Counted from the stretch's first letter, positions 1-29,837 are shown. The stretch: 29,837 nt of DNA from Promethearchaeota archaeon (GCA_008080735.1 SHMW01000052.1:1-29837); one strand, 5' to 3'. The notes: generated from the letters alone by a model not told the origin. A program made the numbers and translations.

Positions 1-567
1 AAATAATGAATACATATTGATGTATTCCCTTACCAGCATTTGATTTCGTAAAGAGCCAAAGTCCTCAAAGAAATTATCAAATTCCGTCTTCGGCTTTATA
101 CCCTCATAGTCTTCAAGAGCTTCGTTGTATTTTTGTTCGTCGAATGTTTTCAATTGAGCCTCTAAATTGTTAAGGTAGGCTTTTTTGACCTTTTCATTTC
201 CCGGCTCGTCCAGCCACTTTATAAACTTACCATTAAGAAAGGTCTTCAAGTGGGGGAGCATATCATAGGGGTTAAACTCGATTGCCTCCCCTTTCTCGTT
301 AAACATCACGCACCCGATCTCCAAGTCTCCGTCCACCTGGCTCTCCATAAGCAGCGCATACCCGATCAACTGGGCCATCCCGTTGATAAAATGCTTATTG
401 GGATTGCCGTCAAATTTATAATTCGGCTTGTAATCGGCGATCACGACCTTGTTGCCGTTCTCCTCTTTCAGAATAAAATCGGGGCGCCCCGTCCAGTATC
501 GTTTGGTATCTTCGAAGTGAATTACCCAAGGATTTTCCCCGGAGAGACACTCGTCAAGTGAATTCAC
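1..567 (-). CDS. PD-(D/E)XK (RecB/Cas4-like) nuclease-domain protein, partial; runs off the window's left edge and may be 5'-truncated
   Basis: Manual translation of the minus strand is stop-free from 645 to 1. From GTG at 567: VNSLDECLSGENPWVIHFEDTKRYWTGRPDFILKEENGNKVVIADYKPNYKFDGNPNKHFINGMAQLIGYALLMESQ... It has the GRPD, ADYK and QxxxY motifs. Absent from the ORF track, presumably because its stop lies outside the window. Confidence 0.75.
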   Translation of the reverse strand, partial: MNSLDECLSGENPWVIHFEDTKRYWTGRPDFILKEENGNKVVIADYKPNYKFDGNPNKHFINGMAQLIGYALLMESQVDGDLEIGCVMFNEKGEAIEFNPYDMLPHLKTFLNGKFIKWLDEPGNEKVKKAYLNNLEAQLKTFDEQKYNEALEDYEGIKPKTEFDNFFEDFGSLRNQMLVREYINMYSLF

Positions 568-648
568 TATTAAGTCTAAGTTATTATGAGTGATTTTATT
601 GTTTATTTTAAATAAAACTATTTCTTTTATGGTATATTTTTTAGATCA

Positions 649-2460
649 ATGAAAAAGGATGCTCGAGTGAATTTTTTTCAAAGAAGAGAGAGATTTCTCA
701 CTCAAAATTATAAGTCTAGTTTGCGATTGGTACTTTCTTATCTTTGGGAATATAAATACCATTTCATATTTATCGTTATTTTAGGAATTATACAATCCGT
801 ATTATTTCTATCATTACCTTTATTCCTTGGTCCTACATTGGATATTTTAGTAAATCCTGCAAATTTAATAGAACAAGTCTTTCCTCTCTTTACCTTAATG
901 ATAATAATTCAAGTTATAGTAGGAATTGTATTCGGAGTAAGAATTTGGACGAATAGATGGGTCGGAGCGAATATTATCTATAAATTAAGAAATGATCTCT
1001 TTTCAACTATTCAAATTATGAGCTTTTCGTGGTTAGATGATCATAAAACAGGTGATTTGCTCTCCAGAACGACGAGTGATGTCAATCTACTAAAAGAATT
1101 TTTAGGAAATAATTTACAATTATTTGTTAGACAAGCCTTTACGTTTACACTCAGTTTTCTTATTTTATTTTTGATTAATGTAGAGTTAGCCTTTTATGTA
1201 GTATTTATAACTCCTGCTTTATTTTTTGTTCTATTTAAATTCCGACAGAAGATGAGACCGGTATTCAAGAAATCTAGAGAAACATATGCGGATTTAACTC
1301 ATAATATCCAAGAAAATGTTCAAGGTATAAAGGTAGTCAAATCTTTTGGACGAGAAGATCATGAAATTGAGGGTTTTAGTAAAATCAATGAAGAGTACTA
1401 TAAGGATTCAATGAAAATTATCAAATTACAGGCTACATTTGACCCTATTATCTATTTAATAGACAATATAGCGTTTTTGATCGTTATCCTCGTTGGGGGA
1501 ACTCTAGTTTTGGAAGGGAGAATGACCTTCGGTGATATATTTTCCTTTATATTAATTATGAACTTTTCTGTGGAACCCTTATATTTTATCTCTCGGTTTT
1601 TGGCAAACATGCCACAAATAAGTGAGACCTGTGAGCGCATTACACATATTCTTACCTCGGAAATAACTGTAAAAGAATCTGCTAATGCTAAGAGAATGCC
1701 ACCAATTAAAGGAGAGGTTGAATTTCATAATGTATCTTTCAATTATGATTCTGATGGAAAACAAAAAGTACTGAAAAATGTCAGTTTTAAAACAAAATCA
1801 GGAGAAACTATTGCAATTCTTGGCGCAACGGGTTCTGGTAAATCCACATTAATAAAATTAATTCCCCGTTTTTATGATGTATCTGAGGGAGAGATACTTA
1901 TTGATGGAATTAATATAAAGGACGTAAGTTTTAAATCCCTCAGAAAACAAATCGGATATGTCTCTCAAGATAGAATACTCTTTTCTCGCAGTGTAAAAGA
2001 AAATATTGCCTTTGGAAAACGAGAGATAGAAGAAAAGGCAATTAAAAATGCCGCAAGAATTGCTCATATTGATGAGTTTATTGAAAATGAATTGCCAAAA
2101 AAATATGAAACTCAAGTTGGTGAACGTGGCATGACATTAAGTGGTGGCCAGAAACAGCGAGTAGCGATTGCAAGAGCATTAGCTGTTAAACCACGCATTC
2201 TTCTGCTGGATGATTGCTTCAGTTCTGTGGATGTTGATACAGAATATGAGATTCAGAGGCTATTAAAGGATGTAATTGAAGATACCACCACTTTTTTAAT
2301 CACACAACGCTTAAGCACGGTAAGACATGCGGATAGAATAATGGTAATGGAAAATGGAGAAATATCTCAATTAGGAAGTCATCTAGAATTAATGCAACAA
2401 GATGATGGAATATACAAAAAACTTTATTTAACATTAAAAGTGGAGGAGCGGGCAAGATGA
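649..2460 (+). CDS. ABC exporter half-transporter (TMD+NBD), subunit with degenerate Walker B/H-switch (TM287-like)
   Basis: Multi-TM N-terminal domain; Walker A GATGSGKS; signature LSGGQ; Walker B LLLDD (E to D); switch ITQR (H to Q). Confidence 0.95.
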   Translation: MKKDARVNFFQRRERFLTQNYKSSLRLVLSYLWEYKYHFIFIVILGIIQSVLFLSLPLFLGPTLDILVNPANLIEQVFPLFTLMIIIQVIVGIVFGVRIWTNRWVGANIIYKLRNDLFSTIQIMSFSWLDDHKTGDLLSRTTSDVNLLKEFLGNNLQLFVRQAFTFTLSFLILFLINVELAFYVVFITPALFFVLFKFRQKMRPVFKKSRETYADLTHNIQENVQGIKVVKSFGREDHEIEGFSKINEEYYKDSMKIIKLQATFDPIIYLIDNIAFLIVILVGGTLVLEGRMTFGDIFSFILIMNFSVEPLYFISRFLANMPQISETCERITHILTSEITVKESANAKRMPPIKGEVEFHNVSFNYDSDGKQKVLKNVSFKTKSGETIAILGATGSGKSTLIKLIPRFYDVSEGEILIDGINIKDVSFKSLRKQIGYVSQDRILFSRSVKENIAFGKREIEEKAIKNAARIAHIDEFIENELPKKYETQVGERGMTLSGGQKQRVAIARALAVKPRILLLDDCFSSVDVDTEYEIQRLLKDVIEDTTTFLITQRLSTVRHADRIMVMENGEISQLGSHLELMQQDDGIYKKLYLTLKVEERAR

Positions 2461-4343
2461 GTAGAATCGCATCTACAGATACGGAATCACAGGAAAGTTT
2501 AAAAGAAAAATACGATTTAGGTACCCTACAAATCATAAAGCGCTTATTTCAATATATTGGAGGTAAGAATAAAAAATTTGTCGCTCCATTGGCGATAATA
2601 ATAAGTTTGAACATTGTATTTAACTGGTTCTCTCCTCTAATTTTTAAGTTTCTAATCGATGAAGGTTTAGGAGGATATTTCGGAAGCGGAGGGAGTGGAG
2701 ATATTAACACTATCATCACCGCAGGTGTATTCTATTCTTTAATCACGATACTAAGTGTACTCACAAGGATCGGCCAAGGCTATATCATACAGAAATTAGC
2801 AACCATTACTATGTATAATCTGAGATATGAATTATTTACAAAATTTCAATTCCTTGGATTAGATTATCATGACAGTCCAGATAAAACAGCTGGTAAAAAG
2901 GTGTCCTATTTAACCAATGATGTGAATACTCTACAAGAATTAATCAATAGCGGCCTTCTTGCGGTAATAGGAAATATATTTCTAGTATTTGGTGCGCTAG
3001 CTTTTATGATTATATTAAGCCCGCAATTGACTTTAGTTTCTTTTTTGATTATCCCCTTAATTTTTCTCATTGGAGGGGGAATATTTACGAAAGCGCGAAA
3101 ATATTTCCAAGAACTACGAGAACGAGTTTCAAATGTTACTAGTACCCTAGATGAATCCATCATGGGTATGAGAACCATACAATCATTTGCGGTAGAAGAG
3201 GAAAATTATGAAGAGTTCACCAATGCAACTTTGAAGGAACGAGAAACAACGTTAAAATCAGCTAAACTCTTCGCATTAATTCCTGGACTAGCCCTTCTTA
3301 TAATAAGCTCAGGTTTGATGGCATTGTTTTTTACTGGAGGGGTGTTAATACGCGATGGAGTAATAACAGTTGGGACTTTAGTTGCATTTATATTTTATAT
3401 TTTCCAATTCTTCGAACCCATGATTGCGTTAATTGGTTTTTTCACTTTACTTCAGAATTCCATCGCCGCTGGGGCTCGCATGGTGAATTTGTTAGATATG
3501 GAGCCCTCCATTAGAGAGAAAAAAGATGCTAAAGAAATTCAAAAAATCCAAGGAGATATAAAATATCATAAAGTCACTTTTCATTATGAGGAAGATCAAC
3601 CTGTTTTAAAGGATATTTCTGTCCATATCAAACCAGAAGAAAGGTTAGCTCTTGTTGGATATACTGGTGCAGGGAAAAGTACATTTATAAAACTTTTAAG
3701 TAGATTTTATGATCCCAATAATGGCCAGATTTTATTAGATGGAAATGATTTGCGAGATCTAAAGTTGGATACGATTAGGAGGAGAATGGGTATTGTTCTC
3801 CAAGAAAACTTCCTCTTCTCGACGAGCGTAATGGAAAATATACGCTATGGAAAATTAAACGCATCTGATGAACAAGTTATTGAAGCCGCCAAGAAAGTTA
3901 GCGCTCACGAGTTTATCGTTGAATTGGAAAGTGGATATCAAACCATCGTTGGAGAGCGCGGAAATAAGCTCTCTGAAGGAGAACGTCAGTTGATCGCATT
4001 TGCTCGCGCATTAATAGCAGATCCTCCAATCTTAATTCTAGATGAAGCGACTTCTTCTGTAGATCCATATAGTGAGTTGCTAATCCAACAAGCACTCGAA
4101 ACCTTATTACAAGGACGTACAAGTATCTCCATCGCCCATCGATTATCCACAATAATTAATTCTGACAGAATAATAGTATTAGATAAGGGTAAGATAATTG
4201 AGGAAGGATCTCATCAAGAATTAGTAGAAAAGGGAGGTTTCTATGAACATCTCTATGAAATGCAGTTTAAAGACCCATTCAAAAAAGAAGAAATTAAAGA
4301 AAAATTCTCAACAGATGATTTGGATGAAAAAATCTTATCTTGA
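2457..4343 (+). CDS. ABC exporter half-transporter (TMD+NBD), partner subunit (TM288-like)
   Basis: ATGA overlap with the upstream gene; Walker A GYTGAGKS; deviant signature LSEGE; canonical ILDEATS and IAHR. Confidence 0.95.
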   Translation: MSRIASTDTESQESLKEKYDLGTLQIIKRLFQYIGGKNKKFVAPLAIIISLNIVFNWFSPLIFKFLIDEGLGGYFGSGGSGDINTIITAGVFYSLITILSVLTRIGQGYIIQKLATITMYNLRYELFTKFQFLGLDYHDSPDKTAGKKVSYLTNDVNTLQELINSGLLAVIGNIFLVFGALAFMIILSPQLTLVSFLIIPLIFLIGGGIFTKARKYFQELRERVSNVTSTLDESIMGMRTIQSFAVEEENYEEFTNATLKERETTLKSAKLFALIPGLALLIISSGLMALFFTGGVLIRDGVITVGTLVAFIFYIFQFFEPMIALIGFFTLLQNSIAAGARMVNLLDMEPSIREKKDAKEIQKIQGDIKYHKVTFHYEEDQPVLKDISVHIKPEERLALVGYTGAGKSTFIKLLSRFYDPNNGQILLDGNDLRDLKLDTIRRRMGIVLQENFLFSTSVMENIRYGKLNASDEQVIEAAKKVSAHEFIVELESGYQTIVGERGNKLSEGERQLIAFARALIADPPILILDEATSSVDPYSELLIQQALETLLQGRTSISIAHRLSTIINSDRIIVLDKGKIIEEGSHQELVEKGGFYEHLYEMQFKDPFKKEEIKEKFSTDDLDEKILS

Positions 4344-4485
4344 AGGAATTTTTTTCATCGGAGTGCCGATTTTGGGAAATTGATTAATTCATAATCGATA
4401 CCTTGAAAAAAAGAAATAAAAAGGATAAGCATCATCAAAAATGATAAATAGACTTTTATTTATAAGTATTGGCTAATTTCCCCTC

Positions 4486-4830
4486 TTAATTGGGAAATTC
4501 ATAGCCACAATTTTTACAAATAGTTTTTTTGGCATAAATCTTAAGTCCACCTTGTTGGTGAAGCACTTTAGATTTATCAGATTCTTCCTTAAAATCGGTT
4601 CCCCCGCATTTGGGACAAACCCGCCGCCCTTCAATAGGGGGAGCTTCTTCCAATTTTTCCTCCTCCTCTTGTTTATCAACGACTGCTGAAGGTTTTACAG
4701 AGCCTCCACCTGATTTCGCGGCACGCGAGATTACACTAGTTCCACCAGTACCACCGGAATTTAGAAGCTTATCCAGTTTGGAATTTACTGTTTCCAATAA
4801 GTCGATCACTTTTTCCTCAAATTCAGTCAA
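4486..4830 (-). CDS. Small zinc-ribbon protein (N-terminal amphipathic helix, Gly/Ser linker, acidic patch, CPKC...CKNC)
   Basis: Two CxxC pairs; TTG start preceded by an SD-like GAGGAG on the minus strand (about 4839-4844). Confidence 0.8.
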   Translation of the reverse strand: MTEFEEKVIDLLETVNSKLDKLLNSGGTGGTSVISRAAKSGGGSVKPSAVVDKQEEEEKLEEAPPIEGRRVCPKCGGTDFKEESDKSKVLHQQGGLKIYAKKTICKNCGYEFPN

Positions 4831-4973
4831 TATTACATCTCCTCTTTTTTAATACAAGATAAATACTTTTAATAATGAGATCTAGGATTTGTTTTAAATA
4901 TCTTCGTAAAAGTAAAACCTACTTAATTAGAAAATACCTAGTATTTTAAAATAATATTTCATACGGTTTGAGA

Positions 4974-7313
4974 TTAGGTTCTTTGTTTAACAGGTACAAA
5001 CATCTTGAAAAAATTTTGTTTCACACTTACTCCGCCATGGAATTTAATAATTATCTTATTTCCCGAGAGTGTGGTTGCATGTAGACTATTATAAGAATCA
5101 CCAAAACCATTGAAAATTATAATTTCCCCATCCGAGATACTAGAATCCAATTTTGAAGAATCTTTTATTCTTAAATGCATTCCTGATTCAATATCTGCTA
5201 AATCGTTAACATTATGGATGCTTGAAAACGAATAAGAACCCGCATAATTCTCTACTACATAATCATAGAGCTGTTTAAGTGGTTTCTTTTCTATCTCAAC
5301 AACCTCTCCTTTAATTCCTCGCTTAGCGATCAGTAAAGCAGCAATCGCATGATCAACAAATCCTTTGCTTTTAACTTCGCTCACGAGTTTCCCATCTTGT
5401 AATTGATATAAAGCCTCTTTAGTTGTTTTGAACTCATTTACCAGAAAGATGTCAGGTGGTTGAAATTTCGGTGCTGAAACTTTTTCTTGAGCTTGTCTCT
5501 CTGATTCCTCAGTATATTTACTGTAATCCGTTATAATACATTCGTTATTTTCACACGGAATATTAAAATATTCAATTAGGAAATCAATAATAAACTTTGA
5601 ACCGGGACCATTTCCAACAAATATTTTATTGATAAATTCCTTATCATCACTCAAAAAAAGATCAAGCTCCTCGTGAAGTTGATCTTTGGCAGCCATACGT
5701 GTTTTTGTATTTTTTATATTCTCTTTAAGATTTACATACCAAAGAGATGGAAGTTCCGAACGTTCGATCATACAAAAACCAAAATGTCTAGTGCCCGGGT
5801 CTACCGATAAGATTCTCTCACTCTGTTCGAAATTAAAAAGGTTAATATCGGCCCTTCCGTTGGATATTTTCATCAATGAATTAAAGAATTTTTCAAATTC
5901 TTGATTTTTAACTTGTAAGAAAAATACATTCGCTTGAGATTGATACAATACCTCAATATCGTACTTTTCAATAATGGAATAAATATTATGATAATTTTCT
6001 ACTTTCACAATAACATCTTGATGTGGAACTATTTTAATTAGTCCTACTTTTTCTATAGCTTTCGCAATTGCTTGAGCGATATCATCTTCGTTTTTCCCCG
6101 AGAGGATATCTACATGAAGTCCGTCAAGATGAAATGCTTCATAAGCTGTTGTGGCCCCTAAAATATCATACATTCGTTTCTCTTTTTTGCCTCTACGAGT
6201 AATAGTTATTTGTTTTTTGAAGCGGGGAGCAATTCGTACTCTGGCAGTGTTGTAACGAGCCTTACTTTTTTTGTTTATGGTTATGATTCCTTTAACTTTA
6301 GATTTTGTGATTTTAAAGTTAATTAGAGTCTCAAGGTTTTCCTTGATAAAATCAAACTGTACATTTCCAAGTACTTGAATAATTATTTCTCTTTTTTCTA
6401 TATAATAATCAAAAGAAGGAACTATTTTTTTAAGATTTTCGAGTATTTCTATTCCGGTCTTAAATTTAACTGCATCATCAATCTGGATATGAAATTCTTT
6501 TCTTGGTTGGATCTCTGATAAGATACTGTCGATTTTAGCAGAGAAAAACTTTCCTTTATAATATTTGGTTCCCAATTCAAATTTTGAATCTATATTTAAT
6601 GATGCTTGTACGATTTGCCCTTCATACGCAACTTTCAGAGGTTTTCCTTTTATAGAAAATAACTGCCGAATACGAACTTTGTCAGAGATGTAGGTATTTG
6701 ATTCTAGTTTGCCAGAAAAAATTCCAATATTGATTAATTCCCCAATCCCTTTTTTTTGATTATACCCTAAAATAATAAACCCAGGTTCTTCATCATAATT
6801 TTCTCTATGTCTAACGTAGATAGATAATTTTTCAATTAATTCATCAATACCAAATACTTCCTTTGCCGATGTTTCTATAATAGGATATTTTTTATTATCT
6901 AATCTTGTAAGGTCTTTTTCAATTTTCTGTGTATCAGCTGTTCGGAGATCCATTTTTGTAGCCGCAATGATAACCGGAAGATCTTTTTTGAGTGCTTTTT
7001 CATGAAGCCAGTAAGTCCTTGCTTGAAAGCCCTCATTTCCTGAAACAACTAAAACTAAAAGATCAGCGAATTCCAGACCAAGTGCAATGCTGCCTTTAAA
7101 ATCCGCATGTCCAGGAGAATCCAAGAAATTGAGCAAAATGTTCTTTTCTTTGAGCATGAATTGAATTACTTTCAAACTCACTGTGGTTCCATGATTAAGC
7201 TCATAATCGAGATTATCGGGAAACTTACCCACTATTCTGGAGATTAAAGAAGATTTCCCCGCTTGGGAATGTCCAGCAACGAGTACATTGATAATTCGGT
7301 GTTTTTTCTCCAT
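4974..7313 (-). CDS. EF-G/TetM-like translational GTPase fused to a C-terminal YqgF/RuvX (RNase H-fold) nuclease domain
   Basis: G1 GHSQAGKS, G2 ELNHGTTV, G3 DSPGHADF, G4 TKMD, G5 TSAK. EF-G domain III-like (IIIQVLGNVQFDFIKENL) and domain V-like (FFNSLMKISNGRADINL) segments follow. Then come the YqgF-like motifs ILSVDPG, FVGNGPGS, LVNEFKTTKEA and VDHAIAALLI. Confidence 0.8.
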   Translation of the reverse strand: MEKKHRIINVLVAGHSQAGKSSLISRIVGKFPDNLDYELNHGTTVSLKVIQFMLKEKNILLNFLDSPGHADFKGSIALGLEFADLLVLVVSGNEGFQARTYWLHEKALKKDLPVIIAATKMDLRTADTQKIEKDLTRLDNKKYPIIETSAKEVFGIDELIEKLSIYVRHRENYDEEPGFIILGYNQKKGIGELINIGIFSGKLESNTYISDKVRIRQLFSIKGKPLKVAYEGQIVQASLNIDSKFELGTKYYKGKFFSAKIDSILSEIQPRKEFHIQIDDAVKFKTGIEILENLKKIVPSFDYYIEKREIIIQVLGNVQFDFIKENLETLINFKITKSKVKGIITINKKSKARYNTARVRIAPRFKKQITITRRGKKEKRMYDILGATTAYEAFHLDGLHVDILSGKNEDDIAQAIAKAIEKVGLIKIVPHQDVIVKVENYHNIYSIIEKYDIEVLYQSQANVFFLQVKNQEFEKFFNSLMKISNGRADINLFNFEQSERILSVDPGTRHFGFCMIERSELPSLWYVNLKENIKNTKTRMAAKDQLHEELDLFLSDDKEFINKIFVGNGPGSKFIIDFLIEYFNIPCENNECIITDYSKYTEESERQAQEKVSAPKFQPPDIFLVNEFKTTKEALYQLQDGKLVSEVKSKGFVDHAIAALLIAKRGIKGEVVEIEKKPLKQLYDYVVENYAGSYSFSSIHNVNDLADIESGMHLRIKDSSKLDSSISDGEIIIFNGFGDSYNSLHATTLSGNKIIIKFHGGVSVKQNFFKMFVPVKQRT

Positions 7314-7553
7314 TATAATTTGTATAATGAGACATTAAATGTAAAAATTTAGATCATATTCTAGATATACGGGATTGAAGTCTTTGTGGTTTAAGATTTG
7401 GGTTTGATTTTCTTCTTTGAAAATCCAAATTTATATTTTAAAATTTTTTTCTCAGTTTTTTTATTTGAAATTCAATTTATTGAAAAAAATATCGCATTTT
7501 TTTTTTATAATATCATAAAATAGTTTATATCCAATTCTATAATCAATTTAGTT

Positions 7554-8378
7554 ATGAAATCTAATGAAAAAGAATCTGAATGGTTAATTCCAAAGTCGGA
7601 AATTTCTTTCGAATATTTGACTCGATTCAATCGGAATATGATGGTTCTGCATTTAATACAAGGAATTTTGATGATTATTCTTGGACTTTTGCCAACATTT
7701 CAATATGAAGCAAATATTTATACTATATATCCAATATATTTCCCAGATGTTGCTCCAGGGCCCGAATTGCTATTCGAGTTTAGCGCAGTTGGAGCGTTAG
7801 TAGGCATATTTCTCTTATTGTCGGCCATCGCACATTTTTTAATAGCATACCCTCTGAACAAAATGTATCAAGAAGATTTAAAGAAAGGTATAAATAAAGT
7901 GCGCTGGTTTGAATATGCTCTTTCCAGTTCAGTGATGATAGTATTAATCGCAATTTTTTTTGGTGTGCGAAGTTTCTGGTTATTATTTACTCTTTTCGTT
8001 TCCAATGCGCTTATGAATATGTTTGGATTGATTATGGAGCAATATAATGTATATACACGAAAGATGGGCGAGAAAATTCGATGGGGTCCTTATTATCTTG
8101 GAGTAATAGCTGGTGTGGTGCCTTGGATCGTTATCACCGCATTTTTTATCACAGCAGGCTTAGAAGCAGCAGGAGAAATTCCCTTATTTGTATATTTGAT
8201 TTACGGCATTGAATTGTTCTTCTTTAATACATTCGCAATCAATATGATACTTCAATATAAAGAGGTAGGAAAATGGAAGGACTATCTATATGGTGAACGG
8301 GTATATATCGTTCTTAGCTTAGTTTCAAAAACATTCTTAGCGTGGCTCGTCTTCTTTGGAGTTTTCCAACCTGCCTAA
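7554..8378 (+). CDS. heR: Heliorhodopsin
   Basis: 7-TM pattern; N-terminal LTRFN..VLHLIQG; AIAHF; INKVRWFEYALSSSVM; NALMNMFGLIME; YLYGERVYIVLSLVSKTFLAW with the retinal-binding Lys. Confidence 0.95.
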   Translation: MKSNEKESEWLIPKSEISFEYLTRFNRNMMVLHLIQGILMIILGLLPTFQYEANIYTIYPIYFPDVAPGPELLFEFSAVGALVGIFLLLSAIAHFLIAYPLNKMYQEDLKKGINKVRWFEYALSSSVMIVLIAIFFGVRSFWLLFTLFVSNALMNMFGLIMEQYNVYTRKMGEKIRWGPYYLGVIAGVVPWIVITAFFITAGLEAAGEIPLFVYLIYGIELFFFNTFAINMILQYKEVGKWKDYLYGERVYIVLSLVSKTFLAWLVFFGVFQPA

Positions 8379-8387
8379 GTCTTATTA

Positions 8388-8412
8388 AACTCTTTTTTTT
8401 CTTCTTCTCTTA
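8388..8412 (+). terminator. Pyrimidine/oligo-T tract, probable archaeal terminator of heliorhodopsin
   Basis: T8 run and CT-rich tract directly after the stop codon, between convergent genes. Confidence 0.4.
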
Positions 8413-8440
8413 ATAATATCAAAGTTACTCTTAGCTTTCC

Positions 8441-8890
8441 TCAACCGACTCCATGTTTTCCAGCATATATAGATGCTCCCAGCTGCATAAAATAGGAGAT
8501 CATGGTAATTATCCCATAGATTACTCCTATTGCCCAAGTAATACCCCATGTTAGAATTAATCCGATATAGTATAATAATAGAAATGGAATTAAAATTCTG
8601 TAATTCCGAGGATTTCTAAATTCTACTTTTTTAATATAATCGACCATCAGTGAAAATACCATAAAAGAAATTAAAATACCTGGAAAAATCCAATACCACC
8701 ATTCTCTCAACAGGAAAAGATTTCCAAGAACGATAAGAAATAATGGAACACCTAAAAAAATAAATAGCTTCCCAGAGATATCTGCCATAGATTGATTTTT
8801 CACTCTTCCTATGAACATTAGAGATGCAAAAATGTTTGCCAGATTGATTATGATGAATATACTAAAGTCTAATAATTGTAAATAATCCAT
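8441..8890 (-). CDS. Small integral membrane protein (about 5 TM), function unknown
   Basis: 149 aa, strongly hydrophobic helices separated by short charged loops. Confidence 0.8.
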   Translation of the reverse strand: MDYLQLLDFSIFIIINLANIFASLMFIGRVKNQSMADISGKLFIFLGVPLFLIVLGNLFLLREWWYWIFPGILISFMVFSLMVDYIKKVEFRNPRNYRILIPFLLLYYIGLILTWGITWAIGVIYGIITMISYFMQLGASIYAGKHGVG

Positions 8891-9063
8891 TTTGACTCAA
8901 TTCTATAAAATTTATGATTATTGTTTATTATGAATTAGGTAAATTAATAATTATCTCTCTCCTATCAATCGCATAATGTTCTAAATACTCATAATAAGAT
9001 TATAAAAATATAAATAGTTTTTAATCTTAGTATTATCATTTTAATGAATTTGAGGTGAATTGT

Positions 9064-10221
9064 ATGAATGAAGATCTAATCAATTTATTAAAGGATAGGA
9101 TGGGTAAGTATTTCCTTGATGCAGAGGTAGCTGAATCAGTTGCTAATGAAGAATTGTATGGATTGTTTAAGGACAGAAAAATAGATATCCTGCCTTTTAG
9201 AATTAAGGTAGAAGGGTATTCTTTCACATATGTTGGTCTTATTTTCGAAGCGGTACATTGGGATGAAGGTGTTATAAAAATAGTATCAGTCATAGAGTTT
9301 CAACCCCCTAAAGTTTATCCCATACCAGTAGCGTTCTTTTGCAATTCAGAACAAGGAATTTCATTTGCACCCGTTTTGGACCCAATGGATCCTGCAGAGG
9401 CTAAGACTGAGATTCCAGAACATTGGTGGACTAACCGCAGAGAAGGGTTTGGAGCGGCTGCAGATAAATTTTCTAATTGGTTAAATAAGGAGATTAAAGG
9501 GAAAAAATTTGAAAAACAATTTTCCCCTTTCTATACATTTAAAAAAGGAAATTGGCACACCAGTTTTTGTGAAATGGATTCAGTTAATATTAGTCCCTCA
9601 AAAAGGGAAGGAATGGTGACGATCCGAATCTCAGAGTTTACTACGTTTTCACCGAAAAAAACTAACTTTTTTCCTAAACATAAGTTGAGCAATACTTTGG
9701 ATGTTTTTGAGCAGCTAATTGAAAAATATAACGAATTTGTCTCCGCTGTAGATTTTACTAATTATCCTCATGATCCCTATCTATCTGGCCCAGAAGCATT
9801 TGTATGTAAGAAATGTGAATCGCTAATTTTTCCTTCAACCTTGGAAAGATTAAATCTATTTGTTCCCTTGATAATGAGAGGGAAGACAGATGGAAAAACC
9901 CCATATTATGAATTGAAATCTCAGTGTCCTAACTGCGGAGAAAAACGCGATGTCATTAGTCATCTTGATGATTTAAATACGATTAATGCTGCTGGAGAAC
10001 TATTTTGGGTATGCCCGTTTGATTTGACTCCATATGAAATCGAGGATGAAAAGAAGAAGGACAATAGCGTAAAGTATCAAATGAGATGTCCCCAATGTAA
10101 CAATAAAGTGAAAAAAGAAATTGAAGAGAATTACCTTAATATGATTGAAAAGAGTAAAGGTATTCCTTCACCTAACTTAAGTATAGAACAAGGCACTAAA
10201 GTTGTGAGGTATAATTTTTAG
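9064..10221 (+). CDS. Hypothetical protein with C-terminal multiple zinc-ribbon knuckles
   Basis: CKKC, CPNC, CPFD and CPQC motifs in the C-terminal third. SD-like GAGGTG at 9052-9057 favours ATG 9064 over GTG 9055. Confidence 0.8.
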   Translation: MNEDLINLLKDRMGKYFLDAEVAESVANEELYGLFKDRKIDILPFRIKVEGYSFTYVGLIFEAVHWDEGVIKIVSVIEFQPPKVYPIPVAFFCNSEQGISFAPVLDPMDPAEAKTEIPEHWWTNRREGFGAAADKFSNWLNKEIKGKKFEKQFSPFYTFKKGNWHTSFCEMDSVNISPSKREGMVTIRISEFTTFSPKKTNFFPKHKLSNTLDVFEQLIEKYNEFVSAVDFTNYPHDPYLSGPEAFVCKKCESLIFPSTLERLNLFVPLIMRGKTDGKTPYYELKSQCPNCGEKRDVISHLDDLNTINAAGELFWVCPFDLTPYEIEDEKKKDNSVKYQMRCPQCNNKVKKEIEENYLNMIEKSKGIPSPNLSIEQGTKVVRYNF

Positions 10222-10236
10222 AGGCTGATTTAGTAA

Positions 10237-10698
10237 ATGGTTGAAAGTTATAAAACAAAAGAAAAATTAAAGAAGAAATATCAATTAAAGAAGCCCAAAT
10301 TTGATTCTGATTTTGATCACGTGGAAATTGTCTATAAGTCCCGAAGCCCATGGGCTGCGGATAATTATGAGGAATTCATTTCAATTAATAATCAGATTAA
10401 GGCACTGGCAGAGAAAAATATTGAAGAATCGGGTCGTACTATGAGAAAAGTCTTTAATAGAATATTAGAGGCTGCAAATGAGCGTGGTGAATTTGCAGAG
10501 CTTGCCCTTGTGTATAATCTTGGTCTAGAATTATTTGTTTCTGGAGTAACAAATAAAGATAATAATGAGGCAATATCCGGTATTAAACTAATGAAAGAAG
10601 CCCTAGAATTATGTGGGAAACTCCCTACTTGTTCTAAATACGCAAAAAAAATAAATAAGTATATCAGTTCGGCAGAGTCAGAAATAGATAAAATTTAG
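10237..10698 (+). CDS. Hypothetical alpha-helical protein (TPR-like C-terminus), probably co-transcribed with the upstream gene
   Basis: 153-aa ORF, 15 bp after the upstream stop; amphipathic helix pattern. Confidence 0.75.
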   Translation: MVESYKTKEKLKKKYQLKKPKFDSDFDHVEIVYKSRSPWAADNYEEFISINNQIKALAEKNIEESGRTMRKVFNRILEAANERGEFAELALVYNLGLELFVSGVTNKDNNEAISGIKLMKEALELCGKLPTCSKYAKKINKYISSAESEIDKI

Positions 10699-10732
10699 AG
10701 AAACTTTATTTTACTAAACCTATTTTTTTCAT

Positions 10733-11191
10733 TTATTCTCTTCTTTTTCCTTCAACATCTTCAAAATAATCTAAAATAGATTCCTTAATCTCAATCGCTG
10801 GATAGATTAATCGAGATTGATATACATACTCCAGAGCATCGTCCCATGTCCATTCTTGATAGGTTTTTAATAACCACGCAACAATAATCCCCCCCGAACG
10901 ACTGATGCCCATCGCACAATGTACCAAAACCTTGCCTTTTTCAATCTGCTCATCTATAAATTCTAAAATATCTTTTAAGAAGCTATGTGGAGGATACCAA
11001 TCATCAGGAAAACCGCGATGGAGATATTCAAATCCTAATGGACGCGGATCATAGAGATCTTCTTCCATAAGATTCACAATAGCAGTAATTCCCAGTTTTT
11101 TAAACTTTTCAAAATTAAGTCGTGGCCAATACGCTCCAATGTATAAATTCTTATGAATCCTATAAATTTGATCTAATTCTGGTTGGCTCAT
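10733..11191 (-). CDS. Dual-specificity protein phosphatase (Cys-based CX5R family)
   Basis: LYIG, GITAIVNL, general-acid FPDD, P-loop VLVHCAMGISRS, and a ..SRLIYP motif. Confidence 0.93.
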   Translation of the reverse strand: MSQPELDQIYRIHKNLYIGAYWPRLNFEKFKKLGITAIVNLMEEDLYDPRPLGFEYLHRGFPDDWYPPHSFLKDILEFIDEQIEKGKVLVHCAMGISRSGGIIVAWLLKTYQEWTWDDALEYVYQSRLIYPAIEIKESILDYFEDVEGKRRE

Positions 11192-11223
11192 TATCTCCGA
11201 AAAATAAAATATGCTTGAAATTA

Positions 11224-11619
11224 TTATTCAATCGCCTTCATATCCCTGCTTGCGATTATATTGGCCTCTTGCCCCACAACATTTTCGATAAGAATATCCC
11301 CCATTTTGATTGGGGCTTTTACAACAGTTTTGGCGATTTCTTCCAAAGCATCGTTTAATTTTTCTTTAGGAATTGCTTTATCTACTCTTACCGGGACTAA
11401 TGGTAAAAACCCATTTTCTACTCTGATCGTGGTGGTGAGCACTCGTTTAGGCTCATAGAATTCTTGTTTCGCATACTCTAAACCCCTCTTACAGGTATAA
11501 CCTTCGAAGGTGACATCTCCTTCTGGTGTCTCTTTTACTTCGATCTCACAACCAGTTGGACATACGATACATCTTATAGTCTTAATTACACCCGAATCTT
11601 CGCAACTTTCCATATTCAT
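11224..11619 (-). CDS. DUF1667-type small Cys-rich subunit (CxxCPxGC...C)
   Basis: CIVCPTGC, GYTCKRG, PKRVLTTTI, APIKMGD; 4-bp overlap with the upstream oxidoreductase. Confidence 0.9.
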   Translation of the reverse strand: MNMESCEDSGVIKTIRCIVCPTGCEIEVKETPEGDVTFEGYTCKRGLEYAKQEFYEPKRVLTTTIRVENGFLPLVPVRVDKAIPKEKLNDALEEIAKTVVKAPIKMGDILIENVVGQEANIIASRDMKAIE

Positions 11620-12932
11620 GATTCTTCCTCCCCTTCCTCCTCATCGATTAATGGTTCAGGTCGTGGAATAACCTCAACGATTAACTCACTACAAGTCGGA
11701 TTGATGTCTAATTTTGCCATATCTAATTTAAGTTCAATCATTTCACTCGGGATTACATATCTTTTCTTTCTCTTATAGACTACTCTATTTGTTTCATCCT
11801 TTATTTGAATCTGAACTCTACGATCAGGACGTCTGACGCGGAATGTTAAAACTACTTTTTCCGATAAATCGGATACATTAACTAAATCTGGTTTTACATA
11901 ATTTACATTTTCACCAGCGATACACAGAATTTTTCCACCCTTTTTAATTTCCTTTCCATATCGTTCCTCAATATAATCAACCGCTTCTTTTCCAGCTCGT
12001 TTCGCCTCAGCTGAAACCCAATCAACTAAATCATGAACTTGAAGGACATTACCACAAGCAAACACACCCTCAAGAGTGGTTTCCAGATTATTATCCACAA
12101 TAGGACCACCCATATCGGAAATATCGGCACCCGCCTCTTTGGTAAGTTCATTTTCTGGGATGAGTCCAACAGATAATAAGAGTGCATCACATTCTATAAA
12201 TCGGTCAGTCCCAATTATACGATCAAAATTCCGGTCGACTTTGCTAACGGTGACTCCTTTAAGTCGGTCCTTTCCATGAATTTTGGTGACTGTATAGCCC
12301 GTAATTAATGGAATATTATAATCTTCCAAACATTGGACTTGGTTTCTTATCAATCCGCTCACGTATGGCTGAATTTCTACTACTGCCTTTACATTACAAC
12401 CTTCCCAGGTCAATCGCCTCGCCATAATCATTCCGATATCTCCACTTCCTAAAATAACGTAGGTGCGACCCGGTAGATACCCTTCAATATTAACAAATCT
12501 TTGGGCTTGACCCGCAGTGTAAATACCAGCTGGTCTAAATCCAGGAATATTAATTGCCCCTCTTGTGCGCTCGCGACATCCCATCGCTAAGATTATCGAT
12601 TTCGCAGATACTTGTATCATTCCCTCATCTTTATTAACAGCATAAATTTTCCTCTCTGGAGTGATTTCAATTACCATAGTATCTAATTTATAGGGAATAT
12701 TTAATTCTTTGACCTCATTAATAAATCTTTGAGCATATTCTGGTCCCGAAAGTTCCTCACCAAATTCTGTAAGTCCAAAGCCTACATGTATGCATTGGAG
12801 TAGGATTCCACCTAATTCAATATCCCGCTCTAAGATTATGGTTTCGTATCCTGCCTTTTTTACTTCGATAGCGGAGGCTAAGCCCGCAGCTCCACCTCCG
12901 ATGATTGCAACATCCGTTTCATATGTTTTCAT
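11616..12932 (-). CDS. FAD/NAD(P)-dependent pyridine nucleotide-disulfide oxidoreductase (partner of the GlpA-like enzyme)
   Basis: GGGAAG, GGILLQCIH.GFG, LAMGCRER, ILGSGDIG, GVFACGNVLQVHDLVD. Confidence 0.92.
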   Translation of the reverse strand: MKTYETDVAIIGGGAAGLASAIEVKKAGYETIILERDIELGGILLQCIHVGFGLTEFGEELSGPEYAQRFINEVKELNIPYKLDTMVIEITPERKIYAVNKDEGMIQVSAKSIILAMGCRERTRGAINIPGFRPAGIYTAGQAQRFVNIEGYLPGRTYVILGSGDIGMIMARRLTWEGCNVKAVVEIQPYVSGLIRNQVQCLEDYNIPLITGYTVTKIHGKDRLKGVTVSKVDRNFDRIIGTDRFIECDALLLSVGLIPENELTKEAGADISDMGGPIVDNNLETTLEGVFACGNVLQVHDLVDWVSAEAKRAGKEAVDYIEERYGKEIKKGGKILCIAGENVNYVKPDLVNVSDLSEKVVLTFRVRRPDRRVQIQIKDETNRVVYKRKKRYVIPSEMIELKLDMAKLDINPTCSELIVEVIPRPEPLIDEEEGEEES

Positions 12933-14413
12933 TTGTTTGCTACACTTTCCTTTATTTCTTTTAATCGTACATCTTTCGTCTTTGCAACCAAAAGATTGGT
13001 ATCTTCTCCCTTTTTAGTAATAGCTTGATATGGGAGATGAAGTTCTCTCGCGAGTATTTCCATAACCCTCGGTCTGCAGAACCCTCCTTGGCATCTGCCC
13101 ATTCCTGGCCTACATCTGAATTTAACACCATCAACTGTCGTCGCTCCAACTGGCGCATGAATGGCATTCAGAATTTCTGCCTCTGGGATTGTCTCACATC
13201 GACAGATAATCCTTCCCCATGCAGGATTTTCTTTAATTTTTTTATCTAATTCTTCTTTACTCATATCTGCTAATCGCTGTGGTTTAGGTCTGATAGGATT
13301 ATAATTTTCTTTTTCCTTTAACTGGACACCTAATAATTCCAAAAAGTCAAGTACCTTTTCCGCGATAGCATAGCAAGAAGTCAAACCCGGAGAAAGAATC
13401 CCAGCAACATTAATGAATCCGTAGATATCGGTATTATCGATAATAAAATCATAACTATCTGGAACAGCACGTAAGCCAGCAAAATTGCGGATAGAAGCCC
13501 TCAACGGTAAGTTTGGTATGAGGTTTTTTCCTCCTTCTAATACTTCTTTTAATCCCGCGGTTGTCGTCGCAGTATCTTCTTTATCAGTGATATTCTGAGC
13601 ATTCGGACCCGCGAATGTATTACCATGCATTGTTGGACATACTAAAATGCCTTTAGAGATTTTAGTAGGAACTGGAAATAAGATTTTATTTAATTGAATT
13701 TCATTTCTATCAAATAGTACATATTCCCCCTTTCTGGGCATAATATCAAAATAATCCAGCCCTAACATTTTCGAGATTTTTCCCGCGTAGAGTCCCGCGC
13801 AATTAATGAGATTTCTGCCCTTGAATTCTCCCCTACTCGTAGTGACGGTGAAGGTGTAGTCCCTATGATCTATCTTTATTACTTCATGATTTCTAAAAAA
13901 TTTTACTCCATTCATCGCAGCATTTTCGGCTAAGGCAAACGTCATTTCATATGGACTGACAATCCCCGCCGAAGGTGCATGTAAGACCGCTAAAACCTCA
14001 TCGGTAAGATTGGGCTCCAATTCACGAATCTGCTCTTTATCTAAAATTAATTCAAGGTCATGGATCCCATCTTCAATTCCTTTTTTTCGTTCTTCCTCAA
14101 GACCTTTTATTTGATCGGGTTCCACAGCACATACAAAAGATCCAATACGCGAAAACGGAAAATTCAATTCTTTTGCGGCTTGAGTATATAATTTGTTACC
14201 GCGAATACATAAATCTCGTTTCACATATTTTCTATCTGCGGCATATCCCGCGTGTACGACTCCCGAGTTTGCTTTTGTCGTACCAGATGAAATATCAGCT
14301 TCCTTCTCTAATAAGCAGACTTTTATGTCATATTTACATAAAGCTCTTGCTATTGTACATCCGGTCACGCCGCCTCCAATAATTATAATATCATAAATAT
14401 TTGAAGATGACAT
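12929..14413 (-). CDS. FAD-dependent oxidoreductase, glycerol-3-phosphate dehydrogenase GlpA/LhgO-like, with C-terminal BFD-like [2Fe-2S] domain
   Basis: IIGGGVTG, TTKANSGVVHAG, PRKGEY, FAGLRA, SPGLTS, ICRCE...RPGMGRCQGGFC. Confidence 0.88.
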   Translation of the reverse strand: MSSSNIYDIIIIGGGVTGCTIARALCKYDIKVCLLEKEADISSGTTKANSGVVHAGYAADRKYVKRDLCIRGNKLYTQAAKELNFPFSRIGSFVCAVEPDQIKGLEEERKKGIEDGIHDLELILDKEQIRELEPNLTDEVLAVLHAPSAGIVSPYEMTFALAENAAMNGVKFFRNHEVIKIDHRDYTFTVTTSRGEFKGRNLINCAGLYAGKISKMLGLDYFDIMPRKGEYVLFDRNEIQLNKILFPVPTKISKGILVCPTMHGNTFAGPNAQNITDKEDTATTTAGLKEVLEGGKNLIPNLPLRASIRNFAGLRAVPDSYDFIIDNTDIYGFINVAGILSPGLTSCYAIAEKVLDFLELLGVQLKEKENYNPIRPKPQRLADMSKEELDKKIKENPAWGRIICRCETIPEAEILNAIHAPVGATTVDGVKFRCRPGMGRCQGGFCRPRVMEILARELHLPYQAITKKGEDTNLLVAKTKDVRLKEIKESVANK

Positions 14414-14563
14414 ATTATCAGAAATTTGAGTGAACAGTATTTTAATTGTGAAATATAAACTTCCTTGGTAATTTAGTAAATAATTAGAAAATATTAAATT
14501 TATTTAATAAATTGGAAAACCAACATATCTCCAACGTTTTTGAAGTACACGCTTTACAGCTTC

Positions 14564-14872
14564 TCAAAAAAGATACGAGAAAGTAAACCAAAGGATATTA
14601 AATAGAACGGTTAACAAAATAAGAACTTTAGTTACAGGATTGAATATCGAGTTTTTAATGGAACTATTTATCTTGTTTTCCAAGTTCCCCTTCACTAGTT
14701 TATTGACTGATGTATTTCCTTCCATACGTTCCCTATTCATATGAATAGATCCTAAAAATCGAGGATTTGAGAGATTTTTTATAAAGCCATCCAATTGTGT
14801 AGATGAAAGTAGATTTACTTTAATCTTTTCATCCTTATTATTGGGATTACGGTTATGATTTGATGTATCCAT
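14564..14872 (-). CDS. Hypothetical tail-anchored membrane protein
   Basis: Hydrophilic Asn-rich N-terminus and a single C-terminal TM (VLILLTVLFNILWFTFSYLF). Confidence 0.65.
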   Translation of the reverse strand: MDTSNHNRNPNNKDEKIKVNLLSSTQLDGFIKNLSNPRFLGSIHMNRERMEGNTSVNKLVKGNLENKINSSIKNSIFNPVTKVLILLTVLFNILWFTFSYLF

Positions 14873-14990
14873 CGTTTCTGATTTAAAGATATATACGATT
14901 CTATTCTTATGAATAAGTAAGCAAGAGATTCTTAAATTTTTTATTATTATTTTTTAAATCTTATTTGCTTTTGAAGGTATTAAGTAGGTG

Positions 14991-15401
14991 TTACCAAAAG
15001 GCGTTTTGGAACTTTTTGACAGTATCTTCTAAGGAATTTTGAATATGATGCTCAAAATCAGAAAAGATGGATACATCCCCGTCAAAGCTTTTTATCTTAT
15101 CAGAGTATACTTCAAGAAATTTTTCGGAAATGTTGGTTAGTTCCCGTTTTATTTTTTTATCTTTTTCGTTACTTGAGGCATTTGCTATAAATAATAAGTT
15201 TTGTTTCTTTTCTATAGTGAATTTTTTATCGCTTAATTCAAAACTTGAGATCCCTCCTTCAGCTAATTTTTCAGCAAACTGGTTAATTGCACTCATTAAT
15301 GCCCCAAATAATTGCTCATTTACTTTTGGATTATATACCCGACTATATAGGCTTACTCCTGTATTATCCAGTATCCAGAGATCTCGCAATATTTTTCCCA
15401 T
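14991..15401 (-). CDS. Stand-alone longin-like domain protein (Asgard eukaryotic-signature type)
   Basis: Beta-beta-alpha-beta-beta-beta-alpha-alpha pattern: LWILDNTGVSLYSR, LFGALMSAINQFA, LLFIA, ELTNISEKFLEVY, FDGDVSIFSDF. Confidence 0.8.
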   Translation of the reverse strand: MGKILRDLWILDNTGVSLYSRVYNPKVNEQLFGALMSAINQFAEKLAEGGISSFELSDKKFTIEKKQNLLFIANASSNEKDKKIKRELTNISEKFLEVYSDKIKSFDGDVSIFSDFEHHIQNSLEDTVKKFQNAFW

Positions 15402-15635
15402 CGAAATGACCCTAATTTAATTTCTTACAATTATGTTCTCCAACACAAAATACATAAAAAAATTACTTTAAATATTTTTTTATTGATGAAATCAACCATT
15501 CTGATTTAAAAAAAAACTAAATTCATATGTTTCTTTCATTATAATTAAGAGAGAATTCTAATATATCTCACATACGTGCTAAAAGAGAAAAACTATATTA
15601 ATATTAGAAATAACCTATATTAGTGAGAAAAAACA

Positions 15636-16520
15636 GTGAAATGGAGAACGAAATTTACTGAGATTACAAAAGTGCAATACCCTGTAATAATGGGTGCGTT
15701 CGCTGGATTGGGGAGAGCTTCTTTTGCTGCTCCCTTTTCTAATGCAGGTGGCTTAGGAATCATTACCGCACTTAATTTTAATAGCGCAGAGAGATTTAAA
15801 AAAGAACTGAAAGCGATGAAGGATTTGACAGATAAACCATTCGGGGTTAATTTTACGATTGCACCACCAATGTTGGCAAAAAAAAATCCAAAAGCTCGAA
15901 CTGAGGAGACCTACTTTGATTTTTTAGACATAGCAGTTGAAATGGGAGTGGAGGTGTTCACTACCAGTGCGTATCAAGCTAAAAAATTAGGAGAAAGAAT
16001 CCATGAATACGGATGTTATTGGTTCCATAAATGTTCTGTTATGGAACATGCATTATCAGCAGAAAGAGCGGGGGCGGATATGATTACTTTAGTGGGGGTA
16101 GAAGGCACAGGATTTAAGAATCCATTACAGCAGAGCACACTTGTAAATATTACTATGGGCAATAAATTACTTGATATCCCTCTCATTGCCGCGGGAGGTA
16201 TAGGAAATGCACGAGGATTTCTAGCATCATTATTTATGGGTGCTTCTGCAGTATGTTTTGGAACAGCAATAATGGCAACGAAAGAATGTCCAGCGTCAGA
16301 TAAATTAAAAAAAAGATTGGTTAATCAAGACATTTTTGAGGAGGAGTATTATCAGCAGATATATCATCATCAACTAAAGGATAAAAGTATTTGGAGCCCT
16401 GCTGCGGGGCATTGCGATGAGGTTTTGACTATAAAAGAATTTATGGATAAAATAATCGGAGAAGCAGAAGATCTGCTTATTGAATGGGGATTTAAAAAAG
16501 AGCAATTCAACACATTATAA
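15636..16520 (+). CDS. Nitronate monooxygenase / FabK-like FMN-dependent oxidoreductase
   Basis: YPVIMGAF, SNAGGLGII, LTDKPFGVNF, IPLIAAGGIG, GASAVCFGT..MATKE. Confidence 0.9.
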   Translation: MKWRTKFTEITKVQYPVIMGAFAGLGRASFAAPFSNAGGLGIITALNFNSAERFKKELKAMKDLTDKPFGVNFTIAPPMLAKKNPKARTEETYFDFLDIAVEMGVEVFTTSAYQAKKLGERIHEYGCYWFHKCSVMEHALSAERAGADMITLVGVEGTGFKNPLQQSTLVNITMGNKLLDIPLIAAGGIGNARGFLASLFMGASAVCFGTAIMATKECPASDKLKKRLVNQDIFEEEYYQQIYHHQLKDKSIWSPAAGHCDEVLTIKEFMDKIIGEAEDLLIEWGFKKEQFNTL

Positions 16521-16593
16521 AACTTAAGAATCAATAATTTTAATTTAAAGATTATATCCTATTTAGGCTTTATCAACATTCTTATATCTAAAA

Positions 16594-18333
16594 ATGAGTC
16601 AGACTTATAGTATACTTTCAAAAGATTTAAAACAAAAATTCAAAGATATTGTCGGGAATGATTCTTTTTTTGATCAAAAAGAAATCAGATGGACTTACGC
16701 ATTTGGAGGGACCGTATTCGAAAAAGATTGGATACCCGATCTAATTTTATTACCCAAGAATAGAGATCAAATTACTAAAGTTTTACAACTAGCGAACCAG
16801 AAAAAAATTCCAATAACACCACGGGGGAGTGGAACGAGTTTATCGGGAGGTGCTATGACTCCATACGGAGGAATCGTATTAGATGTTTCACGATTGAATA
16901 AAATTTTAGATATAGACATTGAAAATAATATAGTAAAAGTGGAACCTGGAGTTATATGTGATGATTTAAACGAAGAATTGAAAAAATATGGGTATTTTTT
17001 CCCTCCAGATCCTGGTTCGAGTTCGGTAGCTACAATTGGCGGGATGGTAGCTAATAATGCTGGAGGAATTCAAGCATTCAAGTATGGAGTCACGAAACAA
17101 TACGTTATGTATTTGGAAATAGCATTAGCAAATGGAAAAATATTAAATCTGGGAACAGATGTATTAAAATCTGTCGCCGCCTATAATATTAAAGATTTAT
17201 TTATAGGCTCCGAGGGAACTTTGGGAGTTATCACCAAAATTGGGCTGCGAATACGACCCTTACCTACTCAGCGAAAATTAGGTCTTTTTATTTTTGATGA
17301 GGTGAAAGATTTAGAAAACGCGGTTAGGAATATTAGAAAGGAAGGTATTATACCTAACTTACTTGAATTTATGGATAGGGTGATTTTAAAGGCAGTAAGA
17401 GAGTATTTGGGGGGTGAGTTCTACGATTTTCCAGATGGATATGTACTCTTGGCAGAAATGGACGGGAATATACAAGATCATGTGGAGGATGAGTTTACCC
17501 AGATATACGACAATATAATCCAGCAAAACCCAAAATTTTATAGAATTGCGAAAAATGATAAAGAGAGGGAACGCTTAATTCAAGCACGGAAGGCAAATCT
17601 TCCCGCACTTTCGAGAATAAAACCAACCACGTGTGTAGAGGATTGCACGATAAGTCTGACGCATTTCGCAGATGTAATCAAAAAGATTGAACAAATACCG
17701 GAAGAAATAGGCGCGACCAACTTAGAAGTGGCGATTATTTGTCATATGGAAGGAAATCTTCACCCCACATTCTTATTCAATGAAAATAACCCCAAAGATG
17801 TAGAAGATTTTGAAAAAGCTCTTGACTATTTATATAGAAAAATTATTATCCCTATAGGTGGGTCCATTACAGGAGAGCATGGAATCGGCAAAATCAAGAC
17901 ACCATATTTAGAGTTATCTCATGGAGAACAAATAACCGAAAAAATGCACCAAATTAAACAATTATTTGACCCGAATATGATTCTAAATCCCGGAGTCGGA
18001 AAAGGAGATACTCGTAAGTTGGATGAAGCAGACAAATCTAGACAACTCAAAAATCAAAAGGAAAAAGTCCTGGAACTCGCATGCATGAGATGTGGTTTTT
18101 GTATTGCGTCATGTCCAAGTCGTAAACATTATAATATCGAAGCTTATAGCCCAAGAGGACGATTAAGTATCCTAAACGGATTGGTTTATGGGGATTTAAA
18201 ACCAAATCAACTAATTACCGACATTCTTCATACATGTACTTTATGTGGGTTATGTCTGGAAAAATGTCCATCAGGTGTGGGAACTTACAAAATATTTGAA
18301 CAAGCAAGAGAGATAATACATAAAAATGAATGA
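16594..18333 (+). CDS. FAD-linked 2-hydroxyacid (D-lactate/glycolate, GlcD-like) dehydrogenase with fused C-terminal 2x[4Fe-4S] domain
   Basis: PRGSGTSLSGG, PPDPGS, TIGGMVANNAGG, GSEGTLGVIT, GNLHP, TGEHGIG, FDPNMILNPG; CMRCGFCIASCP and CTLCGLCLEKCP. Confidence 0.92.
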   Translation: MSQTYSILSKDLKQKFKDIVGNDSFFDQKEIRWTYAFGGTVFEKDWIPDLILLPKNRDQITKVLQLANQKKIPITPRGSGTSLSGGAMTPYGGIVLDVSRLNKILDIDIENNIVKVEPGVICDDLNEELKKYGYFFPPDPGSSSVATIGGMVANNAGGIQAFKYGVTKQYVMYLEIALANGKILNLGTDVLKSVAAYNIKDLFIGSEGTLGVITKIGLRIRPLPTQRKLGLFIFDEVKDLENAVRNIRKEGIIPNLLEFMDRVILKAVREYLGGEFYDFPDGYVLLAEMDGNIQDHVEDEFTQIYDNIIQQNPKFYRIAKNDKERERLIQARKANLPALSRIKPTTCVEDCTISLTHFADVIKKIEQIPEEIGATNLEVAIICHMEGNLHPTFLFNENNPKDVEDFEKALDYLYRKIIIPIGGSITGEHGIGKIKTPYLELSHGEQITEKMHQIKQLFDPNMILNPGVGKGDTRKLDEADKSRQLKNQKEKVLELACMRCGFCIASCPSRKHYNIEAYSPRGRLSILNGLVYGDLKPNQLITDILHTCTLCGLCLEKCPSGVGTYKIFEQAREIIHKNE

Positions 18334-19627
18334 TATAAATAAAATAGTATTGGATTATGGAACAGATGGCTTAGAAATAGCGATACAACCAGAATGGAAT
18401 GTAGATATTATTAAACCGAAACACCAACAGCCATTACGCAACCCAGTTGAGGGGATTAAACAAGCCTTAAAAAATCCCATTGGATCTGAATCATTAAGAC
18501 AAATTCTAAACAAGAAGCAAGATTTTAATAGAATTTGTATGGTTGTGAGTGATGCCACAAGACCTGTTCCCTCTCATCTCATTTTAAAGGCACTAATAGA
18601 AGAATTAAATGTGAATGGTGTAGAAGATAATAAAATTAATGTGTTAATTGCGACAGGATTACATCGAAAAACTAGACAAGAAGAAAAAGAACGAATTATA
18701 GGAAAAGAAATACTTAATCGAGTGAATGTAATTGATCATGTCGCAACTGACGATAACTCACTTATCCACTTGGGAAAAACTTCTGATAATGTGCCAATTT
18801 GGATAAACAAATTCTATTATGAAAGTGAAATAAAAATTCTTACCGGATATGTCGAACCGCACTTTTTCTTTGGGTTTTCTGGGGGGAGAAAATCATTAGT
18901 TCCTGGCATCGCGGGTAAGGAGACGATCCTTCAAAATCATTCCGCAGAAAACATCCATTCTCCATTTGCTCGATTTGGCGTTTATGAAAAAAATCCTATG
19001 CATAAAATCTCAATGGAGATTGCTGAGAAAATAGGGATTGATTTTGTTATTAATGTATGTATAAATGAAAAGCATCAAATAACAAAGGTTATTGCGGGAA
19101 ATTATAAAAAAGCACATGAAATTCTCGTAGAATTTCAATTAGAGAAGGTGTTTAAGGAAATAGATGAACCCTATGATATTGTTATTTGCGGAAACGGGGG
19201 ATATCCATTAGACTTAAACCTCTATCAAGCAGTAAAAAGTATGGCAATCGGAGAGATGGCGGTAAAACACGGAGGAACAATAATTTCTGTGAACGAATTA
19301 TCTGACGGAATAGGGGTCGGACAAGATAATTTTAGGGATTTAATCTATTCGGGTATGACTCCCAAACAGATTTATGAGAAGACTCTGAATAATGAGATTA
19401 TAGTACCTGATGTGTGGGAAATTATGGTTTTAGCACGAGTTCTCATGAAAGCAGAAGTCTATGTCATATCCGAATTAAAAGAAAAAGATCTTGGAAATAT
19501 TGGTTTAAAATATGCTAAAACTGTAGTTCAAGCAATCGAAAAGGGATTAGAAAAACACGGAAAAGACTCCAAGATTCTAATTTTACCTAATGGACCGCAA
19601 ATTCTGCCTACTATTGTAAATACTTGA
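18326..19627 (+). CDS. larA: Nickel-pincer-dependent lactate racemase LarA family
   Basis: VVSDATRPVP, IATGLHR, DHVA, VEPHFFFGFSGGRKS..PG, GGYPLDLNLYQAVK; overlaps the upstream gene. Confidence 0.92.
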   Translation: MNDINKIVLDYGTDGLEIAIQPEWNVDIIKPKHQQPLRNPVEGIKQALKNPIGSESLRQILNKKQDFNRICMVVSDATRPVPSHLILKALIEELNVNGVEDNKINVLIATGLHRKTRQEEKERIIGKEILNRVNVIDHVATDDNSLIHLGKTSDNVPIWINKFYYESEIKILTGYVEPHFFFGFSGGRKSLVPGIAGKETILQNHSAENIHSPFARFGVYEKNPMHKISMEIAEKIGIDFVINVCINEKHQITKVIAGNYKKAHEILVEFQLEKVFKEIDEPYDIVICGNGGYPLDLNLYQAVKSMAIGEMAVKHGGTIISVNELSDGIGVGQDNFRDLIYSGMTPKQIYEKTLNNEIIVPDVWEIMVLARVLMKAEVYVISELKEKDLGNIGLKYAKTVVQAIEKGLEKHGKDSKILILPNGPQILPTIVNT

Positions 19628-19870
19628 GTGAACTACAAACCCCCTCAAGGGGGTGGCTTCAACCATTCGGCTAGGCCTTTGCGACGCTAACTTCAATCGA
19701 TTGTTCGGGGCATTCACGGGTCCCCCATCCCAGCGAACTCGTTATCCGCTGAGCTATGTTGATGGCAGCATTCACGTCTCTATCGTAGGTGAGCCCGCAC
19801 CGAGAACACTCATAATTGCGATGAAAGCCCACCTTATTTAAGGTGCCACAGCGGTGGCACTCCTTAGAGG
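19608..19870 (-). ncRNA. Putative TnpB omega-RNA (reRNA) scaffold plus flanking guide
   Basis: Position matches the known omega-RNA location (tnpB 3' end to right end, guide from the flank); hairpins at 19843-19860 and 19639-19654. The 5' end and expression are unknown. Confidence 0.5.
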
Positions 19871-19915
19871 TATTAAGGGATCTTATCCCTTAAGGGATGA
19901 GTTTTCTCGCATTTT
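19628..19915 (-). mobile_element. Non-autonomous, internally deleted IS200/IS605-family (tnpB) element (MITE/PATE-like)
   Basis: GC-richer island. Minus-strand right end GAAGCCACCCCCTTGAGGGGGTTTGTAGTTCAC (hairpin 19639-19654, terminal TCAC at 19628). Left-end palindrome ATCCCTTAAGGGAT at 19885-19898. A tnpB 3' fragment lies between them. The left boundary is uncertain by a few bp. Confidence 0.88.
19671..19877 (-). pseudogene. tnpB: tnpB 3' fragment (Zn ribbon + RuvC III)
   Basis: Manual translation: LNTSKECHRCGTLNKVGFHRNYECSRCGLTYDRDVNAAINIAQRITSSLGWGTRECPEQSIEVSVAKA*. No start codon; the rest of the gene is missing. Confidence 0.9.
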
Positions 19916-20261
19916 CAATGATAAATTATAACAAAAATTGATGTATTTAAATCTATAATGTATAACTAAATATGATGATTCCTTTATGGGTTATATCATT
20001 AACACAATTATCTCCATTTCAATCCGTGATAGGGGATATAACATTTTAAAAATCATAAAAGTTTTAAATAATAGTGTATCTTAAAAAGGTTTATGCAGTC
20101 TTTGGTAAAGTAGAAGCAAATCTTTTCGTTACCAAAATTGTCGACATGAATTTTTCTTTATTGCATTCGAACTTTCTGATGTGTGAAAGTAGATAATGGA
20201 AAAGTAGACCAAGATCAAGATCATTATTTTTCAAAAAGTAAAAAATTATGGATATAAAAAA

Positions 20262-21191
20262 ATGACTAAGAATTATAAGGAACGTCTAAAAAGCAAAAAT
20301 GATGGAGTTCTGGAAAAGCATGAACCAGTCAAGTGCTGTGAGAATCCCTGTATTGAATCCCGAGATGGCGATCATGTATGTTTGAATTGTGGTATGATTC
20401 ATTCTCGAAATCTTGTTGGGAACGAGCGAAGAGCATATACAGCTGAAGAAGTTAATAAAAGGAGAAGGACCGAGCCCCGTTGGCGAGAATTTGGGCCACG
20501 TACAATGCTCCCTAATTCTAAAACTGATTCAAAAGGACGCCTAATTGGAGCAAAAGGGAAAACTTTATTCTCTCGCTTATCGAAAATACAGAATTCATTA
20601 ATTTCAAGTATCGAACGGAACTTCTGGGAAGCGAAACCTAAATTAAAAATGCTTAGTTCGAAATTAAACACTCCAGAGTATATAAAAGAAACCGCATGGA
20701 AAATTTATTCTGTTGTAGCAAAAAAGAAACTTACAATGGGTAGATCTATTGATGGGTTTATCGCAGCTGCTTTATATGCCGCAATCCGAGTTCATGAATT
20801 TCCGCGCTTAATGGAAGAGGTATGTGAAGCGGCAATGACCCCAAGAAGGACAGTCCATCGATCTTTGGCTATGATTGTAAAAGATGTACTTCCCATGCTT
20901 GGACTTAAATATAAGCCCATTACTGCTGAACAACTCGTCTTTCGATTCGGAAATGATTTAAATCTACCGATGGAAGTTCAGAAAAAGGCAATTGGATACT
21001 TAATAAATGCTTCTAAAAATGGTCTTATGAGAACCGGTAAAGACCCTAAAGGGCTCGCAGCAAGTGTTATATATATGGCAGCGAAATCAACTAGTTTAAG
21101 AAAAACCCAAGCAGAAGTAAGCGAAATTGCGAGGATTACTGAAGTTACCCTAAGAAGCCGTTCAAAACAAATTAAAAGTCGATTACATTAA
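20262..21191 (+). CDS. tfb: Transcription initiation factor IIB (TFB) family protein
   Basis: N-terminal Zn ribbon CCENPC...VCLNCG; two cyclin repeats (GRSIDGFIAAALYAAIR; GKDPKGLAASVIY); C-terminal HTH TQAEVSEIARITEVTLRSR. Confidence 0.95.
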   Translation: MTKNYKERLKSKNDGVLEKHEPVKCCENPCIESRDGDHVCLNCGMIHSRNLVGNERRAYTAEEVNKRRRTEPRWREFGPRTMLPNSKTDSKGRLIGAKGKTLFSRLSKIQNSLISSIERNFWEAKPKLKMLSSKLNTPEYIKETAWKIYSVVAKKKLTMGRSIDGFIAAALYAAIRVHEFPRLMEEVCEAAMTPRRTVHRSLAMIVKDVLPMLGLKYKPITAEQLVFRFGNDLNLPMEVQKKAIGYLINASKNGLMRTGKDPKGLAASVIYMAAKSTSLRKTQAEVSEIARITEVTLRSRSKQIKSRLH

Positions 21192-21317
21192 CCAAAATTT
21201 TCTCAAGCCACCTTGTACACTTTTACCTTTTCCTAGGTTTTTAAAATCTTATTGAGATTCAATTTCTTCTTAAGGATGATTTAAATAAGAATAAATAGTA
21301 TATTTATTACTAAATTT

Positions 21318-22061
21318 ATGATGTCTTATATTGAGAAAAAATATCTAAAAAAAATCTATGATACATTTGAAGATCTTTCTGGGATTGATAAAAAATTGTT
21401 AGAACTCATTGAGTATAGGTCATTTAATAAAGCTGACGAGATAGCAAAAAGTTTAGCGAATTTAAATAAAAAGATGAATCTTATCCTCAAACAATATTAC
21501 CCTGAGATAAAAGAGATTGATGAAAAATTGAAGATAAAATCAATAATGAAGTTCTATTACGATTTATTAGATAAATTGACAGATTTTATTCGAAATGTAG
21601 AAACATTTCAGAACATTGATGATAAATATTATCAATCTCTCATCGATTTTATTCATGAAAAAGAAGATCTGATTGACACCAAATATAAAGGAATCGCTAC
21701 AAGAGAATTAACAAGTTTTTATGACAAGAAGTCCCGTGAGAATTTAGAGAAAATATTAGAATCAAAATTAAAATTAAGGGATAGAGAATTCTTTACCTTT
21801 GGATCATTGGAAGAAGAGATAAAAAAGATCGCGAAATTGAATGGTGCTGATTCTATTAGCATTAACAAACCAGAAATATATGCATCGGAGAAGCTGAAAA
21901 ACATGAATACAGCAATTAGATTCGAAAGAAACGATAGGAATAGACAAAAAATCGAACAAATAGGGAAAGCTCTAAATATCTATTTACAAGCTAAAGGATA
22001 TAGAGTTGTTTTAATTGAAAAAAATCTTCTTCTTACAAATGCACCCTTACTGCAAGATTAA
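21318..22061 (+). CDS. Hypothetical protein (helical/coiled-coil N-terminus, small alpha/beta C-terminal domain)
   Basis: 247-aa Lys/Glu-rich ORF with the same AT-rich coding style as its neighbours. Confidence 0.8.
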   Translation: MMSYIEKKYLKKIYDTFEDLSGIDKKLLELIEYRSFNKADEIAKSLANLNKKMNLILKQYYPEIKEIDEKLKIKSIMKFYYDLLDKLTDFIRNVETFQNIDDKYYQSLIDFIHEKEDLIDTKYKGIATRELTSFYDKKSRENLEKILESKLKLRDREFFTFGSLEEEIKKIAKLNGADSISINKPEIYASEKLKNMNTAIRFERNDRNRQKIEQIGKALNIYLQAKGYRVVLIEKNLLLTNAPLLQD

Positions 22062-22130
22062 AGAAGCCTAATAGTTTTTTAGAAACGCACAAAATTATTA
22101 ATTTTTGCTTAATTAATCCATTTGATTAAC

Positions 22131-23606
22131 ATGACAGATCAAGATGATACTCCACAAACGGGTATAACAGTCTCAAAAGAAGAAGATTTTTCAGAATGGT
22201 ACACCCAAATACTCACAAAAGCAGATCTGGCGGATATTAGATATAATGTAAAGGGTTTCGTGGTATACCGCCCATGGGCGACTATATCCATAAAAAAAAT
22301 GTATCGAAAATATGAAGATTTGCTTGAGCAAAATGGACATTTACCGTTAGTAATGCCCTCTGTAATTCCTGAACGAAATTTCCAAACAGAAGCAGAGCAT
22401 GTAGAGGGATTCGCCCCAGAAGTATTTTGGGTATCTGAAGTGGGTTCTGAAGGAGAACGTCTTAATGAACGATTAGCATTGCGTCCTACAAGTGAAACTG
22501 CTCTCTATCCGATGTATAGTTATTGGATTCGTAGCTATAACGATCTACCCTTCAAGCGATACCAGTCTTGTCAAGTATGGCGATATGAGGGAAAAATGAC
22601 TCGGCCTTTCTTTAGAGGACGTGAATTTCATTGGATTGAGGCGCATAATGTATTCGCAACTATGGAGGATGCAAAGGAACAGGTAAAAGAAGATATGCAG
22701 ATGACCTATCAGATGCTTCAAGATGAATTCTGTATCCCAATTATATTCTTCCAACGTCCAGAATGGGATAAGTTTCCAGGAGCTGTGCATACATATGCCG
22801 CTGATGCGCTAATGGGATCTGGAAAAGTCTTACAATTGCCATCAACCCATTTACTCGGCCAAAATTTTTCGAGACCGTTTAATGTAAGCTATATTGATGA
22901 AGACGGGCAAGAAAAATATGGATATATTACTTGTTATGGGCCCGCGATCTCGCGAATCTATGGGGCAATGATTTCTTATCTCGGTGATGATAAAGGACTA
23001 ATCTTACCTTATGATCTTGCCCCAGTGCAAATAGTTGTTGTTCCTATAATTTTCAAAAACAAGGAAAAGATAGTCCTTGATAAGGCTTATGAACTTCATG
23101 AAAAACTAAAAGAGACTTATAACATTCGATTAGATGATTCGGAAGATTCTCCCGGTCAAAAATTCTATTTCTGGGAGATGAAAGGAGTTCCATTCAGGAT
23201 AGAGATTGGCCCAAGAGACATTAAAAAAGAACAGGTTGTAATCGTTCGACGATATGACGGAGAAAAGTTTTTTGTCAAAGAAGACCAATTAGAAGCAAAA
23301 TTGGCGGATTTAGCTTCCAAATATACTAAGGAACTCTGGAAAAAAGCGTTTATTGATTTTGAAAGTGAAATTGAGGTAGCTTATGAAATTGATTCAGCAA
23401 AAGAGGCAATTGAAAACGGAAAAATTGTTGCGTGCGGTTTTTGTTCCATAGATAAAGACGGAGAGCGATGTGCTGAGGTTATAGAGAAAGATGTGGGAGC
23501 ATTTGTAAGAGGCAAGAGGGTAGATGAAGAAAAGCACGACTTCGCTACTTGTCTCGTGTGCAACAAACCAGCCAGCTGTACAGTATACTTAGCGAAAAGC
23601 TATTAA
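22131..23606 (+). CDS. proS: Proline--tRNA ligase, archaeal/eukaryotic type
   Basis: DFSEWY, EAEHVEGFAPEV, LRPTSET, VWRYE..TRPFFRGREF, HLLGQNFS, WEMKGVPFRIEIGPRD, C-terminal Zn site and AKSY end. ATG 22131 is preferred to TTG 22122. Confidence 0.97.
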   Translation: MTDQDDTPQTGITVSKEEDFSEWYTQILTKADLADIRYNVKGFVVYRPWATISIKKMYRKYEDLLEQNGHLPLVMPSVIPERNFQTEAEHVEGFAPEVFWVSEVGSEGERLNERLALRPTSETALYPMYSYWIRSYNDLPFKRYQSCQVWRYEGKMTRPFFRGREFHWIEAHNVFATMEDAKEQVKEDMQMTYQMLQDEFCIPIIFFQRPEWDKFPGAVHTYAADALMGSGKVLQLPSTHLLGQNFSRPFNVSYIDEDGQEKYGYITCYGPAISRIYGAMISYLGDDKGLILPYDLAPVQIVVVPIIFKNKEKIVLDKAYELHEKLKETYNIRLDDSEDSPGQKFYFWEMKGVPFRIEIGPRDIKKEQVVIVRRYDGEKFFVKEDQLEAKLADLASKYTKELWKKAFIDFESEIEVAYEIDSAKEAIENGKIVACGFCSIDKDGERCAEVIEKDVGAFVRGKRVDEEKHDFATCLVCNKPASCTVYLAKSY

Positions 23607-23686
23607 ATCCCATAATTATATCACATAGAAGAAATTGACCTATATATGTTTACATAAAGTAATTGCTCTTTTTAACTAAGCGAATT

Positions 23687-23869
23687 ATGAATGATAGGGT
23701 CGAAAAAAGACTTCATAGGGTAAAAATTCAGCTTAAAGGTGCTGATATCAAATGCCCTTATTCGAATGAATGCGGAAAAAGCATTGATGGAAAACGTTGT
23801 AATAAGTTCTATAAAAAATGCGCAATCTATATACAAGAGGAAATGAATAAATCCTTCAAGCAATCTTAA
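23687..23869 (+). CDS. Small four-cysteine protein (C-x5-C-x8-C-x6-C), putative metal-binding
   Basis: 60 aa from ATG 23687: ...KCPYSNECGKSIDGKRCNKFYKKCAIY...; co-oriented with both neighbours. Confidence 0.6.
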   Translation: MNDRVEKRLHRVKIQLKGADIKCPYSNECGKSIDGKRCNKFYKKCAIYIQEEMNKSFKQS

Positions 23870-23973
23870 TGGTATATAATGGTATTTTAAACCAAATAAA
23901 AAATAGATCCTTTTATATCAATGAAGAGATTAATTTTTAATTAATGAACATTATATTCTGCTAAATATAAATA

Positions 23974-24774
23974 ATGAGCATGGATACACAGAAAATTAAG
24001 GAAATCTTTAAAAAATATTCTGGAGTATTTTTAATAGTTAGTATTATTCTCACATTCCTTATTATTGGATTTTTAGGCATTAATTTTGGTCAATGGCTTG
24101 CTAATTTGGTTTTCGAGTTCTATAATCTCTCTGGTGAATTTGGTATCTATATTGGAGTATTTTTGATTAGTATATTCGGGAATTTTACAATAATTTTCCC
24201 TGTTCCCTATGTAATAGCATTAATCGTGATCTCTGCCGTCATAGGCTTTCCAGGAGTTAACCCTATCTTTTTGGGATTAGTCGGCGCATTAGGTGCTAGT
24301 ATAGGGGAAGTGACCGCATGGTTAATTGGGAGAGGCACTCAAAATGCATTTAAGGATAGTGAAAGAATGAATAGAATGAAGAGCTATGTAGAAAAAGGCT
24401 GGGCTCCAATATTGATCTTTATTTTTGCAGCAACCCCTCTCCCTGATGACGCTTTTCTAATAGTCTTAGGGCTCGCAAGTTATAGCATAATTAAGACTCT
24501 CATATTCTGCTATATAGGGAAATTCGTGTTATGTTTTCTATGCTCGGCCTTACCCATCTGGTTAGCAGGAACCCCATTGGGTGATCTCTTGTTCGGATTA
24601 TTTGGAATAGATCTTAGTGCTGCGCAGAGTGGTGTAATTCCCGCAAGTACCCCATTAGAAATTATTTCAAGTTCTATCACATGGGCAGTAACAATCATAA
24701 TTGTATTTTTACTTGTATATGTTGATTGGGGAAAATTGCTAAATAGACTATTTAAATCGAAAAAAGATGAATGA
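23974..24774 (+). CDS. DedA/VTT-domain (SNARE-associated family) membrane protein
   Basis: FLISIFGNFTIIFPVPY, GALGASIGEVTAWLIGRG, FIFAATPLPDD, CYIGK. Confidence 0.88.
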   Translation: MSMDTQKIKEIFKKYSGVFLIVSIILTFLIIGFLGINFGQWLANLVFEFYNLSGEFGIYIGVFLISIFGNFTIIFPVPYVIALIVISAVIGFPGVNPIFLGLVGALGASIGEVTAWLIGRGTQNAFKDSERMNRMKSYVEKGWAPILIFIFAATPLPDDAFLIVLGLASYSIIKTLIFCYIGKFVLCFLCSALPIWLAGTPLGDLLFGLFGIDLSAAQSGVIPASTPLEIISSSITWAVTIIIVFLLVYVDWGKLLNRLFKSKKDE

Positions 24775-25672
24775 ACAGTTTATTAAAAAAATCTCCGATG
24801 ATTTGGAAGGAGTTTTTTTTCTAGAAGGTGCTCTAGACGGAAAATACCCTTTCTCTCACTCTCTTTTAATAAATAATACTCTCATTGATACGGGGATCTC
24901 TACAAAGTTTCTCAGAAAGCTGAGGAGAACCCATACGGTTAATAAGATCCTTTTATCTCATTGGCATGAAGACCATATAAGCGGAAATAGAATTTTTTCA
25001 GATAGAGAATTCTATTCTCATCCCTCTGACCGGCTTCTCATTGAAAATACATCCAAAATGATTGAATATTACGATTGTGTGGGTTCAGATTTTGAAGATG
25101 AGTTTAGAGATATATTAGAATCTTTAAGAATGGAAAATGTTCAAGTATCTGGAGAACTCATAGATTGTCAAAATATCTCTATAAATGGTATGTATAATCT
25201 GAAAGTTATCCATACCCCAGGGCATACGGCGGGACATTGTTGTTTCTATGAACCGCATTTTAAATTTGCCTTCTTAGCCGATATTGATCTTTCAAGTTTT
25301 CCATTTTATGGCGGTATAGACTCTAATCTTATTAAATTTGAAGAATCCATTGAAAAAATCAAAGAGTTGGACATTGAAATTGCAATTACAGGGCATAAAG
25401 GTGTTATTCAAGGAAAGGATACTATATCCCAAAAACTTGAAAGATTTAAAAAAGTTCTTGAAGAAAGAGATGAGCGGATTCTTGAGTTATTGAGCGAGAA
25501 AAAACCCATCAAGGCAACGGAGCTGATTGATATGAATATAATATATACTCGATATTCCCATTTTAAAGATTATGAGCTCATCGCGGAAAAGGTAATGATA
25601 AAAAATCATTTAGAGAAATTCTTGAAAAATAATATGATTGAAAAGGAAGATGATGGATATGTATTGGTTTAA
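24767..25672 (+). CDS. Metallo-beta-lactamase-fold hydrolase with C-terminal winged-helix-like domain
   Basis: LIDTG, SHWHEDH, HTPGHTAGH, ADID, TGH; 8-bp overlap with the upstream gene. Confidence 0.92.
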   Translation: MNEQFIKKISDDLEGVFFLEGALDGKYPFSHSLLINNTLIDTGISTKFLRKLRRTHTVNKILLSHWHEDHISGNRIFSDREFYSHPSDRLLIENTSKMIEYYDCVGSDFEDEFRDILESLRMENVQVSGELIDCQNISINGMYNLKVIHTPGHTAGHCCFYEPHFKFAFLADIDLSSFPFYGGIDSNLIKFEESIEKIKELDIEIAITGHKGVIQGKDTISQKLERFKKVLEERDERILELLSEKKPIKATELIDMNIIYTRYSHFKDYELIAEKVMIKNHLEKFLKNNMIEKEDDGYVLV

Positions 25673-25815
25673 AAAGAATTCTTTCTAGGTTGTGGTTCAA
25701 GCGCTTTATCTGTCCATATTAAATCTGGCTCAACCGCAACAGCTCCATGAATCGTAGCATATAGCGTATAGGCAACATTATCTGTATCTGTTTCACGTAT
25801 TTTTTCCGTATTCAT
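25669..25815 (-). pseudogene. Possible remnant of a TetR-family C-terminal domain (48-aa ORF)
   Basis: MNTEKIRETDTDNVAYTLYATIHGAVAVEPD... resembles the TetR C-terminal 'G.IR..D....A..L....HG' pattern; no HTH is present. Confidence 0.3.
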
Positions 25816-25978
25816 AGTTTTGCATGGCTTTTTTCAGATATTTTATTCTATAATATTTTTATCTTAGAGACATTGGTAAAGATTTCATTAATATTTAGGT
25901 AAACTGATTTAAAACCAATTAAAACCAAACTCATTCATTATTTTTTTTATATAAATACAAAAAGGTGTAAATAATATT

Positions 25979-27598
25979 ATGGAGGTACCAAAACTTACGT
26001 TATTATGGAAATATATAGATTATTGGGCAGAGAAAAAACCAGATTATCCAATGATTAGGTTTAAGAAAAAGGTAATCACGGCTAAAGAAGTGAAAGAAAA
26101 CTCAGATCAGCTTGCGAAAGCTTTATTAGATATGGGGGTTGAAAAAGGAGACACAATCGCAACCGTTATCGCCACTACACCAGAATTCATTTATAGCTAT
26201 ATAGCCTCAAGTATAATCGGAGCAATAATAGTACCGATGGACAAGGAGTATAAAACTAAAGATTTTGAAAGTCTGATTCCACATACAGGACCAAAAGTAA
26301 TTATAACAATGAAAAAGTGGGAGAAAAATAAAATTGCGGACAATCTAATGGAATTAAAGTATCAATTTGGAGAAATTGAGTATATCACAATTGGAGAGCA
26401 TGAATTAGGTGTCTCTTTAGAGGAAATTATGAAAAATGACTATAGTAATGAAGAGGAATTGGCGAAAGCTAAAAAAAATTTAGATGAGGAAGACTGTTTA
26501 ATGATAATATGGACTGGAGGGACCACAGGTGCACCAAAAGCGGTTGAATTGACAAATAAAAATGTTATTGAGATGAGTATATTAGAATTTGAAAAGATAA
26601 ATGACGATTTTAAAAAAGTTGGATATGATATTGAGGAGGAAAATTTAAAATTTCTTGTAAATATGCCCACAAGCCATGTCGGTGGTACTATTGAACTTTT
26701 AACGACGGGGTTGATTCATGGTCTTGAGATGATTGTTCAAGCGTCTTGGTCCCCATGGGATACTTTAAAAGCGATGCAAAAATACGATATCCCCTTTATG
26801 GGTGGTGTCCCGACAATGTTTAAAATTTTACTTTCAATTCCAGATCTCGATAATTATCACCCAAAGAACCACCTGAAATTAGTCGTCCTCTCAGGTGAAA
26901 AAGTCTCTGCTGATCTTTTAAGAGATATTTCAGATCGTATATGTGAGAACATACTCATTGGATATGGAAGTACGGAAGCAGGAGCAGAAGTCACATTTAC
27001 CGATTTGGAGGATGAATTTGCCAAAATTGCCGAAGGATATATTGGAAAACCTTTACCGGGTATTTCTATTAAAATTATTGATTCTGATGGAAATGAACTT
27101 CCCGCGGGTGAGAAGGGAGAAATTATAGTAAAGGGCGCGGTTACAAGTAAATCTTATTATAAAATGTCTGAAAAAACAAAAAATGGATTCACAAATGAAG
27201 AGTATTGTAAAACAGGTGATATTGGATATATGGACGAAAAAGGAGGGGTCTATATCAGTGGTCGCATAAAAGAAATTATCCGAGTGGGTGGATATACAGT
27301 ATTCCCCCCCGAAATAGAATCATTGTCCCTAGAACATCCTAAAATAGCGATTGCTGCTGCTCTTGGAGCTCCAGACAAAATTCATGGTGAAGTAGTCTGG
27401 CTTGTGGTTGGTCCCGAATTGGGGAAAAAATTCACAGAGGAAGATAAAGAAGAACTGATGGAGTCTTTAAGACAAAATCTTGCCAAATTCAAAGTTCCAA
27501 AAAAAATAATTGTATATCCTCTTGATCCTAATGATTTACCAATTACGAGATTGGGTAAAGTAGATCGAAAAAGATTAAAGAAAGAATTAATAGAATAA
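25979..27598 (+). CDS. Acyl-CoA synthetase (class I adenylate-forming enzyme)
   Basis: IIWTGGTTGAPKAV, GYGSTE, KTGDIG, GRIKEII..GG..VFPPEIE, GKVD. Confidence 0.95.
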   Translation: MEVPKLTLLWKYIDYWAEKKPDYPMIRFKKKVITAKEVKENSDQLAKALLDMGVEKGDTIATVIATTPEFIYSYIASSIIGAIIVPMDKEYKTKDFESLIPHTGPKVIITMKKWEKNKIADNLMELKYQFGEIEYITIGEHELGVSLEEIMKNDYSNEEELAKAKKNLDEEDCLMIIWTGGTTGAPKAVELTNKNVIEMSILEFEKINDDFKKVGYDIEEENLKFLVNMPTSHVGGTIELLTTGLIHGLEMIVQASWSPWDTLKAMQKYDIPFMGGVPTMFKILLSIPDLDNYHPKNHLKLVVLSGEKVSADLLRDISDRICENILIGYGSTEAGAEVTFTDLEDEFAKIAEGYIGKPLPGISIKIIDSDGNELPAGEKGEIIVKGAVTSKSYYKMSEKTKNGFTNEEYCKTGDIGYMDEKGGVYISGRIKEIIRVGGYTVFPPEIESLSLEHPKIAIAAALGAPDKIHGEVVWLVVGPELGKKFTEEDKEELMESLRQNLAKFKVPKKIIVYPLDPNDLPITRLGKVDRKRLKKELIE

Positions 27599-27615
27599 AA
27601 AGAAGAGGATCAAAA

Positions 27616-28380
27616 ATGAATGAGAATGTGATTTATGAAAAGAAAGGAGATATTGCTGAAATTATTTTAAACAAACCAGAAAAATCAAATACCTTAGATT
27701 TACCAACTCTAAACGGATTAATTCAAGCCTATGAACAAAGTGCGGAAAACGAGGATGTATGTGTAATCTATCGCGCGAAAGGGAAGCATTTCACCGTGGG
27801 AGCCGACTTAAAATATGGATATAATCTTCTCACGGATGATACGCGGATGGAAGAAGCAGTTAGATTCCTTGAATCGTGGCAAATATTGACCAGAAAAATG
27901 CTTGCTCATCCCGGAATTATAATTGTAGGATATCACGGATGGGTAATTGGAGGGGGGTTTGAACATACTCTAGGATGTGACCTACGGATTGCCGCGGATG
28001 ATACTCGAATTATGTTGCCGGAATTAGGTGCGGGACTGTTCTTCTCCAATGCCTCAACTAAATTACTCCCTCGGATAATAGGGGAAGGAAGGGCAAAAGA
28101 ATTAATGTTATTGGGAGAGGAAATATCAGCTCAAAGAGCATATGAGATTGGTTTGGTGAATAAAGTATGTAAACCTTCAGGATTATATAGAATTTTAAAA
28201 AAAATAGCGAATACCATTACACAAAAAGGAAGATTAGCCCTAAAATATACTAAATCTTATGTGAATGAAAATCAGAATATGGATATCGAAGGTGTTTTGA
28301 CACGGGAATCGGTGGCAATGATAACGACAGGAAGATCAGATGAAGTGAAAAAAAGGTTAGAGCGCTTTGCTCATAGATAA
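27616..28380 (+). CDS. Enoyl-CoA hydratase/isomerase (crotonase) family
   Basis: LNKPEKSN, FTVGADL, VIGGGFE..LGCDLRIA, LPE..AG, AYEIGLVN; both catalytic Glu are present. Confidence 0.93.
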   Translation: MNENVIYEKKGDIAEIILNKPEKSNTLDLPTLNGLIQAYEQSAENEDVCVIYRAKGKHFTVGADLKYGYNLLTDDTRMEEAVRFLESWQILTRKMLAHPGIIIVGYHGWVIGGGFEHTLGCDLRIAADDTRIMLPELGAGLFFSNASTKLLPRIIGEGRAKELMLLGEEISAQRAYEIGLVNKVCKPSGLYRILKKIANTITQKGRLALKYTKSYVNENQNMDIEGVLTRESVAMITTGRSDEVKKRLERFAHR

Positions 28381-28419
28381 TTTATTTTTCTTCTTTTTTA
28401 TTTTGGAATTTATGAATCA

Positions 28420-29409
28420 TCAGATAATATTGAGTTTTTGAAGAAGCCCGCTAATTAATATTGGCAACGCAATTGTCGCATCACACCACACACTTACATA
28501 TCTCGAATCTAAGGAATATTTCCCCCATGATTTCGATTCTGAGATTGTACACCCTGATAATCCACCATCAAACTCTGCAGCGGTATGTATCCGCACTGAA
28601 TAATTATATCCCATTGTCTCAATCTTATCAAGCTGATCTAAAAGAGGAAAGACTTGCTGAGCCCAATTTCTTGGTACACCCCCTCCGATAATAATTGTCC
28701 CATATTCCTCAGAATTACGAATGATGTCAGCGAATTTTAGTACATCCTTTAAAATATCAAATTGAAATTGATACCCTTCTCGCACAGAGTACTTGATGAG
28801 ATTTAACGCAAATTCAGAATCAGTGAAGGCAGGTACAAATATAGGAATCTGGTTTTTAGTCGCTACTGAAATTATGGACCGTTTATTCATATTCTTTCCA
28901 AGTTCATAGAACAATTCTGAAGGAGTAATGGCAATGACTTTTTGATGAAAGGTTGATTGAATTAGTTCAAAAATCCCATCTTCAGCTCTTTTATAATTTT
29001 CCTCTGGGAGAAAGACATCATAAATACGATTTATTCTATTTTCAAAAAGGTCCCCATCATCAACTTCTGAACTTCCCACATAATGTCCCACATTGGAAAA
29101 GGTATCAACTAGATCATGAATCAGGTTTGCTCCCGTCGATACAATCACATCAATTAATTGATATTCCATCAATGTGCAAATGATTTCTCCCATCCCCGCG
29201 GGAACCATTGCTCCCGATAAAGTGAGTACGGTGAGAATTCCATCATCTGACACCATTTTATAGAGAATTTCCAATGCTCTACCTAAATTTCTCCCTTGAA
29301 ATCCACAGTCTTGAAGTTTCACCAATAAATCTAAAATCGTATCGCCTTTTTTTATCTCAAATGGGACGATTTTTCTGCTTAGATAATCTTCCTTTTTTTC
29401 TTGAGTCAT
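28420..29409 (-). CDS. dys: Deoxyhypusine synthase
   Basis: GFQGRNLG, LSGAMVPAG, STGANLIHD, NRIYDVF, PAFTDS, IGGGVPRNW, DGGLSG...ESKSWGK with the catalytic Lys, CDATIALP. Confidence 0.93.
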   Translation of the reverse strand: MTQEKKEDYLSRKIVPFEIKKGDTILDLLVKLQDCGFQGRNLGRALEILYKMVSDDGILTVLTLSGAMVPAGMGEIICTLMEYQLIDVIVSTGANLIHDLVDTFSNVGHYVGSSEVDDGDLFENRINRIYDVFLPEENYKRAEDGIFELIQSTFHQKVIAITPSELFYELGKNMNKRSIISVATKNQIPIFVPAFTDSEFALNLIKYSVREGYQFQFDILKDVLKFADIIRNSEEYGTIIIGGGVPRNWAQQVFPLLDQLDKIETMGYNYSVRIHTAAEFDGGLSGCTISESKSWGKYSLDSRYVSVWCDATIALPILISGLLQKLNII

Positions 29410-29719
29410 TTTTATTTTGCGTATTATTCTTCTTTAGGATAAAAGCTTTCTTATAATTTAAATGTATGGGTATAAGCTCAAAATTATTCTCACGTTGTTA
29501 GCCAATTGGTATGCCTTCAATGTAAAGATAATTTAATTCTTTATAGATTAATTTTAAACGTTAAGAGAAGATTAAACGCTTCCAACTTTCATTTTGATTT
29601 GTATTAATCGTTTTAATTATGTTTATATACGTAATACTGGTTGGAATATGGATAGATTTAAATTTTTTAAAAAAATAATTATATTATAGTCTATTGGTTT
29701 TTATATAGGTGTCTAAATT

Positions 29720-29837
29720 ATGTCACTTGTACCGAAAAAAATATTTTTTGTAAAAGGTAAGGGGTTTCATCAATCCAAGCTTGCTTCTTTTGAAGAAGCG
29801 CTCAGAGACGCTGGTATTGAACGATTCAATCTTGTGC
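29720..29837 (+). CDS. pdaD: Pyruvoyl-dependent arginine decarboxylase, 5' part (runs off the window)
   Basis: Manual translation [39 protein letters not shown] matches the PdaD N-terminus; SD-like AGGTG upstream. Confidence 0.88.

What the first reader, a model, noticed from the sequence alone, without database searches (positions are those of the whole stretch)
4974..7313. EF-G-like translational GTPase fused to a YqgF/RNase H-fold nuclease: candidate ribosome-targeted, GTP-gated RNase
Seen: residues about 1-170 are a translational-GTPase G domain (GHSQAGKS, DSPGH, TKMD, SAK). Residues about 170-495 follow a compact, diverged EF-G domain II-III-IV-V order. The matches are ENLKKIVPSF...IIIQVLGNVQFDFI to EF-G 'EDPS...IISGMGELHLEI', and FFNSLMKISNGRADINL to 'YATDLRSMTQGRA'. 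Residues about 501-665 carry ILSVDPG (D505), VGNGPGS, VNEFKTT (E627) and VDHAIAA (D654), the acidic set expected of YqgF/RuvX/Tex-type domains. The frame is continuous, so this is a real fusion. Established: EF-G-family proteins dock at the ribosomal factor-binding site, and E. coli YqgF processes the 5' end of pre-16S rRNA. Inference: this factor could deliver a nuclease to the ribosome for rRNA maturation, stalled-ribosome mRNA cleavage or ribosome quality control. I do not know of a characterised protein with this architecture, but cannot exclude a prior report.
Basis: partly seen in the sequence, partly recalled or inferred. Interest (0 to 1): 0.9.

Follow-up and report, generated by a model that had tools for sequence, protein, structure and literature searches.

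The report
EF-G-like GTPase fused to YqgF nuclease
This archaeal gene encodes a slimmed-down copy of the ribosome-binding factor EF-G joined to an apparently intact YqgF-type RNA-cutting domain; the fusion is real, conserved and dispensable, I found no paper describing it, and it probably carries a nuclease onto the ribosome under GTP control.

Summary
Confirmed. The minus-strand ORF (779 aa) is one conserved protein: G-II-III-IV-V colinear with EF-G (HHalign 99.7%), then a YqgF-type RNase H domain (structural Z 11-13), then an unassigned basic beta-domain. D505, E627 and D654 align with E. coli YqgF D9, E96 and D122 and are invariant in 95 of 95 homologues. New here: domain IV is cut to about 92 aa and lacks all three tip loops, so it is unlikely to be a translocase. 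The family forms its own deep branch of translational GTPases; grouping with aEF-2 (p=0.004) or SelB/aIF2gamma (p=7e-7) is rejected. It occurs in some Lokiarchaeia (20 of 68 family genomes), a few other Asgard archaea and all 6 Methanopyri searched. Relatives without it show a clean empty site, so it is dispensable. Best reading: a ribosome-docked, GTP-gated RNase, most likely for quality control. Binding, GTPase activity, cleavage and substrate are all inferred. I found no paper on it; the nearest precedent is the untested clostridial Tet-NYN fusion. This scan has flagged the same family before in at least ten other genomes.

The parts
4974..7313 (-). Whole ORF, 779 aa: trGTPase (G-II-III-mini IV-V) + YqgF-type RNase H domain + C-terminal beta domain
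6810..7313 (-). G domain (aa 1-168), no G' insert; invariant K20, T44, D65, G68, H69, D71, F72, K120, D122; P-loop Asp replaced by Gln and G4 Asn by Thr in Lokiarchaeia
   Evidence: Pfam; alignment; counts
6510..6809 (-). Domain II beta-barrel (aa 169-268)
   Evidence: HHalign; model aa 1-338 on EF-G 3-486, rmsd 2.6, Z 33
6300..6509 (-). Domain III (aa 269-338), invariant G316 at the EF-G GMGELH position
6024..6299 (-). Miniature domain IV (aa 339-430, 91-94 aa in the family against 121-135 in EF-G/Tet and about 163 in aEF-2); tip loops I, II and III deleted; net basic
5829..6023 (-). Domain V (aa 431-495), invariant G486
   Evidence: Pfam EFG_C on the Methanopyrus homologue E 0.004
5298..5825 (-). 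YqgF-type RNase H-fold nuclease domain (aa 497-672), with a variable Lokiarchaeia-specific insert at about aa 585-620
5799..5801 (-). D505 codon (aligns with E. coli YqgF D9, end of beta1)
   Evidence: 95/95
5433..5438 (-). N626-E627 codons (align with YqgF D95-E96, end of beta5); E invariant, N is a rare variant (4/95)
   Evidence: no other letter in run X1
5352..5354 (-). D654 codon (aligns with YqgF D122, start of the last helix), followed by invariant H655
4977..5297 (-). Linker helix and basic five-stranded beta domain (aa 673-779; barrel about 706-779), always present in full-length members, no family assigned
4486..4830 (-). Downstream 114-aa zinc-ribbon gene; marks one side of the conserved site, not shown to be a functional partner
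10733..11191 (-). Dual-specificity phosphatase gene; directly upstream of the fusion in many relatives and marks the other side of the site; present with or without the fusion

Best explanation
A ribosome-docked, GTP-gated RNase. Shown: EF-G-like five-domain body, intact catalytic His, a complete YqgF carboxylate triad, and a shortened domain IV. Inferred steps: (1) the GTP form binds the factor-binding site through domains G, II, III and V, as EF-G, LepA and BipA do; (2) the blunt domain IV enters the A-site space but cannot pry at the decoding centre, so it senses an empty or abnormal A site and does not translocate; (3) the nuclease begins about six residues after domain V, where LepA and BipA carry their C-terminal domains, so it should lie on the A-site side of the intersubunit space, with the basic barrel helping to hold RNA; (4) D505, E627 and D654 bind Mg or Mn and cut an RNA presented there (A-site tRNA, mRNA or nearby rRNA); (5) ribosome-triggered GTP hydrolysis at H69 releases the factor. 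The most likely purpose is clearing stalled, damaged or misassembled ribosomes under stress; late rRNA trimming is the second choice.
For: Whole-chain fold matches are aEF-2 and EF-G (Foldseek E 3e-26; VIA Z 33). Colinear profile match to EF-G over all five domains. The triad aligns with YqgF D9/E96/D122 and sits where PMC9601230 places YqgF's three carboxylates; invariant in 95/95 and across members only 28-33% identical. All domains are about equally conserved (column identity 0.61-0.72), so both halves are being maintained. YqgF proteins cut RNA and E. coli YqgF is tied to 16S processing. Almost all trGTPases act on the ribosome; CysN and Snu114 are the named exceptions (PMC4342817). The host also has its other EF-2-type genes (732 and 760 aa frames), EF-1A, aIF5B and aSelB, so this is an extra factor. 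Clean empty sites show it is dispensable.
Against: No direct evidence of ribosome binding, GTP hydrolysis or cleavage. The P-loop Asp is Gln in 82/95 and the G4 Asn is Thr in 92/95; that Asp binds the monovalent cofactor in other trGTPases, so the switch may be atypical. Some YqgF/RuvX proteins cut branched DNA instead. The position of the nuclease relative to the body is poorly predicted (pLDDT under 50 at 494-497 and 628-669 in the full model). No ribosome-related gene is a conserved neighbour.
Confidence: 0.55

Rival explanations
1. Ribosome remodeller with a non-cutting or rarely cutting RNase H domain: it works like LepA, BipA or EFL1 in subunit maturation or factor eviction, and the YqgF domain is an RNA clamp as in Tex and Spt6.
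For: The best structural matches of the domain are Tex and Spt6 (Z 12-13); Tex lacks the third carboxylate and no activity was corroborated (PMC3985635). No G' insert, as in LepA and BipA; grouping with LepA is not rejected (p=0.095).
Against: All three carboxylates, plus E633 and H655, are invariant in 95/95. The sequence fits YqgF and the stand-alone archaeal family better than Tex.
Confidence: 0.14
2. Core rRNA-processing nuclease, the archaeal counterpart of E. coli YqgF, brought to pre-ribosomes by the GTPase to trim a precursor end.
For: YqgF is linked to pre-16S 5' processing. Present in 6/6 Methanopyri, where no clear stand-alone YqgF-like gene was found with alignment A5. RsmB/F methyltransferase genes lie within 8 kb in three deep loci.
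Against: Found in only 23/301 Asgard genomes and cleanly absent from its site in relatives. The host has a separate stand-alone YqgF-like gene (C6:57766-58680). From established knowledge, the factor-binding site is far from the 16S 5' end.
Confidence: 0.12
3. Stress or antiviral ribotoxin that shuts translation down by cutting tRNA or rRNA on the ribosome when triggered.
For: Patchy presence within genera (g2 1/22, g5 8/27); a GTPase plus nuclease design is common in conflict systems (own knowledge).
Against: Single copy at a fixed chromosomal site among metabolic genes in eight genera, with loss as the pattern. GC like the genome (0.328 against 0.336). No PADLOC hit for the query or its neighbours; two homologues hit LeoA only through the G domain. 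Present in all Methanopyri searched.
Confidence: 0.1
4. Off-ribosome machine, as Snu114 is: the EF-G-like body has been repurposed and the nuclease acts on branched DNA, R-loops or nascent transcripts.
For: Mycobacterial RuvX and the H. pylori homologue cut Holliday junctions; E. coli YqgF cuts RNA/DNA hybrids. Snu114 chains tie with aEF-2 at the top of the VIA list. Altered G1 and G4 motifs.
Against: Domains III and V keep their EF-G signature glycines. Grouping with aEF-2, the lineage that gave Snu114, is rejected (p=0.004). No DNA-repair genes as conserved neighbours.
Confidence: 0.09

Closest known systems
EF-G / aEF-2 (five-domain translocases)
   Same: Domain order G-II-III-IV-V, fold (Z 33; aa 1-338 on EF-G at rmsd 2.6), switch II DxPGHxDF, catalytic His.
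   Different: No G' insert; domain IV is 30-70 aa shorter and lacks all three tip loops, including the conserved His loop; two extra C-terminal domains; a separate branch, and grouping with aEF-2 is rejected.
LepA (EF4) and BipA/TypA
   Same: No G' insert, and an extra domain fused straight after domain V; accessory, dispensable ribosome factors.
   Different: They lack domain IV, which is kept here in short form; their C-terminal domains are not nucleases; they are bacterial or organellar.
Clostridial Tet-NYN/YacP fusion (Atkinson 2015, PMC4342817; seen directly in L285)
   Same: An EF-G-like GTPase with a C-terminal RNase domain, proposed to cut RNA at the ribosome and untested in that paper.
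   Different: Unrelated nuclease fold (NYN/PIN-like against RNase H), a full-length domain IV, bacterial Tet ancestry; an independent fusion.
YqgF/RuvX nucleases and the YqgF domain of Tex/Spt6
   Same: RNase H fold with Asp at beta1, Glu at beta5 and Asp on the last helix; DPG and GNG motifs as in Tex.
   Different: Fused to a GTPase; invariant His after the third Asp; no HhH or S1 domains; C-terminal barrel of no known family.
aEF-2p of Asgard archaea (Narrowe 2018, PMC6143161)
   Same: An archaeal EF-2-family paralogue with degenerate domain IV tips, thought not to translocate.
   Different: aEF-2p is full-length, groups with aEF-2 and has no nuclease; the host has two EF-2-type genes besides this one.

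Membership tests
Translational GTPase superfamily | G domain with G1-G5 motifs followed by a domain II barrel | tested here: met
   Pfam GTP_EFTU 93.7 bits; domain II by HHalign and structure; G1 and G4 carry substitutions
Translational GTPase superfamily | Ribosome binding and ribosome-stimulated GTP hydrolysis | not testable with these tools
   Needs biochemistry; H69 is invariant
EF2 family (EF-G, aEF-2, Tet, LepA, BipA, RF3) | Domains III and V of EF-G type and the PGHxDF switch II signature | tested here: met
EF2 family (EF-G, aEF-2, Tet, LepA, BipA, RF3) | Nests inside the EF2 clade in a G+II tree | tested here: inconclusive
   The best tree places it outside (EF2 clade 99/98 without it), but grouping with LepA (p=0.095), EF-G/Tet/RF3 (p=0.079) or IF2 (p=0.129) is not rejected
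EF-G / aEF-2 translocase | Domain IV tip loops I-III that contact the decoding centre | tested here: not met
   All three regions are gaps in two independent alignments; domain IV is 91-94 aa
aEF-2 / aEF-2p / EFL1 / Snu114 lineage | One clade with aEF-2 | tested here: not met
   AU p=0.0036; EFL1 and Snu114 themselves were not in the tree
SelB / aSelB / aIF2gamma | One clade on G+II, and an EF-Tu-type domain III | tested here: not met
   AU p=7e-7; domains III-V are EF-G-like
LepA / BipA | Absence of domain IV and a family-specific C-terminal domain | tested here: not met
   A 92-aa domain IV is present (LepA and BipA have 14-34 residues there); NCBIfam lepA 61 bits against 534, TypA 54 against 757
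YqgF/RuvX nuclease | RNase H fold | tested here: met
   Z 11.3, rmsd 2.6, 110 aligned to 7w89; Z 9.9 to E. coli 1nmn; Atlas TM 0.68-0.74 by the match
YqgF/RuvX nuclease | Three carboxylates: beta1 Asp, beta5 Glu, last-helix Asp | tested here: met
YqgF/RuvX nuclease | Pfam RuvX score over the cut-off | tested here: inconclusive
   Met by P0097, P0098 and P0100; not by the query, P0101 or P0102
YqgF/RuvX nuclease | Metal-dependent nuclease activity and substrate | not testable with these tools
   Needs an assay
Tex / Spt6 | HhH and S1 domains after the YqgF domain | tested here: not met
   Only 107 aa follow the nuclease; the Tex alignment ends at model residue 174-186; no Pfam HhH or S1 hit in 26 members

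The most novel reading that the evidence does not exclude
This is an ancient, separate lineage of translational GTPases, branching near the base of the EF2 family and surviving in Methanopyri and some Asgard archaea, that carries its own RNase onto the ribosome: a one-protein, GTP-licensed system for cleaving RNA on stalled or faulty ribosomes, with no counterpart among characterised factors.
Probability: 0.3. Interest if true: 0.88.

Novelty: new variant of a known kind. Interest (0 to 1): 0.7.

Why it matters
Archaea were thought to have added only aSelBL (Atkinson 2015) and aEF-2p (Narrowe 2018) to the ancestral set of translational GTPases; this is a further family that neither paper mentions. 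How archaea cut RNA on stalled or faulty ribosomes is poorly known, and a GTPase that brings its own nuclease would be a direct candidate. It is testable now, because a close homologue lies in a closed 1,694,969-bp genome of the Methanopyrus group (the size of cultured M. kandleri AV19, from memory). Its deep position also bears on how the EF-G domain set arose.

Tried and rejected
Assembly chimera: rejected (homologues, bridging contig). SelB/EF-G chimera, suggested by the short SelB-like G1 region: rejected by AU test. Derivation from aEF-2, or a Snu114 plus Prp8 RNase H ancestor: grouping with aEF-2 rejected. Functional link to the phosphatase or zinc-ribbon neighbours: both persist without the fusion, and genus g3 has the fusion with no phosphatase match. 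Defence island: no support. Origin of the nuclease domain is unresolved: profile scores favour a stand-alone archaeal YqgF-like family (E 8e-17 against 6e-10 for bacterial YqgF and 3e-7 for Tex; all 17 members score highest on it), but a 130-column tree with many long branches joins it to bacterial YqgF (99/100) and does not reject the archaeal grouping (p=0.37); the Tex test did not finish. C-terminal domain 673-779: no usable hit in Pfam, PDB sequences or ESM Atlas features, and only near-identical fragments among short proteins; it could not be folded and searched alone, so its fold is untested. No RNA holder listed. The sigma-70 promoter scan was at chance level and is not suited to archaea. 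Ten literature searches found no description; the 2002 M. kandleri genome paper was not held, so a passing earlier annotation cannot be excluded. No complex prediction was run, as no protein partner is claimed.

Full report
Observation. The finding is a 779-aa ORF on the minus strand at 4974-7313 with no internal stop. Only the G domain is recognised by standard profiles (Pfam GTP_EFTU 6-166, E 1.4e-26; no NCBIfam hit for 170-680), which explains why databases call the homologues 'GTP-binding protein'. The homologues name the host lineage as Lokiarchaeia/Promethearchaeia.

The fusion is real. A search with residues 170-779 gave 94 proteins at 54-87% identity (besides the query's own record), most of them full-length. 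A search of 1.8 billion representatives added deep members at 28-33% identity, named Methanopyrus sp., Ca. Asgardarchaeum and Asgardarchaeia where named. All complete ones keep the same domain order. A contig from run X2 covers 5453-6040, across the domain V/nuclease junction at about 5826. GC is the same in both halves and in the genome.

The N-terminal body. The AlphaFold model (pLDDT 79) matches aEF-2 and EF-G best (Foldseek E 3e-26; VIA Z 33, residues 1-338 on EF-G 3-486 at rmsd 2.6). There is no G' insert. Domain IV keeps its core but has 91-94 residues in the family, against 121-135 in EF-G, Tet and EF-GII and about 163 in aEF-2; the gaps fall on loop I, the loop II region and loop III with its conserved His, in two independent alignments. 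Loss of conservation in these loops was the argument that aEF-2p is not a translocase (PMC6143161); here they are deleted. In the G domain K20, T44, D65, H69, D71, F72, K120 and D122 are invariant, but the P-loop Asp is Gln in 82 of 95 and the G4 Asn is Thr in 92 of 95. The deep members keep GHVDHGKS.

The nuclease domain. A separate model of 497-779 matches Tex (Z 12.3-13.2), D. radiodurans YqgF (Z 11.3, rmsd 2.6, 110 residues), RuvX and E. coli YqgF, and YqgF clusters in the ESM Atlas. HHalign places D505, E627 and D654 on E. coli YqgF D9, E96 and D122, in the positions PMC9601230 gives for YqgF's three carboxylates. They are invariant in 95 of 95 full-length homologues, as are E633 and H655; position 626 is Asp in 91 and Asn in the query and three others. 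Three deep members pass the Pfam RuvX cut-off. I also found a widespread stand-alone archaeal YqgF-like family (161 of 301 Asgard genomes; a host copy at C6:57766-58680). It is the best profile match to the fused domain, but a tree favours bacterial YqgF, so the donor is unresolved. The last 107 residues form a helix and a basic five-stranded domain that is always present and has no detectable relative.

Family position. In a G+II tree (49 sequences, 244 columns, LG+C20) the fusion proteins form one clade (100/99) that lies outside the sampled EF2 family (99/98) and outside IF2 plus EF1S (97/91). Grouping with aEF-2 (p=0.004) and with SelB/aSelB/aIF2gamma (p=7e-7) is rejected; grouping with LepA (0.095), EF-G/Tet/RF3 (0.079) or IF2 (0.129) is not. 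A tree of domains III and V also shows a long separate branch. So it is a distinct subfamily, not a recent aEF-2 duplicate; whether it is truly ancient or a fast-evolving offshoot is open, since its stem is long and sampling is thin.

Distribution. It was found in 23 of 301 Asgard genomes: 20 of 68 in the host's family, two in other families, and the host; and in 6 of 6 Methanopyri. It is single-copy in the host. In Lokiarchaeia it sits between a dual-specificity phosphatase gene and a zinc-ribbon gene. In genomes without it these two lie about 90-150 bp apart with no remnant (four loci inspected; about eight more by coordinates). Presence at one site in several genera with clean absence in others points to vertical inheritance and repeated loss. 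Neighbours are metabolic or housekeeping genes in all lineages, with no defence signal.

Mechanism. Shown: the architecture, an intact GTPase His, an intact nuclease triad, a blunt domain IV and dispensability. Inferred: docking at the factor-binding site, sensing of an empty or abnormal A site, cleavage of an RNA within reach of a domain attached where LepA and BipA carry their C-terminal domains, and release on GTP hydrolysis. I give this 0.55, with quality control of stalled or faulty ribosomes as the likeliest use. Rivals are a non-cutting remodeller (0.14), a core rRNA-processing enzyme (0.12), a ribotoxin (0.10) and an off-ribosome DNA or hybrid nuclease (0.09). The geometry is not established, because the linker is modelled with low confidence.

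Prior knowledge. Ten literature searches found no description. Atkinson 2015 lists aSelBL as the only archaeal addition and describes Tet-NYN RNase fusions in clostridia as untested; I recovered such a fusion directly (L285). It is the closest conceptual precedent but uses an unrelated nuclease on a Tet scaffold. Narrowe 2018 reports no further aEF-2p proteins in its archaeal survey. The M. kandleri genome paper could not be read. This scan has noted the same family in other genomes; those notes agree with my reading but are not independent evidence.

Verdict. A real, conserved and apparently undescribed translational-GTPase subfamily with a probably active YqgF nuclease. New variant of a known kind; interest 0.70. 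The function needs biochemistry, which is feasible with the Methanopyrus protein.

Noticed in passing
L188:1180-1854, L257-L281; host G000 C6:57766-58680 (-): A widespread stand-alone archaeal family (200-300 aa) with an N-terminal domain and a YqgF-like RNase H domain (DPG, GxG, beta5 Glu); 161 of 301 Asgard genomes; only weak Pfam hits and no NCBIfam name. The host copy appears to lack the DPG motif.
   Followed up: partly
window 7554-8378 (+): Heliorhodopsin gene (Pfam E 5e-84), divergent from the fusion here and in several relatives; apparently inserted between the phosphatase and the fusion in some lineages.
   Followed up: partly
window 4486-4830 (-): A 114-aa zinc-ribbon protein of no named family; it or its zinc-ribbon paralogues match in 80 of 81 family genomes.
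   Followed up: partly
window 10733-14413 (-): Conserved run of a GlpA-like FAD oxidase with BFD domain, a pyridine nucleotide-disulphide oxidoreductase, DUF1667 and a dual-specificity phosphatase; resembles a glycerol-3-phosphate dehydrogenase cluster.
   Followed up: no
window 9055-10221 (+): A 388-aa protein with two C-terminal zinc ribbons and no family assignment.
   Followed up: no
window 16594-21191 (+): FAD-linked oxidase with 4Fe-4S domain, LarA-family racemase and a TFIIB paralogue; ProRS follows at 22122-23606.
   Followed up: no
L285:226-2877 (-): An 884-aa Tet-like GTPase with a C-terminal YacP/NYN RNase domain from a Bacillota genome, the fusion described by Atkinson 2015.
   Followed up: yes
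G000 C2:38229-40424 and C9:70615-72894: Two EF-2-type genes in the host (732 and 760 aa frames), consistent with the aEF-2 and aEF-2p pair; which is which was not settled.
   Followed up: partly
G000 C23:22617-23003: A small-GTPase-type domain inside a 736-aa frame; not a paralogue of the fusion (matches only through the G domain).
   Followed up: partly
Asgard sample G001-G300: Tex homologues pass the Pfam cut-off in 23 of 301 genomes, none in the host's family; no genome listed carries both Tex and the fusion, but numbers are small and kin are not independent.
   Followed up: no
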